A DNA stretch of 64,000 nt, taken from positions 32,001 to 96,000 of the forward strand of contig JAXMOL010000011.1 in NCBI GenBank assembly GCA_034669905.1, written 5' to 3'. Positions 1 to 64,000 of the stretch are shown in pieces (positions within the stretch are counted from its first letter, which is position 1; every line of letters starts with the position of its first letter). This DNA is from Candidatus Hydrogenedentota bacterium. Lineage in GTDB: Bacteria; Hydrogenedentota; Hydrogenedentia; Hydrogenedentales; JAEUWI01. Position numbers and translations under genes: made by a program. The notes under the pieces are model-generated. The model saw only the letters and a program-made list of their open reading frames with translations, made no database searches and was not told the DNA's origin.

Positions 1-775
1 TACGCGCCACCGTGGCCTTACCTCCCGAAATCAGGTGGGCGTAGGGCGAGACCTGTTGAAAAAGGTGGCTCTTACCCGTCCCCCGTGGTCCCAGCTCCAC
101 CATGTTGTAGTTTCGCTCTACGAAGGGCACCATGCGCAAGAGCATAGCGTCAACCTGACGAACGGATAAGCCTTCGGGCTCGATGCCAATGGATCGCAGT
201 AGAAACTGTTTCCATTCTGCCGTGGAGAATTCCTTCCGGGCTTTCTCCAGGCTTTCTAACACATCCCGCTTGGAAAGCTGAATCTCCCGGAGGGAAACCA
301 CTCCAAAAGGCCGCCCCTTACTTTCCTGTGCGATGGCCGCATCGTAGTTAAGTGTTATCTCCGCATAGAAACCGCCGGTCAGCATCCGCTCATGTCTATT
401 TACCAACTCCGGGCTGATTCGCACGTCATTGAGGCGAAGGCTGGGGAGGGTTGCGAGATAGCAGTCGGTCTTGGCGTCGAGCCGGGCGGTGATGATGTCG
501 ATGATCTTCACCTCACCCTGTTCCCGTGCCCTCGCCTTGAATAGCTCCTCTTCACCCGCCTTCACCGTCTTCGATTTCAGCTGACGTTGGACAACTTCGA
601 TCCCCTCATCGATTTCTTCCTGATTGGTGCTGGCACAATAGCGTCCCAACAGGAATTCAACCACATACGTGGGGACAGGGAATTGGCGGCTAAAGGTCCG
701 GACCAAATCTTTCCGGACAAGGTACCCATCCAGAACCGAGGCAGCTTTCTTGTCGATGGCATCAAGCTCAATCAT
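1..775 (-). CDS. brxL: BREX Lon-like/AAA+ protein BrxL, N-terminal part (runs off the window edge)
   Basis: Not in the ORF track. Manual translation from ATG at 775 gives MIELDAIDKKAASVLDGYLVRKDLVRTFSRQFPVPTYVVEFLLGRYCA...NMVELGPRGTGKSHLFQQVSPY, which has a Walker A motif and a typical BrxL N-terminus. It lies directly after pglZ. Confidence 0.9.
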   Translation of the reverse strand, partial: MIELDAIDKKAASVLDGYLVRKDLVRTFSRQFPVPTYVVEFLLGRYCASTNQEEIDEGIEVVQRQLKSKTVKAGEEELFKARAREQGEVKIIDIITARLDAKTDCYLATLPSLRLNDVRISPELVNRHERMLTGGFYAEITLNYDAAIAQESKGRPFGVVSLREIQLSKRDVLESLEKARKEFSTAEWKQFLLRSIGIEPEGLSVRQVDAMLLRMVPFVERNYNMVELGPRGTGKSHLFQQVSPYAHLISGGKATVAR

Positions 776-777
776 GG

Positions 778-3120
778 TCAACCCTTACCAATCATTGTAT
801 TTGTTTGGGCCTTTAAGGCACCGTTTTCATCCACCAGGACTACCACGGCGTCTTGCCCTTCCAGGTCTTCATCTTCGACAACAACGCTCCCCGTTCCATT
901 ATTTTTCATGGGCTTACTGCTCAATACCACGCTGGAATCTGCATTTCCCGCTTGGGTACGAATATCAAGGACGAGCCCGGAAACGTCGCCATCAACGGCC
1001 ACGGTACACCGAAGTCCCTTCCAAACCACATCCGTAATTTCAATAAGACTCCCGGATGGATCTGCACCAGGTCTGGTCACCTTCAACTGAAGGGTCAGGC
1101 ATTCCTGAAGGCTCAAGCCTCCATGGGCATATTCCTCCCCGTGTTTGAAACAGCTTATCCCATCGGCAAGGGCAAATTGCTGGTTCGGGTCCCAATACCA
1201 GGGGTACAATCGCTCCTTGGTCTTTACACCGGGTTTTACCGAGGCACACCGTCCCCATTTGTGCTCCGTCAATGCGGCAGCCAACTCTACTTTGGGCAAT
1301 CCACCTGGCAGTAATAACCATCCATGGTCGGTGACCACATGCACCTGCTTCCAGCCCGCATCCAGCAACCCCGAGATTCGGTCACGGATTTCCGCCAAGA
1401 GCCCATCTAGATGTCGTGCCAATTTACACCCCCGGTCATGACCTTCGTGGTCAATATCCCCAAAGGCACACCAGGCCTTCCCGGTACCATCTCCGTGTTC
1501 TGCGGGATCTAGAATGGTCCAACCGCCATCGGTGAGTAATTTCTTCAGATGATAGCCACCCTTTAGGGACTGTCCCGTCTCCAGCATACCCGGCTCGAAG
1601 TCCGTATTGGCTTCCTGTCCCCGAATCTTGTCACGTACCGGGGTGATCGCCGGTTTACCGGTAGCCGTGACACTGGGCAATGCCGTCCAACAGGGAGACT
1701 CCGCCGCCGTCATCCCATCCTGATCCAAGAGGTCTTGCAGTCGTTTACCTACGTCAAACCGAAGGCCATCAACAAACAGAATACAATCCCCGTCCTGATA
1801 GACTGGCTTGGCCGCCGAAAGACAGGTACCCCCCGGATAGGTCGTGCCATCCACGGACTTCTGAAGGTGTCGGGCCGATTGCTCTGCCCAAGGTTGGTAA
1901 ATGGCGCGAATGGCTACCGTAATGGCTTGCAGGTCTTTGGCGTTTTCCGATTCGGCCAGGGCGCGTAACACCGCATCGTCCGCCATCCAACCCTGATGTT
2001 GATAGGCTGCGGCCATATCTTCTGCGGTACCGGCCGCGATGGAGGTTTTGGTAACCTTGGCAAGAGCGGACAAGTGTTCCAGGGCCATCGCCAGGGGAGC
2101 CTGTCCCAGTTCCGCCCACACCAAGTTACGGCGTGGTCCATGGGACTGTTCCAAGGACATCAACCGCGTTCGCCCGTCATGGGCCGTGCATTGGTCGAGG
2201 GCTAGTACATCCGCCCGAAGAGATTCCTCTTGTTCTTCATTCCATTGGGGCCAAGCCCCATGGGATTTGACATCGCTAAGTAAGTCCGGTGGGGGCATGG
2301 GACATTGACGTAGACGTTGGGGGATACCCGGATACCGCTTGGGTGCTTCACAGAACCGTTCCCAGGCCGAGCGCCAGGGGCCTTCCTGAGCCGCCAAACG
2401 CTTTACGCCTTCCAGGATACCATCGTTTTGTGGATCGAAGGCCATCGTCGATTTACAGACCGATACGAAGGCCTTCCACTCGGCATCGCTCCGGCTATCC
2501 TTGAACACGTCCTCCTGGTCCAGCCAGTGAAGCAGATCCCGCATCGGATCGCCTCCAGTCAACAAGGTGTTGAAATAATCCTTGCCCAGCTGTTTTTCCT
2601 GGAGCAGATTCAGGTCTTCATCCAGCAGCCGGGTCAGGGCCAGTTGCATGGCATTTTTGGCGTCGTTATCCTGCGACACATCCAATCCCAACCCACCCTG
2701 GTCAGATTTTAGGAAGGCCAATATGGTCCAATCCTTGGCATTAATCTGAGACCAAATCGCCCCGCGATACTGCAATTCAGCGAGAGGTTTTAAGTGGTCC
2801 GGACAACTCTCAATCGCCCGGAGGTCTTGACGGCTTACACCGGGCAGATACAGCACGGGTATCCGGTCTTCTGGCAGGGTCACGTCTTCCGTCGTCCGGG
2901 CAATGAGACAGCGAAGCCAGATAGCTGGTCCGGTACGCTTTTCTGGCGCATAGTCACCCAGGCAAACCAGTTCGGGCACTTCTGCCTGCAGCAGGGGTAT
3001 AGCCGTTTCCCACTGCCGGTCTTTGTCAGGCCACAAAACGCATGCGGGTGCAACCTCCACCTCCGCGTTGTGGGTGGATGCCTTTCGAATGGCTTTTACG
3101 AGATGCTCGACGATGGTCAT
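778..3120 (-). CDS. pglZ: BREX alkaline-phosphatase-fold protein PglZ (type B-like)
   Basis: 780 aa. Motifs LFVDGLRFD, LPSVTATGK, DIDHEGH, VVTDHGW and YAHGGLSLQE, in BREX context. Confidence 0.93.
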   Translation of the reverse strand: MTIVEHLVKAIRKASTHNAEVEVAPACVLWPDKDRQWETAIPLLQAEVPELVCLGDYAPEKRTGPAIWLRCLIARTTEDVTLPEDRIPVLYLPGVSRQDLRAIESCPDHLKPLAELQYRGAIWSQINAKDWTILAFLKSDQGGLGLDVSQDNDAKNAMQLALTRLLDEDLNLLQEKQLGKDYFNTLLTGGDPMRDLLHWLDQEDVFKDSRSDAEWKAFVSVCKSTMAFDPQNDGILEGVKRLAAQEGPWRSAWERFCEAPKRYPGIPQRLRQCPMPPPDLLSDVKSHGAWPQWNEEQEESLRADVLALDQCTAHDGRTRLMSLEQSHGPRRNLVWAELGQAPLAMALEHLSALAKVTKTSIAAGTAEDMAAAYQHQGWMADDAVLRALAESENAKDLQAITVAIRAIYQPWAEQSARHLQKSVDGTTYPGGTCLSAAKPVYQDGDCILFVDGLRFDVGKRLQDLLDQDGMTAAESPCWTALPSVTATGKPAITPVRDKIRGQEANTDFEPGMLETGQSLKGGYHLKKLLTDGGWTILDPAEHGDGTGKAWCAFGDIDHEGHDRGCKLARHLDGLLAEIRDRISGLLDAGWKQVHVVTDHGWLLLPGGLPKVELAAALTEHKWGRCASVKPGVKTKERLYPWYWDPNQQFALADGISCFKHGEEYAHGGLSLQECLTLQLKVTRPGADPSGSLIEITDVVWKGLRCTVAVDGDVSGLVLDIRTQAGNADSSVVLSSKPMKNNGTGSVVVEDEDLEGQDAVVVLVDENGALKAQTNTMIGKG

Positions 3121-4913
3121 TCGATAGGCTCCATCAATGAAAATAGCTCCATCGCCTGACTAACCAAATCGTCCGTCCTCTTCTCTATCCCAGTGGTATC
3201 CCATGTACGGGCTTTTGCCAAGCGAGCGTTCAAACTTAGACCGTTCTTATACCCGACGGGGCGTTTCTTTTTATCGCACCGGTCACGCTTATCTTCGAAG
3301 CTCTTGTTGCCAAGCGAGCTGTTGAAACCAGAAATGGTCAGATTTCCCAATCGATGCACATGGCTTCTCTGGATTTCTCTTGCCGTCTCAACGTCGCCAT
3401 CAGCAATCATGTTAACCCACGGCTTGGGAATGTTCTCCCCCTGTGGCAAGACATGTTCAATGGTCCACAGAAATTGCTTTCCTTTCGTGCGCCACAGGTC
3501 CACCCAGGTTTCCTCCGTCATGCCTTGCTCTGCCAAGGCGCACAGTATGAACCGAGTGACCCCGGCGTTCTCCTCATAAATCGGACCTTCCAGCTTTTGT
3601 CTGAAAGACTCGTCGGATGCGGAAATTTCCAAGAGTCTCGTTCGAACAAGCTCGGGAACTGCCGCACCTGACGTACCATCGAGGCCTTCAACAATTGTCA
3701 TGAACACCCTCGTCATGTCCCGCGTGGGTGGCGTATCGGTGAGGTTGCGACGAACGAAAAATCGAACGAGCAAAGAAATAATCGATGTGAGGTGATCAAT
3801 ATTGAGATCGAGGGCCTTCTGTCGCACCAATAAGTGAAGCATCAGCAAGTAAGAAGGTGCGCCTTGTATTCGCTCAAGCTGCTTTAATGGATAGGCCAAG
3901 TCCTTCAGAGTATGGTCAGAGCGTCGTGCCAATATGGTCGCATAGAGCCGTCCTGCCTCGCTCACCTCCTGGAGAAAGAGCTGCGCGTCATGGTTGATGA
4001 GTCTCTCATAGACTTGGATAAGGTTGGAGCGCGTAGCGAGTGGGACCTGGAAGATCGCTTTCAAATCTTCCCTGAACGCATTGTAGTACTGGCGAAAAAA
4101 ACGCTCTTGTACGGCGTAGTCATCCCCCAAGTACGTAAGCAGGCGATTCCAGAGCTTGAAATAGTGATCAACCTTACCCGGATCCGCTTTCTCCAATTGG
4201 GCCAAGAGCTTGTTCTTAATGAGGTCGACCCCGGTGAGGGGCATTCCACGATTATTCAGGGACTCGAATAAGGTATAAGCGTCGGCATGGCTCGCCACTT
4301 CAATCTTGACCAGACACGATTGTCTAACGTTGTCGAGGAACTCTGTAATCGCATTAACGGGCTTGTCCAAGTCCTTGATCACACCCTCAAGGCGGCCCAA
4401 AAAATACCGATAGGCTCGGAATATCTTGCGATTTCCAGCATAGGGTGGTTTGTCATACGCACCGATAATCTTTATTTTCGCCAGGATAGCTCGGTAGTCG
4501 TCCTGGTTATAGTTCTGAATCTGTGGAACCAAACGAATAACGTCGTCTCCCTTCTTCAAGACCAGCATGCGCTTCAAGTTGACCAATTCGACCCGCTGCT
4601 CATCATTCAGAGTGGCGTTATGGGCTTTTAGCTTGGTGTATAGCGCGGCAAGAAGTAGTGAGAGAGTCGTCAAACGTTGCTGACCATCCACCAGTTCAAG
4701 ACTTTGGGTGGATAGCGTATCCGGCGAGTGATTGATGCAAATGATTGAGCCCAAGAAGTACCCAGGGTCATTTTCGAATACATCGTCAAACAGGTTTTCC
4801 CACTGGCTCTTGCTCCAAGTATATTCACGCTGATAGCGGGGGATGGCGTATACGACGTTCCCTTCAATATCAAGTAGCTGGGTGATCGGATAGTTATTTA
4901 CCGACTTAATCAT
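3117..4913 (-). CDS. DUF262 + DUF1524 (HNH) protein, GmrSD/BrxU/SspE-like nuclease
   Basis: DUF262 motifs IPRYQREYTW, VDGQQRLTT and FESLNNRG. DUF1524 motifs TIEHVLPQ and LGNLT...NSSLGN. Likely start is ATG 4913 (MIKSVNNY). The stop overlaps the pglZ start. Confidence 0.9.
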   Translation of the reverse strand: MIKSVNNYPITQLLDIEGNVVYAIPRYQREYTWSKSQWENLFDDVFENDPGYFLGSIICINHSPDTLSTQSLELVDGQQRLTTLSLLLAALYTKLKAHNATLNDEQRVELVNLKRMLVLKKGDDVIRLVPQIQNYNQDDYRAILAKIKIIGAYDKPPYAGNRKIFRAYRYFLGRLEGVIKDLDKPVNAITEFLDNVRQSCLVKIEVASHADAYTLFESLNNRGMPLTGVDLIKNKLLAQLEKADPGKVDHYFKLWNRLLTYLGDDYAVQERFFRQYYNAFREDLKAIFQVPLATRSNLIQVYERLINHDAQLFLQEVSEAGRLYATILARRSDHTLKDLAYPLKQLERIQGAPSYLLMLHLLVRQKALDLNIDHLTSIISLLVRFFVRRNLTDTPPTRDMTRVFMTIVEGLDGTSGAAVPELVRTRLLEISASDESFRQKLEGPIYEENAGVTRFILCALAEQGMTEETWVDLWRTKGKQFLWTIEHVLPQGENIPKPWVNMIADGDVETAREIQRSHVHRLGNLTISGFNSSLGNKSFEDKRDRCDKKKRPVGYKNGLSLNARLAKARTWDTTGIEKRTDDLVSQAMELFSLMEPIE

Positions 4914-5122
4914 TCTCCGGTTCCCTGTGCAGCTTTTTTCTCGGCCAAAGTTAGATGGTAGTCGTTGATGCGGTCGCCTTTGAACACCGGATACCAGGGG
5001 GCGGACCCCACGTCTTTGCCACGGTCTTTGTCCGGCCACAACACACACGCGGGAGCCACTTTCGGCACAGTATTGTGAATTGCTGAATCACGAATGAACA
5101 TCTTGAAGCGGTCTATCAGCAC
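4910..5122 (-). pseudogene. Chimeric remnant: pglZ 5' fragment fused to a pglX 3' tail
   Basis: The first half (…HNTVPKVAPACVLWPDKDR) matches the PglZ N-terminus (…HNAEVEVAPACVLWPDKDR). The second half (GKDVGSAPWYPVFKGDRINDYHLTLAEK) aligns with the PglX C-terminus (GKDV…RINNTHIPLSSK). Confidence 0.8.
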
Positions 5123-5305
5123 AATATCACCTTTTTATAACGAGAAGCTTGAAGTCGCTTCACAGCTTCTGCAAACAAGCTCCAAGTTCTACTCAAAAGC
5201 TAAGCCCTCTACACCGACTAGGTTTGGAGCACATCCTGGGGAGTGTATTCGAGGATACCTACCGATAAGATTCGCTTCGATCTAAGTATGTGCGGATTCA
5301 CTGAG

Positions 5306-6523
5306 CTAAAAAAGCATCATCTGGGCATCGTTCTTTTTCTCTATGTCCCGGAGGGATTCGAGATAGGCTGGACCATCTAGCTCACTATCTAGAATTTCGA
5401 AACTATTTATTTTCGTTCCCAAAAGCTTGGTCCGTTCTCTGCTTTGCTCATAAAGTGCCTCAAACAAAACTGACGGCACTATCGTTCCTGTCCTAATAAT
5501 TCGGCAGCATAGTCCAGCGCATGCCTGATTACTCAGCAGGTCATCAGTTTCATCAAGATACTCCAGTATCTGCTCCGGACAATGGTACTTTTCATGGACG
5601 ACTTTCCAAAGCTGTTTCTTTTCACGATATCCGTCGGGCGGGACTATATCTCTTGAGGATTGGTACATTCTTGTTGACGATACGCTATCTGTGTGAAATA
5701 TTGAGTCTACCGCAAACTGACCGACCGGAGCGCAAACTGCATTGCCCGCCATTCGAAGTGCGCTACCTCTCTTGATACCCTCAAATGCATTCATGTCATG
5801 GAAGCCTTGAAAGCCCAAATTTTCCTTTACCGTAAGCTTTCGAACTTTTTTGTCATAGCACACCGCAACTGGGGATATGCCTCCTTTGTGTGAGGGAGCT
5901 CCGACTTTCAAAGTAGGGACAAAATCCTCCCTTAGGCACAACGACCGGGCACTAGCGGTCCAGTAGAAACTCAACACCTTCTTTCCTTCTTCAATCCTCG
6001 AAGGTCGCTTAGGCGGCTTTATCTCGCGATGAAGCGCCAAGGCGATGTTCTTGATTCTCGATGCGACGACGAAGATTCGATTCCTGTCTTGTGGTACACC
6101 GAGTTCTAAAGCGTTTATTAATCTCCAAGAACAATACGAAAGACCAATACTTTCCAGTTCGTCTAATACCGTTTTGAAGTCTTCCCCTTTATTGATGTCA
6201 AGAAGATTGGGAACGTTTTCCAAAACGACCGTATGAGCTTTGCTCTCGTTTACGATTCGTATTATCTGAAAGAAGAGGGAGGACCTTATTCCCTTCAATC
6301 CACTTTGCATTCCCGCTTTTGAGATGTCTTGACAAGGCCATCCAGCAACTACCACATCCACTTTAGGCGGAGTAAGTGTCTCGACATCGTCGTGAAGGTC
6401 GGTGTTTTTGAACCTTCTACCCAAGACTATTCTGGCGTCCTCATCAATCTCGCAGCAAAGGACTGGAGGCGCAGACTCGGATTCGAGCCCGCCAATCCCA
6501 CTGAATAAGCTGATATATCTCAT
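5306..6523 (-). CDS. DNA (cytosine-5)-methyltransferase
   Basis: Motif I LFSGIGG, motif IV GWPCQD, motif VI LENV, motif VIII PQDRNRIF, motif X AGNAV. ATG 6523 has a GAGGTGG RBS. Confidence 0.92.
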   Translation of the reverse strand: MRYISLFSGIGGLESESAPPVLCCEIDEDARIVLGRRFKNTDLHDDVETLTPPKVDVVVAGWPCQDISKAGMQSGLKGIRSSLFFQIIRIVNESKAHTVVLENVPNLLDINKGEDFKTVLDELESIGLSYCSWRLINALELGVPQDRNRIFVVASRIKNIALALHREIKPPKRPSRIEEGKKVLSFYWTASARSLCLREDFVPTLKVGAPSHKGGISPVAVCYDKKVRKLTVKENLGFQGFHDMNAFEGIKRGSALRMAGNAVCAPVGQFAVDSIFHTDSVSSTRMYQSSRDIVPPDGYREKKQLWKVVHEKYHCPEQILEYLDETDDLLSNQACAGLCCRIIRTGTIVPSVLFEALYEQSRERTKLLGTKINSFEILDSELDGPAYLESLRDIEKKNDAQMMLF

Positions 6524-6546
6524 ATGATTCCACCTCTGCTCGGAAC

Positions 6547-9500
6547 TCAATCTTGCTTACTACTTAAGGGAATATGGGTGTTGTTAATACGGGCTCGCAT
6601 AACGGCCTTCTTCTTTCCAACCACCTTAGACACGTCCTTCCCACTATCATTTTCCCAAGAGATATTTGGTCTGATGCGAAGAACACCTGCACCCGACTTA
6701 CCCCAATGAGGGACAGTCATAAAAGGCCTTATATTGATACGCACTCCGTCTCTAAGGTCTGGATTCCAACCCCTCGGTTGTCTCGATAGTGGTTTCCATC
6801 GAACGAAGATATCGTATGGCACCTCCCCTGTCTTCACTAGTTCGAGTTTTTTCTTAAGGTCTTCCGCCGCTTCAAGCTTCACTCTAGCCCCGTCGACTCC
6901 ATCCCGAATATCTTGTTTCTGGCGAGATATCCAGTCCTCTAAGTAATTGTATATCAGCGTTTCGAGGTTCTTGTAGTCCAATTTATGGTAGTTGACTAAC
7001 GCCGAAAATCCATCTACCTGACCATCCCATATGTGCCAAATGAATGGTCGTTGTTGAAAAAGTCTACAGTGCTGGAGAAAAAACTTATCTCGCAACCAGG
7101 ACTCCAGTTCTTTTCCTGCGTGACCGGAACTCCTGAGTAGTTGCGACTCGATATCATTGGACCACAAGTTGCCATAGGCAGCATTCAGAAGATCAACTAA
7201 ACGGTCGGCAGCCGACGCTTCGCCGCGTAATGCCGGGATACAGACGATGCCGTCGTCATCAGAAAAAGTTGCAAGCTCTTTACTTCGCGCCACCCATTCT
7301 TGTTGTTCGTCCGAGATATCTATATTGGAGTAAAATTCGGCTGGCCATCGATATCCGAGGAGGCGTATGACGGCAACCTGAAGCACGGTACTATCAGTGC
7401 GCAATGGCCCATGCTTCGACCCTCCACATCTTTTGTCCCAGACCACGGAGCCGCAGGGATGTCCATGAAAGATAAACTGGCGGGGATCATCAGAAAATGG
7501 CTTGGATAAGCCATTCGGGTAATCTTTTTTTGAAACATTGGCCCAGCGCTGAAGGTCAAAAGGAACCTTGTCCAAGACACCAGTGGGCTTGATCAGTTTT
7601 TGATTTAGTCTCTTGACCGCTTCACGGTACTCTGCTGATTTGCAAAAACTGAGTATTGCTGCCAAATGACCTTCGTCCTTTGGAACCAAAGCAACACCGT
7701 TTTGGGCATGAATTTCCCCATAGGTGAGGCATGCGCTTAGGTGCGTTCTGGAAACGAATATGCCCGGCTTTCCAAAAGCTGGCTTTCCCTGTATACGTGC
7801 ACCGCTGAATCGCGAAATCTCTCCAATTCCGCTTTCCCAAAGAAAGACACTCTGTCTTCCCCAGTAATACTCCAGAGACTTTTCTGAAGCTATGAGCACA
7901 GACCATTTCTTGGCAATTTTGCTGAGCTCCCAAAAGTATCGATCGAATCTTTTTGTGTCGCCCCTCGATAAACCTTCCCATGTCTCTACATAATCAGAAA
8001 GACTGTGGGAGTCTGGCAATCTATTATCGGTGAGTACAAATCCTGGATTCTGCAAAAGAAATGACTGTACTGTGACATCAAAACCTTTGCCCTTTAGGGC
8101 TTCTGACTTGTGTCTCGAGCTACCTTGGTCAGATAGATCGATATAGCCCATCGTATTATTCAGCGAAGGTTTTCGAGGGCACATTGTTAATAGTGCGACA
8201 TCGACAACCTCGCCGCCTATCGTTTCGAAAGCTCGCTTTCCAAGGGCCGCAATGCTTAATAGAGATAGATTCTTGATACAGTACTCGCGAAGAGGACTAT
8301 AGTCCTCTGTGTATGTCATCCACGCTCGGGGGACCACTACGGAAATGGCACCTCTTTTTTCACTGAGCTCTATAAGTCTCAATAGAAACGCTACTGCAAG
8401 GTTCGATTTACCCAATTCAAAAAACGAATCTACATGTTTTCTCAGTTGAGCAACCTGCCTTCCTCTAGCCAAGAAAGGAACATTGGTTATTATCCAGCAG
8501 TAATTTTGACTCAGTATTTTGGCGACGCGAGCGAGCCCATGGGCTACGACAGCCATCTCATGGCGTTCAGGTCGAGACACCTTTTCGAGTGCAGCGAATA
8601 GCAGAGGCTCTACTTCCTGCCAGTCGGAATTGGAAGGAGCTGTTTTCTGAATGGTTGCTACAGGGCTAATCAAGCTTCCAAGTATTGGTGCGTTCTTAAA
8701 CTTCGAATACAACGCTTCCAGCGACAAACGTAGGCTTGAATGGTCTTCAGCAAGGCTTAACCATTCTTCCTTTTGGCCGCGAATCGATAGTCCTGAACAA
8801 GCGATATTCAGATTCGGCAATGGACGATAGCTACCTGCGCACGGATATTTCCAGGCTGCAAGAGCAAGGGCAAAACAAGCTAACTCTACACATCGTTTGT
8901 CGATCTCCAAACCATGAATATTCTCACGCAGCACTGCATTCACTGCCTGACGGGAAGAGAGTTCCTCCAACTCCATACGCATTGGTACTAGCATGAGAAA
9001 AGCCGCGACCAGGAAATGACCCGAGCCGCAACAGGGGTCCAGAGTCTTGAACTCACTTAGCTTCTCAGGCCAGTCATCAAACGTACCGTTGACAGTAGAC
9101 CAAGGACCCTCTTCTTTCTTTGAAAAACGAAGGTATTCCAAGGGCACGCCCGGTATGGATGCCTTTGTGCGGAGTTCCTCTTCGCTCTTTGCACCTTTCA
9201 GATCGGACTCACTCAACCGGCGAGCGGCCCACCAGGCTCCCAAAGAATTATCCAATAGAAAGGCCACCATATAGGGCTCGGTAAAAAGTTGGGTAACTGC
9301 AGACAATTCCTGCGCACCAATTTCTATTTCTTGGGCGTTGACCTCATCTTTTCGTTTGGACTGCCAAAACTGATAGACCCAGCCCAGGGAATCCGACGCA
9401 ATGAATACTTCACTCGGCAGATTGGCCACCAACCGTTCCAGCTGCTGCTGGTGTTCCGGCGGCAATACCAACTGAAACACCGGGGAATCCGGACGAAATA

Positions 9501-9933
9501 TCTGGGGCAACATCCGTGCCGCAAAGCGTGCCGCCAATTCCCATCCATTGGCCGCGCCTTCATCGGCGGCCAAGTCCTCACATTCCTCCAGGGATATGGC
9601 GATTGACTCATCCGGGTCCGGATACATGAGGAGATTGTTTTCCGCCAGGAACCAGGCAAAGAGCATGCGGTGCCAATGCTCATACGCCACTTCCTCCAAT
9701 AGCCGGTCCATGGACTGGACCTTCTCACTCCCCAGGGCATCGCCCAATTGGCGACCATGGATCCGAAGCTTACGTCGAAGTTCCCGTTCCTCCTCCGTCA
9801 GATGCCCCGGTGCTGAAGCATCCGACACACCCAATTGCCCCAAGGCAGAACGGGCGGCTTCCTCGGCGATATCCCGTGCTTCTTTGACGGTCTTTTCCAA
9901 GGTGTTTCGAAGCGATTTCTCCAGTGGCTGCAT
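6547..9933 (-). CDS. pglX: BREX adenine methyltransferase PglX (BrxX)
   Basis: 1128 aa. VTQLFTEPYMV, LDPCCGSGHFL (SAM-binding), TNVPF (catalytic-type motif) and QRPFIWHIWDG. Lies downstream of brxC. Confidence 0.93.
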   Translation of the reverse strand: MQPLEKSLRNTLEKTVKEARDIAEEAARSALGQLGVSDASAPGHLTEEERELRRKLRIHGRQLGDALGSEKVQSMDRLLEEVAYEHWHRMLFAWFLAENNLLMYPDPDESIAISLEECEDLAADEGAANGWELAARFAARMLPQIFRPDSPVFQLVLPPEHQQQLERLVANLPSEVFIASDSLGWVYQFWQSKRKDEVNAQEIEIGAQELSAVTQLFTEPYMVAFLLDNSLGAWWAARRLSESDLKGAKSEEELRTKASIPGVPLEYLRFSKKEEGPWSTVNGTFDDWPEKLSEFKTLDPCCGSGHFLVAAFLMLVPMRMELEELSSRQAVNAVLRENIHGLEIDKRCVELACFALALAAWKYPCAGSYRPLPNLNIACSGLSIRGQKEEWLSLAEDHSSLRLSLEALYSKFKNAPILGSLISPVATIQKTAPSNSDWQEVEPLLFAALEKVSRPERHEMAVVAHGLARVAKILSQNYCWIITNVPFLARGRQVAQLRKHVDSFFELGKSNLAVAFLLRLIELSEKRGAISVVVPRAWMTYTEDYSPLREYCIKNLSLLSIAALGKRAFETIGGEVVDVALLTMCPRKPSLNNTMGYIDLSDQGSSRHKSEALKGKGFDVTVQSFLLQNPGFVLTDNRLPDSHSLSDYVETWEGLSRGDTKRFDRYFWELSKIAKKWSVLIASEKSLEYYWGRQSVFLWESGIGEISRFSGARIQGKPAFGKPGIFVSRTHLSACLTYGEIHAQNGVALVPKDEGHLAAILSFCKSAEYREAVKRLNQKLIKPTGVLDKVPFDLQRWANVSKKDYPNGLSKPFSDDPRQFIFHGHPCGSVVWDKRCGGSKHGPLRTDSTVLQVAVIRLLGYRWPAEFYSNIDISDEQQEWVARSKELATFSDDDGIVCIPALRGEASAADRLVDLLNAAYGNLWSNDIESQLLRSSGHAGKELESWLRDKFFLQHCRLFQQRPFIWHIWDGQVDGFSALVNYHKLDYKNLETLIYNYLEDWISRQKQDIRDGVDGARVKLEAAEDLKKKLELVKTGEVPYDIFVRWKPLSRQPRGWNPDLRDGVRINIRPFMTVPHWGKSGAGVLRIRPNISWENDSGKDVSKVVGKKKAVMRARINNTHIPLSSKQD

Positions 9934-9955
9934 GGTTTGTTTCTCCCCCTCTTTG

Positions 9956-12900
9956 TTATTGAATGATGATGGGACCTTGTTTCAGGGCCTCACCAAGCTG
10001 CTTCTTGACCGCATCGACCCAGGCATCGATATCCTCCTGGCTCTTCAGTGTAGGACGGGGTAAATGTACCGTCTGGGCCTTGGGCTCGCAAAGTTTGGCG
10101 GCACTGGCGGCTACATTGTTGAAGCGGGATGACATGGCGGCCACCCGATCCCGGAAAGCGGCCAATCCACAACTCTCCAGACTATTCAGCACATCCGACG
10201 TCGTCTTTACATCGACCTTGGGCCGGGCGGCTTCGTGAAGATGCTGGCTTGCCATGAGTTCGAAGCGCTGTTCCGGCTCCAACTGCTGCCAGTTTGGGTC
10301 ATCGTGAAGTCGTTTCATCCCTTCCTCATGTTGGGATTTGTAGGCTTCATCCAATCGATTCAGCTCTTCCCGCAACATTTGGGAGACGTTTTTCAGGAGC
10401 GGGGCTACGGGATCGGGCTTGGCCAAGAGCTGTCGCTGATCCTCGATGGTTTTCAACTGGGCCAACAGCACCTCGGCATCCGCTAGTTCCGTGGCGTGTG
10501 CCATAAGGCGGGCCAGGGTACTCCAATCGGATTGTCGGTCCGAAATCTGCTGGGCCAATGCCCCCCAGGACTCGATGGCGTCAATCAGTTCTTCCCGGCG
10601 GTTGAAGATAGCCAGTAACTGTTCATTGCCCACCGTAAGACGGATTTCTTCGAGGAAGGCCGTATCGGGGCGTTGGGGTTTCGGGGGCTCACCACCAGCG
10701 GCGTCAGCCAGTTCCAACAATTTCTGGAGAAAGGCCGGAATATGGCTGGATTCTTCCCCTTGTTTGGCGGAGATACCTGCTTTTTGAAGTACCTTCCGGA
10801 TTTGTATCCGTTGGGGTGTGGTGACTGTGGTGGACTCCACTTTGAATTCCGCTTTACCAATCGCTTTGCGTTCCAATTCACGGGGGTCAATGACCTTACC
10901 GTGGTCCGCTTCCGCACGAATCTGGCCCGACACCAGAAGGATTTGAAGTCCACCGTCAATGGCATCCCCAGACCACCCGTAGGGGGCACGCTCGAAGTTT
11001 TGCCGGATGTCTGCGCCACATTTTCCACCGGCGATATAACCGAGGACGGCCTTACATACCGGGTTACGGGCCACGTCCCCGTCATCACTTACGGCCTTTA
11101 AGGCATCGGGTGCACCAGTCTTGGCCTTGACATAGACTTTTGACCAACCGGGATGGTCGGCCGCCTGGAATTGGGGGTAGAGGCGCTGCATGGCGTTGTG
11201 AGCCGCTTCCAGCAATGCCGTCTGCAGGTTATCTCCGGTGATTTCATTGCCCCCCCCTTGGAATACCCGTGCCCCGGAAAAGGCATCGTTCAACAGTGAG
11301 TTGATACGTCCTTCGGCGCTTTGCCGGGTCGTTTCCATAGCGGAACGGGCTTCCGTGCCCTCGGGGGTATTGGGAACACCACGCTTGTCGAGTGTGGCCG
11401 CCGCTGCTTTGTAGTCGATGATTTGTTGACGCAAGTCATCGGCGGAACGTTTTGGAATGTAGACAAACACCGTGGGGGATTGATTGCCCGACTGGCGCGC
11501 ATCGGCCCGAACGTCATTCTCACTGACACTCCATCCGTCGCGAACCCAAATGCAGATCTTCTGGTCGGCATCCTTGGGAAGCTCGGATTCGAACACGGGG
11601 GAAACATCACGCGGAACCTTGGACATACCTTGGGACAGATTCAGCCGTCCCCCCAATTTAGCAAAGGTTTTTCGAATGCGGTCATCCCGTTCAGCGTCTA
11701 CCCGGTAGGCTTCGTTGGCAAGATTGGCCTGCTGGCCCAGGAACTCATCGTTCCAGGCCGTGCTCTCCTCCGTCTGAATGCGATATTCATCCCCGATTTT
11801 CATCAGGAGGTCACAGGAGTCCAGCAATCCAGGCAGCTTACTTCGCAGCGATGCGGAACCTGTGGACAAATCCTCTACCATCAAATCGGCCACGGTATCG
11901 ACCGTCGCCTGTATACCGATTTCCGTGTTGCTGCTGGAAAGCTTGTTGATAAGGAACACCAGGCCACAGGCTCGGGCACGAAGCACATCATCTTCCTTAC
12001 CCTTGCGCCAAGCCATCGTCTTTTCGTGGACTTTTCGGGGTAGGGTACGGGATTGGAGTAGTTTTTCCGCCGAATCGAAGTACAGGTAGTCGGCGGGGAC
12101 CACATGGCCCAGAGAATCATCCAGATTGGTCTGAATGACCTTGTGCACCATGCTCAATTGATTCCGAACCTGGCTGTCGGTACCGGTTTGGTCCAGTACA
12201 CGCAGGGTATTTTCCCAGAAGCGACGACGGACGGGGAGAATGGGATAATCCTGGCTAAAATCAGATACATCGTCCAGACGGTGGGCTATCTGCGTACCGG
12301 ACAAGTGGCGGGAGACTTCCCCGATATTTGCTTCCATCAGTTGTTGGATAGGTTCTCGGGCCTCGGGTTTCTTGGCGAGGACCACCTGACGAACTACGGC
12401 ATCCACATCGGTATCGGAAAGCTCAATTCGAATGGTGAATCGACCCTCCAAACGTTTCAGATTGCTGGTGCCGGTCACGGCGGTCTGCCCTGTACCCACG
12501 ACGAGGATTTTACCGCCGATATTCTTACAGCAGGCTTCGAGGGCTTCCTGCACTTCAATTGAGCGGTCAGGGCTATCCCCAATGAACTGTTGCACCTCAT
12601 CCAAAATTAGCACGGTAAGAGGAAACTTACCGCCTGTGGTGAGTGTATCGCGAATGGCCTTGACCATTGCGTCACTTGAGACATCCTGCACGAAGGGATA
12701 GAGATTGTTGAGCGTTTCCACACAGGCATCGGGAGAGCTGAATAGCCCCGGTTTGGCTTTTGCCAGGGCCTGGTGCAACCCCTCCGCCACATACATGTTG
12801 TCGAGTTCTTCGTCCCAATCGAGACCATCGTTGATGACATGGTCCCGGACTTCTTCATATATCCCCTCCTGCTTGAGCCACAACACCAGGCGGGCAACGG

Positions 12901-13393
12901 GGTACTGTTCGGGAAGGTCAGCCGATTTGAAAATAATTCGCAGGAGCGCAAGCCGTACACTGCCACTCGCTCCCGAACCTAGCGTTCCCGATGCAGCATG
13001 TACACCGCCGTGGCGTTTGCCTTGGGTGCTGAGTTCTATGAAGTGATCGCGAATGGAGTCTGGTAGATGGGCGATATCTCGGGCGGTCGCCTTGTCCGAG
13101 AACTCGGTATTCATCCACAGTGCCCGCAACATTTTTACCAAGTGGGATTTACCGGAGCCGTAGAAGCCACTCACCCAGACGGCGGGTTGCTGGGCTTGGT
13201 CGATGTTCTTCAGATAGGTGTCGAGGATGTGGGCCATACCCCGTTCGTATTGGCCATCGCAGACGAAAGTCTCCAGCTCATAGCGCAGAACTTCACGGGC
13301 TTTGTCCGTATGCTCGTCGTTCACGTTGGCAACGCCTTCGTTCACCAACTTTCTGGAGGTCGGTTCGACCTGATAGACATCCCTGTTAAGCAT
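9956..13393 (-). CDS. brxC: BREX P-loop ATPase BrxC
   Basis: Walker A VSGFYGSGKSH, Walker B ILDEVQQF and YELETFVCDGQY. Likely start is ATG 13393 with a GAGGGG RBS. Confidence 0.93.
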   Translation of the reverse strand: MLNRDVYQVEPTSRKLVNEGVANVNDEHTDKAREVLRYELETFVCDGQYERGMAHILDTYLKNIDQAQQPAVWVSGFYGSGKSHLVKMLRALWMNTEFSDKATARDIAHLPDSIRDHFIELSTQGKRHGGVHAASGTLGSGASGSVRLALLRIIFKSADLPEQYPVARLVLWLKQEGIYEEVRDHVINDGLDWDEELDNMYVAEGLHQALAKAKPGLFSSPDACVETLNNLYPFVQDVSSDAMVKAIRDTLTTGGKFPLTVLILDEVQQFIGDSPDRSIEVQEALEACCKNIGGKILVVGTGQTAVTGTSNLKRLEGRFTIRIELSDTDVDAVVRQVVLAKKPEAREPIQQLMEANIGEVSRHLSGTQIAHRLDDVSDFSQDYPILPVRRRFWENTLRVLDQTGTDSQVRNQLSMVHKVIQTNLDDSLGHVVPADYLYFDSAEKLLQSRTLPRKVHEKTMAWRKGKEDDVLRARACGLVFLINKLSSSNTEIGIQATVDTVADLMVEDLSTGSASLRSKLPGLLDSCDLLMKIGDEYRIQTEESTAWNDEFLGQQANLANEAYRVDAERDDRIRKTFAKLGGRLNLSQGMSKVPRDVSPVFESELPKDADQKICIWVRDGWSVSENDVRADARQSGNQSPTVFVYIPKRSADDLRQQIIDYKAAAATLDKRGVPNTPEGTEARSAMETTRQSAEGRINSLLNDAFSGARVFQGGGNEITGDNLQTALLEAAHNAMQRLYPQFQAADHPGWSKVYVKAKTGAPDALKAVSDDGDVARNPVCKAVLGYIAGGKCGADIRQNFERAPYGWSGDAIDGGLQILLVSGQIRAEADHGKVIDPRELERKAIGKAEFKVESTTVTTPQRIQIRKVLQKAGISAKQGEESSHIPAFLQKLLELADAAGGEPPKPQRPDTAFLEEIRLTVGNEQLLAIFNRREELIDAIESWGALAQQISDRQSDWSTLARLMAHATELADAEVLLAQLKTIEDQRQLLAKPDPVAPLLKNVSQMLREELNRLDEAYKSQHEEGMKRLHDDPNWQQLEPEQRFELMASQHLHEAARPKVDVKTTSDVLNSLESCGLAAFRDRVAAMSSRFNNVAASAAKLCEPKAQTVHLPRPTLKSQEDIDAWVDAVKKQLGEALKQGPIIIQ

Positions 13394-13404
13394 GGTTCCC
13401 CTCT

Positions 13405-13956
13405 TCATGATTCCCGGTCGGCAGTGATCGGAACGGCCAAATAATTCCACCCATCGTACCCATCGAGCAGACGGTAATTGTTCTTCTCGTAGCTACCAGG
13501 AAAAAAGACCAGCAAGCGGCCTTTCACCAAGGGAGCAAGTTTATCGACGACATCTTTGACCTTCAGGAAGCCAAACAGCGATCCGACCCCTTTGAGCGCG
13601 ACGACGGTATTGTCGTCGGCCCCCTGTTGTTCCAGGGATGCGCCGAACTCTTCAGTAATGTAGTCGAGATATTTCGGAAGGAGTGTGGGCAGCAGGTGAG
13701 GCTTCTGAAAATAGCTCTTTGCATACCGTTGTGAAGCTAACCAAGTGGCAAACGTATCGGTCAGGTCGAAGGAGAGCCACTCATGTTCGGCATGGTGTGT
13801 TGCCAACTCGAATTCATCAAACCGGGCACGCAGCATACGCTCGTCGCCCTCGGTATAGACGCAAAAAATGACCCGCTGGGCAGCAGCCGAATCGTCACGC
13901 CACGGAATGGCGATATACTTCCCGAAGTTCTGGGTTAAGCGCTTAACTTTGCTCAC
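13405..13956 (-). CDS. brxB: BREX protein BrxB (DUF1788)
   Basis: 183 aa. C-terminal GRLLVFFPGSYEKNNYRLLDGYDGWNYLA, positioned between brxA and brxC. Confidence 0.88.
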   Translation of the reverse strand: MSKVKRLTQNFGKYIAIPWRDDSAAAQRVIFCVYTEGDERMLRARFDEFELATHHAEHEWLSFDLTDTFATWLASQRYAKSYFQKPHLLPTLLPKYLDYITEEFGASLEQQGADDNTVVALKGVGSLFGFLKVKDVVDKLAPLVKGRLLVFFPGSYEKNNYRLLDGYDGWNYLAVPITADRES

Positions 13957-14752
13957 GTAGCCACCCCATTTCCTCTTCCCGAATTATCCCTGGGAATTGT
14001 ACATCAATTACGTCGCCGATTCGCTTGAAAATAATCCAGCCCTTGCGTGAAGCCTCTTCAGCCAGCTCTAGCGCACGTGAATAGGGACAGTCCAGTATGC
14101 CAATGAAATCGGATTGGAAGAGCAGCCTTCCACGGCCACCGGAAATATAGGCTAGAAACAGTGCATAGGCTACGCTTCCTGGTGTGGGGGTAGATTCGGT
14201 TCGGACCTTTCGAGCTCTTCCCGAAAGATGACCTGACTTGGTCCAGCTGGAGTTTATATTCTGGGCGATGGACTTCAAAGTAGCCGGACTAAAGCGGTCC
14301 TGTTCCGCGCCTTCTATGATTTCCTCAATGGCCTCACGAGGAACGATTGCACCCACTGGGCAACGTTGCATGAAAGGCCCTGTCAATTTGAATAGTGGAT
14401 CGCGTGCATAAACACACAATAGCGCAACTTGAGGGCGACCCGGTGTATCTCGCTGCCAAAAATGGAGGAAACCCCGAAATATTGCCACCGACGGATCGAG
14501 CGCATAAAGGTCAACGAGATGACGGAAGGTGAGAGTACGGGTCTTCTCGGAGCGTTTTCCGAGTACGTTGTGCTCGACGATAGCCTCACGGCATGACTCG
14601 GGGTTGCAATCGGAAAGCTCCATGCTGTCAAGCAGCAATTCCAGCTCCTGAAGCATCATTGTCCGAGACATGTGCGCACCGCTTCTACCATCTTTAAAGC
14701 CCAAGCGCGTCTTGACTGACTGATCACCTGGTGTATCTATGTCTGCACTCAA
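13943..14752 (-). CDS. brxA: BREX protein BrxA-like
   Basis: First gene of the operon and overlaps brxB. Contains SRTMMLQEL, NVLGKRS and SIAQNINSSWTKSGHL, as seen in BrxA-position genes. Confidence 0.75.
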   Translation of the reverse strand: MSADIDTPGDQSVKTRLGFKDGRSGAHMSRTMMLQELELLLDSMELSDCNPESCREAIVEHNVLGKRSEKTRTLTFRHLVDLYALDPSVAIFRGFLHFWQRDTPGRPQVALLCVYARDPLFKLTGPFMQRCPVGAIVPREAIEEIIEGAEQDRFSPATLKSIAQNINSSWTKSGHLSGRARKVRTESTPTPGSVAYALFLAYISGGRGRLLFQSDFIGILDCPYSRALELAEEASRKGWIIFKRIGDVIDVQFPGIIREEEMGWLREQS

Positions 14753-14932
14753 TCCTCACCCCGATCTAGAAGCCAACAGCACGTATCGTAGGAAAGCGCT
14801 CTCCCGAAGCATTGTATGTGGGACCATATGGCATGACACACTCAACTCGATAGGTCGCCGTATTGCACCATGCCAGTCGAAACACTGCTGAGCGATTAGA
14901 ACCGCGTAGTTCTTTCCCGGCAACAGCCTCGT

Positions 14933-14941
14933 ATTATAACA
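14933..14941 (-). promoter_or_regulatory. Candidate extended -10 promoter (TGTTATAAT) for the BREX operon
   Basis: Minus-strand TGnTATAAT about 180 bp upstream of brxA. Confidence 0.35.
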
Positions 14942-15527
14942 CACCGACAGCTGGTGGCTCGATTCGTTGTGGTCTGTAATGACCCCATATACGTACCACT
15001 CATCCATTCCAAATTCCGGAACAACGCGAGGAAAATCCATGTAATCCCCTCGGCTACGTATCGGTGATGCAAGCGGAAGAAAAACCAAATATCCGGTTTT
15101 TCTGGGCGGCACTTATGCCGGCAAATCTGTGACGATACGAGTGAAAAAATGACAGCATTGGGCCAGCTTGCCGAAGTAATATCGGGATCGAATCTGATTT
15201 ATTCCAGGGCATGGAACCTTTGGGGCGACCGGGGTATTAATACAAGCCACATACGTGTGGACGGGACAATGTTCGAGGGCGATAGTGGTGTCCGAATATT
15301 CTTTTGGCGGCACCATTTTTAGCGGACTTCGAATGGACTTTTTCCATACTATGTGGCAAACTACTTATACCAGACCTATATTACGCTAGAAATATTAAAA
15401 AAGCACACCGTCAGCAACGAAAGGAGGCGCAGCCAGGCTGACACGAAGAAAAGCGCTTGGTCACGTATTGGCCAAGTGCTCGTTGAGCATATTACGAATG
15501 AACATATAAAAAAAAGGAATCATCCCT

Positions 15528-16292
15528 ATGCATTCGCAGTCATACAATAATTCAACTGTAAGTACCAGAAATTTTCAATCCAGGGGGAACAACCATTTCA
15601 CCATGTCCGATGGACTTCAGGGCGTTGACCTTGAATTCGCAAAGACCACATTGGTCATTGGACGCTCTTTGAGCAGACTTACGTCTGCGTTACAACGACA
15701 AGGCCTGAACAACCAAGCTATCGGGACAGAAATCAAAAATCGGCTTCGCCTTGAGCCGGGGTTCGCAGCCCAATGTGTGCGAATATCCCGCGCTTACCGA
15801 CCCGAAGAAAATGAAGCAGACGGATTCGAGTTCTACTACCTGATAGCGATACCGCATGAAGTGCTACTCGAATTTCTCCAACACATTATCCAGTACTTCA
15901 AAGACCCTACCCAGGGGATCGGCCCTAATATGTGGGTGTCGAAGAAGTCGATTGAGATATATATCGCGTTGGAAACAGGCCCGCCTCAGTGGTGGGACCT
16001 GAAATTCTTGACCACGGAGCATGTCAAAGCACTTCCAACGCTGGTATCTCAGATTGGACCTCCGCCCCAGCAACAGGCGTCCAATAGCTATGGGCAATCA
16101 GGGTCGTCATACCAAGCGAGTCACCCTCCCAATGGCGGGCAAGACAGGGATGATGATATTGATCCACTTTCCGCTAGCGAGGAACTCTCCATGGAAGAGA
16201 GCTTCAAACAATATTACCGGGAAAGATTACGTTCGACCCCTCAGAACCCCGACACTCAATCTATTGGCAACCGCCCCGAATATAAGCTGTAA
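15528..16292 (+). CDS. Hypothetical protein (island paralog family, DUF3102-like helical N-terminal region)
   Basis: 254-aa ORF with an AAGGA RBS, followed by a terminator. Aligns by eye with 22022..22696. Confidence 0.75.
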   Translation: MHSQSYNNSTVSTRNFQSRGNNHFTMSDGLQGVDLEFAKTTLVIGRSLSRLTSALQRQGLNNQAIGTEIKNRLRLEPGFAAQCVRISRAYRPEENEADGFEFYYLIAIPHEVLLEFLQHIIQYFKDPTQGIGPNMWVSKKSIEIYIALETGPPQWWDLKFLTTEHVKALPTLVSQIGPPPQQQASNSYGQSGSSYQASHPPNGGQDRDDDIDPLSASEELSMEESFKQYYRERLRSTPQNPDTQSIGNRPEYKL

Positions 16293-16315
16293 CTTAAAAC
16301 TGGCCTCATCGACCG

Positions 16316-16348
16316 GCCCCGGAGTTCCTATGCTCCGGGGCTTTTTTC
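16316..16348 (+). terminator. Rho-independent terminator
   Basis: GCCCCGGAG-ttcctatg-CTCCGGGGC followed by T7. Confidence 0.85.
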
Positions 16349-16611
16349 ATGGTCCCGATTGGCGTGCTGAACGAATAAAACCCACTGGTGTGACGGTTGT
16401 GACGCTCTGAAAGCTTAACCTCCTATTCACCAGGACGAATAAGGGTTCTTACTTTTACTCCGTCACGAGCTTCACGGGGTATTTTTGTCATACCGACTAC
16501 CCCTCCAATGGGTAAGAACCATCGTGCCCCATTGGCCTTCTCCCCGGAAAAACGCCCACAAGAAGAAAACCCAGGGTAATTCCTAGGTTTTCCACAAGTT
16601 TTCAACTGATG

Positions 16612-16887
16612 CTACCGGGCTTTAGCACTGGCCCCAACAGATTCCCGCTCAATCACCTCATCAAACAATTCCCTGATCACATTGATGTCGTGGCAAGGCT
16701 GGAGAAAATACATTTTTCTGCCGTCTTCGAAAGTGAGGACCGTTTTGATGTTGGAGGTATTGTTTTCAAAACGGACGGATGATACCGTCTTGCCTAGGAT
16801 ACTGCGGCGAATCGTTTCCAAATGGGCTTTCCCCTCCTTGCTCATCATGAACCGCATAATATCGGTGTAATCGCTTCCGTCGCCCAT
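16612..16887 (-). CDS. Small hypothetical protein
   Basis: 91-aa ORF, 2 bp from the upstream gene and last in a co-oriented run. Confidence 0.7.
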   Translation of the reverse strand: MGDGSDYTDIMRFMMSKEGKAHLETIRRSILGKTVSSVRFENNTSNIKTVLTFEDGRKMYFLQPCHDINVIRELFDEVIERESVGASAKAR

Positions 16888-16889
16888 GG

Positions 16890-17195
16890 CTAATACTCCT
16901 CGGGCAGCAGGAACGTAGTAGCTTGCCGGTTGTGGTCTGTGTCGATTTCGGCATCGGTGATGATCCAGATTTGGGTTTCATCCGGGAGTAGATACGAGCT
17001 CAAGATACGGCTACCGTCCTTGATGGCCATGTCGTTGAGATACCCGTCTTCATCGCTGACAACACCCCAGTCACCGGTCAGATGTCGTCCTAGATATTCC
17101 CGGCCACTGGTGTTGTTCCGTTCAAAAGCCTCCAGGGCACCGGGTGTGGCAACAATCTGACCCAGCTTGAATTTGGGTTTGGTTTCGGTCTTCAT
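16890..17195 (-). CDS. Mobile-element hypothetical protein
   Basis: FKLGQIVATPGAL...YLGRHLTGDWG...RILSSY...IWIITDA...TTFLLPEEY, a recognisable plasmid/ICE/phage small-protein pattern. Confidence 0.85.
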   Translation of the reverse strand: MKTETKPKFKLGQIVATPGALEAFERNNTSGREYLGRHLTGDWGVVSDEDGYLNDMAIKDGSRILSSYLLPDETQIWIITDAEIDTDHNRQATTFLLPEEY

Positions 17196-17353
17196 AGACT
17201 GATCTCCGTTATCCCCTGTTCATCTGGCATCGGCACCACCGTAAAATGGGTCGCCATTGAATAAGGGTCTCGTTGGATTCTTAATGCGATTTCAGCCGCA
17301 TCCTTCGCGGACTCGGCGGTCAGTTCGATTTTCCAGACGACGTAATATTCCAT
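17192..17353 (-). CDS. Small hypothetical protein (53 aa), below the ORF-track cutoff
   Basis: MEYYVVWKIELTAESAKDAAEIALRIQRDPYSMATHFTVVPMPDEQGITEISL. Has a GGGGGA RBS and an ATGA overlap with the next gene. Confidence 0.75.
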   Translation of the reverse strand: MEYYVVWKIELTAESAKDAAEIALRIQRDPYSMATHFTVVPMPDEQGITEISL

Positions 17354-17368
17354 GACGCTTCCCCCAGG

Positions 17369-17707
17369 CTATCTCTCAGCCTGGAACTGAGAAACCACGC
17401 CGTGAAAATGGCAGGAGGGGCATTCACAAGGGGAGCCCAATCCCCATTCCGCCGGTTGTGATTTGTCGAGTTCGAGGTAGTCGTGGAAAATCAGCAAGAA
17501 CTCCTTCACCTGGATTTTGAAGCTGCCCCGGTGACGACACTGCGGACAGGAAAGGCTCTGGATAGTCGGTGTATCATCGCTGGGATAATCCTCCTCATAG
17601 TCGTCCCAGTCCTCCTCGAAGAAGTCGTGGGTATCTCGCTTCGGCCTACGGAAATCCTTCCAAATCCAATTGAAAAGCCATTTCAGGGCCTTGTAGACAA
17701 ATTTCAT
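17369..17707 (-). CDS. Hypothetical zinc-ribbon protein
   Basis: Start MKFVYKAL with an AAGGA RBS. Two CxxC pairs (CPQC, CPSC). Confidence 0.7.
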   Translation of the reverse strand: MKFVYKALKWLFNWIWKDFRRPKRDTHDFFEEDWDDYEEDYPSDDTPTIQSLSCPQCRHRGSFKIQVKEFLLIFHDYLELDKSQPAEWGLGSPCECPSCHFHGVVSQFQAER

Positions 17708-17820
17708 GGGAAATTCCTTTCTAAATGGAAAAACCGCCCTCGGTATAGGCGGTCTTGGTTGGTATCGACTCTGATGGACGTTACTGGCCAGCGCTGGCCA
17801 ATCAGGCTGTAGGGGGGAAA

Positions 17821-18180
17821 TCAAGCGCTTGTTTTCACCGATAGCCGCTGATATAGGGATTGCAAGTCTTGATTGAGTTGGGTCAACGCGGCGTCGACCA
17901 TGTCCGGGTAGTAGCCACATCGCTGGAACGCTTCCTCATCGTCGTAGCAACAGCAGCCGAGGTATTCCGTGGCCTCTTGATTCTCCCATGACACCGTTAC
18001 CGCCACCGAAGCCCAGGCCCAAATGTCATCCATTTCCAATCGGTGTAGAATTTCATCCTCGACCGTCCGGTCAAAGTTGTCATCACCCGAGATACAGGCG
18101 TTTCCACGGACTGGAATATCATCAGTAACGGCTTCCAGATGGATGCTTACATCGTCAATACCCAGGGTCTTACATGGCAT
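17821..18180 (-). CDS. Hypothetical protein
   Basis: Likely start MPCKTLG overlapping the upstream stop. Acidic, with WAWASVAVTV and YLGCCCY. Confidence 0.7.
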   Translation of the reverse strand: MPCKTLGIDDVSIHLEAVTDDIPVRGNACISGDDNFDRTVEDEILHRLEMDDIWAWASVAVTVSWENQEATEYLGCCCYDDEEAFQRCGYYPDMVDAALTQLNQDLQSLYQRLSVKTSA

Positions 18181-18625
18181 GGGTTTCTTCCTTAGCCACA
18201 CGGGTGTAAAAGCGCGTACCCATCGGAGAGTCACAACGCGTGAACAAATGGGTTTCATTGGCGAAGTCACCGAATCCAATATGTTTCAAATTGGGCTCAT
18301 CGTGGATGGAGAGAAGGTTCAGATTCGGAACCGTGTTGGATCCGCCATCCACAATCTGGTGAGCCTTTTCCATCAATTCACGAACGTATTCCTCATCCGT
18401 TGGTACCTGAATTTCTTCGGCTTCACCCAAGTCATAGGCTCGGTGCAAGGCGTCTTCCAGATTCCACAGCTGATACCATCCGCCCAGTTCGACGTGATGA
18501 CCGGGACACTGACGAGAGGTGTTGTCCAGTTTTCGGAAGGCTTTCTCTGCCATTTCCCTGGACATGTCTCCCAGATCCAAATGAAATTCTGCCCCGCATT
18601 TATTACAGGTGGTCTTGATGTACAT
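18170..18625 (-). CDS. Hypothetical protein with N-terminal CxxC
   Basis: Start MYIKTTCNKCG with an AAAGGAG RBS; also CPGHH. Confidence 0.7.
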   Translation of the reverse strand: MYIKTTCNKCGAEFHLDLGDMSREMAEKAFRKLDNTSRQCPGHHVELGGWYQLWNLEDALHRAYDLGEAEEIQVPTDEEYVRELMEKAHQIVDGGSNTVPNLNLLSIHDEPNLKHIGFGDFANETHLFTRCDSPMGTRFYTRVAKEETHAM

Positions 18626-18660
18626 GTATGTCTCCTTTCTGTCTGGTGTTTTGGTAAAGA

Positions 18661-18698
18661 AAAAGCTCCCCATCGTCCGTGTTGGAAGATGGGGAGCC
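18661..18698 (-). terminator. Intrinsic terminator-like hairpin after the DUF932-like gene
   Basis: GCTCCCCATC...GATGGGGAGC stem followed by a T-tract on the minus strand. Confidence 0.6.
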
Positions 18699-18728
18699 AA
18701 TGGGATTGATGATGATGTTGTAATGGGA

Positions 18729-19754
18729 TTAGTTGACGAGGGACAACAGCTTGGACGCTTTCATGTCCAGTTCGGTTCGATCACCCGCATTGGGATTCTT
18801 ACCCGCCAAACGAGTGAGGGCGTCCACGATGCTGAAGATAGTGAACTTCCCGTTCTGCTGGGCAATCTTCAGGGCTTCTTTGGCCAAGCTTTGATTGAAA
18901 CCCCGTTTTGTCAGGAGTTTCAGGGCTTCTTCGTCGTCTTTGCCCAGTTTTTCCTTCATGGCTTTCTTGATCACGTTGGCAAAGCCATCCCGACGTTCGT
19001 CCCGTTTTTTCGCCAGTTGTTCAACGTGATGACGAATGGGGTCGAGGCTGTCGTGAACCCGAGCCGTATGCTTCCGAGAGAACTCGGTCACATCCGTGGC
19101 GTCCCAGACGATATGGTTTTGACACACGGCCTGGAACCAGAAGGTCTGAATACCCACCGTCCGCTTACCGACTTCGCTGTTCCAAAGAAAGAAGCCCGGA
19201 GCAAAGGCTTCCCCTTCGATTTCGGTCCACCCCGTGGGGTCGATTAGGAAAACAAACATATCCTGTTCCCCGCAGTAGAGACCGGATCCACCAGAAGCAG
19301 CAGTCTGAGCGGGTTGGAAATCTACAGCAAATTCATTAACCGTGTTCAACAAGTCAGCGTTAAATAGACGGGTATAGGCTGCCCCGTGGATGGAACGCAC
19401 CTGCTCACCTTCGGTGAGGAACTGCATGGGTTTGGTGCCACCAGGAAGGGTATCCCGAAGGATATCCACCGCTGTCTCGGGGCGTACCTTGTTGACCGTA
19501 TCTTTGGCCACACCAGCTAATTTACAAAGCTGGGTGAAGCTCCAGTTATTGAGCGTGTGGTTACCATCTTCACCCAGGGAAAGCATGGGAGCATGGTTCT
19601 CAAGGATGGGTTGGATATCCCTGGGGGCAATCCATTTCTCCACCGCATTTTTCTTCTGCTCATGGCAGTGGTTGTAGAGGGTTTTGAGATCCGGAAAGAT
19701 CTCGTCCGGGGATCGTGAGAATAATTCGTCGTGTGCTTTCGTCAAGTGTGGCAT
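18729..19754 (-). CDS. DUF932-family protein (phage/plasmid)
   Basis: Start MPHLTKAHDELF with an AGGAG RBS. Contains GFFLWNSEVG...FQAVCQNHIVW...SRKHT, the DUF932-like NS/C-N/H pattern. Confidence 0.75.
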   Translation of the reverse strand: MPHLTKAHDELFSRSPDEIFPDLKTLYNHCHEQKKNAVEKWIAPRDIQPILENHAPMLSLGEDGNHTLNNWSFTQLCKLAGVAKDTVNKVRPETAVDILRDTLPGGTKPMQFLTEGEQVRSIHGAAYTRLFNADLLNTVNEFAVDFQPAQTAASGGSGLYCGEQDMFVFLIDPTGWTEIEGEAFAPGFFLWNSEVGKRTVGIQTFWFQAVCQNHIVWDATDVTEFSRKHTARVHDSLDPIRHHVEQLAKKRDERRDGFANVIKKAMKEKLGKDDEEALKLLTKRGFNQSLAKEALKIAQQNGKFTIFSIVDALTRLAGKNPNAGDRTELDMKASKLLSLVN

Positions 19755-20849
19755 AGTTGAACTCCTGTTTGGTTGGTTTGGGGAAAGGATGGCGGAGCGG
19801 GTGCCTACGTAAACGCCCCATTTACAACGGCTTAGAGGTATTCTTGGCCGATGCAATTCACTCAGGAGTCTATGTATATAGTCAATAGGGTGGGTGTGGT
19901 GGCGGCGAATACCCGAATATCCGGTAAATTTTGGGCTGGGTAAGCAGTGGAGGCTATGCGCTTAACTCGGGAACTGAATCGAGTATGGTGAGGAAAATCG
20001 CTTCAAAGCCCTACATATTGCGAAAAAATGAAGAATTCCAAGGTGTGAGCCTTTTTCGGTGTTCTGTAAGTCCTTAATGTGTAATGACTTAAAAATTTGA
20101 CATTGCCGTGTAAAATAATTTCCGGTTTGCCTTGAACCAAACCCAAAATGCTTGAGACAATATACGGACGCGGTTGACGCCCGATTAGAAGACTTTGGAA
20201 TGCTTGGGATTGGCCGAGATTGCCAGAGGTATCGGAGGATAGAAAAATGACCTAGTGAAAAAACGAATACTCACCCACACACGGATGCCCTTCAATCCGA
20301 AGAGTGTGGCCATATTTTAGGGCAATTTTTTACTACGAGGTCCACGGATTGGACCTCCTCTAGAGGCATGCAACTCCTATCATGCTGAAGTCTGAGCGCA
20401 ACGCTCGACGCTTTTTCCGGCCCCTGAGCCGTTCATATTAGTTACTGAAGCTGAAAAATTTGACCACGAAGGAGATCCCATGTCCCCTCGTTGGACCGTG
20501 TCATTGACCAGAGTCGTTGCCGTTGTGCCTGCTTGGCAGCATTGGCAACTATGCACTTCTTGGCATCACCACGTTGTCCAGCCCCGATCCTCCGGCGAGG
20601 TACGTCTTTTCGTATCGCTTTGCCCCGTCGGTCGATCGCAGCATCCCCCCCGAGGGAAAGCCCCAATTAATGATAATCCATTCTCACTAACATTTGAATA
20701 CCCAAAAATCATAGCCACCGCCGTTTGTGGCCATCCGGAATCGACGTGGCCAACCAGGGAACCGATCAGGTCCTTGGTGGAGGCGTGGTTCCATCCAACA
20801 CTTGGCATGGTGCCAAGCTGTAAGCCCCATAATAAAAAGGAAAATTCCA

Positions 20850-21944
20850 ATGAATACTAAAGAAACCAAGAAATCCAATAAAGCTGAACTCGTCAAGAAG
20901 CTGGAGAAGCTTGTCCAGAAGATCAAGGCAACCCGTGAAAAGAACGGGGAAAACTATCTCGAAGAATGCCAGTACGTCTTCGAAATGCACAGGGAGGCCA
21001 AGGAGGCAGGCGACCCGGACCGAGACTTGCCTATGCTTCGTGATGAACTCGACATCGGTAAGTCAACGGCTAGAAAAAAGCGTAAGATGCACGAGTTCTG
21101 GAACGCACAATCGAAAGAGGTCGCCGAGAACTTCCCAAAACTCTTCAGCAAGATTGGACGCACAAAACTTGAGCTGGTCTGCTGTCTGAAATCGGAGAAG
21201 GACGCTGGCAACAAAAAAGGGTACAAAAAGAAGAAGCACCTTCGCTTCGATGACCTAATCATCGAAGGGGACGTCGCTACGGTCAAACTCGTCAATCCAG
21301 AAGGATCGGTCGTGGTCCATGAGAAGTCGGAACGGGAACTGAAGGAGGTACTCAGTAGCTCGGGGACGGAGTCGAAGGACTCCCTAGCAGAATCGGTTGA
21401 AGCGGCGGACAGTCTTGGAGCCGATGCTCGCAGCTCTCAAGAGTCCGAGGAGCTTCACCCAAAGTACACGACATACCCGGCACTGAAGAGAGCGTACGAA
21501 GCTCTTGAGGCCAAGATGGATGAGAAAGATAGGCTCATCGCAGAACTGCTCGCCGGTAAGGCACAATCGGAACGGGTAGTCGAGAATCCTTCGACACCGT
21601 CTGCCGAGGATCAGGAGCAAACTGAAGCCGAATTTGAAGACACTCCCGAGCTAGACTCCGGCACCAAAGAGGAGGCCCAACATCTTGATGCGGTGCCGCC
21701 CAAAGGCGAAAAAGAATCCTCTGCCATCGAAAATGTGGAAGAGCCTTCCGAACAGAGCCAAGATGACTTCGAGATTGAGGACATAACCCTCGAAGAGGAA
21801 ACCGTCATACCGGTCGAGAAAGCCGATACTAAGCCTAGCCGTCAGCCAGCATATGCCAATCGAAGCAAAAGCCTTGCCGGTACGCCAAATGTTCCTTCTC
21901 AGACCGCAATGAATCGGGAGGCCTCGTCATGCACACACGTGTAG
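20850..21944 (+). CDS. Hypothetical protein; basic N-terminus, coiled coil and acidic disordered C-terminus (probable distant island paralog)
   Basis: Start MNTKETKK with an AAAAGGA RBS; 364 aa. Confidence 0.75.
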   Translation: MNTKETKKSNKAELVKKLEKLVQKIKATREKNGENYLEECQYVFEMHREAKEAGDPDRDLPMLRDELDIGKSTARKKRKMHEFWNAQSKEVAENFPKLFSKIGRTKLELVCCLKSEKDAGNKKGYKKKKHLRFDDLIIEGDVATVKLVNPEGSVVVHEKSERELKEVLSSSGTESKDSLAESVEAADSLGADARSSQESEELHPKYTTYPALKRAYEALEAKMDEKDRLIAELLAGKAQSERVVENPSTPSAEDQEQTEAEFEDTPELDSGTKEEAQHLDAVPPKGEKESSAIENVEEPSEQSQDDFEIEDITLEEETVIPVEKADTKPSRQPAYANRSKSLAGTPNVPSQTAMNREASSCTHV

Positions 21945-22021
21945 AATCGTTGAGCTTGAAGCCCATTGCGGGCACGGTTGATACAACTGTATCTGCTTGG
22001 CACGATTAGAGGGAAAACGCA

Positions 22022-22696
22022 ATGATTTATTTGGACTCAACATCACGCAAACCGCTCGACAAGCACGAGCTCAGAAACGTAACGAAGCAAACAATCGGAA
22101 TGGCTAAGGAAATCTACCATCTTGAGAGCCTTACCAAAGGCGAATCGGCGGGTGAAGACCGACTGAGATCCCGCCATAGCCGAAAGCTGATGCTGGACAA
22201 GACTGTGCAGTATTGGTATGCCAAGCTCTATGAGTCTTACGCGTTGCCAGACAATCAAGGTAGATCACGCGTCGACCTTGATTACCTGTACTCAATCGAC
22301 GTGTGGATTCTTGAAGCTTTTCTGCCCTTACTCGTAAAGGATGACGAACGGGGAAAACGTGGCCACGACACTGCTACCAGGTGTGGTCACGAATCTATCA
22401 AAATAAATTACTGCCGCGATGGCGAAGAAGAGCTTTTCGTGGCCGACCTGAAAGACTTCGACGTTGATCTGGTAGAGGGGCTCCGCATGGCGGAACTAGG
22501 TTGTAACTACATGATATGGCATTACGATAAGGTTGACGGCGAATACGCCGACAGGATTGGCCGCCCTTCATATGATATTGGCGAGGTTGGGGTCCCGGAC
22601 CTCAGCTACTACCACTGCTGTTCGGACGACTATGTGTCCTATGGCAGTCTAATAGCTGAAATATTTGATGATAAGTACCTGCAGCCGGAATATTGA
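22022..22696 (+). CDS. Hypothetical protein (island paralog family)
   Basis: 224 aa with a GAGGGA RBS. Aligns by eye with 15528..16292. Confidence 0.75.
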   Translation: MIYLDSTSRKPLDKHELRNVTKQTIGMAKEIYHLESLTKGESAGEDRLRSRHSRKLMLDKTVQYWYAKLYESYALPDNQGRSRVDLDYLYSIDVWILEAFLPLLVKDDERGKRGHDTATRCGHESIKINYCRDGEEELFVADLKDFDVDLVEGLRMAELGCNYMIWHYDKVDGEYADRIGRPSYDIGEVGVPDLSYYHCCSDDYVSYGSLIAEIFDDKYLQPEY

Positions 22697-22990
22697 CGCT
22701 CAGGCAACCTTGTCACGGGACGTATAGAAAAATAGAGATAGGTGCGGTTGGTCACCAAAGACCGGTCGCGCCTTTCTCTTTATTGAGGAGTGGGGGGAGA
22801 TACTGAGCTAAAACGACGGGCCACTTCGTCTGACAACGGGGAGTAAGGCCAATCGATGCGCCGCCCGACAACAGAATTGGCAGGTGTGTATGGGGGAAAA
22901 GTACATCCGAAGGGACTAGACTCTATCGATACAGAGGATAGGGCAATGCTGCACCTCGGGTAACGGAGCGGTAACGGAGACACAAGCAAA

Positions 22991-23032
22991 GAAAAACCGC
23001 CCAGCGACTGTGATTATAAGTCGTTGGGCGGT
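22991..23032 (-). terminator. Hairpin/terminator downstream of tRNA-Val
   Basis: ACCGCCCAGCGACT-n9-AGTCGTTGGGCGGT, followed by TTTTTC on the minus strand. Confidence 0.65.
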
Positions 23033-23043
23033 AATTGTTTAAA

Positions 23044-23120
23044 TGGTGGGCGATACAAGATTCGAACTTGTGACCTCTGCCGTGTGAAGGCAGCGCTCTA
23101 ACCAACTGAGCTAATCGCCC
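23044..23120 (-). tRNA. tRNA-Val (anticodon CAC)
   Basis: GGGCGATTAGCTCAGTTGGTTAGAGCGCTGCCTTCACACGGCAGAGGTCACAAGTTCGAATCTTGTATCGCCCACCA: cloverleaf, TTCGAA T-loop, encoded CCA. Confidence 0.97.
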
Positions 23121-23262
23121 GAAGGACGGTAATCCTATCACAATCGGAATTTCGGGCGCAAACACAATGCGCCCGGTGGCGTAGCCGGGCTTCGGAATGA
23201 ATTTGCCGTGGACTACGCCGCGTTCCGTCGTGCTTCCGACGGGCCTCCTGAATCCAGGGGGA

Positions 23263-23646
23263 TCAGTCGGGGATTTCGATCTCTTCGATGTCGCCTTCTT
23301 CCCCGACGAACAATCCAATGATGGTCAGTTGGGGGTAGAGTTTGCGATATTGACGTACGACGTCGCCCATTTGCTCGATCTGGGTTTCCCGGGGCACGGG
23401 ATTTCCGCGGCAGTCCCAGTGGCCTGTAATGGCGAGCTCTTTGATGTCGTGGACGCGAATCACGGTGTCGACCCGCTCCTGGAAGAGGAGGGCCCGTTCG
23501 GATTCGGGAGCCTTGGTGAGGATGCCGAGGGGGCCGGCATCGGTGAGCATATCGACGTATTTGACGTTGAAACGCTGCATGAGATAGTTGACGACCGGCT
23601 GCTGGGTGCGCCCGTCGAGACAGTTGATGGTGGCACAAAATGTCAT
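23263..23646 (-). CDS. Putative beta-class-like carbonic anhydrase
   Basis: Zinc-ligand motifs INCLDGR and GHWDC; start MTFCATINC. Confidence 0.75.
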   Translation of the reverse strand: MTFCATINCLDGRTQQPVVNYLMQRFNVKYVDMLTDAGPLGILTKAPESERALLFQERVDTVIRVHDIKELAITGHWDCRGNPVPRETQIEQMGDVVRQYRKLYPQLTIIGLFVGEEGDIEEIEIPD

Positions 23647-23982
23647 GGTACTACTCTCGATAGGGTGGGGATAGCTCCGGGTGGGGACACACTTCCCACG
23701 GGAACCTCCTGACTGCTGACCGCAGGAAGTATAGCAAAGTGGACACTGCGATGGCACGTATTTCTCTGTACCACAGGAGTAGTGGCAACATCCGCCCCCC
23801 ACAGCGTGGGACGTCGTGTGTGGTCGGTGAGGGGGTAGTGCCCCCGTGGCTCGGGCGGCGGCAAGGCGGCCATGACAGGGGGCGGGGCACAAAAGGCCGG
23901 TGGGGGCAGGAGGCCCAAGGGCCCCAGGAGGGGCGCTATCTACGGGCTATTGGGAGCCTGTAATATCGCGTGGTGACTCGCC

Positions 23983-24441
23983 CTATCGGGGCGCGGGGGC
24001 ACTGCGGCGCACCTTGCAGTGGGCCACGTTTGCCACTGCCAGATGGGGCTGATAGGGCGCCGTTTGATAGAGGGGCACTTCATCCTGCGAGGTGTATTCC
24101 CAGTCAAATACGCCACGCCCCAGGCGCACGGGGCCAATGACCCGCCGCACGATGGCGTCGCCGACTTCGGTTTCCGTGCGAATCCAGTAGTTTCCGGGAC
24201 GGGGCAATACGGCAGAGTATACGGCCGTCGGGGGGAGGGGGTGAGAAAGCCGGTTTGTGGCTTCGGTGGCCCGGGCTTCCGAGGTCTCTATGGCGAGAAA
24301 GACCAACGCGGCATCACTACTGTTGGCCAGGTGGACGCGGGTAAAGTCTTGCTTGTTGGATTGGTCACAGCCCAGGGCGAGAAGGGGGGCCAGAATGCCC
24401 AGACTGACACATGAAGCCATGTGGGATAGGGAAATTTGCAT
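23983..24441 (-). CDS. Putative lipoprotein
   Basis: GGAG RBS, hydrophobic signal and lipobox LALGC. Confidence 0.6.
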   Translation of the reverse strand: MQISLSHMASCVSLGILAPLLALGCDQSNKQDFTRVHLANSSDAALVFLAIETSEARATEATNRLSHPLPPTAVYSAVLPRPGNYWIRTETEVGDAIVRRVIGPVRLGRGVFDWEYTSQDEVPLYQTAPYQPHLAVANVAHCKVRRSAPAPR

Positions 24442-24726
24442 CGGGTTATACTCCGTTTCATCACGTCCTGGCAGACACGGCCCCCAACCGATAGGGTCGC
24501 AGTATACCCCATCCCGGGGGAAATGTATAGCCAAATGGCAGTTTTTTGGCGGCAACATCCCACATTGGAACGGGCTGGCCGGGTGTGGTGCCGGGTCGGT
24601 GCCTTTTTTGCTTGCACTGCTTATCTTGTGGCCCGAAATCCGATGGTGTTACACCGGGGCAAGGGGCCACAATTCCACCCGTCGTTGAAACTGAATCCCG
24701 GCCCGTGTTCATGCTAGACTCTTCGC

Positions 24727-25629
24727 ATGCCACCAATCGTCTCTTTCTCCAAAGTCTGCAAGTTTTACGGCTCCCACTTTGCCGTCGGGGGCTTCTCGCT
24801 GGATATCCGGGCGGGGGACACCGTCGGTTTGCTGGGTCCCAATGGTGCGGGCAAGAGTACCTTGCTGCATATACTGACGGGACTGGTGCGCCCCACGTCG
24901 GGTCAGGTGTCGGTTTTCGGGAAGGAACTCCAATCCAACGCCATCGACATTGCCTTTCGGATGGGCGCCCTGATGGAGCGGCCGACCTTTTATGATCACT
25001 TGACGGTACGGCGCAATCTGAAAATTCATGCCCAATTGGCCCAGCGTGATGTCAATCTCGATCGCACGCTGGACCTGACCAATCTCACGGAATTTGCGTC
25101 GGTCCGGGCTGGCACCTTGTCGCAGGGTCTGCGACAGCGTCTGGGGCTGGCCATGGCCATGCTGACCGAGCCGGAGCTGCTGGTATTGGATGAGCCGACT
25201 TCGGGCCTCGATCCGGAAGCCACGCAAGACATCCTCACGCTGCTGCGGCGCCTGGTGGATGAGACTGCGGTGACAATCCTCTTTTCGAGTCACCTGATGC
25301 ATGAGGTCGAGGCCTTGTGCAGTCACGTCGCCATCATCCACAAAGGCCGTCTGGTAACCTATGAAGAAACTGAGTCCCTCATTTCCTATGATCTCAGCCA
25401 GGTGGAGGTCCTGATGGACGGTGCGGAGAATGCCGCCAAGCGGCTGCGCGAGCAGGATTGGGTGGCCCAGGTGACGAGCAAGCCGGGCCGGCTACAGGTG
25501 AAGCTGAAAGAGCAAGGCAGCCACCAGCTCAACAGCTTCCTGGTGCACGCGGGCTATGCGGTATCGGGGGTGGTTCCGAGACGGCGCACCCTGCAGGATT
25601 ATTTCTTGAAGGCCCTGGATCATGAGTAG
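24727..25629 (+). CDS. ABC transporter ATP-binding protein
   Basis: GPNGAGKST, LSQGLRQR, LDEPTSGLD and SSH. Confidence 0.95.
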   Translation: MPPIVSFSKVCKFYGSHFAVGGFSLDIRAGDTVGLLGPNGAGKSTLLHILTGLVRPTSGQVSVFGKELQSNAIDIAFRMGALMERPTFYDHLTVRRNLKIHAQLAQRDVNLDRTLDLTNLTEFASVRAGTLSQGLRQRLGLAMAMLTEPELLVLDEPTSGLDPEATQDILTLLRRLVDETAVTILFSSHLMHEVEALCSHVAIIHKGRLVTYEETESLISYDLSQVEVLMDGAENAAKRLREQDWVAQVTSKPGRLQVKLKEQGSHQLNSFLVHAGYAVSGVVPRRRTLQDYFLKALDHE

Positions 25630-26455
25630 CGCCCCGCGATTGCTGCAACTTCGCAACGCCTTGCACCGTATCCGCGTGGCCTATGGCGTGGAAATCATCA
25701 AGGCAATCCGGCTGCGTCAGACCTACGTCGGGCCCGTGTTGTTGTTCGTGCTGGTTGCTCTGTCGCCCCTGGCCCATCCTTTGCGACAAGACACGTTGGG
25801 CGACTACGCGTTTATCGCATATGTGACCCCGCTGGCCCTGAACTTCCTCGGCTATGTGTTGCTCCTCGCCTATGTGGGGGGACTGCTCGCCACGGAAATG
25901 GATCGGGGCACCCTTCGGACGGTGCTCCTGCGTCCGGTCCATCGCTGCGAAATCTATCTCGCCAAGCTCTTACTGGGTTGTTCCTACAGTCTCCTCTTGA
26001 CCGTCGTGGTGGCGCTCAGCAGCTGGGGCATGGTAATCGCCTTTGGCGATATGTATGGCGTCCAGGTGGGGGGCGTTTTGCGCTATACCAGCGACGAGAT
26101 GTTATGGGCCTACGTTGGTGGGGCCCTTCTGGTCTTGCTCCCCCAGTGGGCTGGTGTCAGCCTGGGCCTTCTTTTCTCGAGCCTTACCCGCAGCACCGGG
26201 ACCGCCGTCAGCCTGAGCGTGGGCACCTGGATCGCCCTGGACCTGATCAAATATCCCCTGGGCATTGACCACCTCGTCTTCAGCACCTACCTGGAATCGC
26301 CCTGGCACGTCTTCATCAGCCAGTGTGACGGGTTGGATGGCCGCTGGTTTCCCATGGCGGGCTACGCGATAGCCACGTCGGCCGTGGTCGCTCTGGCCTC
26401 CACTGCCTGTGGCCTCTTCCTGTTCAGCCGTCGGAATCTCGGCTCATGTGGGTAA
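25622..26455 (+). CDS. ABC-2 type permease
   Basis: About 6 TM segments, EMDRGTLRTVLLRP and AKLL motifs; overlaps the ATPase gene. Confidence 0.9.
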   Translation: MSSAPRLLQLRNALHRIRVAYGVEIIKAIRLRQTYVGPVLLFVLVALSPLAHPLRQDTLGDYAFIAYVTPLALNFLGYVLLLAYVGGLLATEMDRGTLRTVLLRPVHRCEIYLAKLLLGCSYSLLLTVVVALSSWGMVIAFGDMYGVQVGGVLRYTSDEMLWAYVGGALLVLLPQWAGVSLGLLFSSLTRSTGTAVSLSVGTWIALDLIKYPLGIDHLVFSTYLESPWHVFISQCDGLDGRWFPMAGYAIATSAVVALASTACGLFLFSRRNLGSCG

Positions 26456-27942
26456 TTGCGCTGACCCTTACCCTGGGCCAGATCACCTTTATCGATGCGC
26501 CCTTGAATGACGTATACGTGGGCAATGTCACCCCCTTTACAGGTAAGGTGAACACCAATTTCCTCCATGCCGATGTGAACTACGATGGTCAGTTGGACCT
26601 CATTCTGACAGACAAACTCCTGTTGCAGGAAGATGGGGTCTATGACGAAACCCGGGCCATTCCATTGCCTGCCCCCGCAGGCCCGATGGATGCGGATTGT
26701 TACCGGGGTGCCCTTTTCTATCGGAACTCCCATCAACTCATCGTCTACGAATTTGAGCAAGGGGCCTGGCGCACCGTACTTTCCCAATCGCTGGAATCGC
26801 CCGAGGAACCGGAAGGCTTTACACCCCAGTATGGGAATGCCCCGAAATTAAGTTTTGTACGGTTCCTCCATGACCTGGACGAAGATGGCAGCCCGGAAGT
26901 GATTGCCATCGACCATGGGGGCATTCGCCTCTTTCGCCGGAAGGATGCCCACTACGTGGCGGCCGGGGTCTTGAAACTACCGACGACCATTGCGGTAAGT
27001 CGCTCGGCCCCCCAACCCATCTGGCCCCAGGATGCCCGGAAGATCATGTTTCCTGAACAGCAGATGTCGAGCCGCATCGTCTTCGAGCCGGGGCAGGTGC
27101 GGATGGTTTCGGTGGAAGAACGCCAGGAAACGGCTACCCGCTATATGGTGCAGACCACAAAACTCGTCCTGGATGAGTCGGCCGACTTTCAGGAAGGGGC
27201 GTCCCATCTCACCCGTCCGGAAATGCTCCCCTCCCACCTCCGCCCCTGTCGGCTGAATGACGATGACACCCTCGACTTTGCCGGCGGACGGTGGGTCAAT
27301 GCAGAAACCGGCCCCCTGCCGGCCCCCCTCTATGAGTTGTGGGCCACCCTCGACGGGGGGAAAACCTTTGAAGTGCGGCGGGCCACGGCCCAGACCCAGT
27401 TTCGCCCCCATTGCGCCTTTGTGGACTACGACGGTGATGGGGACATGGATATGGTCACCGAGTCCACCCTTTGGGCCCGGGGCGGCATCCGGGAGCGGGT
27501 CACCCGCTTCCTGACCGAATCCACCCTGGAGCATGGCCTCCACATCTACGAACAGCAGGACGGACACTTCGCGGAATCCCCCACGATTCAGGTCGTGCTG
27601 AACATTGATCTGGAAGGGCCGCCGGCCCAGCCCCAGGCCATGCTCTCCCGCTATGAAGCCGGCAGTCTGGTTCACATCACGGGCGACATGGACGGCGATG
27701 GCATTCGGGATGTTTTCGTCCGCAATGCGCCGGACCAGATGTCCCTCTATCGGGGACTCGGGCGGAAGGGGTTTTCCCGACAGCCCACGTGGTCCCATGC
27801 GATCGCACCGGGAGATGACGTGGCCGTGGCCGATCTCAACGGCGATGGGCTCTCCGATCTCTATGTTTTTCCGCGGGTCCGCCCGGAGAATCCCGAAAGC
27901 CAAAGGGGGCGCGCCTTCTACGCCCAGGGGAACCGCCCATGA
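26446..27942 (+). CDS. Secreted FG-GAP/VCBS repeat protein
   Basis: Repeated DxD/NxDGxxD motifs (DVNYDGQLD, DYDGDGDMD, DLNGDGLSD). Confidence 0.85.
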   Translation: MWVIALTLTLGQITFIDAPLNDVYVGNVTPFTGKVNTNFLHADVNYDGQLDLILTDKLLLQEDGVYDETRAIPLPAPAGPMDADCYRGALFYRNSHQLIVYEFEQGAWRTVLSQSLESPEEPEGFTPQYGNAPKLSFVRFLHDLDEDGSPEVIAIDHGGIRLFRRKDAHYVAAGVLKLPTTIAVSRSAPQPIWPQDARKIMFPEQQMSSRIVFEPGQVRMVSVEERQETATRYMVQTTKLVLDESADFQEGASHLTRPEMLPSHLRPCRLNDDDTLDFAGGRWVNAETGPLPAPLYELWATLDGGKTFEVRRATAQTQFRPHCAFVDYDGDGDMDMVTESTLWARGGIRERVTRFLTESTLEHGLHIYEQQDGHFAESPTIQVVLNIDLEGPPAQPQAMLSRYEAGSLVHITGDMDGDGIRDVFVRNAPDQMSLYRGLGRKGFSRQPTWSHAIAPGDDVAVADLNGDGLSDLYVFPRVRPENPESQRGRAFYAQGNRP

Positions 27943-29351
27943 TGCTCTCTTACCTGATCGCCCTGGCGGCGGCCGTGGGTGCGCCCATTGAGATCCAGGA
28001 GCTTCCCTGGCGTGCGGGCCAAAGCACCGTTTTTGTGGCGGACTTCGATCTCGACCAGCGGGGCGAAGTTGCCGTGCTCACGGGCAACCGTCTGGAGGTC
28101 TACGAACGCAACCGCCGGGAACCCGTCTACAGCCTGTCTATTCCCGAAGGCACGGCCGTCATGGACGTACTGGATGCCAACCAGGATGGCACGGTCGATA
28201 TCATCGCGGTTTCGGGTGCCGATCTCCTTCGCATCCCCGTAACCCCCGAGGGCGAAGACGGGGCCGCCGTGGTATGTTTTTCACGGGAAAATCAATACAG
28301 CGACTACACGGGCATTCCCTTTCCCGGGGTGCTGGTGGTCATGCGGGAGAAGACGCCGCTGGTGGCCCTGCCCTGCGAGGAGGCCCTGGAATTGCGCACC
28401 CTCGAGGGCAAGCTCGTCGACAGCTACCCCATTGGCATGGCGGCACCGCGCCGCCTTTCCCTCGGGCAACCCTTTAGCGTCTGGGCCAATGCCCACGCCC
28501 AGCTTGCGGCACCGGGTGCGCTGGAGTTTCGTGTCAGCAGCGTGTCGACCTATAAGCCCCTGCTCCCCGATCACTCCCTTCCCATCCGTGTGGCAGCGCC
28601 TTCGGGACGTCTGGGCACGGCACGGCAGCAGCGTGAGGCGGCAACATTAGACGCGGACCGGTGGCCATGGTTTACAGTCAATACCAGCGACACCCGGACG
28701 GTGCGGGCGCTCTACGCGCGCTCCGATGCTCCTGGTGGGGAAACCCTGGTACGGGTCCGCCATGTTCCCACCGATAGCGCAACGGGCAACAACATCAGTG
28801 ACGACACAGGACCGATTCGCCACTATCCGGGGCTCCTACTCCGCCACCCCGACGTGTTACCCGATTTTGACGGGGACGGTTTCAACGATCTTCTGTTGTG
28901 GAAATCCAAGCGAATCGCGCCCACCGTAGATGGGCTGGCCCGGGCGCTGGCCAAGGGTACGTGGCCCATCTGGATCATCGCGCACCGGTACGCCCCGGAG
29001 AAGAAGCGTTTTTCTGAGGTGGCACACGCGCAAATCGAGGTCGCCCTTCCGTTGGGATGGTATCTCAATTCGGGCGGGTCCAACCCCTTTCGCACGGTGC
29101 TGTTGAACGACATGGACGGGGACAAACAGAGTGATTTCGGGTGCCTCGTCGATGAGCATACCCTGGCCATCTGGCGGAGTAACCCTGAGGGCATGCAGTC
29201 GGAACCGGGATTTCAATATCGCTTTCCCGAAGCGATACTGGGTGTGGAGTTTGAAGCGGATTTGGAGGGGCAGGGCAGAAAAACCGTGGTACTACGGAGC
29301 AAGAACCACCTCTACCTCCTGCGCCCCGACACGACCTTTGCACCTAGCTGA
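27939..29351 (+). CDS. Secreted FG-GAP/VCBS repeat protein
   Basis: Signal peptide; DANQDGTVD, DFDGDGFND and DMDGDKQSD; ATGA overlap with the upstream gene. Confidence 0.85.
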   Translation: MMLSYLIALAAAVGAPIEIQELPWRAGQSTVFVADFDLDQRGEVAVLTGNRLEVYERNRREPVYSLSIPEGTAVMDVLDANQDGTVDIIAVSGADLLRIPVTPEGEDGAAVVCFSRENQYSDYTGIPFPGVLVVMREKTPLVALPCEEALELRTLEGKLVDSYPIGMAAPRRLSLGQPFSVWANAHAQLAAPGALEFRVSSVSTYKPLLPDHSLPIRVAAPSGRLGTARQQREAATLDADRWPWFTVNTSDTRTVRALYARSDAPGGETLVRVRHVPTDSATGNNISDDTGPIRHYPGLLLRHPDVLPDFDGDGFNDLLLWKSKRIAPTVDGLARALAKGTWPIWIIAHRYAPEKKRFSEVAHAQIEVALPLGWYLNSGGSNPFRTVLLNDMDGDKQSDFGCLVDEHTLAIWRSNPEGMQSEPGFQYRFPEAILGVEFEADLEGQGRKTVVLRSKNHLYLLRPDTTFAPS

Positions 29352-29356
29352 GGATT

Positions 29357-30247
29357 TCAGCCCGATTCTTCTATCTTCTTAAAGCGTCGTTTCAGGTCTT
29401 TTGCCAGGGCCTCCGCTGCCTGGTCCCGATCGTAGTCTCGGTAGAGCCGGGTCAAATGGAGTGCCGCGCCACGGGCCAGCGCGATGGCGACGTCTTTCTC
29501 CAGGGATTCCGGAAGCTCCAGGGTACCGTCAAGCACCGAATAGTAGAGGGCCTCCGCCTCGGCGCCGCGGCCTGCCCGCTCCTCCAGTTGTCCTCGTAAG
29601 ACCTGCAAGCGGAATTGGGTCTCGCTGCTGAGCTGCTCGGCATCAAAGCCTTCTTCCAGGGCCTGCCGTGCCTCATCGTTCCTGCCGCCCTGCATCAGCA
29701 CCTGCACCGATTTTAATAAGACACTCTGCTCCATCTCCGGGTCACTGGACAGGGCCCGGGCTTCGGCGAATGCTTCCGCAGCTTTATCGTAGTCGGGGGG
29801 ATCCAGCTGCACATAGAGCTGGCCCATGGCCTCATGGATATAGGCGGCTTGCTGGGGGTCGTGGGGCAGGCTGAGGGCCGAAGTCAAGGAACGGATACCA
29901 GCTTCAGGCGAGACCCCGTTGAGGGCCTGTTGGGCCCGGTCATGGGCGGGACCGGAGCGATTGGGGTCTTTGCTGGCGGAAGAGGAAAGGGATTTCACGG
30001 TAAGGGGCGAATCGTCTTCCATTTCGCTGGCTTTACGGGCAATCGCCGCCTCGGGCCCCTTGGTTTCTTTCCGCGCACTGCTCGTGAGCGCAATGGCATT
30101 CTTTCGGGTCGTGCCCGGCTTGGCCTTGAAACGCTGCCCTTTATCGATGGCGGCCGGGTTGGCCAGCCCCCCACCAAAATACACCGCCACGGCCGTAAAC
30201 AGAATGATGCCCGCCACCACGCCAATAACAATTAAGAGCTGTTTCAT
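29357..30247 (-). CDS. Membrane-anchored TPR-like protein
   Basis: N-terminal TM segment and helical repeats. Confidence 0.7.
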   Translation of the reverse strand: MKQLLIVIGVVAGIILFTAVAVYFGGGLANPAAIDKGQRFKAKPGTTRKNAIALTSSARKETKGPEAAIARKASEMEDDSPLTVKSLSSSASKDPNRSGPAHDRAQQALNGVSPEAGIRSLTSALSLPHDPQQAAYIHEAMGQLYVQLDPPDYDKAAEAFAEARALSSDPEMEQSVLLKSVQVLMQGGRNDEARQALEEGFDAEQLSSETQFRLQVLRGQLEERAGRGAEAEALYYSVLDGTLELPESLEKDVAIALARGAALHLTRLYRDYDRDQAAEALAKDLKRRFKKIEESG

Positions 30248-30264
30248 CCCGGGGAATCTCCCAG

Positions 30265-31194
30265 TCAGGGTGCGGCGAGGGAGGTTTCTTCTACTTTCGG
30301 CGTCTCCCGACGCAATTCAATGGACTCATCGGGCTCCGAACCTTCCAGGGTCAACGGCGGTGCCGCTTCGTCGTCCATCTTTTCCTGGGGAGACGGCGTC
30401 GGGGCATCACCCTCTTCCAGGGCGCGCACGGTAATGTAATTTCGCACTTCCCGGACGCCCTGAATGCTGCGGGCAATCTGGGCCGCGACGCTCTGCTTCT
30501 CCACCGAGTTCACCGAGCCGGTAAGAATGCAGATACCGTCATCCACTTCCACATCCAATTCCCGGGTGCTGAGATGCCGGTTAAGCAGGAAGGCGGTTTC
30601 CACCCGGGACTCGAGCCACTCATCAGAAAACTGACGGCCCACGCCCAACAGGGGATCGGAAGCATCTTTCGGGCGTACCTGCAGGTTGTTCACCACTTCG
30701 GCGACACCGGCCGTCTCACGGGCAATCTCGCTGATCTTGGAGGCGTGTTCCTCGGAAGGCACGACCCCATACAGGGTCACCACCCCGTTGATCGTGCTGA
30801 TGCCCACCTTCAGCCCCTTGAACTGCCCATTGTAGAGCAACCGGGCCTTCACTGCGGCGGAAGTGGAACGGTCGGCAACCCGCTGTCGCCAGGTGCGCCG
30901 CTCCTTCTCCCCCACCACCGTGTTGATGACGGTCAGCTCGTTATCCACGAAGCGCACGCCCTTTACACTGAGGGCCAGATCTTCGGCAAGTTCTTTCTGC
31001 ACCTCATCGTCGACCGTACCCGTGATGACGACGTTGCCGTTCCGGGTGGTGGTGTTGATGTTAAAGGGGTTCAAATGCTGATTAAGCAAATACAGCGTTT
31101 CGATACGTGCAGTGACCGCGCTGTCTTCCACATCGGTCGCCACCTGCTCTACAGGGGCGCTCAGCATGGAAGCGACCAAAAGTAGGGCTACCAT
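30265..31194 (-). CDS. BON-domain (OsmY-like) protein, three BON repeats
   Basis: Three repeats of D..(V/T/L)...(I/V)...L...G.V(V/T/I)L.G.V...A..IA....GV..V.N; signal peptide. Confidence 0.9.
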   Translation of the reverse strand: MVALLLVASMLSAPVEQVATDVEDSAVTARIETLYLLNQHLNPFNINTTTRNGNVVITGTVDDEVQKELAEDLALSVKGVRFVDNELTVINTVVGEKERRTWRQRVADRSTSAAVKARLLYNGQFKGLKVGISTINGVVTLYGVVPSEEHASKISEIARETAGVAEVVNNLQVRPKDASDPLLGVGRQFSDEWLESRVETAFLLNRHLSTRELDVEVDDGICILTGSVNSVEKQSVAAQIARSIQGVREVRNYITVRALEEGDAPTPSPQEKMDDEAAPPLTLEGSEPDESIELRRETPKVEETSLAAP

Positions 31195-31492
31195 AAGCTA
31201 CGTTTTCCTTGATACTGTGCCAGACGGCTGCTGGCTCGGACAAAGCCACGCTGGCTTGTCACGACATCGCCGGTTACCTTGCTACCGCCTAACTCACGGC
31301 AAGCTAACACCTTGCATCTACATTATAGGCCAGTTGAGGTCGTCTTACAACTTGACGAATTCGTTCACCGATTATTCACCGTGACGTTAATACCCCGAAG
31401 GGCCCCGTGGGTTCCCTTCCCGGGAACACGGGGCATACCACGCCATAACGGCGCCGTCCAATAGCCAGCAACCCCCTGATAGGAAACAGGTT

Positions 31493-32176
31493 GTGAAATT
31501 GAATCACATCGTCCCCTGGGGGCGCTCCTATGACGAGTATCTCGCCATGTTTTCCCTGAAGCCCGACGAGCTCCGCGGACGCCTGCTGGGATGCGGGGAT
31601 GGGCCCGCAGCGTTTAACGCCACCGTGACCGCCAGCGGGGGCAACGTCGTCTCGGTCGACCCCCTTTATCGGTGGACGCGGGGCCAGATCGCCACGCGGA
31701 TTCAGGAAACGGCACCTATTCTCCTGCAGCAGGTGGTGGCCTGCCGGGACCAGTTCGAATGGGACCAGATTCCCTCGCCCGAGGCGCTGCGGGATACCCG
31801 CCTGGCGGCGATGGATGTATTCTTGTCGGACTACGAAGCAGGTCGCCGAGCACTCCGCTACGTCACGGCCTCCCTCCCACACCTGCCGTTTCCCCCGGGG
31901 CACTTTGAGCGGGTGCTCTGCTCCCATCTGCTCTTCACCTACTCCGGGCACCTCGACTTGGCATTTCACCTGGCCGCCCTGCGCGCCATGGTCAGGGCGG
32001 GCCGGGAACTCCGCGTCTACCCCCTCGTCACGCTGGAGGGTGAACCCTCCCCCCACCTGGAGCCAGCACGGCGGGCCCTGGCAATCGACGGATTCGAGAG
32101 CGAGCTGTGTCCGGTGACCTATCGCTTCCAACGGGGCGCTACCCATATGTTACGTGTTGTCCCGGCCCATCCATGA
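31493..32176 (+). CDS. SAM-dependent methyltransferase
   Basis: LLGCGDGPAAFN, VSVDPLY, LPFPPGHFERVLCSHLLF. Confidence 0.8.
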   Translation: MKLNHIVPWGRSYDEYLAMFSLKPDELRGRLLGCGDGPAAFNATVTASGGNVVSVDPLYRWTRGQIATRIQETAPILLQQVVACRDQFEWDQIPSPEALRDTRLAAMDVFLSDYEAGRRALRYVTASLPHLPFPPGHFERVLCSHLLFTYSGHLDLAFHLAALRAMVRAGRELRVYPLVTLEGEPSPHLEPARRALAIDGFESELCPVTYRFQRGATHMLRVVPAHP

Positions 32177-32246
32177 CGTGCGTTGACCCCGACCTGCGCC
32201 TCGGTTATATTCGGAACCAGCAGTTCACACCACGGAGAGCATCATC

Positions 32247-32945
32247 ATGAAACAGGTTGTTCGCGTCGTCTTCACGTTGGGTGGGCTCCTCGCCCTTGCG
32301 GGGGTAGCGTATTGGTTCAGCCGACCGGCACTACCCGTCCCCGTGGGCGCTCCGACCCCCGCCCCGACGGGAGCCGGATGGATCAATCTGCTGGATGAAG
32401 CCCATCGCGGCGCCTGGCGCAATATCACGGACGATCGGGAGATCTTCGCACTGGAAGACGACCAACTCCACATCTTTGGCCACACCGTGTACCCCCTCCG
32501 CTATGTGGGCTATGAAACGGAGCGCTTCGGCGACTTTGAGCTGCATGTAGAGTTTAAGGTCGCCCCCGGTGCCAACAGCGGTATCTTTCTGCGGGCCCAG
32601 GCCAATGATCCGGTTTACCGCGGCTTTGAAGTACAGGTCCTGGATGACCACGGTAAGGCACCCAACAAGAATGGCTCGGGGGCCATCTACGATGTGGTCT
32701 CCCCCATGTACAATATGGCCCTGCCCGCCGGGGAATGGAACAGCTATGACATCACCGTGGTGGGCGGAGAAGTCATCGTTTTCATGAACGGCTGGCGTGT
32801 CGTCCATGCCAACCTCGACCAAATGACCATGCCCATCGGCAAATACAAGGCCCCCTTTGCAGAACTTCCCCGCGATGGGCTCCTGCTTTTTCAGGACCAC
32901 GGCGGGGAAGTCTGGTATCGCAATGTGTGGCTTAAGAAACCCTGA
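32247..32945 (+). CDS. DUF1080 (3-keto-disaccharide hydrolase-like) protein
   Basis: ANSGIFLR, FEVQVLD, GEWNSYDI and FQDHG..VWYRN. Confidence 0.9.
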   Translation: MKQVVRVVFTLGGLLALAGVAYWFSRPALPVPVGAPTPAPTGAGWINLLDEAHRGAWRNITDDREIFALEDDQLHIFGHTVYPLRYVGYETERFGDFELHVEFKVAPGANSGIFLRAQANDPVYRGFEVQVLDDHGKAPNKNGSGAIYDVVSPMYNMALPAGEWNSYDITVVGGEVIVFMNGWRVVHANLDQMTMPIGKYKAPFAELPRDGLLLFQDHGGEVWYRNVWLKKP

Positions 32946-33109
32946 ACAGGCGAAGATTCATCTCGGACATTTTCCAAGTCATTCGGTTGCCATCTTAACG
33001 ATTTGGGGCTTGGGAGTGCAGGCGCTTGCGTACGCCGTCGTAACGAATGAAATGGAATTGAGTGAGGTCTACCTCCGCTCATGTAGCCCGGTTGGGCAGA
33101 GCGGCCTGC

Positions 33110-33883
33110 TCAGCCTTCCTGCAGCTTCCGCTCGAGCAACTGATTGAGTTCCTTGCTGAGGGCCGCAATCCGGGCATCCAGCGATTCATTGTCCACGTCT
33201 TTCTTTTTTTCGCTTTCGTGCACTTCCTGGTAGTTATTGAGGACGGCCCCCACCACCAGGTTGATAAGCAGGAAGGTACCGATCATGATCCAGGACACAT
33301 GGTAGGTGGTCACCACCCAGTAGTTCCGATGGGGCAGGCCGTCGTAGCGCAGGTCGGTCCAGTCTTCGCAGGTGAGCGAGCGAAAGAGGGAAAAGAAGGC
33401 TTCGTGGAGCGTGCCATATTCGCTGGGCTGCCCTTCCCCGAAGAGTTCCACGCCCATGACGGCGTAGATATAGAAGCAGATGGTCATGAGCAAGGCGATG
33501 TAGACCATGGAAGACAGGGACTTGATGAGGACGGAGACGATCAGCCGAAGCTCATCGAGGCCATCCACCAGGCGCAGCACCCGGAATACCCGGAGCACCC
33601 GTAGCAGGGTTGCGATGGTGGAGATGTTGGGCACGAATGCCGAACCGACGACGATGATATCGAAGATGTTCCAGCCATTGCTGAAAAAGGTCTTCAGGTT
33701 TTCGCGGGCGTAGAACTTGAGCGCCAACTCGACGACGAAGACCCAGATACAGACCCACTCCAGCAAACGGATAACGGGCGATTCCACGTAGGTCGACAAT
33801 CCAATCAGGAAGGCATTGAATATGATTACGCCGAGAATGATACGACCGAAAAGGGTGCTGTTAATAAACTTCTTGGGATGCAT
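33110..33883 (-). CDS. Voltage-gated cation channel, BacNav family (6TM)
   Basis: WNIFDIIVV (S3), LRVLRVFRVLRL (S4 with 4 Arg), pore filter TCEDWTD, S6 LINLVVGAVL and a C-terminal coiled coil. Start MHPKKF with a CAGGAG RBS. Confidence 0.93.
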   Translation of the reverse strand: MHPKKFINSTLFGRIILGVIIFNAFLIGLSTYVESPVIRLLEWVCIWVFVVELALKFYARENLKTFFSNGWNIFDIIVVGSAFVPNISTIATLLRVLRVFRVLRLVDGLDELRLIVSVLIKSLSSMVYIALLMTICFYIYAVMGVELFGEGQPSEYGTLHEAFFSLFRSLTCEDWTDLRYDGLPHRNYWVVTTYHVSWIMIGTFLLINLVVGAVLNNYQEVHESEKKKDVDNESLDARIAALSKELNQLLERKLQEG

Positions 33884-33952
33884 GGGGGCAACTACTCCTG
33901 ATTGCTGGAATCCGAAGGCGGGCATTCGCCGACATCCAGCGCGCTGTGGGCA

Positions 33953-36109
33953 TTAAAACACCGAGGTATAGGTAATGTATCCAAAAATGGCGAATGCCAG
34001 CGGGACGAGGGTCACCGCCGACACAAAGTCAAGTTTCAGGGCCATGGCGTCACGTTTCCGAATAACGAGCCAGTTGGCCACAATACTCTCCAGAATAAGC
34101 GTAAAGGTCAGAATATAGGCGCTCATGAAGTACTTGTCTGCGGACACCAGGTAGCCCACGTTGGGCCAGGCCTCCTCCTGGGAAAGGTGGAACACGAGGA
34201 TACTCAGGAGTGCGGTCATCACGAGGGATACCCGGGCGTCGAACTGGCTATTGGGAATCAGGAACATCAGCAGGCTGACCGAAACCATGATGAAGAAGGG
34301 CAGAAACAAGGTTACCAGATAGGGGAAAAGAATCCGCTTGATGATAATGTTGGTCTGGTAGATGGAGAACTCCACGTCACTGTCGCCACCGGTGTAGTTG
34401 GGGTCACCGAAGGTGGAGCTGAGCGCATGGGTTCCGGAATAGTCTTCCCGCCCGACATAGTCCCACTCTTCGGGATAGATCTCGTGGAGGTAGGCGTGGC
34501 TCAAATTCTTGGCGTCGAGCACCAGCATGATCTGGCTGGCATCTTTGCTCTTGTGTGATACCGTGATCGGCAGGTGCTGGGTATCAAAGGGAAATAACCG
34601 AACGTCATAGGGCGTCAGGTAGGTACCTTTAATCTTGTAACAGATGTACTTGATGTCACCGCTTCGGTCTTCCCGAAGCACTTCGGTTTTGTCCTCGATG
34701 CCATATATTCCGTTGAGGAAATCGATGTTTTCCACATCAATATCCCCTTCCCAGCGGAACCACATGAAGAATTCCACGTCGAAATTCTGTCCGGCCACAT
34801 CCACGCTATTGATACGGTAAAAATCGAGGCCGGCATAAACCACACGGGTCAGGTAATAAGGTATCTTGTCGCTCACCACGACTTCGTTTTCGGCAATGCG
34901 GGATTGAAGGTTGTTGAGGACATGGGGCTCGGTAACGCGGCGCAGCTGGGTAAAGGCCGGTTTGAACTGTCCATCGTCGATATAACTCACCACAATGGGC
35001 CGCCGCATCGCCCCGTGCTCGTCAAAGTAGAGTTTCCCCGTAATGCCCGTGAAAGCGTTTGCCGGTCCGTCGTAGGCCAGCAGCCCATTGCGGAGCGCGG
35101 TGCGGTCGGCTCCACTGGCCTCAATGGCCGCGGCGATCATGCGCCCGGCATCGTAGCAGAAGGCCCCCCATACCGTGGGAGCCACCTGGTATTTCTCAAA
35201 GTATTTCGCTTCATACTCCTGGGCGAACTGCTTGGTCATGAGCGAAGAAAGCTCATAGAGGAATGGACTGGACACATAGACCCCGGCCGTATCTTCGCCC
35301 AGGCTGGTGATAAAGTCCTGTTTCGCAAAGGAATCGGGCCCCATGACGGGCATGGTCACGTCGGCCTCACGCAACTGACGGACGAGTTTTCCACCGTCGG
35401 CGGTATGGGAGAAGAGCACCGCGGCATCGGCCGTGCCCCCCTGCGCGGCATCGAGCTGGGTGGCAACGAAGTCGGCTCCGAACTTGTTCTCTTCGCTATA
35501 GGGGATGGTCTGGACAATTTCCATACCCAAGCGACGGGCCTTGCGGCTGAAGCTTTCCAGCAGGCCCGTGCCATAGGCATCGTCAGAATGAATGACCAGG
35601 ACCCGTTTGGTCTTGAGCACGACCTGCAGATAGACCGCGAGGTTCTCCCCTTGAAGATCGTCCTCATAGTTCATACTGAAGGACCATTCGCTGCTCCGGG
35701 TCACCTTGGGATTACTGGCCGAAGGCGAAATGTGGGGCAATTGGTACTGGGCGTAGACTTCACTGGCGGCCAGGGCCACGCCGGAAAACTGGTGCCCGAT
35801 GACTGCGAGTATATTCGGATCTTTGCCGAATTGTCCGGCGATATTCCGCGCCATGTCGGCGTTATTTTGATCGTCCTTAAACACGATTTGGAGGGGACGT
35901 CCCGCGATACCGCCATTCTGGTTGGTGACTTCGACCAGCAATTCGAGGGCGCCACGCATGGCCCGACCCTCACTGGCGTTGCCGCCGGAAAGGGGCAGGG
36001 AGGCACCGAGCAAGACGGGTTCATTGGCCGCAGCAGCCAGTGTGAAGACAATCAGAAGTGCCAGTTGAAACATCGTGCGGCAGATTGGGTGCATCATAGG
36101 GTGGAGCAC
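33953..36109 (-). CDS. Pentameric ligand-gated ion channel (Pro-loop, ELIC/GLIC-like) fused to an N-terminal LivK-type periplasmic binding domain
   Basis: Signal peptide, then a type I PBP domain (LGASLPLSG, FKDDQ, VIGHQFS, ISPSAS, DAYGTG, YDA, GITGKLYFDEHG). Then an ECD with FDVEFFMWFRW and Pro-loop YDVRLFPFDTQ, and four TM helices (M1 PYLVTLFLP, M2 DARVSLVMTALLS, M2-M3 WPNVGYLV). Confidence 0.9.
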   Translation of the reverse strand: MLHPMMHPICRTMFQLALLIVFTLAAAANEPVLLGASLPLSGGNASEGRAMRGALELLVEVTNQNGGIAGRPLQIVFKDDQNNADMARNIAGQFGKDPNILAVIGHQFSGVALAASEVYAQYQLPHISPSASNPKVTRSSEWSFSMNYEDDLQGENLAVYLQVVLKTKRVLVIHSDDAYGTGLLESFSRKARRLGMEIVQTIPYSEENKFGADFVATQLDAAQGGTADAAVLFSHTADGGKLVRQLREADVTMPVMGPDSFAKQDFITSLGEDTAGVYVSSPFLYELSSLMTKQFAQEYEAKYFEKYQVAPTVWGAFCYDAGRMIAAAIEASGADRTALRNGLLAYDGPANAFTGITGKLYFDEHGAMRRPIVVSYIDDGQFKPAFTQLRRVTEPHVLNNLQSRIAENEVVVSDKIPYYLTRVVYAGLDFYRINSVDVAGQNFDVEFFMWFRWEGDIDVENIDFLNGIYGIEDKTEVLREDRSGDIKYICYKIKGTYLTPYDVRLFPFDTQHLPITVSHKSKDASQIMLVLDAKNLSHAYLHEIYPEEWDYVGREDYSGTHALSSTFGDPNYTGGDSDVEFSIYQTNIIIKRILFPYLVTLFLPFFIMVSVSLLMFLIPNSQFDARVSLVMTALLSILVFHLSQEEAWPNVGYLVSADKYFMSAYILTFTLILESIVANWLVIRKRDAMALKLDFVSAVTLVPLAFAIFGYITYTSVF

Positions 36110-36366
36110 GGCAAATTCCCTCGTTGGTCAACTACGCTGAGGCCCGGATAGTCGTTGGTACCGTGTACTGCGCATGGCACCAATCGCTCGCACGCCAGCG
36201 ATTTTTGGGCCGTCTTCCCGACGTCGATGCGGTAGTGTAGCAAATGGCTTGTGAGTACCGGAAACGTTCCGCGTTGCCAATCTCCGGTGACGGTCGTATA
36301 ATGGAGCCCACGTGAGATTTCGACCATCCCTGGTCGCCTGTTCATACAACTACCCAGCGAGTTTTT

Positions 36367-37284
36367 ATGGCATCACCAGATACGATCGACCTGAATTACA
36401 CGGAGCCCCCAGGCTTTCTACCCATCTATCGGCGGCTCCTCTTCGGGAGACGGGCCAGGTATGTGGCCAACAGTGCTTTACCCCACTTTCGGGCCACCTG
36501 GTCAGGCGCGAAGGCCGATGCGGCCAAGGTGGAAGCCTATTGTGCCGCCTGTTCGCTGGAATACGATGGGCACTACCCCATTTTGTATCCCCACATCCTC
36601 ACGTCGGCCATCCATCTCGACATGATGAGCAAGCCGGCCTTTCCCCTCTCCCCCATGGGCGCGGTGCATGCGCGGAATCACATCCTCCAGCATGCCCCCA
36701 TCCCGGTGGATGGGGCCCTGGAAGTGACCTGTGAGCTGACAGCCACCCGGGTCTTGAAGCAGGGCGTGGAATTTGAAGTGACCACCGTGCTGGAAACAGG
36801 AGGCACCCGTTGCTGGGAAAGCATCAGTGCCTACCTCGTGCGCGGAAAGAAATATGGCGAAGCCGGTGAAGCCTCGGAGCGTGCCGAGTTGCCCGAGGTG
36901 GGCGATAGTGCAAAAACCGATAGCTGGCCGGTGCCCAAAGACATGGGTTGGCGCTACGCGAAGATAACGGGGGATTTTAACCCCATTCACGTATCCCGGC
37001 TGCTGGCCCGCTTGATGGGCTTTCAGCGGGACCTGATTCATGGCATGTGGTCGGCCGCCCGTTGTGTGGGCCATGCGCCCGCCGTCGCACCCGCCTACCC
37101 GGTGCAATTGGATCTGGTCTTTAAGGGCCCCGTATATATGGAGAGCACGGCCACGATGAAGGCCACCGGCCAGGATGATGGCACGCTCTTTGAACTTTAC
37201 TGTGATGACAATCCCCGCCCGTGTATTCGCGGGCAGATAAAGCCCATTGCTGCAACGACCCGACTGGTCGCTGACAGCGCGTAA
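36367..37284 (+). CDS. MaoC-like double hot-dog dehydratase
   Basis: YAKITGDFNPIH...IHGMWSAAR. Confidence 0.9.
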   Translation: MASPDTIDLNYTEPPGFLPIYRRLLFGRRARYVANSALPHFRATWSGAKADAAKVEAYCAACSLEYDGHYPILYPHILTSAIHLDMMSKPAFPLSPMGAVHARNHILQHAPIPVDGALEVTCELTATRVLKQGVEFEVTTVLETGGTRCWESISAYLVRGKKYGEAGEASERAELPEVGDSAKTDSWPVPKDMGWRYAKITGDFNPIHVSRLLARLMGFQRDLIHGMWSAARCVGHAPAVAPAYPVQLDLVFKGPVYMESTATMKATGQDDGTLFELYCDDNPRPCIRGQIKPIAATTRLVADSA

Positions 37285-37298
37285 GAAAGGAATACCGA

Positions 37299-37790
37299 AT
37301 GCCCTCCTTTGACGTGGTCAATGAAGTGGACTTGCAGGAAGTCGACAACGCCGTAAACATCACCAAGAAAGTGCTGGCCAACCGCTATGACTTTCGGGGA
37401 TCGGAAACGGAGATTAACCTGGACCGGAAACAGCTCCAGATCACCATCTCCACCGAAGATACCATGCGTATGCAGGCGGTGCAGGACACGCTGGCGACCA
37501 ATCTCATCAAGCGGAAGCTGAGCCCCAAGGCCCTGGAGTATAAGGAGCCCGAAGGCACCTCCAAGGGCGGCGTGCGGGTGGTCGTCGCCCTGAAGCAGGG
37601 TATCGACAAGGAAATGGCCAAGAAGATCACCAAACTCATCAAGGACCAGAAGATGAAGGTCCAGACCCAGATCCAGGATGAGCAGGTGCGTGTGACGGCC
37701 AAGAAGATCGATGACCTGCAGACCGTAATCGCCCTCTTGAAGGAGCAGGAACTCGACATCCCGCTCCAATATGTCAACATGAAGAGCTAG
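37299..37790 (+). CDS. yajQ: YajQ-family nucleotide (c-di-GMP)-binding protein
   Basis: MPSFDVV, NRYDFRG, KQGID, QVRVT.KKIDDLQ; 163 aa. Confidence 0.95.
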   Translation: MPSFDVVNEVDLQEVDNAVNITKKVLANRYDFRGSETEINLDRKQLQITISTEDTMRMQAVQDTLATNLIKRKLSPKALEYKEPEGTSKGGVRVVVALKQGIDKEMAKKITKLIKDQKMKVQTQIQDEQVRVTAKKIDDLQTVIALLKEQELDIPLQYVNMKS

Positions 37791-37795
37791 GAGCC

Positions 37796-38923
37796 ATGAT
37801 GCTACTCCCGACTGTGCGCACTGTGAGTCTGTTGCTCACCCTCTCCGCCGCCACCCTCGTGATGGCTGCGGAAAAGGGGCCCCTCTGGCTTCATCCGGAC
37901 ACCACGCCGTTACCCACCGACAAGCTGGGACCCTTCGTTCGCGCGGCAGACAACGTGCTGATCACGGTGGACAAGGAAGGCGTGCACCGGAGTAGCGACG
38001 AAGGCACGACCTGGCAAAGCGCGCCGCTGGAAGTAGACATCCCCTTTGAGGTGAGCAATGAGCGGGCCCTCATCTACACGTCGGATGGGGTGCTGATACT
38101 GGCGTGTATGAATCTAAAGGAAAAGGTCTGGAAGTGGAACAGCACCCTCCACGATGCAGACCCCGGCACCACCCTGCCCACCTACGCAGTGCGGAGCCTG
38201 GACCAGGGGAAGACCTGGGAGAGCCCCATCAAACTCCATGATGAATGGAGTGGCTGCGTGCGCAACATGATCGAAACGAAGGAGGGCCTCATTGTTTTCA
38301 CGGCCATGCGTCTCCTCACGAAACCAGGCCGGCACTCGGTCTTGACCTATTCTTCGGCCGACGGGGGCGCCAGCTGGAAGCCCAGCAACGTGGTGGATCT
38401 GGGGGGCCAGGGACATCATGGTGGCGCGACGGAAGCGACGGTCATCGAATTGAACGATGGCCGCCTGTGGAAGCTCATCCGCACCAACCTGGGCGTCTTC
38501 TGGCAGGCCTGGTCGGAGGACGGCGTCTACTGGCGCACCCTGGCACCCACTACCATCCCGGCGAGTAGCGCGCCGGGTCAATTGCTGCGCCTGAAGAGCG
38601 GGCGAATGGTCCTGCTCTGGAACCGCCCCTATCCCGAAGGGGAAAACACGTTTCCGCTGAGCGGTGGCGATCGGGAATGGTCGGAGACCCCGGTGAGCAA
38701 CCACCGTTGGGAACTTTCCCTGGCCTTTTCGGAAGACGACGGCCTCACCTGGACCGCGCCCATCGTCATCGCCCGCCAAAGGGAGGTGTGGCTCGCCTAC
38801 CCCTATCTGTTTGAGCAGAAACCCGGCACCCTGTGGCTTACCACCATGCAGGGGCCGGTGCGTGTATCTTTTGAGGAATCCGATTTCTGGAAACTGGCGA
38901 ACGAGACAACGACAGGACATTGA
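37796..38923 (+). CDS. Sialidase-family (BNR repeat) protein
   Basis: Asp-boxes SSDEGTTW, SLDQGKTW, SADGGASW and SEDDGLTW; signal peptide. Confidence 0.88.
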   Translation: MMLLPTVRTVSLLLTLSAATLVMAAEKGPLWLHPDTTPLPTDKLGPFVRAADNVLITVDKEGVHRSSDEGTTWQSAPLEVDIPFEVSNERALIYTSDGVLILACMNLKEKVWKWNSTLHDADPGTTLPTYAVRSLDQGKTWESPIKLHDEWSGCVRNMIETKEGLIVFTAMRLLTKPGRHSVLTYSSADGGASWKPSNVVDLGGQGHHGGATEATVIELNDGRLWKLIRTNLGVFWQAWSEDGVYWRTLAPTTIPASSAPGQLLRLKSGRMVLLWNRPYPEGENTFPLSGGDREWSETPVSNHRWELSLAFSEDDGLTWTAPIVIARQREVWLAYPYLFEQKPGTLWLTTMQGPVRVSFEESDFWKLANETTTGH

Positions 38924-38926
38924 GCG

Positions 38927-39784
38927 ATGGATTCTGCGAAACGTGATCAGTTGATTCGGGACGGGTACTGTGTGTTCCCGAATATTTTGCCCCCCGCATT
39001 GCTGGCGGACCTACAGCGGGTCACGGGAGAGATTCTGGACGGCCTGCCCACGGAACACGAGCAGGACAACCGGTCAACGGGAAGCATGGTCTCGGTCTAT
39101 GAGCACCCCCTCTTCGCCGATCTCATCGCCCTGCCCGAAGCCCAGGAGGCGTTGCGTTCGCTGGGCTTTTCCAAGGCCGGATTCTCCAGTGGCTACATCA
39201 TCAGCAAGCCACCCAAGAGTCCGCGGCTCTTCTGGCACTATGATTGGGCCGGATGGGATGCTCCAGAATCCTTTACCGAACAAGTCCCCCAAATCTTTTT
39301 CATGTATTACCTGACCCATACGCGGCGGGAGAATGGCTGCCTTCGGGTGGTCCCCGGGTCCCACACGCGGGACAACGACCTCCTCCCCTTGCTCGATGAG
39401 GCCCACACGCCCGAATTGCTCCGGGCAGCCGACCCAAGCCGCCCGGCTTTCAGCGATCGCCCCGATGAGGTGGATGTCCCTATTACGGCGGGTGACCTGC
39501 TGATTGGCGACTCCCGTCTGCTGCACGCCTCCCACGCCAACAACAGCGATGCGCGGCGCACGGTCATCACCCTGTGGTTTCACCCCGACACCCACCTCCT
39601 GGGCGAACGCTTGCAGGCCTTCATCGGCGACATGGTTTCCGACCCGCCCGCCGATTGGCCTGAAGCGACCCGAAACAAGACGGAGGCCATGCTGGCCCGG
39701 TACTCCGGGGATGCCCCGGCATGGCCCTGGAACCGCCACCGGCCTTACCCTTCGCCGGTCGTTGATCTCGTATCGCCCGACTAG
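38927..39784 (+). CDS. Phytanoyl-CoA dioxygenase (PhyH) family
   Basis: WHYD, ENGCLRVVPGSH, AGDLLI.DSRLLHASHAN.S..RR. Confidence 0.9.
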   Translation: MDSAKRDQLIRDGYCVFPNILPPALLADLQRVTGEILDGLPTEHEQDNRSTGSMVSVYEHPLFADLIALPEAQEALRSLGFSKAGFSSGYIISKPPKSPRLFWHYDWAGWDAPESFTEQVPQIFFMYYLTHTRRENGCLRVVPGSHTRDNDLLPLLDEAHTPELLRAADPSRPAFSDRPDEVDVPITAGDLLIGDSRLLHASHANNSDARRTVITLWFHPDTHLLGERLQAFIGDMVSDPPADWPEATRNKTEAMLARYSGDAPAWPWNRHRPYPSPVVDLVSPD

Positions 39785-39841
39785 AAGACGCGGTCTGTTG
39801 CTGCGGATCTCCATTCTCTATCGTCAAGAAAGCGCAAATTA

Positions 39842-41323
39842 ATGAAGTACCCCTATTCAAACTCCCTATCCACCAGGGCGCTCCTCCCCATGGCGATTGT
39901 TCTCACCGCCATCGTATTTCATCTCGATGTGGCCTCCCTGGAGAAAGCCCAGATCGCGGTCAGTCCAAGCGGGCACTACATCGCATACGGCGATGAAACG
40001 TTGATGCTTATCGGAGACAGTGGCACCCAGGTTGTCATGCAGAACGTAAACATCGACTACCGTCAATGGATAGACGAGTGCGCAGCCCGAGGCATTCGCG
40101 CCGTCCATGTCTGGTCTTTCATGGCGCCCCGCCAAAAGCAGGATGGCAGTCTGGTTGAAGCACGCTTTGGCTATGTATATCCCGGCATCACGCCCTGGAA
40201 ACGGGCCGCCTCGGGGCCCCTTGCCACGGACCAGCTACCCCGCTGGGATCTCACGGCTTTTGACGAAGGTCCAGAGGGCGATGCTACGCACTATTGGCCT
40301 CGTCTGCGTGACCTCTGTGGCTATGCGAAGAAAAAGAATATCATCGTTGGCTATACCGTGTTCACGGGCTGGATGAAGGGCAATGGTGGTGCCTGGCCGT
40401 ATCATCCATTCAATGAAGTGAATGGTGGGCACTTAACGACATTTCCTGATGCGGGTGTCACCATCGAAAGCCCGGGAACGGAAGTCTGGCAGCAGGAATG
40501 GAATGAAGCCTGGCCCGACACCCGAAAGACCCAATGGATTTGGGAGCGGTTCGCCAAGAAGGCGATCGATGACCTCGCATCCCTGGGCAATGTGTTCTTC
40601 GTCTACTATGACGAACATTCCTATACCGAAGGCAATATGGGGGACCATTTCGCCGAGTTCTTTCGAAGTCGCGGGGCCTGGTGGGTCGATTGGAGCGCGC
40701 GCCGCGGACAGGTCGATATGGTGTACGATCAGCATCTGCTGACGAAAGATGGGGATCGTGGGTTAGCAGGCCAGTTTAACAAACACCCCGTCCGTCCCTT
40801 CGTGGGCTTGGAAGAGGGGGGCACTTCTGGTTTCAACTACACCTCCGACCTGCTGCATATCCTATGGCGCTATACCACCGCGGGCGGGCACTTCTTCCAC
40901 CACAACGATGCCGAACAGGAAACAGAGACGACCGGGGTCATGATATACGACCCCCATGTCACCCCCGCAGGCGACGAGGACCAGGTGTTCGAACGGCTCT
41001 CGTGGCTGGGAAATGCCTCCCAGTTTTTTAATACGCACGTAAAAAATCTGGACGCACTGAAACCCAACCACGGGTTTGTGGGGAAAGACTTTTTCTGCCT
41101 GGCGGACCCCGGGAGGGAATATGTAGTCTATGCACCGGAAACCTCACCGGAACAATTCACGTTGGACTTGAGTGATCTACGCGGCCCATTCGCGTATCGA
41201 TTCTACAATCCCTATACGGGCGAATTCCTGGAGGCCGTACGCGAAACAAGCACGCCTATACTCACGCTTGTCAAACCCAACCCGACTGCATGGGTCCTCC
41301 ACCTGTTCAGCCTGGAACATTGA
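39842..41323 (+). CDS. Secreted putative glycoside hydrolase-like protein with C-terminal collagen-binding-like domain
   Basis: TIM-barrel-like region (YWPRLRDL, HPFNEVN) and C-terminal CLADPGREYVVY...RFYNPYTGE. Confidence 0.65.
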   Translation: MKYPYSNSLSTRALLPMAIVLTAIVFHLDVASLEKAQIAVSPSGHYIAYGDETLMLIGDSGTQVVMQNVNIDYRQWIDECAARGIRAVHVWSFMAPRQKQDGSLVEARFGYVYPGITPWKRAASGPLATDQLPRWDLTAFDEGPEGDATHYWPRLRDLCGYAKKKNIIVGYTVFTGWMKGNGGAWPYHPFNEVNGGHLTTFPDAGVTIESPGTEVWQQEWNEAWPDTRKTQWIWERFAKKAIDDLASLGNVFFVYYDEHSYTEGNMGDHFAEFFRSRGAWWVDWSARRGQVDMVYDQHLLTKDGDRGLAGQFNKHPVRPFVGLEEGGTSGFNYTSDLLHILWRYTTAGGHFFHHNDAEQETETTGVMIYDPHVTPAGDEDQVFERLSWLGNASQFFNTHVKNLDALKPNHGFVGKDFFCLADPGREYVVYAPETSPEQFTLDLSDLRGPFAYRFYNPYTGEFLEAVRETSTPILTLVKPNPTAWVLHLFSLEH

Positions 41324-41336
41324 AATTGGACCTGAT

Positions 41337-42254
41337 ATGACCCCCATTGCGAATTTACGCGGCATCGTCACGGTATTGAACACCCCGTTCAACGCCGACA
41401 ACAGTCTCGACCTGCCGGGACTCCGGCAGAATGTAGAGAACGCCATCCGCGCCGGGGTCGCGGGATTCCTGGTTCCGGCCATGGCGAGTGAGGTGGGCTC
41501 TCTCAGTGAAATTGAGCGTTATGAACTGGTAAAAGCGACGGTGGAAGTCTCTGCTGGTCGCGTGCCCATTATCGGGGGGGCATCGGCCACCGATCAGGCC
41601 ACCCGGATGGAAGCCGCCAATACCCTCATTGACCTGGGCTGTGCGGGCATCCTGGTCAACATGCCCTATGAGAATCCCGGCAGTTACACCAGTCACGTGG
41701 AGGCCCTGGCCGCGTTGGATCCGGGCTTCCTCATGTTGCAGGATTGGGATGCCAATGGCTATGGAATTCCGGTGCCGCTTATCGTGGAGCTCTTCCGAGC
41801 GATTCCCGCCTTCAAGTGTCTCAAGGTGGAAGTGGTCCCTGCGGGTCCCAAATACACCGAGGTGTTAGAGGCGACGGACGGACAGCTCCATGTCTCGGGT
41901 GGCTGGGCCGTTTCCCAGATGATTGAGGGCCTGGAACGGGGAGTCCATGCGTTTATGCCCACGGGGATGCATCCCATCTACTGCACGATTTACAACACCT
42001 ATATGGCAGGCGATCGGGAAGCGGCCCAACAGCTCTTTGAGCGGCTCATGCCCATCCTCGCCTTTTCCAATCAGCACCTGGATATTTCCATCCATTTTTT
42101 TAAGCGGCTGCTTCATGCCCAGGGCATCTACGCCACCGATCAGGTGCGCAGCCCCAAAGTGCGCTTCGACGCCATTCATCAGGCGAACGCCGACCGGCTG
42201 ATCCAGCGCGTGATGGGGTTGGAAGTCGAAGTGGCCGATACAAAGTGGAAGTAA
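41337..42254 (+). CDS. Dihydrodipicolinate synthase (DapA/NanA) family aldolase
   Basis: GIVTVLNTPF, ASEVGSLSEIER, GRVPIIGG and the Schiff-base Lys in LKVE. Confidence 0.88.
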   Translation: MTPIANLRGIVTVLNTPFNADNSLDLPGLRQNVENAIRAGVAGFLVPAMASEVGSLSEIERYELVKATVEVSAGRVPIIGGASATDQATRMEAANTLIDLGCAGILVNMPYENPGSYTSHVEALAALDPGFLMLQDWDANGYGIPVPLIVELFRAIPAFKCLKVEVVPAGPKYTEVLEATDGQLHVSGGWAVSQMIEGLERGVHAFMPTGMHPIYCTIYNTYMAGDREAAQQLFERLMPILAFSNQHLDISIHFFKRLLHAQGIYATDQVRSPKVRFDAIHQANADRLIQRVMGLEVEVADTKWK

Positions 42255-42551
42255 GGAACGGTGCCCCCTTGTTCGCGTAGGGTGTGGCCCTGAAATCGCG
42301 TTAACTCTTTTCGTTAAACGATTGGGGATGTTGCGATACGGTTATTGGATACATGGTGCGGGCTTACAGCCCTTTTAATCAATATTTTTTTCGTGCATGG
42401 GGCGACGCCCCGGGAATGAGGGAACGGCATGCCCGCAGAGGGCTGAACGTTCGACCCATAAATTGAGAAAGCAACGTTGCGATAGTTTCCCCCTTTTGCG
42501 CGCATGGCAATCGGCACTATCAGAATGGCACCCATTAACAAAGGAATTCCC

Positions 42552-43916
42552 ATGTTATCGAATCGATTTGTCCTTGCCCTATTCGTCCTCCTTGCGGGTT
42601 TCTCGGCCCCCGGTGCCGACTTCGCCCTGGCCACCTTCAACGTGGACGCCACGCCGCCCGTGGGTGCCCCCCTCTGCATCGGAACCCGCAAACCCGTTGT
42701 GGATGTGACCGACCCACTCTCGGCGCGGGGCATCGTGCTCGTCCCCGCCGACCAGTTGCCCATCGTCTTGTGTGCGGTGGATTGGGTAGGCATCGCAAAC
42801 AGTGGCAACACGGCCTGGCGCGAGGCCCTGGCGAAAGCCGCGAACACCACGCCCGACCGGGTCGCTGTCCACGCCCTTCACCAGCACGATGCGCCCTACT
42901 GTGGTTTTGCCATTGAAGATATTCTCACCCCCTATGGCCTCAACGGCAAGGCCTCGGACCCCGACTTCGCACGGACCGTCATCAAGCGGGCCGCCGACGC
43001 AGTTTCCCGGGCGGCGGCCAATCCCGTGACCGTCACGCATATGGGCGTCGGTGAAGCGGTGGTAGAACACATCGCGTCGAACCGACGCATTCTCGGCGCC
43101 GACGGCAAGGTCGCCAAGGTGCGCTTTACGGCCACCAAGAATCCAGAACTCCAGGCGGCCCCCGTGGGCACCATCGACCCCTTCCTGAAGACCGTCACCT
43201 TCTGGGCCAGTGAAACGCCCCTGGCCGTGCTCACCTACTATGCCACCCACCCCCAGAGTCACTATGGACAGGGGCACGTTACCGCCGATTTCGTGGGTAT
43301 GGCGCGCACCGCACGGGAGGAAGCCCTCCATGGCGTGCCCCACATCCACTTTAACGGCGCGGGCGGCAATCTCGGTGCGGGCAAGTGGAACGATGGGAGC
43401 CCGGAGAACCGCCCCCGTCTCGCCGCGCGTCTGGCGGATGGCATGGAGCGGGCCTGGAATGGCGCGACCAAGAACCCTGTGGCCGATCTGACGTTGGATT
43501 GGGCCGTGGAAAAGGTCATTCTTCCGATACGAGAAGACGTCGACGACGACACGGTAGCCACGACCCTCGCGAACACCGAGGAGAAAGAAACCTTCCGCGT
43601 CCGGATGGCCCGCGAGATTGCCTTTCGCGAACGGATGCGCGCCGGAACCCCCATCGTTATCAGCCGTCTACGTTTGGGCGACGTCCAGCTGCTTCACCTG
43701 CCGGGAGAACTCTTTGTGGAATATCAGATTGCCGCCCAGGACATGGCGTCCAATGATTTCGTATGTCTGGCCGCCTACGGGGATTATGGCACGGGCTACA
43801 TCGGCACAGCCGTGGCCTATGGGGAAGGGGGCTACGAGACCAAGATGTACACCTCACGCACGGCCCCGGAGGTCGAAGCGGTCTTGATGGACACGATGAA
43901 GAAGCTGGTGGAGTAA
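42552..43916 (+). CDS. Secreted neutral-ceramidase-like hydrolase (hypothetical)
   Basis: Signal peptide; DPLSARG, HALHQHDAP, YATHPQS, LPGELFVEY and GGYET. Confidence 0.7.
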   Translation: MLSNRFVLALFVLLAGFSAPGADFALATFNVDATPPVGAPLCIGTRKPVVDVTDPLSARGIVLVPADQLPIVLCAVDWVGIANSGNTAWREALAKAANTTPDRVAVHALHQHDAPYCGFAIEDILTPYGLNGKASDPDFARTVIKRAADAVSRAAANPVTVTHMGVGEAVVEHIASNRRILGADGKVAKVRFTATKNPELQAAPVGTIDPFLKTVTFWASETPLAVLTYYATHPQSHYGQGHVTADFVGMARTAREEALHGVPHIHFNGAGGNLGAGKWNDGSPENRPRLAARLADGMERAWNGATKNPVADLTLDWAVEKVILPIREDVDDDTVATTLANTEEKETFRVRMAREIAFRERMRAGTPIVISRLRLGDVQLLHLPGELFVEYQIAAQDMASNDFVCLAAYGDYGTGYIGTAVAYGEGGYETKMYTSRTAPEVEAVLMDTMKKLVE

Positions 43917-44012
43917 GGGCTGGACGATATTCCTATTGCCAAGACTGGATTGCGCCTGACTGGAAGTTTTCTGGTTGGTGTAGTCTACACGCCCACCTGA
44001 TATGATCCGACA

Positions 44013-44224
44013 AAGATCTCGTGCCACGCGATACCGAGTAGAACGAGGTTTCGTGTGCGTGGAGCAAACGTATTCTAGCCTGCCTCGAGAGCGGTTTTTA
44101 GTGGGCGTATAAATCCGAAGCAATCCATGGGACGCTCGCTCGAGAAATCCCTTGTAGCGGAATCGTCCCCATTGCTCCATGCACACGAAGTCTCGCAGCA
44201 CTCGACATCGCGTGGCACAAAGAC
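44013..44224 (+). ncRNA. 6S RNA-like rod-shaped ncRNA
   Basis: About 200-nt imperfect hairpin: 44021-44067 pairs with 44172-44218, then an internal bubble, then an apical stem 44084-44144. Extended -10 TGATATGAT at 43998-44006. Most G-U pairs favour the + strand. Confidence 0.6.
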
Positions 44225-44352
44225 AACCCGTCACCATAAATATCCCGCCCCAAAAAAAGTAGGAGCTCATATCACTGGTGCGTTGCCATCAAAACTGATA
44301 CAATATTCAGTGACGCTACAGCGGGAAACTTCAGGAAATTTGGGAGTCATAC

Positions 44353-45873
44353 ATGGTTGAATTGATTGGTGCGGCGGCGGCAGGACTCCTGGTGGGTGGG
44401 CTCGTCGCCGCGCTCTGGGTTCAGAGTCGTGCGACGGCAGCGGCGGCCGACCAGGCGTCCAAGTATCGCCACGTTCAGGGGGTATCGGAAGAGCGCTTTC
44501 GCCAGTTTGAGCAACACGCCAGCCAACAGCAGAAAGAGCTGCACCAGGCCCGTCAATCCCTCGAACAATACCGCAGCGCCCTGCAGAATACCCGGGCCCA
44601 CCTGGCCGCCAGCGCGGAGCGCAACAGCCGCCTGCCCGAAATGGAGGCCCAAATAGCCAACGCCCAGGCACGGTGCGACATGCTCCAGGAGGACAACACG
44701 GGCCTGAAGATGCGCGTCGCCGAGCTGGAAACCCTGCTCATCGATGAGCGTCGGGCAAGCAGAGACAAGCTCGCAGTTCTTGACGACGCCCAGAACAGCC
44801 TGCGCGATATGTTCTCGGCCCTTTCCTCTGAGGCCCTCCAGCACAACAACACGTCTTTCCTCGAACTCGCCCGGGAGAACCTGGCCCAGTTTCAGGAAAA
44901 GGCACAGGGCGACCTCACGGCCCGCCAGCAGGCTATCTACGCGCTGGTCAATCCCCTCAAGGAATCGCTGGAGCAGGTCAACGCCCGTATCAATGGCGTG
45001 GAGAAGGAACGGGTCTCCGCCTATGCCCAATTGACGGAGCAGGTCAAAGTGCTGGCGACAGGCCATGCCAACCTGCAGGCCGAAACGGGCAACCTGGTGA
45101 AGGCCCTCCGCGCCCCGGCCACCCGGGGACGGTGGGGCGAGCTCCAGTTGAAGCGGGTTGTCGAACTGGCGGGCATGACAGCCTACTGCGATTTTTCCGA
45201 GCAGGTGAACCTGGCCACCGAAGAGGGCCCCCAACGGCCCGATCTGGTGGTCAACCTGCCCAACAACAAGCGCATCGTCATCGACGCGAAGGTATCCCTC
45301 CAGGCCTACCTCGATGCCCTGGAGTCGGAAGTCGACCTGGAGCAGGGACGTCACCTGAAAGAACATGCGCGGCAGGTAGGGAACCACGTACAACAACTCG
45401 GTGCCAAGGCCTATTGGCGCCAGTTTGAGCAAACCCCCGAGTTTGTCGTGCTCTTTCTTCCGGGCGAGCATTTCTTCAGCGCCGCACTCAGCGAGGCCCC
45501 CGATCTCATCGAGCGGGGTGTCAAGCAAAAGGTCATCATCGCCACGCCCACAACCCTCATTGCCCTCTTGCAGGCCGTGGCCTTTGGCTGGCGGCAGGAA
45601 CAACTCGCTGAGAATGCCCAGGTCATCAGCCAATTGGGACGCCAGCTCTATGACCGCATCCGCACGCTGGCAGAACACTTCGACGATATGCGGAAGGGCC
45701 TCGACCGCGCCAACGGCGCCTACAACAAGGCGGTCGGTACCCTGGAGAGTCGCGTGTTGGTGAGTGCCCGCAAGTTCAAGTCGCTGGGTGCGGGCAAAGG
45801 GGAGGCCTTGCCGGAACTCGACGGGGTGGAACAAGCGCCCCGCGCCTTGCAAATCCCGGAAGACGAAGTCTAA
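44353..45873 (+). CDS. rmuC: DNA recombination protein RmuC
   Basis: N-terminal TM and coiled coil; [32 protein letters not shown] and [10 protein letters not shown]. Confidence 0.95.
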
Positions 45874-45977
45874 CGGGAGCCTTTCCCGAGAAACGATGGG
45901 CGTGTCACAGTTATCTAAGCATGGGCAAACCCTACCGGACCTCCCCATGGCACCCTGGGCCTACTTGAGTGATGTCG

Positions 45978-46125
45978 GGGTGCCACCCTCAAATACGGGA
46001 GCTCCGCGACCGCCTTTGTGGGTGTAGCTTGGCCAGGTGCACGGGAGTCGTTTTGACGACGGGTAACTTTCAAGCGTCACCCACAAGCTTCTGTGGCTCC
46101 GCCACAACGCTTGAGGGTGGCACCC
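45978..46125. repeat. REPIN/MITE-like element, family A
   Basis: Terminal inverted repeats GGGTGCCACCCTCAA...TTGAGGGTGGCACCC with inner TTGTGGGTG/CACCCACAA. The same ends occur at 59877-60063. Confidence 0.8.
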
Positions 46126-46296
46126 GTGGTTCTCTTTGTACGGCTGGGTAGGACTGGCGCCCCCCCCATTGTGTGCCAGAATTTTCGTCCGTCCCTATTG
46201 ACGTTTCCTCCTTCATTCCGTAGTATGGTCGCTTCGCCGCGACCACGGGATGAGCTGTTCCGTCGCGGCCAATCGCGAATGGGAGAGCGAATCACG

Positions 46297-47706
46297 ATGG
46301 ATACCAAGCAAGATCTGCAATCAATTGTCCGGAAGGCCCCAACGGGCTGGTTGCTGCTCATGGCCCTGGGACCGGGCCTCATGTGGTGTGGCGAATACAT
46401 CGGCTCGGGAGAAGTGATTCTTTCCACCCGCTCCGGGGCCATCTTCGGTGTGAGTGTGCTGTGGGTGCCCGTCATGGCCATCGTGGCCAAGTTCTGGATC
46501 GGCCTGGCCGGAGCCCACTATACGGTCACCACCGGTGAAGGCATGATCGACATGATGGGTCGTATGCCCGGGCCAAAGAACTGGGTCATCTGGCCCGTTT
46601 TTTTCTGTCAGGCATGCTCGGCTTCTATTTCGACGGCAGGTGTTGCCAGTGCCGCCGGGGCCTTCGCGGCCTATTTCATTCCCCTATCCCCCGTGCTGCT
46701 GGGCTGGATAGCGGTCTTACTGGTTATCGCCGTCGTGTGGCGGGGGGTCTTCGGCTCGCTGAAACAGGCCATGTCCCTCATGGTGTTGTTCATCATTGTG
46801 GGTACCGTCGCCGTGGCCATCACCACCTGGCCGGGTACGGGTGCCGTACTCCATGGCCTCTTCGGCTTTGAACTGCCCGAAACGCCCGCGTGGGCCTTGG
46901 CTGATGGCCAATCCCCATCCCCCTGGAAAGAGCTCCTTCCCTTGCTGGGTTGGGCCGCCGGTGGCTTTGCCAGCCAGGTCTGGTATACCTATTGGGTGTT
47001 GGGTGCAGGCTATGGCATGGCCAAAGACCAGGGCTATGGCACGCCCATGGACGCCGACAAGCTTAAGCGTCTCACCCACGACGACGTAAAAAACCTCCAG
47101 GGCTGGCGCAGACTCGTCAACCTCGATGCGACGACCGCTGTGGTACTCGGCGTGCTGGTCACCTTGGCCTTTATGATCGCCGGTGCGGGGGTTCTCGGTC
47201 CGAAAGAGCTGGCCCCCAAAGGCCCCGAAGTCGCCTTGGAGTTGTCCCATATTTTCGGCACGCAGTGGGGTACCTTCGGTGCCGGGCTCTTTGTCTTGGC
47301 GGGGCTCGCGGCCATGTTGAGCACCATGATGGGCCAGTTTGCCGGTTGGCCACGCTTGCTCGCTGACTGCGTCCGCCTCCTCGCACCGGCCACCAAACGA
47401 TGGACCTGGAAGGCCCAGTTCCGAGTCTTCCTCATTGCGATAGCCGCGTCCAACATGCTTATTATCTACAACTCGGGCAAAGAGCCGGTGAAGTTGGTCC
47501 AATTCGGTGCCAAGCTCGACGGCCTACTGCTCACCCCCTTGCAGGCCATCGTGGTCGGCTGGGTACTCTATAAGGTGATGCCCACCTTCTTCGCCCCCGA
47601 ACACCGGAAGGCCCTCACCCCCGGTCCCCTGTTGGCCATCGGGCTGGCGTCTGCCTTCCTCATTTTTGGTTTCTTTTGTGTCTCGAAGATGGGTGAAATG
47701 TTTTGA
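46297..47706 (+). CDS. NRAMP-like / APC-fold secondary transporter
   Basis: LGPGL...IGSGEVI...GA.FG, YTVTTGEG; about 11 TM segments. Confidence 0.8.
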   Translation: MDTKQDLQSIVRKAPTGWLLLMALGPGLMWCGEYIGSGEVILSTRSGAIFGVSVLWVPVMAIVAKFWIGLAGAHYTVTTGEGMIDMMGRMPGPKNWVIWPVFFCQACSASISTAGVASAAGAFAAYFIPLSPVLLGWIAVLLVIAVVWRGVFGSLKQAMSLMVLFIIVGTVAVAITTWPGTGAVLHGLFGFELPETPAWALADGQSPSPWKELLPLLGWAAGGFASQVWYTYWVLGAGYGMAKDQGYGTPMDADKLKRLTHDDVKNLQGWRRLVNLDATTAVVLGVLVTLAFMIAGAGVLGPKELAPKGPEVALELSHIFGTQWGTFGAGLFVLAGLAAMLSTMMGQFAGWPRLLADCVRLLAPATKRWTWKAQFRVFLIAIAASNMLIIYNSGKEPVKLVQFGAKLDGLLLTPLQAIVVGWVLYKVMPTFFAPEHRKALTPGPLLAIGLASAFLIFGFFCVSKMGEMF

Positions 47707-47737
47707 GACGCACCACGCACTACCACAAAGGTTGTCC

Positions 47738-48778
47738 ATGAAAGCCCTCGTTCTCGAAGACTATAAGCAGTTTGTCTACAAAGACGTGCCCGACCCGAAG
47801 CCCCGCCCCGATGAGGTACTCATTGCGGTGAAAGCCTGCGGTATCTGCGGCAGCGACGTGCATGGCATGGATGGCAGCACGGGCCGTCGGCGCCCCCCGA
47901 TTGTCATGGGCCACGAGGCCGCCGGTGAAATCGTGGAGGTGGGGGCCGATGTCAGCGATTGGCAGGTGGGCGACCGGGTGACCTTTGACTCCACGGTCTA
48001 CTGTGGTACCTGCCACTTCTGTCGCCGGGGCCAGGCCAATCTGTGCGAAGACCGCCGTGTCCTCGGCGTCTCCTGCGCGGACTACAAACAACATGGGGCC
48101 TTTGCCGAGTTCGTTGCCGTACCCGAGCGGGTGCTCTACAAACTGCCCGACGAGCTGAGCTATGAAAAAGCCGCCCTGGTAGAGCCGGTCTCCATCGCCT
48201 TTCATGCCGTAAACCGTACCCCCATGGGGCTTAACAGTTCCGTGGTGGTCTTCGGGGCAGGCATGATTGGTCTATTGACCATCCAGGCCCTGCGCCTCGC
48301 CGGCTATGGCACCATTGTCGCCGTGGATCTCGACCCCGAGAAACTCGAGATAGCCCGTAAAGTCGGGGCGGATTATACCTTCCTCGCCAATGACGTGGAC
48401 CTCATACCCAACATCCTCACCCTGAGCCATGGCCGGGGTGCCGACCGCGTCTTTGAGGCGGTGGGCATTGAGGCCACCGTTAACGCTGCCTTCCAGGCCG
48501 TGCGGAAAGGTGGAGCCATCACCCTCATCGGCAATCTCGCCCCCGAAGTAAACTTCCCCCTCCAGTCGGCGGTGACCCGCGAAATCACGCTCTACGGCGT
48601 CTGTGCCTCCTGTGGCGAATATCCCGCCTGCCTGGATATGATTGCCCGGGGCAGCATCGATGTCGATCCCCTGCTCAGTGCCGTGGCTCCCCTTTCGGAA
48701 GGGGCGAGCTGGTTTGAACGGCTCTACAATAAAGAGCGGGGCCTCATGAAGGTGGTGTTGGTGCCTGACGGCGCGTGA
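47738..48778 (+). CDS. Zinc-dependent sugar-alcohol dehydrogenase
   Basis: CGICGSD, GHE, CGTCHFC...C and GAGMIG. Confidence 0.93.
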   Translation: MKALVLEDYKQFVYKDVPDPKPRPDEVLIAVKACGICGSDVHGMDGSTGRRRPPIVMGHEAAGEIVEVGADVSDWQVGDRVTFDSTVYCGTCHFCRRGQANLCEDRRVLGVSCADYKQHGAFAEFVAVPERVLYKLPDELSYEKAALVEPVSIAFHAVNRTPMGLNSSVVVFGAGMIGLLTIQALRLAGYGTIVAVDLDPEKLEIARKVGADYTFLANDVDLIPNILTLSHGRGADRVFEAVGIEATVNAAFQAVRKGGAITLIGNLAPEVNFPLQSAVTREITLYGVCASCGEYPACLDMIARGSIDVDPLLSAVAPLSEGASWFERLYNKERGLMKVVLVPDGA

Positions 48779-48837
48779 GTTCTATGCACGATGCCAAGTC
48801 GTACAGCAGACGGGACGTATGAACAAAGCGCGGACCG

Positions 48838-49280
48838 GGTCATTCCCGCGGAAGCGTGGGGTATCCTCGCCTCCCCTATTCCGCAGGAGCGGAATGGTAG
48901 GCATTGCTACGGCGGACCGTAGCAACGAGCGGGAATTCGTGTTTATTCGCGTCCATTCGTGGTTCAAAACCTTCTCTTCCGTGGAGTTCCGTACTTTCCG
49001 TGGTCAACAGAAGAACAACGCTTCTACCACGGAACACACAGAACTACACGGAAAGTATTGTTACCAGAAATGAGGGGATTGCCGCACGGCTGGCGTGTTG
49101 AATCCTACTGGCATCCGATGTTTCTCATTCCGTCCCAAAGAGCATCAACCATTTTCCGGATATAGAGTTCTTCGAAACGGGAATAGGATGCCGCCATGAA
49201 ACCCCCGCCTACCCTCCCCATCGCGCGGCACGGTTCTTCCTTCCCCTTCACTTCTTCGTGCCCTTCGTGTCCTTCGTGGT
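48838..49280. repeat. Cluster of short REP-like palindromes and 9-10-nt tandem repeats
   Basis: GTCATTCCCGCGGAAGCG; ATTCG(T/C)G x3; TTCCGT x3 with inverted CAC(G/A)GAA x3; CTTCGTG x3. Confidence 0.65.
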
Positions 49281-49319
49281 AGACTTTCCTCTTTACCCGC
49301 ACCATAACAAGGAAGTCCC

Positions 49320-50105
49320 ATGACCGAAAATCCCTTTGACCTCTCCGGCAAGATTGCCCTCATTACGGGCACCAGCCGTGGCCTCGGCCAGTATATGGGC
49401 CGTGCCCTGGCCCGCGCCGGTGCCGACCTCATCATCACCAGCCGCGACGCCGACAGTCTCGCTCCCTTCCAAGCGGAAATTGAAGCCCTCGGGCGGCGCG
49501 CCTTCCCCGTGTCCCTGGACGTCCGCGACCACGACAGCATCCAGGCCGCCGTGGAAAGGGGGCACGAACACTACGGCCAAATCGATATCCTCGTTAACAA
49601 CGCGGGATGCAATGTGCGGAAGCCCTCCCTCGACATCACGTGGGACGACTGGAATCTCGTGCTCGAGACCAACCTGCGCGGTACCTTTTTTGTGGCCCAG
49701 GCGGTGGCGAAAAAAATGATTGCCCGCAACTATGGCCGCATCATCAACATCGGCTCCGTCACGTCGGTCTTTGGCTACGCCGGACTCGGCCCCTATTGCG
49801 CAAGCCGGGGCGGCACCAGGCAACTCACCATGAGCCTGGCCGACGACTGGGGCCAGCACGGCATCACCGTCAACTGCCTCGCGCCCGGCTGGTTTAAGAC
49901 CGCCCAGAATCAGGTCCTCTATGAAAACAAGGAATGGGTGGAGTACCTCTGCGACCGCATCCCCCTGAAGCGCCCGGGCCAGCCCAACGACCTGGACGGC
50001 ACGACGGTTTTCCTGGCGTCCGACGCGAGCGCCTACATCACGGGGCAGACCATCCTGGTGGACGGTGGCATCTCGACAGGGGCCACGAAAGCGACGGTGG
50101 AGTGA
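49320..50105 (+). CDS. SDR oxidoreductase (gluconate 5-dehydrogenase-like)
   Basis: ITGTSRGLG, LVNNAG, YCASR and VNCLAPGWF. Confidence 0.92.
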   Translation: MTENPFDLSGKIALITGTSRGLGQYMGRALARAGADLIITSRDADSLAPFQAEIEALGRRAFPVSLDVRDHDSIQAAVERGHEHYGQIDILVNNAGCNVRKPSLDITWDDWNLVLETNLRGTFFVAQAVAKKMIARNYGRIINIGSVTSVFGYAGLGPYCASRGGTRQLTMSLADDWGQHGITVNCLAPGWFKTAQNQVLYENKEWVEYLCDRIPLKRPGQPNDLDGTTVFLASDASAYITGQTILVDGGISTGATKATVE

Positions 50106-50156
50106 GACGGGCCGCTTGCAGGAGCCCTGTAAATACTTGACGCAGCTGCCCCTCTT

Positions 50157-50219
50157 TTGTGGACTGGGTGGACGCTTCTGAAGTGTCCATTTCGTCCACC
50201 AAGTCCACCGCGTCCACAA
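50157..50219. repeat. Inverted array of 9-nt GTGGAC/GTCCAC repeats
   Basis: TTGTGGACTGGGTGGACG ... GTCCATTTC GTCCACCAA GTCCACCGC GTCCACAA. Confidence 0.65.
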
Positions 50220-50261
50220 GAGTCAGCGAAGCATACATCTAAACCCATTGGAGCCCTCTAC

Positions 50262-52745
50262 GTGAATATCGCTGTCCTCCCCCTTCTTCTCTTCAGCGCC
50301 GTGACCTGGGAGCATCCCGCCGGGATGATCACCGACGCCACGATCTCGGAAGTTCGTGACAAGGTCGCCACCCAGGCTTGGGCACGGGAACACGTGAAGC
50401 GGATGGAGTCCTCGGTCACCCCGTGGGTGGAGAAAGACATCACCGAAATTCGTCGCATCTTCCCGCGCGAGGGCGGAAACGTCTACCACAATTTTTCCTG
50501 TCCCACCGACCGGGTCCGGCTCCAGCTTGATCTGTTTAATCCCGAGCAGTTTCACTGCACGACCTGTGGCGAAGATTTTGCGCCCCATACCGACGCGGGC
50601 ATCTACCCGGTGGGCGACCGTTACCACGGGGATATGTATGCGGGCTGGGTCTGTCTGTTTCACAACGGCCTCTCCCAGCGCATGGTCGACATGGCCTTCC
50701 TCAGCCGCCTGCAAGAGAAACCCGCCCTGAAATCCCGGGCCATCGAATTGCTGCTGCTCTATGCCGAGGTCTTGACTGCGCTCCCCCTTCGTGTGCCCGA
50801 ATCCATCAATCAGCACAGCCCCATGCGCGGCCAATACAATCGCATCCTCACCTATCACCGGGAAGGGGACAACACCATCCTCTTCAACCTCGCCCAGGTC
50901 TATGAGTTGGTGCGCGATGGCATGTCTTCCGCGCAGCGGGAGCAGGTGGAAGGGCAGGTGCTCACCCGTCTGCTCGAAGACATCATGCTCGAACCCCAGT
51001 ATGTCTATGACCACAACAACGTGTACCAGTGGCACCGCACGGTGGTCCAGGCGGGGCTCGCCCTGGAGCGGGAAGACGTTATCGACTGGGCCTTTGGTCA
51101 GGGGAATTACGCTCCGGAAAAACTGCCGGAACACCGCAGCATGGCGCGCATCCTCGACACCCATTTCAACGCCGATGGGGCCTTCTGGGAGCTGGCGTCG
51201 GGCTACCACCTCTACCCCGTGCAGCACCTCTGCGAATTTGCCGTCCTTTCGCGCAATGTTTCCGCCATGGACCCGGAACGCTTTCCCGCCGAGCGGTACG
51301 ACCTGACGCGACGGAGCAGCGCGGGCGGACAGGTCATCCACAAGGCCCTGACGTGGTTCATGTCGCTGGCCATGCCCGACCGCACGATGACCATCCTGGG
51401 CGACTCCACCAAGGCTCGGGCAGGGATGGATACCTACACGGCCACGGCCGAGATTGGCTACCGCTACTACGACATTGAGGCTGTGGGGGACTATGCGCGC
51501 TTCCGCGAGGGACGACGTTCCCAGCATGGCCTTTTTTATGGCGCACCGACGGTTGTGCAGCACGACCTGCCTTACACGAGCAGCTTCCTCTCCAGTGGCT
51601 GGGTATCCCTGCGCAATGAATGGGAAGACAACCAGGTCTGGGTGGGGCTGAACGGCCTGATTAAGGGGGGCGGCCATCAACATGCGGATCACCTTACGCT
51701 CACCCTCTTTGCCCACGGTCAGTTGCTCGCGCTGGAGAAAAGCGTGCCTTATAACGAAGGGACGTTGCGCGTGCTGGGCACGGAAACGGCCGCGCACAAC
51801 ACGGTGACCGTGGATAGGGAATCGGGTCCCCAGGGGGAAGCCCTCACACCGGAACAAACGCCGACGGTGGTCTATTTTCACGATGGGCCTGTGGTGAAGT
51901 ACGCCGAAATCCACGGCGATAATCTCTACGCACAAACCACCGTTTACCGGCGGGCGGTGGCCGTCGTCGAAGATGTGGTCGTCGACTGCTTCCGAGTCGA
52001 AGGCGGCGAAACCCACGACTGGATGGTCCATCATGGTGGTGCGGCACCCACCCTCTCCCTCGACCTGACGGACGGCTCCTTTGAGCCGAAAACCTGGCTG
52101 GCAGGTGGACGAGACGCTGTGCAGACGGCCACCACCGACGGTACCTGGGCCGCCGGGTGGTCGGTGGCCGATGTGAGTTCACGGCTGACCATGCTGGGTG
52201 CGGCAGATACCCAGGTCTTCGCCCTGGAGACCTATCCGCTGAATAATGCGGTGATTACCGACGCCTATCCGCCCACCCAGAGTCTCTGCGTGCGGCGAAA
52301 GGACGACGCCCCCTTCATCGCGGTGTGGGATAGCTGGAAAGACACGCCCAATCTGCTATCTGTCTCGGTGGGAAACCGTCCCGAAGCGCTATTACTGCGG
52401 ACCAAGGCGCACACCTACCATGTCTTGTTTGGTGGCGGGAAGGCCGTCTTTCCTGACGGCTTGGAGATGGAGAGCGATGGGGCTTTCGTGGTCGTGAAAG
52501 ACAGGCAAGCGATGACTCTCGTGGGCGGCACGGGACTCACGATGGCACAGGATGGGAACGAGCTGACGCTTGAAGGGGAGACGGTGGCGACGGTGGAAAT
52601 TCGGCGGGGTAACGAAGACATTACGGTGCACCCGGTCATTGCCCATGATACCTATGGGGGGGCGGACCATCCCCGACCCGCGCCAAGCAACGCGGGCTTT
52701 CAGATGGGCGGGACCTGGCCTGCGGGCGGAGTGATTGCCGAGTAG
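50262..52745 (+). CDS. Heparinase II/III-family polysaccharide lyase
   Basis: HNN, DGAFWELASGYHLY, GHQHADHL and AHNTVTVD; signal-like N-terminus from GTG 50262. Confidence 0.85.
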   Translation: MNIAVLPLLLFSAVTWEHPAGMITDATISEVRDKVATQAWAREHVKRMESSVTPWVEKDITEIRRIFPREGGNVYHNFSCPTDRVRLQLDLFNPEQFHCTTCGEDFAPHTDAGIYPVGDRYHGDMYAGWVCLFHNGLSQRMVDMAFLSRLQEKPALKSRAIELLLLYAEVLTALPLRVPESINQHSPMRGQYNRILTYHREGDNTILFNLAQVYELVRDGMSSAQREQVEGQVLTRLLEDIMLEPQYVYDHNNVYQWHRTVVQAGLALEREDVIDWAFGQGNYAPEKLPEHRSMARILDTHFNADGAFWELASGYHLYPVQHLCEFAVLSRNVSAMDPERFPAERYDLTRRSSAGGQVIHKALTWFMSLAMPDRTMTILGDSTKARAGMDTYTATAEIGYRYYDIEAVGDYARFREGRRSQHGLFYGAPTVVQHDLPYTSSFLSSGWVSLRNEWEDNQVWVGLNGLIKGGGHQHADHLTLTLFAHGQLLALEKSVPYNEGTLRVLGTETAAHNTVTVDRESGPQGEALTPEQTPTVVYFHDGPVVKYAEIHGDNLYAQTTVYRRAVAVVEDVVVDCFRVEGGETHDWMVHHGGAAPTLSLDLTDGSFEPKTWLAGGRDAVQTATTDGTWAAGWSVADVSSRLTMLGAADTQVFALETYPLNNAVITDAYPPTQSLCVRRKDDAPFIAVWDSWKDTPNLLSVSVGNRPEALLLRTKAHTYHVLFGGGKAVFPDGLEMESDGAFVVVKDRQAMTLVGGTGLTMAQDGNELTLEGETVATVEIRRGNEDITVHPVIAHDTYGGADHPRPAPSNAGFQMGGTWPAGGVIAE

Positions 52746-52794
52746 GAGTAGTTTAGTTTGAATCCGTGCTTGCGCACGGTGCCGTCGGGCCGAC

Positions 52795-52905
52795 GAAGAG
52801 GGGGACAGCCCCGACGCCCCCGTGGGCTTTGCTGTGGCCAGAAAAATCGTTCGCCCACACGTTGAACACATTCAGCCTGGTTCATTGCGTCGGTGCAGTC
52901 CCCGC
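52795..52905. repeat. REPIN/MITE-like element, family B
   Basis: GGGGACAGCCCCGACG...CGTCGGTGCAGTCCCC inverted ends. Homologous copies at about 60074-60186 and 60363-60474. Confidence 0.8.
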
Positions 52906-52919
52906 CGACGGTGCCATAG

Positions 52920-52955
52920 AAAAGGCCCCGCATCACCGGGATGATGCGGGGCCGT
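52920..52955 (-). terminator. Intrinsic terminator
   Basis: GGCCCCGCATCA-ccggga-TGATGCGGGGCC, with a T-tract on the minus strand. Confidence 0.75.
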
Positions 52956-52978
52956 TGTGTCTTGTGATTGAAGCTGAC

Positions 52979-55900
52979 TTACTTGAACATGGGCGCGTCG
53001 GGATTGCCGCGGGACATGAGGTAGGCCAGGAGGTCGAGGAACTCGGCTTCGTTCATGAAGTCGGCCTGCCCTTCCGGCATCTGGGAAAGACGGGACGCTT
53101 CAATGCTCGCCACTTCGGCCGTCTTCACGATGATGGGATCGGCTTTCGGGTCGGAGGTATGAATCTCCATCCGGCCTTCTTCTTCACTGCCGGACTTATT
53201 GATTACGATGCCCTCGTATTCCGTGCCATTTTCCATCGTCACGATGGAGGAACTGTATTGGTCGGAAATCACGTTGTTGGGCTCGATAATCGCCTCCAGC
53301 AAATCGGGCATGGAGAACTTGTTGGCCACGCTGGAAAGGTCGGGACCAACCGCACCACCGGCACCGTCGAAACGGTGACACTTCACGCAACCGACGGCGT
53401 AGAAGCTGTTCCGCCCATTCTCGAAGTTACGGCCGGTCAGTCCATTCTTCTTGACAGCCGCCAGGGCACTTTCGCGGGTCCAGGACTTGGACGCCCCTTC
53501 CAGCTCTTTGATTTCGAAGGCGGGTCCGGCTTCCAGGTTCAATCCCGTGATGGGGGCCAGGGCCACTTTCTCGGCTTCGGAGCAATTCGCCAAAGCTTCA
53601 TCGCGGATGTTGGTCAGGAACCCGGTATAACTTGCGCCACCCGGGTACTTGGCCGCCTCATTGATGAAGGTGAAGTAGGCTTCCCGCTGATCCATGGACC
53701 AACCATAACGCACGTTGCGGAGCATGAGCGCATAGTTAATCTTGAGGGACGGCGGGTGGTTGTCCAGCACCTGCTGGATGGTGCCGCCGTAGCCCGGATT
53801 ACGCCGGAGGAGTTCGGCCCAATCGGGGATCTTCGTTGGCGCGGCGTCGGCGAGGAGGGCCAGGCCCTTCTCGATGATGCTGGGTGCATCCAGGTAGACC
53901 AGGACACGTACCAACTCGGTGTTGAGGTTATCGCTCTTGGAGGGGAGGAGCGGGTCGATCTGGGCGATAGCCGTGTCGATTGCGGCCTGGTCGGGACGGC
54001 CCATGCGGCTGAAGGTGAGGCTGTAGGCCCGCAACAAGGCCAGGCTCACGTCTTCTTTGAGCTTTGCCAGGTCAAACTGACCGAGGCTCTTCAGGATTTC
54101 TCCCTGAATGGAAGCATCTCCCTGACGTGCCAGGGCAATGAGGGCCACAGCCGCGGCCTGCGGATCCTTTTCAGCGAGCGCCCGGTCCTGCCAGGTGGCG
54201 ACGGGCTGATTTTCGATGGCGATACGGGCGGCGAAACGGATATGGCGATCGTCGCTACCCAGGTGGGGCCACGCCGTTTCGACGGCGGCAGCGTCTTCTT
54301 TGCCGTGGAAGGCTTCCAGACTGCGGCGCAGCGCCCGTGCCTGAAGGGTCGCCGCAGACTCCTGCCGTTTCGCAGGTGCCGTGTTGGCATCGCCCGTGTA
54401 GTACACACGGTAGAGGGCCGACTGGGTGCCACGGCCACCAACGGTGAAGTACAAGGCACCGTCGGGTCCGACGACGGCATCGGTCAGGGGCAGGGGCGAA
54501 CCCGAAACGAACTCTTCCTTTTCACCCACATAGGAGGAACCTTCGGGGGTCATGTGGATGGCATACATGGTGCCGAAGGTCCAGTCGAGGATGTAAAAGG
54601 CATGCTGGTATTTGGCTGGGAATTTTGCCCCCGTGCCGAAGACCACACCCGTGGGCGAACCCGGTCCAATGTCGACGACGGCGGGGAGGCTGTCTTCGTA
54701 GTAGGTCGGCCATTTGCCCGTGCCACTGCGCCAGCCAAATTCGCTGCCGCTGGTGATGTGGTTCACACGGGTGGGACGGTACCAGGGGCTACCAATATCC
54801 CATTCCATGTCGGCGTCGAAGGTGAAGAGTTCTCCTTCGGCATTCAGGGCGATATCGTATTCGTTGCGAAAACCATTGCCAACCAGTTCCCAGCTCGTGC
54901 CGTCAGGAGAAACCTTGGCGACCCAGCCGCCGGGGGCCATACGGCCTTTGGCGTGGCCACGGGCATCCCACTGACGGGGGAGCAGGTGATCTTCCGCGTA
55001 GTTCAAGGGAGCGCGGCTACCCGAGAATTTCGTGGTGTTGGTGTGATTACCCGCGTTGATATAGAGATTCTTGCCGTCCTCGGTAAAGATGATGCCGTGG
55101 GGACCGTGCTCGCCGCTGCCCTTGAGGGTGCGAAGATGCTCCACTGCGTCCAGGTCGCCATTGCCATCGCTATCCGTTACGCGATAGAGACCGCTGTGGC
55201 CTCCGTCGTTCACGTCGACATAGAGGGCGTCGAAGGCCCACAGGAGGCCCTGGGCCGAGGTAATCTTTGCCGGCAAGGGTGTGACCACCGTTTCGGAAGC
55301 CGCGTCACCCAGGGCGGCAGGCTTCACGTGAAAGAGTCCGGCGTCACCCTGGTCCGAAACAAAGAGGCCACCGTCGGGGGCGTTGGTCATGGAAACCCAG
55401 GAACCCTGCGAACCCTTGGGCACGGTATACAGCAACTCGGCCGTGAAACCGGGAAGGAGATTCAGGTTGTTGACCACTTCGGCCGTGGGGGTGGGATCAA
55501 GATTGGCTTTCTCGGTCTGGGCCAACAGGTCGAGCGTGATGACCCGGGTCCAGACGACGCCTTCGCTCCCTACGACGCCGGCGACCTTGGCCTGCCCCCA
55601 TCCGCTGGCATCAAAACCGGGGCTTGCCCAGCCTTCCGGGCCCGCCGCAGCGGCCTTCCAGGAACCATCGGTGACCACGGCAACTTCTTTGCCATTGGCA
55701 TAGGTGAGGGTCAGGCGACAGAAAGCCCCGGCAGAGCCCTCTTTGTTGGAGGCCTGAATGGCGATCGTATTGGTGCCCGGGCTCAGCTTGGCCTTTACGG
55801 GGGTCGCGGAAAGCACTTCCCAGTTGCCGCTCTTCATGACGCGCTCGCCATTGACGAAAACGGCCAGTTCATTGTCACAGGAACCGACGACGATGGCCGA

Positions 55901-56050
55901 TTTCAGCTCTTCCTCCACCTCAAAGGTCGTCAGGAAAAAGGCCTGCTGGCCATCTTTCTGCTCGTCCAGCCATATCCAGGAGGGATCGGCCGCCCAGGCC
56001 AACACGGGACTCAGTATCGCCAGGGCGATCAGGGTAAATCGTTGTTTCAT
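52979..56050 (-). CDS. PVC-type heme-binding (cytochrome c) protein with beta-propeller dehydrogenase and HEAT-like domains
   Basis: Signal peptide; GEHGPHG, GFRNEYD, DADMEWD.G.PWYRPTR, heme motif CVKCH, GPDLS and SQMPEG. Confidence 0.9.
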   Translation of the reverse strand: MKQRFTLIALAILSPVLAWAADPSWIWLDEQKDGQQAFFLTTFEVEEELKSAIVVGSCDNELAVFVNGERVMKSGNWEVLSATPVKAKLSPGTNTIAIQASNKEGSAGAFCRLTLTYANGKEVAVVTDGSWKAAAAGPEGWASPGFDASGWGQAKVAGVVGSEGVVWTRVITLDLLAQTEKANLDPTPTAEVVNNLNLLPGFTAELLYTVPKGSQGSWVSMTNAPDGGLFVSDQGDAGLFHVKPAALGDAASETVVTPLPAKITSAQGLLWAFDALYVDVNDGGHSGLYRVTDSDGNGDLDAVEHLRTLKGSGEHGPHGIIFTEDGKNLYINAGNHTNTTKFSGSRAPLNYAEDHLLPRQWDARGHAKGRMAPGGWVAKVSPDGTSWELVGNGFRNEYDIALNAEGELFTFDADMEWDIGSPWYRPTRVNHITSGSEFGWRSGTGKWPTYYEDSLPAVVDIGPGSPTGVVFGTGAKFPAKYQHAFYILDWTFGTMYAIHMTPEGSSYVGEKEEFVSGSPLPLTDAVVGPDGALYFTVGGRGTQSALYRVYYTGDANTAPAKRQESAATLQARALRRSLEAFHGKEDAAAVETAWPHLGSDDRHIRFAARIAIENQPVATWQDRALAEKDPQAAAVALIALARQGDASIQGEILKSLGQFDLAKLKEDVSLALLRAYSLTFSRMGRPDQAAIDTAIAQIDPLLPSKSDNLNTELVRVLVYLDAPSIIEKGLALLADAAPTKIPDWAELLRRNPGYGGTIQQVLDNHPPSLKINYALMLRNVRYGWSMDQREAYFTFINEAAKYPGGASYTGFLTNIRDEALANCSEAEKVALAPITGLNLEAGPAFEIKELEGASKSWTRESALAAVKKNGLTGRNFENGRNSFYAVGCVKCHRFDGAGGAVGPDLSSVANKFSMPDLLEAIIEPNNVISDQYSSSIVTMENGTEYEGIVINKSGSEEEGRMEIHTSDPKADPIIVKTAEVASIEASRLSQMPEGQADFMNEAEFLDLLAYLMSRGNPDAPMFK

Positions 56051-56206
56051 AACACTTCCTATACGTTTAGGGTATGGATTCACATCCCGCGCCGCCGCAA
56101 GGGGCCGAAGATGCACCGCCAATAGAACAAAAGACCCGTCATACTGCCATATTCCCGGCCAAATTTGAAAGACGGGGCCGGGCCCCCTTCCTTCCCGCCC
56201 CGAATA

Positions 56207-56236
56207 TTGACATATCGACATATTTCGATATATAAT
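56207..56236 (+). promoter_or_regulatory. Consensus sigma70 promoter with overlapping palindromic operator
   Basis: TTGACA (56207-56212), 18 bp, TATAAT (56231-56236). Inverted repeat ATATCGA-n6-TCGATAT (56212-56231). Confidence 0.8.
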
Positions 56237-56287
56237 TCCCTTCGCAGTATACACGACGGGATTTCACACGGACTTAAGGAACTTCTC

Positions 56288-56806
56288 ATGACCAATACTA
56301 TCTCTCCGACGGAACTCGCCCACAGACAGGCGGCGGGCGACTCGATGGCCATTATTGACGTGCGGACTGCCCTCGAGTTTCGCGAGGTACATGTCCCCCA
56401 TGCCATCAACCTGCCCTTGGAAAAGGTGTCTTCTGCGGCCGTCCAGCAATTGGCAGACAGCGTCCCAATCTACGTCATATGCCGCAGTGGCCAACGGGCC
56501 GCCAAGGCCTGTGAACGGTTGGCCGACGATCCCCTGATCCACGTCAACCTGGTAGAAGGCGGCACGGAAGGCTGGATCCAGGCAGGGCTCAACGTAGTAC
56601 GTGGAAAAAAAACCATGTCCCTGGAGCGGCAGGTGCGCCTTACGGCCGGTGCCCTCGTGTTCCTGGGCACCGTGCTGGGCTATCTGCTACACCCGGCTTT
56701 CCTCCTTCTTTCGGGGGGCATGGGGCTCGGCCTCTTCGTTGCGGCCCTGACGGACTCCTGTGCCATGGGCATGATGCTCTCCCGCATGCCGTGGAACCGG
56801 AACTGA
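56288..56806 (+). CDS. Rhodanese + DUF2892 (YgaP-like) membrane protein
   Basis: IIDVRT..EF, catalytic CRSGQR, LERQV, and C-terminal C.MGMMLSRMPWN. Confidence 0.9.
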   Translation: MTNTISPTELAHRQAAGDSMAIIDVRTALEFREVHVPHAINLPLEKVSSAAVQQLADSVPIYVICRSGQRAAKACERLADDPLIHVNLVEGGTEGWIQAGLNVVRGKKTMSLERQVRLTAGALVFLGTVLGYLLHPAFLLLSGGMGLGLFVAALTDSCAMGMMLSRMPWNRN

Positions 56807-56917
56807 CGCCCCGCGATACCGGGAACGGGTGACGCGCTGTCCCACGGGCGTGGTCGCCTGCTATAATCGGCCTCTTTGAACCGTTATCCGCTTCGTTGCG
56901 TATTCGAAGGAGCCATC

Positions 56918-57742
56918 ATGCCCGACAAACTGACCGACACATCGCGTTTATGCGTCCATACCATGACGACCAAGCCCCTGGACCTGAAGGCGGCTATCCC
57001 GGCCTATGAGAATGCCGGGGTTAAAGGCATCACCCTCTGGCGTGACCATGTGGCCCCCTATGGCCCGAAGGAAGCGGCCAAGATGCTGAAGGATTCTGAC
57101 CTGGAAGTCGTCAGCCTGTGTCGGGGCGGATTCTTTCCGGCCACCTCGGGGATGGCCCGTGAACAGGCCCGCACCGACAACCGCAAGATCATCGACGAGG
57201 CCGCCGAATTGGGAGCACCCGTCTTGGTGCTCGTCTGTGGCGCCGTACCCGATCTGGATCTGAAAACCCAGCGCCAGCAGATTGCGGAAGCCATCCATTC
57301 CCTTATCCCCCATGCGAAGGGCGCGGGCGTAAAGCTGGCCATTGAACCCCTTCACCCCATGTATTCCGCAGATCGCTCCGCCATCAACGCCATGGACCAG
57401 GCCAACAACATGGTCATGATGCTGGGCAGCGAACAGGTGGGCATCGCCCTGGACGTGTACCACGTGTGGTGGGACCATTTCCTGAAGGCCGAAATCGAAC
57501 GGGCCACGGGCACCATCTTTTCCTTCCACGTCTGCGACTGGCGCGTGCCCACGCGGGACATGCTGAATGACCGTGCGGTCATGGGCGACGGCTGCATCCA
57601 GATCAACGAGATTCGGGGCTGGGTGGAAAAGGCGGGCTTTGACGGATTCATCGAAGTGGAAATCTTCTCCGATGAGCTCTGGGGCATGGATCAGGAACGC
57701 TATCTGAGGCGCATCAAGAACGCCTATCTGAAACACGTGTAG
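56918..57742 (+). CDS. Sugar phosphate isomerase/epimerase (TIM barrel)
   Basis: LCRGGFF, LAIEPLHP, DVYHVWWD, FHVCDW, GDGCI and EVEIF. Confidence 0.9.
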   Translation: MPDKLTDTSRLCVHTMTTKPLDLKAAIPAYENAGVKGITLWRDHVAPYGPKEAAKMLKDSDLEVVSLCRGGFFPATSGMAREQARTDNRKIIDEAAELGAPVLVLVCGAVPDLDLKTQRQQIAEAIHSLIPHAKGAGVKLAIEPLHPMYSADRSAINAMDQANNMVMMLGSEQVGIALDVYHVWWDHFLKAEIERATGTIFSFHVCDWRVPTRDMLNDRAVMGDGCIQINEIRGWVEKAGFDGFIEVEIFSDELWGMDQERYLRRIKNAYLKHV

Positions 57743-57849
57743 TCGGCTGATTCAGATCGATGGGGTGTTGTTTGCAAGGTACCGCTTATTCATGACGGCC
57801 AATCCGTGTCGCCCTTGTATTACCGCGTCTCTGTACAGGTCGATGGTAC

Positions 57850-58050
57850 GGGCTTTCAGCCCTGTACGATTCTATTGGCCCAAACATGGGGCGTTGCCCC
57901 ATGCTGATATGTTTTCGGGCCGTTGGCCCTACAGGAGGCTTCCACTATGGGACCAAGACTCCTTCCATAGCGCCGAAGGCGTGCGACATGCCAGCCTGGG
58001 GCGAAGCCCCAGGAAATCAAGGTTTAAATTGTAATAAGGGCTGAAAGTCC
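57850..58050. repeat. REP-doublet (REPIN-like) element, family C
   Basis: GGGCTTTCAGCCCT ... AGGGCTGAAAGTCC ends, with inner palindromes TGGGGCGTTGCCCCA and CCTGGGGCGAAGCCCCAGG. Confidence 0.7.
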
Positions 58051-58117
58051 GCCCCAATACGGCGGACATAAGCGCCTTCACCTACACATCAAACCACGAA
58101 CTGCGCGGGGTACGTGT

Positions 58118-58231
58118 TCAGACGATACCGCTGATAAGCAGACTCAGTGCAGAGATTAGTTCGGTCACGAAGTTTAATGCGAAGAACAGGGTATCCCGGA
58201 CCAATAGAAACAGTGCCAATAGAATCTGCAT
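58118..58231 (-). CDS. Candidate 37-aa hydrophobic small protein
   Basis: MQILLALFLLVRDTLFFALNFVTELISALSLLISGIV, with a GGAG RBS 6 nt upstream. Not in the ORF track. Confidence 0.5.
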   Translation of the reverse strand: MQILLALFLLVRDTLFFALNFVTELISALSLLISGIV

Positions 58232-58351
58232 GATGTACTCCAGCAAGGTGGACGCCACCGCGTCCTTCGGTAGACAAGAAGCGCCGAGCGCCTCCAACAG
58301 GTAGCTTTGGGTGCCCGAGTATAACAGAAAGTAACTTCACAGGAGCCACCC

Positions 58352-59854
58352 ATGAGTGACGCCCCCCTTGATCGCCTGAAAGCCCGCCTCGGCGAGGTAA
58401 GTGATATTAACAGTGCCGTTTCCCTGCTCCACTGGGACCAGGAAGTCTTTATGCCGCCCAAGGCCGCCGAAGGCCGGGGGCAGCAGCTCGCCACCCTTTC
58501 GGGCTTGGCCCACCGGCTCTTTACGGACGCGGAAATCGGGCAGATGATTCTCCAGCTCATGGACCAGGGCGACCTTTCCGGCGATGACGCGAAGCTGGTG
58601 AGCGAAGCGGCCTACGACTACAACCAGGCCACCAAGGTACCCGAGGCCTTCGTCCAGAAATTCGCCATTGCGCAAAGCAAGGCCTATGAAGCCTGGGTGG
58701 CGGCCCGGGAAGGGTCGGACTTCAAAACCTTCCAGCCCCATCTCGAAACCATGGTGTCCCTGCTGCGCGAGAAGGCCGACTTGCTGGGTTATGAAGGCTC
58801 GCCCTACAACGCCCTGCTGGGCGAATATGAGCGGGGCATGACCGCGGAAGAGCTCAAGACTATCTTTGGCGACCTGGCCCCACGCCAGGGTGCGCTGGTG
58901 GACCGCATCGTCAATGCGCCCCAACAACCCGATCTCGCCTGGCTCGACCAGGAGTGGGATCCGGACACCCAATGGGACATCAGCATGGACGTCCTCCGCG
59001 ATATCGGCTATGACTTTGATGCGGGTCGTCAGGACCGCTCGGTCCACCCCTTCACCATCAACTTCGACACGAAGGACGTACGGGTTACCACCCGCATCCA
59101 TCCCAAAGAACTCTTCTCCGGCCTCACGGGCTCCATCCACGAGGGGGGCCACGCCCTCTATGAGCAGGGCTTTCTGGATAAGGACCGTCGCACGGTCTTG
59201 GGCCAGGCCATTTCGCTGGGCATTCACGAATCCCAGTCGCGCATGTGGGAAAACATGATTGGCCGTAGCCAGCCCTTCTGGAACCGCTATGCGAGCCGCC
59301 TTCAGGTAGCCTACCCCGGCCAGCTCGACGACCAGAGTCCCGAGGATTTCTATCGGGCCATCAACCACGTGGCCCCCACCTTCATCCGCGTGGAAGCCGA
59401 TGAGTGCACCTACAATCTTCACGTCATCATTCGCTTTGAGATCGAACTCGCCCTCATCGAAGGTGATTTGGCGGTGGCCGACGTGCCGGAAGCGTGGAAC
59501 GCCAAGATGAAGCAATACTTGGGGCTCGACGTAGCGGACGACGCCAATGGCTGTCTGCAGGATATCCACTGGTCCCACGGCAGCATGGGCTACTTCCCCA
59601 CCTACGCCCTGGGCAACCTCTACGCCGCCCAGCTTTTTGAGACCATCGAGGGCGCGATACCCGACCTTTGGAAACAGGTAGAGGCCGGTGACTTTGCGCC
59701 GTTGCTGGGCTGGCTGCGCAGCAACGTCCACGAAGTAGGACGGCGTCAGACCGCAGTGGAGCTTATCGAGAACGTAACGGGCAAGGCGCCCTCTGCGGAC
59801 GCCTTCATGCGCTATCTCGAAGGGAAGTACTTGCCCCTCTATGGGCTGAGCTAA
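58352..59854 (+). CDS. Carboxypeptidase M32 (Taq family)
   Basis: HPF, HEGGHALYEQG (HEXXH), HESQS, IRVEADE, GCLQDIHW and GYFPTY. Confidence 0.95.
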   Translation: MSDAPLDRLKARLGEVSDINSAVSLLHWDQEVFMPPKAAEGRGQQLATLSGLAHRLFTDAEIGQMILQLMDQGDLSGDDAKLVSEAAYDYNQATKVPEAFVQKFAIAQSKAYEAWVAAREGSDFKTFQPHLETMVSLLREKADLLGYEGSPYNALLGEYERGMTAEELKTIFGDLAPRQGALVDRIVNAPQQPDLAWLDQEWDPDTQWDISMDVLRDIGYDFDAGRQDRSVHPFTINFDTKDVRVTTRIHPKELFSGLTGSIHEGGHALYEQGFLDKDRRTVLGQAISLGIHESQSRMWENMIGRSQPFWNRYASRLQVAYPGQLDDQSPEDFYRAINHVAPTFIRVEADECTYNLHVIIRFEIELALIEGDLAVADVPEAWNAKMKQYLGLDVADDANGCLQDIHWSHGSMGYFPTYALGNLYAAQLFETIEGAIPDLWKQVEAGDFAPLLGWLRSNVHEVGRRQTAVELIENVTGKAPSADAFMRYLEGKYLPLYGLS

Positions 59855-59876
59855 GCCGCAGGGAAGAGGGGCCTCG

Positions 59877-60476
59877 GGGTGCCACCCTCAAGCGGGGCGG
59901 CTACGCCGCAGTGCTTGTGGGTGACAGGACTTCACTGGAGCGGGGCCGCCCGACAAAGGCCACAGAAAAAACAAGTTGCAGCACACGTTCAAGCGTGGAG
60001 TTCATGAGCTCAATGCACCCACAAGCTTCCCCCGCTGCGCTCCTCCGCTTGAGGGTGGCACCCGACATCCTGTTGAAGAGGGGGACAGCCCCGACGTCTG
60101 CACGGGCTTCGCTGTGGCCAGAGGGAATTTTTCGCCCGCGGGTTGACGGCACTTAGCCCGGTTCATTGCGTCGGTGCAGTCCCCGCTGATGGCACAAAAA
60201 AGGACTTCACTGGAGCGAGGCCGCCCGACAAAGGCCACAGAAAAAACAAGTTACAGCACACGTTCAAGCGTGGAGTTCATGAGCTCAATGCACCCACAAA
60301 CTTCCCCCGCTGCGCTCCCCCGCTGCGCTCCTCCGCTTGAGGGTGGCACCCGACATCCTGTTGAAGAGGGGGACAGCCCCGACGTCTGCACGGGCTTCGC
60401 TGTGGCCAGAGGGAATTTTTCGCCCGCGGGTTGACGGCACGTAGCCCGGTTCATTGCGTCGGTGCAGTCCCCGCTG
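59877..60476. repeat. Composite repeat (family A + family B), tandemly duplicated
   Basis: Near-identical units 59926-60188 and 60201-60476. The second carries an extra 13-bp CCCCCGCTGCGCT. Confidence 0.9.
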
Positions 60477-60480
60477 CTCG

Positions 60481-60837
60481 TCAGCCAAACAACTCCGCCC
60501 ACACGTCTTCTTTAAATCCCACCGTGGCCGCGTCATCGCCCAATACAAAAGGACGTTTGACTAGATTGCCATTCTCCGCGAGCATGGCCAACGCTTCGTC
60601 TTCCGACAGAGTCGGCAGCTTCTCCTTCATGTTCAGGGCCTTGTAGTCCTGTCCGGAAGTGTTGAAGAGCTTCTTGATGTTCCCGTCCATGGCCGCAAGC
60701 ATCGTCTTCAACTCGGTGACCTTCGGCGGCGTTTCGCGGATGGGGTGGTTCTCATAGGCGACGCCCTGTGCATCGAGCCACTTGAGGGCTTTCTTACAGG
60801 TGCCACAGTTTTTGTAGGTGTAGAGTTTGAGGGCCAT
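60481..60837 (-). CDS. ArsC/Spx-family thioredoxin-fold protein
   Basis: YKNCGTCKKA, LFNTSG..YK and NLVKRP. Confidence 0.9.
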   Translation of the reverse strand: MALKLYTYKNCGTCKKALKWLDAQGVAYENHPIRETPPKVTELKTMLAAMDGNIKKLFNTSGQDYKALNMKEKLPTLSEDEALAMLAENGNLVKRPFVLGDDAATVGFKEDVWAELFG

Positions 60838-60935
60838 GGGTTTTCCTTTTCTTATGTTGTCGTCGCTTGGACCGGGCCGCACATGGTACCCGGATGGGCA
60901 GGCAGGCTACAAGCTGTGGCAGACGCCCGTCGTTG

Positions 60936-61091
60936 AAAGGACCAAAAGGACATAAAGGACGTAAAGGCCAGCGAGACGGATGAGCGGGCTGGATAGCGGT
61001 TCAAAGACCACGAATTGGCACCGGTGTCACCGTGCCCTGTGCGCTTCGACAGTCATTGTCCTTTGGGTCCTTTATGTCCTTTAGGTCCTTT
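60936..61091. repeat. Inverted array of 9-nt AAAGGAC/GTCCTTT repeats
   Basis: AAAGGACnn x3 plus AAAGGCC (60936-60969), and GTCCTTTnn x4 (61058-61091). Confidence 0.8.
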
Positions 61092-61170
61092 CCCCGCAGC
61101 TTGCCTCCGCCCCCTTTCCATGCTAGGATTGGTTATAACCACTTTGCACCATTACCTGAGGGAATCTATT

Positions 61171-62379
61171 ATGCCGAAATGCCATCTCCTCTTCGCACTG
61201 GCCTTGCTCTCCCCACTCGCGGCCCCTGCCACGACCTTCTCCGAGCACCTCATCTACGAGAAATTCAGCTACCCCTATGGCATCGCAGCGGGTGACCTGG
61301 ATGGCGATGGCGACCTCGACCTCTCCAGTGCCGACTGCAAGACCAATGACTCCGTCTACTGGTTCGAAAACGACGGACAGGGAAATTTCACCCAACACTT
61401 CGTCCAGAAGAATGACCCCGATCGGCTGGAGCGCCATTTACTGGGCGATGTGAACGCCGACGGACACCTGGACATCGTCATCGTAAAAAACCTCCGGGGC
61501 CACCTTCTCTGGTTCGAAAACAACGGTACCCCGAAAGACGGTCAACTGTGGAAGCGACACGTCATCACCGAAGATCTTCCCGGAGCCTATGACGTGGCCC
61601 TGGCCGACATCGATCAGGATGGCGATCTCGATGTAGCGGGCTCCAGTTGGGTATTGGGCAATCAGTTCGCCTGGTTTGAGAACGACGGTACCCCTGCGGA
61701 TGGCCATTGGAAGAAACACCTCATCGAAGGGGATGTGGACGAAACCCGCGCCATTCGTGCCGCCGATTTTGATGCCGATGGCGATGTGGACTTTCTGGGC
61801 GTCATCTCGGTAAACCCGGTGGCTAACGAAGACGGCGTGAAAGAATTCAAACCCGGCTTTGTGGTCTGGTATGAGCAATACCGCGACGGTGACGCCATTG
61901 CCTTTCGTCGCCATGATGTGGCCACGGCTATTCGCCCGCTCCATGGCGAGCCCGCCGATATGGATGGAGACGGCGACCTGGATATTGTGATGGCCATGGG
62001 CATGTCTGCCCCCGTGGACAGGAAAGACACCCATCGGGTCCTGTGGTATGAGAACACGGACGACCGTCATGCGCCCTGGCCTGCCCACGTGGTGGCCGAT
62101 CGCTTCCGGGACGGCTTCGAAGCCATTGCCTACGATATGGATCAGGATGGCGACATGGATGTAATCGCGACGTCGTGGCGGACACCGGGCCAAGTGGCCT
62201 GGTTTGAAAATTCGGGCGATGCGAAAGGCCCGTGGACGAAACACCCCTTGAAGACCGACTGGCGGAGTGCAAACCAGGTCATCGTCGCGGACTTCAATGG
62301 CGACAAGCGCCCCGACATTGCCGCTATCGCGGAATATGGCAGTCTGGAACTTCGCTGGTGGCGCAACGAAGGGCCGTGA
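61171..62379 (+). CDS. Secreted FG-GAP/VCBS beta-propeller protein
   Basis: Signal peptide; seven DxDxDGDxD-type repeats, each with W(F/Y)EN-like motifs. Confidence 0.9.
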   Translation: MPKCHLLFALALLSPLAAPATTFSEHLIYEKFSYPYGIAAGDLDGDGDLDLSSADCKTNDSVYWFENDGQGNFTQHFVQKNDPDRLERHLLGDVNADGHLDIVIVKNLRGHLLWFENNGTPKDGQLWKRHVITEDLPGAYDVALADIDQDGDLDVAGSSWVLGNQFAWFENDGTPADGHWKKHLIEGDVDETRAIRAADFDADGDVDFLGVISVNPVANEDGVKEFKPGFVVWYEQYRDGDAIAFRRHDVATAIRPLHGEPADMDGDGDLDIVMAMGMSAPVDRKDTHRVLWYENTDDRHAPWPAHVVADRFRDGFEAIAYDMDQDGDMDVIATSWRTPGQVAWFENSGDAKGPWTKHPLKTDWRSANQVIVADFNGDKRPDIAAIAEYGSLELRWWRNEGP

Positions 62380-62385
62380 CTTTCC

Positions 62386-63000
62386 CTACACGAAGAGGAC
62401 GGGTAGCCCGTCCAGGATAAGCGCCAGAATCGCGAACTTTGACCAGCGACGATCCCACGGGTAGAGGCTGGACACGGCCAGGATCACGGATGCAATGATG
62501 GCGACCGTGCCCACCCCGATGAGGGGCGGTAATACGAATGAAAACGACGCGCCACGGAGCGAAAGGTCGTTGTAGTTGTGGGACATGATAAGGTGGAGCA
62601 TGGCCGCACTCAACAGCGAAAGTCCCACCACGGACAAGACCAGCGCTGCCGCCGCACGGGGAATAACGCGGCGCGTCCGGCGGATACTCGTGGGGGAAGG
62701 TGCCTTGACGTAGACCACACCATCATGCCCCATGACCCGGGCATCTAACTGCACGGCCATGGCCAACATCTTGGTGAGGACTTCGAGATCAGAAGAAACG
62801 CCCACCACGTTGCCCCGCTCCAGGCGGAACACGTTGGCATGGGTCTTCCAGCTCACCGCCCCGTTGGGGTCATCTTCCACCCCGTCACGGCGCAACTCCC
62901 CATCAAGCGCCACGTGATCTGCCCATTCCTCGGCAGTTATCTCGGGGCCGTCCTCCTGAGAATAACGCGTACGGCGGGTAATGTAATAGGTTTCTTCCAT
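62386..63000 (-). CDS. Hypothetical membrane protein
   Basis: Soluble N-terminus (ITAEEW...DGEL, LDARVMG.DG) followed by three TM segments. Confidence 0.7.
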   Translation of the reverse strand: MEETYYITRRTRYSQEDGPEITAEEWADHVALDGELRRDGVEDDPNGAVSWKTHANVFRLERGNVVGVSSDLEVLTKMLAMAVQLDARVMGHDGVVYVKAPSPTSIRRTRRVIPRAAAALVLSVVGLSLLSAAMLHLIMSHNYNDLSLRGASFSFVLPPLIGVGTVAIIASVILAVSSLYPWDRRWSKFAILALILDGLPVLFV

Positions 63001-63002
63001 AA

Positions 63003-63449
63003 TTATTCTACTTCTCCGGTCGGTCCCATTTGGAGTTCTCCCAACGACACCACGTCCGTTGTATGCCCCAAGGTGACGGGCACATCGACGACGCCGAAGG
63101 ACCCCGTCTCCACCTGGAAAACTACGGTAATCGCCTCGCCATCGCCTGCTGAATCCGGGCGCCCTCCCCGACGCGGCACGGATCCTTCATAGGTAAACGA
63201 TAGTGTCCCATCGGCATCCGTGTACCCATCATAGATCACCGCCTCCCCCACTTTCACGATCACGCGGCGCCCTTCGATGGCTTCGCCGGACTGTCCGTTG
63301 ACCAAGGCACCGCGCACCTCCACGGCATAGTCATAGCGCACACAGCCCCCGAGGCCGAGCACGAGCAGAGAAAGACACAAAAGGGGGCGGATGACGGTGG
63401 CCGATAGCCATCGCCCGAAAAAAAACGGCCATGAAATTACGTGATTCAT
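63003..63449 (-). CDS. Putative lipoprotein (carboxypeptidase-regulatory-like beta domain)
   Basis: GGAGGG RBS, lipobox LGGC, and TDADG. Confidence 0.6.
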   Translation of the reverse strand: MNHVISWPFFFGRWLSATVIRPLLCLSLLVLGLGGCVRYDYAVEVRGALVNGQSGEAIEGRRVIVKVGEAVIYDGYTDADGTLSFTYEGSVPRRGGRPDSAGDGEAITVVFQVETGSFGVVDVPVTLGHTTDVVSLGELQMGPTGEVE

Positions 63450-63486
63450 TCTCTCACCCTCCACCGGTCCGCCCCACCGGCCCTGT

Positions 63487-64000
63487 TCATGCACCGGCGA
63501 CCACGACGGGTTCCGGCAGTTGGCGCTCGATTTCATCGACCCGATAGCCAAAGCCCGTGCCCGAGAGACTCTCGAGGCGCACCACGCCGTCACGACGCTG
63601 GTAAAGCCCTGGATGCACCTTGGCTTCCGGCTGGCTCGCATCCGGATAAAACTGCATGGCATTGGTTTCGACGCCCATGATGGTGCCTGCGTGAGCCGCG
63701 AGCAAGACATGGGGAATCTGAGCGAGCATGGGGTTGGTCAAATCCTGCACCATGAGGGTCATGCCGTGGGCCTTGGCCCAACACATGCTCAAGAGCGCAC
63801 CCGTCTGGGTTTTACAGGTCTTGAGCGCAACGCCCGTCCAACCCAGCTCCCGCCCCAGGCGCACCAGCTCCCAGTCATGGGCGCTTTCATCCATAAACAG
63901 GGGCTTGCGGGACGAGACACTGTGTACATCGATCCGGTTTTCTTCCAGCTCGTAGGGGAAGGGTTGTTCCACATAGAGGAGCATGCCGCAGATGCGGGGA
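63487..64000 (-). CDS. Enolase-superfamily (mandelate racemase-like) protein, C-terminal part
   Basis: YVEQP, MDESA, ALKTCK, MVQD and GTGFG; start lies outside the window. Confidence 0.85.
   Translation of the reverse strand, partial: PRICGMLLYVEQPFPYELEENRIDVHSVSSRKPLFMDESAHDWELVRLGRELGWTGVALKTCKTQTGALLSMCWAKAHGMTLMVQDLTNPMLAQIPHVLLAAHAGTIMGVETNAMQFYPDASQPEAKVHPGLYQRRDGVVRLESLSGTGFGYRVDEIERQLPEPVVVAGA

Follow-up and report, generated by a model that had tools for sequence, protein, structure and literature searches.

We propose, at a probability of roughly 0.58, that two neighbouring ion channel genes of a Candidatus Hydrogenedentota bacterium, a member of a genus of uncultured bacteria, form a lineage-specific operon that arose by gene insertion and in which coupling of the channels via voltage is optional. 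Both genes lie in the window, the whole stretch of 64,000 nucleotides that was analysed. Gene 1 (33953..36109, minus strand; 718 aa, GTG start, P0001) encodes a PBP-I-fused, Cys-less ion channel of the pentameric ligand-gated kind (pLGIC), and gene 2 (33110..33883, minus strand; 257 aa, ATG start, P0002) a one-domain voltage-gated cation channel (Nav) with a NavPp-type filter. The initial annotation described two co-oriented genes 69 bp apart between oppositely oriented flanks, and this arrangement stands: both reading frames are on the minus strand, separated by a spacer (33884..33952) with AGGAG at 33895-33899. The convergent DUF1080 (3-keto-disaccharide hydrolase) gene downstream of Nav (32247..32945) and the divergent MaoC-domain gene upstream (36367..37284), our two syntenic markers, are both on the plus strand. 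The MaoC gene has a sigma70-like promoter (36274..36302, plus strand; 11/12 consensus matches), whose TATAAT is kept in all nine genomes of the genus. Since GC3 of the channel genes (0.71-0.78) is at the level of their neighbours (0.70-0.83), composition gives no sign of a recent foreign arrival. Judged from sequence, genes 1 and 2 probably do form an operon, though one of local occurrence.

Identity of the two channels

By homology and predicted fold, gene 1 codes for a Cys-less pLGIC to which a LivJ-type binding domain is fused; this combination was already reported in 2004. Its earlier identification as such a fusion is borne out by profile matches to Peripla_BP_6 (PF13458, residues 33-380, E 1.9e-52) and Neur_chan_memb (PF02932, residues 603-686, E 7e-8, above the cut-off), by the similarity of its channel part to GLIC and to structure entry 6fl9, which we take to be sTeLIC (E about 4e-10), and by its AlphaFold2 model; an HMM search gave no Neur_chan_LBD match in gene 1 at E<=0.001. 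The model (pLDDT 87.7) starts with an N-terminal helix (residues 3-27), followed by the fold of a binding protein, then by a beta-sandwich and, at 594-717, by four helices. All on the minus strand, the corresponding features are a putative signal peptide (about residues 1-28; 36026..36109), read from the sequence and model rather than from a predictor as a hydrophobic helix ending in AAAA; a LivJ/Atu2422-type Venus-flytrap domain (33-380; 34970..36013); the extracellular beta-sandwich (about 414-593; 34331..34870) with the Pro-loop FPFD (P507, D509) and the pre-M1 R592; and transmembrane helices M1-M4 (33959..34330), placed by model and alignment. The Pro-loop motif YDVRLFPFD begins at residue 501, and no Cys pair that could close a disulfide loop flanks YDVRLFPFDTQ. 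The single-reading-frame fusion of PBP-I domain and channel recurs in two other genomes of the genus (G007 and G005).

Among 82 homologues, the FPxD residues P507 and D509 and the pre-M1 R592 are invariant, and M1 P604 (80/82), R or K at 0' (80/82) and L9' (76/82) nearly so. Pre-M1 Arg, M1 Pro, basic 0' and Leu 9' are features of the pLGIC superfamily (PMC4795631; PMC549065). The M2 of gene 1 reads D(-2')A(-1')R(0'), S2', T6', L9', V13', E20', with Asp replacing Pro at -2'. The DAR sequence is unlike that of GLIC, sTeLIC or DeCLIC; an acidic -2' is also present in GLIC. With Ala at -1', A(-1')R(0') corresponds to the metazoan anion signature (A[R/K]) and not to the cation motif GE[K/R], although, in prokaryotes, this site is no guide to selectivity (PMC4795631).

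Four residues of the binding domain, S109, S132, Y179 and D259, align with S79, T102, Y150 and D226 of Atu2422 and are the modal residues among the 82 homologues. We take them to correspond to positions of the mGlu1 motif. In mGlu1, a Ser/Thr/Tyr/Asp motif holding the alpha-amino-acid group has been described (PMC2680970). According to Foldseek, the predicted gene 1 domain has the same fold as Atu2422 and LivJ (TM 0.83-0.92 by target length), and Atu2422 has GABA, Ala, Val and Pro as ligands; unlike these binding proteins, the gene 1 domain is fused to a channel and has no ABC transporter beside it. Trp314 occupies the position of Atu2422 Tyr275, and this may favour small ligands. We found no solved structure with a PBP-pLGIC fusion, the best Foldseek matches being stand-alone binding proteins. 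Because the amino-acid-binding residues are kept, gene 1 is a good candidate for determining both the ligand and the structure of a PBP-fused pLGIC.

Gene 2 was initially taken for a voltage-gated channel with a four-arginine S4 and a TxExW filter, and it does match Ion_trans (E 4e-45), has R95, R98, R101 and R104 in S4 (33572..33601, minus strand) and has the filter TCEDWTD (residues 171-177; 33353..33373, minus strand). This filter is, however, of the NavPp type (TLEDWTD) and not that of a canonical BacNav, the kind named in the initial annotation. Canonical BacNavs (NaChBac, NavAb, NavMs) belong to the same fold family (gene 2 versus 6vwx, BH1501, E 5e-40) and share the four S4 arginines, but position 4 of the filter is Asp in gene 2 and Ser in NavAb, so that canonical BacNav selectivity is not transferable. 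NavPp of Plesiocystis pacifica is likewise a one-domain 6TM channel and differs in the filter by lacking the Cys at position 2; the gene 2 filter, equal to NavPp at 6/7 positions, fits the ancestor-like BacNav pattern TLE(D/G)WxD of the NavPp/CavMr group. NavPp itself is Na+-preferring, with PCa/PNa of 0.308, and Ca2+-blocked, and two other channels with NavPp-like filters gave no current (Shimomura et al. 2020, PMC7041947). By analogy, gene 2 is probably Na+-preferring and partly Ca2+-permeable. In a quick tree in which long branches meet and which contains no reference sequences, the gene 2 clade stands apart from TLEGW channels and from the channel of locus L034 (see below).

The architecture of gene 1 is that of the ART-LGIC described by Tasneem et al. 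(2004, PMC549065), with N-terminal PBP-I, ligand-binding domain and 4TM. In the portion of that paper available to us, PBP-I-fused prokaryotic pLGICs are predicted to be chemoreceptors, and one pLGIC is noted to share its operon with a Na+/H+ transporter, an analogy being drawn to NaVBP; the same portion does not name a voltage-gated channel as a pLGIC operon partner, unlike the situation here. The Cys-less Pro-loop core is common to gene 1 and GLIC, sTeLIC and DeCLIC. GLIC and sTeLIC are pH-gated and lack a PBP domain, and DeCLIC has an N-terminal domain of another kind. The suggestion that a linked pLGIC-Nav locus had not been described agrees with our finding no paper on one, though neighbourhood tables in papers' supplements could bear on this point.

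Distribution and origin of the pair

Within the genus, the Nav gene is resident at this site, between the DUF1080 and MaoC genes. The pair occurs in three of the nine genomes (G000, G004, G007), Nav alone in five and the pLGIC alone in one (G005). Four Nav-only genomes (G001, G002, G006 and the single-contig G008) have an empty site, namely DUF1080, Nav and MaoC with no pLGIC, and in the fifth (G003) Nav lies beside DUF1080, again with no pLGIC. In G005 an intact pLGIC is followed by an ISAzo13 transposase end, and the only Ion_trans match has a TVGYG filter; this assembly comprises 660 contigs, and its Nav may be unassembled. Across the phylum, Nav matches are found in 26/135 genomes and pLGIC matches in 4/135. 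These four form one RpoB clade (SH-aLRT 99).

A conserved promoter-like element of the extended -10 type, TGnTACACT (36233..36243, minus strand), precedes gene 1 and stands directly upstream of Nav in the Nav-only relatives. As the 11-bp TTGMTASACTA, it precedes the Nav start by 62-63 nt in the four genomes with an empty site and also stands upstream of Nav in G003, before the pLGIC in the three pair genomes and, as a one-base variant, in G005; it occurs nine times in 7.44 Mb. The element is defined as a sequence motif and not by a mapped start site. Its position, before Nav in 5/5 Nav-only relatives but before the pLGIC in the pair genomes, makes it most likely that insertion of the pLGIC separated Nav from its promoter. 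By parsimony, a mobile, usually solitary PBP-fused pLGIC gene would have entered once, in the ancestor of the four-genome clade, and one promoter would now probably drive the pLGIC and then Nav.

Could the pair instead be ancestral in the genus, with the pLGIC deleted in other lineages? The RpoB tree leaves the root of the genus open, so that an ancestral pair followed by loss keeps some probability; one gain and one loss would suffice were G003 the sister of the empty-site clade, and the site has been rearranged also in G003 and G005. This history takes more events than a single gain, tblastn found no pLGIC remnant at the empty sites, and the other 126 genomes of the phylum have no pLGIC match. 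We regard it as very improbable.

Somewhat less improbable, though still not to be expected, is that the two genes adjoin by accident and are transcribed separately, with the promoter taken over by the pLGIC and Nav relying on a new weak promoter or on separate control. A weak sigma70-like site (9/12) inside the end of gene 1 (34140-34112, minus strand) could serve Nav, in a scan that found 6 such sites versus 2.2 expected in shuffles, and between G000 and G004 little of the spacer is conserved except the ribosome site. Nonetheless, the spacer is only 69 bp long, the ancestral promoter-like element of Nav now stands before gene 1 with no copy in the spacer, and Nav is still under strong selection and therefore expressed. 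A terminator scan of the spacer found none, as the initial annotation had stated, and spacer folding is no better than that of shuffles (z=+1.0). The operon claim thus holds in part: a shared transcript is probable, with the motif before gene 1 and none in the spacer, but the pairing is local and the operon not a conserved one. Because the pLGIC gene sits between the Nav gene and its likely promoter, the two channels are probably made together.

Outside the genus, one of 27 related pLGIC loci (L034) adjoins a Nav, as do none of 99 more distant loci, many with short flanks. The L034 pLGIC is of the same clade, and its Nav is 33% identical and lies head to head (divergent) 224 bp away; with a rough chance of 0.001-0.04, this adjacency is more than pure accident would lead one to expect, and the divergent pair leaves a functional link between the channels an open possibility. 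At E<=1e-30, the PBP-pLGIC proteins fall into 76 clusters. Elsewhere, related pLGICs have neighbours that bear no relation to one another, 8/10 distant genomes with this pLGIC type lack a Nav match, and a survey of the 49 genomes in the family to which the genome with the closest Nav belongs gave no further pair. In another genome, G544, the two genes lie on separate contigs, both of them close to the contig's end. Five further candidate pairs (P0004/P0048, P0006/P0053, P0007/P0068, P0005/P0054 and P0312/P0049), whose members are linked only by an equal length of the longest contig, were left out of the counts. We therefore reject a broadly conserved pair, with 3/9 genomes in the genus, 1/27 related loci and 0/99 more distant ones: as far as sequences tell, the pairing is local rather than widespread.

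Coupling of the channels and its meaning

The idea of a conserved 'excitability' system finds no support in this survey, the pair being confined to part of one genus whose sister genomes carry either gene alone, and the adjacency expected in other genomes is largely missing. In the mode of action that we consider likely, the Venus-flytrap domain would close on a small amino acid and thereby open or modulate the pentamer, and the resulting current would depolarise the membrane. The cell encodes NqrA, and its Nav would follow only after a sufficiently large fall in potential. Such neuron-like coupling is physically plausible; as the purpose of the pair we consider it unlikely. Because each channel persists without the other, voltage-borne coupling would be optional.

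The stronger form of this idea, a selected electrical module in which a ligand opens a depolarising pLGIC, Nav adds regenerative Na+/Ca2+ entry, and selection has put pLGIC genes 5' of resident NavPp-type genes more than once, is as a whole a tentative reading of low probability. In its favour are two juxtapositions that arose independently in a single pLGIC clade, each 5' of a Nav with a TxEDWTD filter, and strong purifying selection on both the gene 1 channel domain and Nav (dN/dS 0.01-0.05). The pair has outlasted synonymous saturation (dS about 2.7, G000 versus G004), which counts against the insertion reading that we favour. The -2' position is acidic in 49/82 homologues and V13' is kept in 71/82, and NqrA and flagellins are present in all five genus genomes searched. 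The four empty-site genomes have a filter that has drifted to TCDAWAE, and their Nav dN/dS is higher (0.20 for G008 versus 0.04-0.05 in pair genomes). However, TCEDWTD is kept in G003, which has no pLGIC. The closest kin of the L034 pLGIC, L035 and L044, have no Nav in the flanks covered (about 7.9 kb on the upstream side, 5-8 kb on the downstream side), and the amino-acid residues are lost from the L034 binding site, as read from the near-identical homologue P0018. Nor do the two channel types show co-occurrence in 401 genomes of another phylum (pLGIC in 65, Nav in 55, both in 5 versus 8.9 expected, none adjacent; Fisher p=0.17, kin not being independent). Moreover, one open pLGIC, at an assumed 8-50 pS, would by itself need 1-8 ms to discharge a cell of 63 fF, so a spike amplifier would hardly be needed. 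The bacterial resting potential is about -120 to -150 mV. Half-activation of NavPp T232A, at -17 mV (PMC7041947), is far from this range.

Anion selectivity of the pLGIC had been named as evidence against coupling. We set this argument aside: the resting potential of a bacterium should lie far below E(Cl), so that an anion channel would also depolarise the cell, perhaps not to the Nav threshold.

To our knowledge, few biological roles are established for bacterial Navs. For pLGICs of unicellular organisms, no biological role is known (PMC4795631). If bacteria had more than once put an amino-acid-sensing pentameric channel and a NavPp-type channel under shared control as a two-step ligand-to-voltage circuit, which we doubt, the locus would amount to a gene-encoded counterpart, in prokaryotes, of synaptic excitation (a receptor potential, then regenerative Na+/Ca2+ entry), and two channel families of largely obscure role in bacteria would gain one. 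As for the lineage-specific operon that we favour, the pairing is rare and optional and its host is known from assembled metagenomes. A natural locus with both genes probably under one promoter would be a test system for the coupling of ligand- and voltage-gated channels in a bacterium, and the comparison of genomes shows how inserting a gene behind a promoter already in place can create an operon, the empty-site relatives serving as controls.

Two channel genes and their products

Gene 1 (33953-36109, 718 aa), coding for a PBP-I-fused Cys-less pLGIC, and gene 2 (33110-33883, 257 aa), coding for a NavPp-type voltage-gated channel (the Nav), both lie on the minus strand with 69 bp between them; the genes on either side, DUF1080 and MaoC, are on the plus strand. 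This is the layout described by the initial annotation, as is the lack of an intervening terminator: a sequence scan and a folding check of the spacer found none. The host genome has a single pLGIC match and two Ion_trans genes, the second with a TVGYG potassium filter. Elsewhere in the window, 3000-23120 is a low-GC region (0.46-0.56 versus about 0.60) that carries GmrSD, C5-methylase and Eco57I/MmeI-type genes and ends with tRNA-Val (23044-23120); it is probably an integrated defence island.

The reading of gene 1 as a flytrap domain joined to a pLGIC is borne out by Pfam profiles (Peripla_BP_6, E 1.9e-52; Neur_chan_memb, E 7e-8) and by the predicted structure (pLDDT 87.7), in which a beta-sandwich and four helices follow the binding-protein domain. 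Such fusions were already described, and predicted to be chemoreceptors, by Tasneem et al. (PMC549065), who also note a case in which one operon holds both a pLGIC and a Na+/H+ transporter. The clade of gene 1 consists of PBP-fused pLGICs scattered over Myxococcota, Planctomycetota, Elusimicrobiota and others, and P507, D509 and R592 are invariant in all 82 homologues longer than 600 aa, the set used for all residue counts. Since the binding domain retains S109, S132, Y179 and D259 at positions equivalent to S79, T102, Y150 and D226 of Atu2422, which binds GABA, Ala, Pro and Val (PMC3656012; amino-acid-binding motif from PMC2680970), the ligand of gene 1 is likely an amino acid. Its M2 helix aligns gap-free with those of glycine and GABA-A receptors and reads D(-2')A(-1')R(0'), the last two residues corresponding to the A[R/K] signature of animal anion channels. 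An acid replaces the -2' proline in 49 of the 82 homologues, and 71 have Val at 13'. In prokaryotes this pore site is reported to be no predictor of selectivity (PMC4795631), and we lean somewhat toward a cation-selective pore. Myxococcota PBP-pLGICs of four loci (L012, L013, L014 and L016; P0023, P0027, P0030, P0034-P0037) have degenerate binding sites, and at the C-terminus their chains continue past M4 into an additional domain of some 250 aa that has no Pfam match.

The 4-Arg S4 sensor assigned to gene 2 is also present, within an Ion_trans domain (E 4e-45). Its filter, TCEDWTD, equals the TLEDWTD of NavPp at six of seven positions, a likeness based on the filter, with the NavPp sequence lying outside our channel tree. 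NavPp prefers Na+ but lets some Ca2+ through (PCa/PNa 0.308); Ca2+ also blocks it, and half-activation of the T232A mutant occurs at -17 mV (PMC7041947). Many homologues of gene 2 (35 of 121 proteins counted, including P0104, P0106, P0115, P0117, P0131, P0135 and P0149) have TGDDWxx filters, which lack Glu at position 3. NqrA and flagellins occur in all five genus genomes searched, including the host, which has six flagellin-family matches. A search of the whole host genome found neither a CheW match nor a full-length CheA orthologue; CheW is present in all four relatives, and the missing genes may reflect loss or an assembly gap.

Distribution within and outside the genus

In the phylum, gene 2 has matches in 26 of 135 genomes and the pLGIC channel domain in four. 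The pair is present in the host (G000), G004 and G007; in the latter two a contig break splits one gene of each pair, the pLGIC-Nav junction itself lying within one contig. At the same site in G001, G002, G006 and G008 (the last on a single contig) the Nav directly adjoins MaoC and the pLGIC is absent. In G003 the neighbours of the Nav are DUF1080 and a gene for a B-family DNA polymerase. The pLGIC of G005 is intact and is followed, at the contig end, by the terminal part of an ISAzo13 transposase; DUF1080 in this genome has a different neighbour, and no Nav was found in the assembly (94% complete, 660 contigs). RpoB trees that do not fix the root of the genus group the four pLGIC genomes in one clade and the empty-site genomes in a second, and a single gain of the pLGIC is the simplest history. 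The empty-site Nav orthologues evolve faster (dN/dS 0.20) and have the unusual filter TCDAWAE (L085, L086, L087 and L088 in G002, G001, G006 and G008; P0072, P0073, P0076 and P0078), possibly with altered selectivity; two other orthologues have TCDAWID and TCDAWSD.

Conservation of the adjacency in other genomes, which the initial proposal called for, largely did not hold up: it is seen in three of nine genus genomes, at one of the 27 loci outside the genus that belong to this pLGIC clade (flanks totalling 233 kb, with 1 kb or more on one side in 25 of them) and, in the sequence available, nowhere among 99 pLGIC loci that are more distant, many of which are short or have only 1.5 kb of flank. 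The single case outside the genus is on L034, a metagenome contig of high GC, where a Nav with a TLEDWTD filter and a PBP-pLGIC stand head to head (3597-6970, 224 bp between). With gene 2 this Nav shares 33% identity, and it has its own homologues (53-78% identical) in about 45 genomes sampled from another phylum, that of G135; therefore, the pairing arose separately. The rough chance of direct adjacency here is 0.001-0.008, and that of any Nav in the flanks 0.005-0.04. L034 carries limited weight, being a single unverified contig with a degenerate binding site, and the nearest kin of its pLGIC (L035 and L044) have no Nav. Eight of ten distant genomes with this pLGIC type have no Nav match and two have one outside the flanks seen; of three further genomes, one has a Nav, on a different contig. 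Among 401 genomes of the G135 phylum, 65 have a pLGIC, 55 a Nav and five both (8.9 expected); in these five, the two genes either lie on separate contigs or are separated by 2.2 Mb. No neighbour recurring across lineages emerged when 112 flanking ORFs, drawn from 22 of the 27 loci, were scanned with Pfam. Apart from the distant echo in L034, the pair is thus confined to a subset of the genus. Two other arrangements deserve mention. The gene directly after a PBP-pLGIC in L033 (3724-8768) encodes a 953-aa protein that combines a PBP domain, a stretch similar to the extracellular portion of pLGICs and an MscS beta-domain. L046 (3919-10934) has three genes in tandem: one encodes a double binding protein (PBP-I/SBP_bac_5) and the other two encode PBP-pLGIC-like proteins, candidates for a heteropentamer.

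A probable operon and its possible function

Alignment of the regions upstream of MaoC revealed a conserved minus-strand element of the extended -10 type. The motif TTGMTASACTA matched 21 of 203 loci, all in eight genomes of the host genus, and has nine copies in the 7.44-Mb genome; as it was derived from the same alignment, its rarity speaks for homology of the element and not for promoter activity. It precedes the Nav in five Nav-only genomes and the pLGIC in G000, G004 and G007, as well as, with a one-base change, in G005, and is absent from the 69-bp spacer. Two intact, conserved channel genes stand behind a shared promoter-like element. Because the pLGIC lies between the Nav and its likely promoter, a single transcript for both is probable on sequence grounds. 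In the pair genomes both channel genes are under strong purifying selection, with dN/dS of 0.01-0.05 for the channel domain of gene 1, 0.04-0.10 for its binding domain and 0.04-0.05 for the Nav, compared with 0.07-0.15 for MaoC and DUF1080, several of the underlying dS values being near saturation.

The initial annotation interpreted the locus as an excitability operon with neuron-like logic. This reading is partly supported: the probable operon and the two known channel types stand, and a conserved excitability system does not, the pair being limited to some genomes of one genus. In the proposed sequence of events, an amino acid would bind the flytrap domain, the pentamer would open and the membrane would depolarise; the Nav would open only after the potential had fallen by roughly 100 mV from a bacterial resting value. 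One open pLGIC is computed to pass 1-8 pA with a time constant of 1-8 ms (assuming 8-50 pS and a 63-fF cell), so that it could depolarise the cell unaided. The Nav would then contribute Na+/Ca2+ entry or duration, and no spike from it would be required. The two channels could plausibly be coupled electrically in any cell that expresses both, with no need for linkage, and we consider it unlikely, at a probability of roughly 0.2, that the locus is a neuron-like module with such coupling as its selected purpose. A full-text literature search, covering mostly listings and abstract openings, returned no account of a pLGIC gene linked to a BacNav gene. The pair is probably a real operon, in which both channel types were already known and their arrangement is new.

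Follow-up and report, generated by a model that had tools for sequence, protein, structure and literature searches.

Fusions of a type I periplasmic binding domain (PBP-I) to a pLGIC were first described by Tasneem et al. 2005 (PMC549065) and are mentioned in a 2022 review (PMC9221113). The architecture was therefore already on record. In the 2005 paper, the ART-LGICs that carry a PBP-I domain have the same order of parts as the protein analyzed here (PBP-I, channel outer domain and four transmembrane helices) and the same predicted role, that of a small-solute receptor. The examples given there are alpha-proteobacterial (Magnetospirillum, Bradyrhizobium), whereas the present fusion comes from Candidatus Hydrogenedentota; their operon partners are PBP-II, Cache and a Na+/H+ symporter, whereas the present fusion gene lies next to a voltage-gated channel gene, a neighbourhood that the 2005 paper does not report. 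Full-text searches of open-access papers yielded no experimental work on PBP-fused pLGICs, and the terms "periplasmic", "PBP" and "N-terminal domain" do not occur in the text of Jaiteh 2016 (PMC4795631). DeCLIC is described, as of 2025, as the sole pLGIC whose N-terminal domain has been partly characterized, the effect of this domain being limited to modulating (accelerating) gating kinetics (PMC12664993). The fusion class has been known since 2005, and the new element here is a local one, namely the pairing with a voltage-gated channel gene.

Layout of the fusion gene

In the window, that is, the whole stretch of 64,000 nucleotides that was analyzed, the fusion gene occupies positions 33953..36109 of the minus strand, and all parts of it described below lie on that strand. 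The frame is open, begins with GTG and encodes 718 aa followed by a stop codon, and a GAGG lies 8-13 nt 5' of the start codon. The assignment is based on the open frame, the domain families and full-length homologues at 30-94% identity. Recent horizontal transfer was considered by composition and discarded; GC (0.556) and GC3 (0.711) are within the range of the neighbours and give no signal either way.

Residues 1 to about 28 (36026..36109) read as a predicted signal peptide, with a hydrophobic core followed by AAA and, behind the putative cleavage point, N. Residues 6-27 form a helix in the AF2 model and the N-terminal pattern is common to the relatives; the protein would be exported by this peptide, which would then be cleaved. 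The type I (LivJ/HAAT-type) binding domain follows at residues 33-380 (34970..36013), where Pfam reports Peripla_BP_6 (E 1.9e-52; score 179.5 bits, the curated cut-off being 31.7); a match to ANF_receptor was also obtained (E 6.1e-22), and a PDB sequence match and Foldseek support the same assignment. The type I PBP of about 360 aa that had been proposed to precede the channel is therefore present. It is joined to the channel outer domain by a conserved linker, residues 381-415 (34865..34969), made of an FKPAFTQL strand and two short helices (395-399 and 401-406 in the AF2 model). The linker has a pLDDT of 86-94, and in the family alignments Q388 is invariant and there are further linker columns with little or no variation.

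The channel half consists of an extracellular beta-sandwich, residues 416-592 (34334..34864), supported by AF2 strands, Foldseek and invariant residues, and of a transmembrane domain M1-M4, residues 595-717 (33959..34327), with AF2 helices at 595-617, 623-647, 653-683 and 687-717. The loop between M3 and M4 is short, like that of other prokaryotic pLGICs. Pfam Neur_chan_memb matches residues 603-686 above its cut-off (E 7.3e-8), and NCBIfam LGIC_1 matches residues 465-700 with E 1.3e-14, far under that model's own cut-off. The full-length AF2 model, which is that of a monomer, has a pLDDT of 87.7 and a pTM of 0.79, with the linker confident. The protein is a LivJ-type PBP-I domain, a conserved linker and a complete pLGIC subunit in one chain.

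The two-domain arrangement recurs in 162/179 aligned family sequences, which means that the fusion did not arise by chance and that there are at least 162 two-domain relatives. The module of PBP and channel outer domain is found also on MscS-type pores, and there the Pro-loop is degenerate.

The channel half and its pore signature

The original prediction had singled out the modeling of the C-terminal half as a point on which it could fail. Folded alone by AF2, this half reached a pLDDT of 89.9, and all 50 Foldseek matches listed were pLGICs, at TM 0.56-0.76 normalised to the query, among them GLIC, sTeLIC, DeCLIC, GABA-A and nAChR. By sequence, its PDB matches were GLIC and GABA-A chains (1.2e-12). 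It does model as a pLGIC. The sequence and fold traits of the class are there: the beta-sandwich with four transmembrane helices, the Pro-loop with the pre-M1 Arg, and an M2 with L9' and a charged cytoplasmic ring. The landmarks of the beta-sandwich are the Pro-loop F506-P-F-D-T-Q511, loop C S565-T-F-G-D-P-N-Y572 and the pre-M1 R592. No variation is seen among 32 relatives at F506, P507, D509, Q511, R592, P604, R626, L634, L635, V639 or P649; among 166 two-domain relatives the Pro-loop Pro is kept in 160, D509 in 154, the pre-M1 Arg in 158 and L9' in 136. The hallmarks of a channel (Pro-loop FPFD, pre-M1 Arg, L9' and M2-M3 Pro) are thus intact, and the protein would be expected to assemble as a homopentamer.

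The pore-lining M2 spans residues 623-647 (34169..34243) and contains the string ...QFDARVSLVMTALLSILVFHL exactly as it was quoted before. In HMMER alignments with the GLIC-GABA-A and GLIC-GlyR chimeras, D624, A625 and R626 stand opposite P, A and R of the M2 of GABA-A alpha1 and GlyR alpha1, which fixes the -2'/-1'/0' numbering. The residues are D624 (-2'), A625 (-1'), R626 (0'), L635 (9'), V639 (13') and E645/E646 (19'/20'), so that the reading D(-2')A(-1')R(0')...L(9') stands as given. As background, ELIC has E at -1', and V13' and outer acidic rings are associated with cation selectivity.

The A(-1')-R(0') pair, which GlyR and GABA-A also have in the alignment, might be taken to mean an anion-selective or a non-selective pore. 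This we regard as highly improbable. Only A-R is shared with the anion-type P(-2')-A(-1')-R(0') motif, since D624 stands in the place of P(-2'); Val occupies 13' and two Glu occupy 19'/20'; and the cationic GLIC likewise has an acidic residue at -2', E222, followed by Ala at -1'. E222 of GLIC is described as the key selectivity-filter residue of cationic pLGICs (PMC5760087). The M2 signature had been called a hybrid one. This description was dropped. The -2' ring is acidic and P(-2') is lacking, V stands at 13' and E at 19' and 20', R(0') is kept in 126/166 family members, and the signature is better called GLIC-like. The accompanying claim, that D(-2') points to a cation-selective pore, is a reasonable prediction by analogy with GLIC E222. 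Among 19 closer relatives, -2' is D or E in 13, and one further relative has G-E-R. Over the wider set, an acidic -2' is found in only 51/166, which indicates that selectivity is not uniform across the family and that the prediction for the present pore, as a cation-selective one, rests on the analogy.

The binding domain and how the channel might open

The best PDB sequence match of the N-terminal half was the LivJ-like binding protein 3hut (5.7e-35), and mGluRs were also among the matches of the PBP domain in sequence searches. When the full model was submitted to Foldseek, 3hut was found at 1.6e-28 and 4q6b, a complex with Leu, at TM 0.91 normalised to target. All 44 matches listed were type I PBP-fold domains and no channel was among them; they comprised bacterial binding proteins, a LivJ-based sensor and the ectodomains of GABA-B and mGluR5. 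The best matches to the PBP half superimpose at TM 0.84-0.92 normalised to target over the two-lobe alpha/beta fold.

When the domain is aligned with LivJ and LivK of E. coli, S109, S132, D259 and Y179 of the fusion fall at LivJ S79, T102, E226 and Y150, respectively, the residues by which LivJ holds the alpha-carboxylate and alpha-amino groups of an amino acid. We take LivJ E226 to be the residue that binds the amino group of the ligand. These backbone-anchor positions are largely kept among the 166 relatives, with S at S109 in 134, S or T at S132 in 132, D or E at D259 in 123 and Y or F at Y179 in 143, while the side-chain pocket positions vary freely. Such a pattern is what would be expected of functional ligand-binding domains whose specificities differ, and the ligand is likely to be small and amino-acid-like. 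In the side-chain pocket the changes from LivJ to the fusion are Y18 to E47, L77 to Q107, A103 to N133 and Y202 to H235; the lining formed by E47, Q107, S130, N133, H235 and W314 is polar or charged, whereas that of LivJ is hydrophobic. This makes Leu, Ile or Val less likely as ligands; a branched-chain amino acid is probably not bound, and the likelier candidate is an amino acid with a polar or basic side chain, or a related amine. Apart from that of E226, the LivJ contacts were taken from a docking study (PMC6983066).

A transport protein of this kind would be a free periplasmic protein encoded with an ABC importer (LivHMGF type), and the present domain is fused to a channel. Pfam scans of neighbouring ORFs gave Ion_trans, a MaoC-like domain, a 3-keto-disaccharide hydrolase and, weakly, a methyltransferase; none of the ORFs scanned is an ABC-transporter gene. 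From the fusion and this neighbourhood it follows that the PBP half is a PBP-fold sensor domain and not a transport binding protein.

We consider it fairly probable that the protein is a cation-selective homopentamer, built of a LivJ-type PBP and a GLIC-like channel, whose opening is controlled by an amino-acid-like ligand closing the clamshell. In such a mechanism, a periplasmic amino-acid-like ligand would close the PBP clamshell, the closure would be passed through the rigid FKPAFTQL linker and the N-terminal helices to the beta-sandwich, and the pore would open, so that Na+/K+ influx would depolarise the cell. The protein likely serves as a chemical sensor through which positive ions enter the cell.

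Two other accounts of the opening have to be weighed against ligand-driven closure of the clamshell. In the one proposed by Tasneem et al. 2005, as set out in PMC549065, the PBP concentrates or pre-senses the solute and the agonist binds at the canonical inter-subunit site. That site is indeed under strong constraint in the 32 relatives: loop C STFGDPxY is very conserved, with G568 invariant, and there is little or no variation at W450, W453, Y488 and W549 of the channel outer domain. Loop C and several of the outer-domain aromatics are conserved at least as strongly as the PBP pocket, and the conservation of loop C makes an unused canonical site less plausible. The original prediction, in which the clamshell drives gating in place of the inter-subunit site, is not supported in that form. 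The canonical site may be a real agonist site or, alternatively, a docking surface for the PBP. However, a tethered PBP closed over its ligand has no obvious way of releasing it to a second site, and the rigid conserved linker (Q388 invariant, pLDDT about 90) better suits mechanical coupling. Moreover, the occurrence of the module on MscS-type pores, with a degenerate Pro-loop, suggests that the module itself is the sensor. A hand-over of the solute from one site to the other is therefore judged unlikely, if worth keeping in view.

It is somewhat less likely again that the PBP is a ligand-free structural or modulatory domain which tunes assembly or kinetics, as do the N-terminal domain of DeCLIC and the amino-terminal domain of iGluRs, and that gating responds to pH, ions or another stimulus, as in GLIC, sTeLIC and DeCLIC. 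For all characterized prokaryotic relatives in the Foldseek list, the gating stimulus is protons, alkaline pH or a depletion of Ca2+ (PMC9897478, PMC12664993), and the N-terminal domain of DeCLIC merely accelerates gating (PMC12664993). On the other hand, the backbone anchors of the PBP are kept in about 75-85% of the 166 relatives and the specificity positions are variable, a pattern characteristic of domains in which ligand binding has been retained. Preferably, the channel would be opened by clamshell closure, as proposed above.

The downstream voltage-gated channel and comparison with known systems

Downstream of the fusion gene, in the same orientation, lies a gene for a single-domain voltage-gated cation channel of the BacNav/AnclNav type (33110..33925, minus strand). 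Its product matches Pfam Ion_trans (E 4.7e-45), NaChBac (1.5e-40) and also CaV repeat II. The S4 has four Arg, one at every third position, and the filter T-C-E-D-W-T-D contains the T-x-E-x-W of this channel type. The true start is likely M15 (33883), behind an AGGAG. From the stop codon of the fusion to the first ATG of the channel gene there are 27 nt, no terminator-like site is present between the two genes on the minus strand, and they are probably co-transcribed.

The acidic E-D-W-T-D filter had led us to consider a Ca2+-selective neighbour. This was rejected, because NavPp has the same five residues yet passes Na+. In Shimomura et al. 2020 (PMC7041947), NavPp, with the filter TLEDWTD, is described as passing Na+ and being blocked by Ca2+, and the determinant for Ca2+ is Gly at filter position 4. 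The downstream channel has Asp at this position instead. Its filter differs from that of NavPp at position 2 alone, and it is by the filter that the two are likened; NavPp and CavMr (AnclNav) also consist of a single six-helix domain. The passages of PMC7041947 that were consulted make no mention of adjacency to a ligand-gated channel.

Within the genus, the fusion gene adjoins maoC in 4/9 genomes, and in all three of these four that have a readable downstream side it lies directly upstream of the resident NavPp-like channel gene. A conserved operon with a voltage-gated channel was nevertheless rejected for the family. In tblastn over 41 loci, the voltage-gated neighbour was found only at the own locus and in two close relatives, whose fusions are 92% and 83% identical, and was absent from the other 38/41; many of the compared loci are short, so the pairing is not general, though its absence elsewhere is not implied. 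Pfam scans of the 43 flanking ORFs of 17 more distant loci (three fusion ORFs were also scanned) gave no Ion_trans and no neighbour common to all 17.

The downstream channel could, speculatively, amplify the depolarisation. In the two-gene chemo-electrical relay that this would make, a periplasmic solute would open the pLGIC and the ensuing depolarisation the voltage-gated channel; Na+ entry, amplified in this way, would lead to a behavioural or homeostatic response. We hold such a relay to be quite doubtful; if true, it would be a bacterial counterpart of the postsynaptic membrane, encoded in one operon. How an appended clamshell is coupled to a pentameric channel is a structural question with parallels in glutamate receptors, and PBP-fused pLGICs may be of use in engineered biosensors. 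The present gene is one among at least 162 candidates and not unique. It is a compact, well-modeled example (pLDDT 88), with gating motifs intact, a pore predicted to be cationic and a natural voltage-gated partner adjoining, and is a reasonable choice for expression, ligand screening and cryo-EM.

Compared with the solved prokaryotic pLGICs, the channel half has the same fold as GLIC, sTeLIC, ELIC and DeCLIC (TM 0.68-0.76 normalised to query) and shares with them the Pro-loop and the short M3-M4 loop, but sequence identity is only 14-20%. GLIC, ELIC and sTeLIC have no extra N-terminal domain, whereas the fusion has the PBP; the extra domain of DeCLIC consists of two jelly-roll lobes instead (PMC12664993). 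The PBP half has the fold of LivJ/LivK and the HAAT proteins (3hut, 4gnr, 4q6b, 1z15; TM up to 0.92 normalised to target), and it retains the Ser, Thr/Ser, acidic and Tyr positions that anchor the ligand backbone in LivJ/LivK. In contrast to these free periplasmic proteins, which serve an ABC importer, it is tethered to a channel. Tethering of the same clamshell fold to a membrane signalling module is also seen in the ligand domains of mGluR and GABA-B and in the amino-terminal domains of iGluRs. There, however, the membrane part is a 7-TM receptor or a tetrameric pore, whereas that of the fusion is a pentameric Pro-loop channel. The likeness to these eukaryotic clamshell receptors is one of convergent design and not of orthology.

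The fusion protein and its predicted fold

The original prediction placed a pLGIC fused to a type I PBP domain at 33953..36109, and this assignment was borne out by the reading frame, by Pfam and NCBIfam and by PDB sequence matches. The frame, on the minus strand, is open over 718 codons from a GTG start, with GAGG 8-13 nt 5' of it, and residues 1 to ~28, which are hydrophobic and end AAA/N, form a predicted signal peptide. Peripla_BP_6 covers residues 33-380 (Pfam E 1.9e-52), the same span being matched by ANF_receptor; Neur_chan_memb follows at residues 603-686 (Pfam 7.3e-8, exceeding the cut-off), and NCBIfam LGIC_1 at residues 465-700, far under that model's own cut-off. When PDB sequences were searched with the N-terminal 393 residues, LivJ-type amino-acid binding proteins came top (3hut 5.7e-35, 4gnr, 4mlc, 1usg, 1z15), with weaker matches to the ectodomains of mGluR, CaSR and taste receptors. 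The C-terminal 325 residues matched GLIC, GLIC-GlyR and GLIC-GABA-A chimeras, sTeLIC and GABA-A alpha5 at ~1e-12 to 1e-9.

A full-length AlphaFold2 model, with 32 relatives as input, reached a mean pLDDT of 87.7 and a pTM of 0.79. It contains a beta-sandwich at 410-592 and helices at 595-617, 623-647, 653-683 and 687-717, and the linker (381-415) is modelled confidently. In a Foldseek search with the whole model, all 44 rows listed were type I PBP-fold domains, including bacterial binding proteins, a LivJ-based sensor and the GABA-B and mGluR5 ectodomains; Leu-bound 4q6b gave a target-normalised TM of 0.91. The C-terminal half was also folded separately (pLDDT 89.9). Its assignment as a pLGIC held, since all 50 listed Foldseek matches were pLGICs (GABA-A, GLIC, sTeLIC, DeCLIC, nAChR), with query-normalised TM of 0.56-0.76.

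Pore, ligand pocket and proposed gating

HMMER alignments placed D624-A625-R626 on the P-A-R of GABA-A alpha1 and GlyR alpha1 M2, which upholds the predicted numbering D(-2') A(-1') R(0') ... L(9'). It had also been claimed that M2 carries a hybrid selectivity signature, and this proved overstated. R(0') is common to 126 of 166 family members and is thus not discriminating, and the proline that the anionic GlyR alpha1 and GABA-A alpha1 have at -2' is absent, D624 standing in its place. Position 13' of M2 is V and positions 19'/20' are E-E, residues which favour cations. Cation selectivity is therefore the best prediction for this protein from its sequence. Of 19 closer relatives, 13 carry D or E at -2', one reads G-E-R and five lack an acidic residue; for 166 wider relatives, the counts at -2' are 33 for D, 18 for E, 31 for G, 24 for S, 16 for A and 9 for P. 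Because -2' is so variable, cation selectivity is no constant of the family.

The PBP half and nine relatives were aligned to E. coli LivJ and LivK (K-12 record), the LivJ contacts being those listed in a docking study (PMC6983066). LivJ S79, T102, Y150, A101 and E226 correspond to S109, S132, Y179, A131 and D259 of the fusion protein. The side-chain pocket positions are replaced (Y18 by E47, L77 by Q107, C78 by F108, A100 by S130, A103 by N133, Y202 by H235 and F276 by W314). E226 of LivJ holds the amino group of the ligand. Among 166 relatives, the anchoring positions are kept as S109 in 134, S/T132 in 132, D/E259 in 123 and Y/F179 in 143, and the side-chain positions vary broadly. This pattern fits retained binding of amino-acid-like ligands with a lineage-specific side-chain preference. 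For the present protein, the pocket residues suggest that the ligand is an amino acid with a polar or basic side chain, or a related amine, and not Leu, Ile or Val.

At the locus of a 55%-identical relative (L006:112-3330, minus strand), polyamine genes are found upstream, in the opposite orientation; they encode a pyruvoyl arginine decarboxylase, a fused SAM decarboxylase/spermidine synthase and a deoxyhypusine synthase. This one locus gives a weak hint of amines as possible ligands.

We consider it reasonably probable that the protein is a ligand-sensing, cation-selective homopentamer. The tethered clamshell would close on its ligand, the closure would be transmitted through the conserved FKPAFTQL strand and the N-terminal helices to the beta-sandwich, and a GLIC-like pore would open. 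Architecture, folds, motifs and the conservation of the pocket are direct results of the analysis; the ligand, the coupling, the stoichiometry and the selectivity are inferred from them. Loop C is very highly conserved, which speaks for the idea of Tasneem et al. (2005) that the binding domain captures the ligand and hands it over, or that two sites operate; even so, we regard that idea as unlikely. That the PBP domain is modulatory only seems more unlikely still. Gating by clamshell closure is the reading we prefer.

The downstream voltage-gated channel and the gene neighbourhood

A co-oriented Ion_trans gene of 271 codons (33110..33925, minus strand; Pfam E 4.7e-45) begins 27 nt past the fusion gene; its true start is probably the 15th codon, behind AGGAG. 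In the intergenic gap, the minus strand showed no terminator-like site. The product has an S4 with four Arg, one per third position, and the filter T-C-E-D-W-T-D; CaV repeat II and NaChBac were its best PDB matches. NavPp has the same filter (TLEDWTD) except at position 2, which is Cys in the present channel; the filters quoted in PMC7041947 have Leu there. According to that paper, NavPp is permeated by Na+ and blocked by Ca2+, and Ca2+ selectivity in CavMr comes from Gly, not Asp, at filter position 4. A Na+-permeable channel is therefore the better guess.

The full-length fusion was present in four of the nine genus genomes searched (G000, G007, G005 and G004, in the last split across two contigs). 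In 32 other genomes of the order it was not found, the matches being PBP-only at <=30% identity. An orthologue of the voltage-gated channel (69-95% identity) occurs in eight of the nine. In the fusion-less G001, G002, G006 and G008, a 3-keto-disaccharide hydrolase gene and the channel gene are followed, after ~240-480 nt, by divergent maoC and a yajQ-like gene. In G000 and G007 the fusion lies between channel and maoC; in G004 it directly precedes the channel and in G005 it adjoins maoC, contig ends hiding the other side in these two. In G003 (C12; L065:506-2965), the position upstream of the channel is taken not by maoC or the fusion but by a family B DNA polymerase together with unannotated ORFs. 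This spot thus appears variable within the genus, and these gene orders indicate that the fusion was gained or lost there, before a resident channel gene; base composition gave no signal as to the direction.

The pairing is a local feature of this genus. Among more distant loci, no neighbour common to all those examined was found; a PBP-containing gene adjoins the fusion or fusion-like gene in three (in L006 and L004 this gene is a PBP-MscS fusion, in L010 it is truncated at the end of the contig). Immediately upstream of a 38%-identical fusion relative lies a gene for a CLC-type chloride channel (L009:336-1886). Other channel genes (CLC, MscS-fusion, BacNav) thus recur beside the family, with no single recurring partner. 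Functional coupling of the fusion protein to the voltage-gated channel, suggested only by adjacency in one genus, is an attractive idea but an improbable one.

Related architectures and known systems

A word-indexed search returned ~35 relatives that carry both domains at full length, with identities of 30-94%. An exhaustive search covering 1.84 billion representatives yielded 26,832 matches with E <= 1e-3 and 808 with E <= 1e-30; the majority of its 150 best matches run in one stretch from query residue ~15-100 to past ~640. Both domains are present in 166 of 179 aligned sequences, and 162 of the 179 have, in addition, P and D of the Pro-loop and a complete outer domain.

Longer relatives carry one more domain (P0112, P0105, P0113, P0129, P0134, P0149, P0165, P0138, P0188, P0140 and P0200). 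Behind M4, at a chain end expected to be periplasmic, this is in some a type II binding protein (SBP_bac_1/8), in one a PnrA-like Bmp and in one a cadherin; another has DUF697 at the N-terminus. A sister family joins PBP-I and the pLGIC-type extracellular beta-sandwich to a pore of the MscS type, frequently followed by a cNMP-binding domain at the C-terminus (loci L006:5910-8771, L004:4980-8378 and L030:4977-7775; proteins P0038, P0039, P0042, P0151, P0159, P0176, P0196 and P0202). It retains the loop C GDPxY and has lost the Pro-loop FPFD. The outer domain matched P0038 at 3e-15 (BLASTP), and hhalign, comparing the outer domains of 162 pLGICs with the middle domains of 11 MscS fusions, gave a probability of 100% (E 6.7e-52, 192 columns).

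Full-text searches of the open-access literature did not turn up any bench study of pLGICs fused to a PBP, and of the features described here only the position next to a NavPp-like channel was not found reported there. A 2025 paper names DeCLIC as the sole pLGIC whose N-terminal domain is partly characterised (PMC12664993), a 2022 review notes that many prokaryotic pLGIC N-terminal domains resemble periplasmic binding proteins (PMC9221113), and Tasneem et al. report PBP-I fused to such channels in Magnetospirillum and Bradyrhizobium, proposing a chemoreceptor role (PMC549065). PBP-fused pLGICs are a known, experimentally untouched class, and the fusion protein described here is a well-formed member of it.
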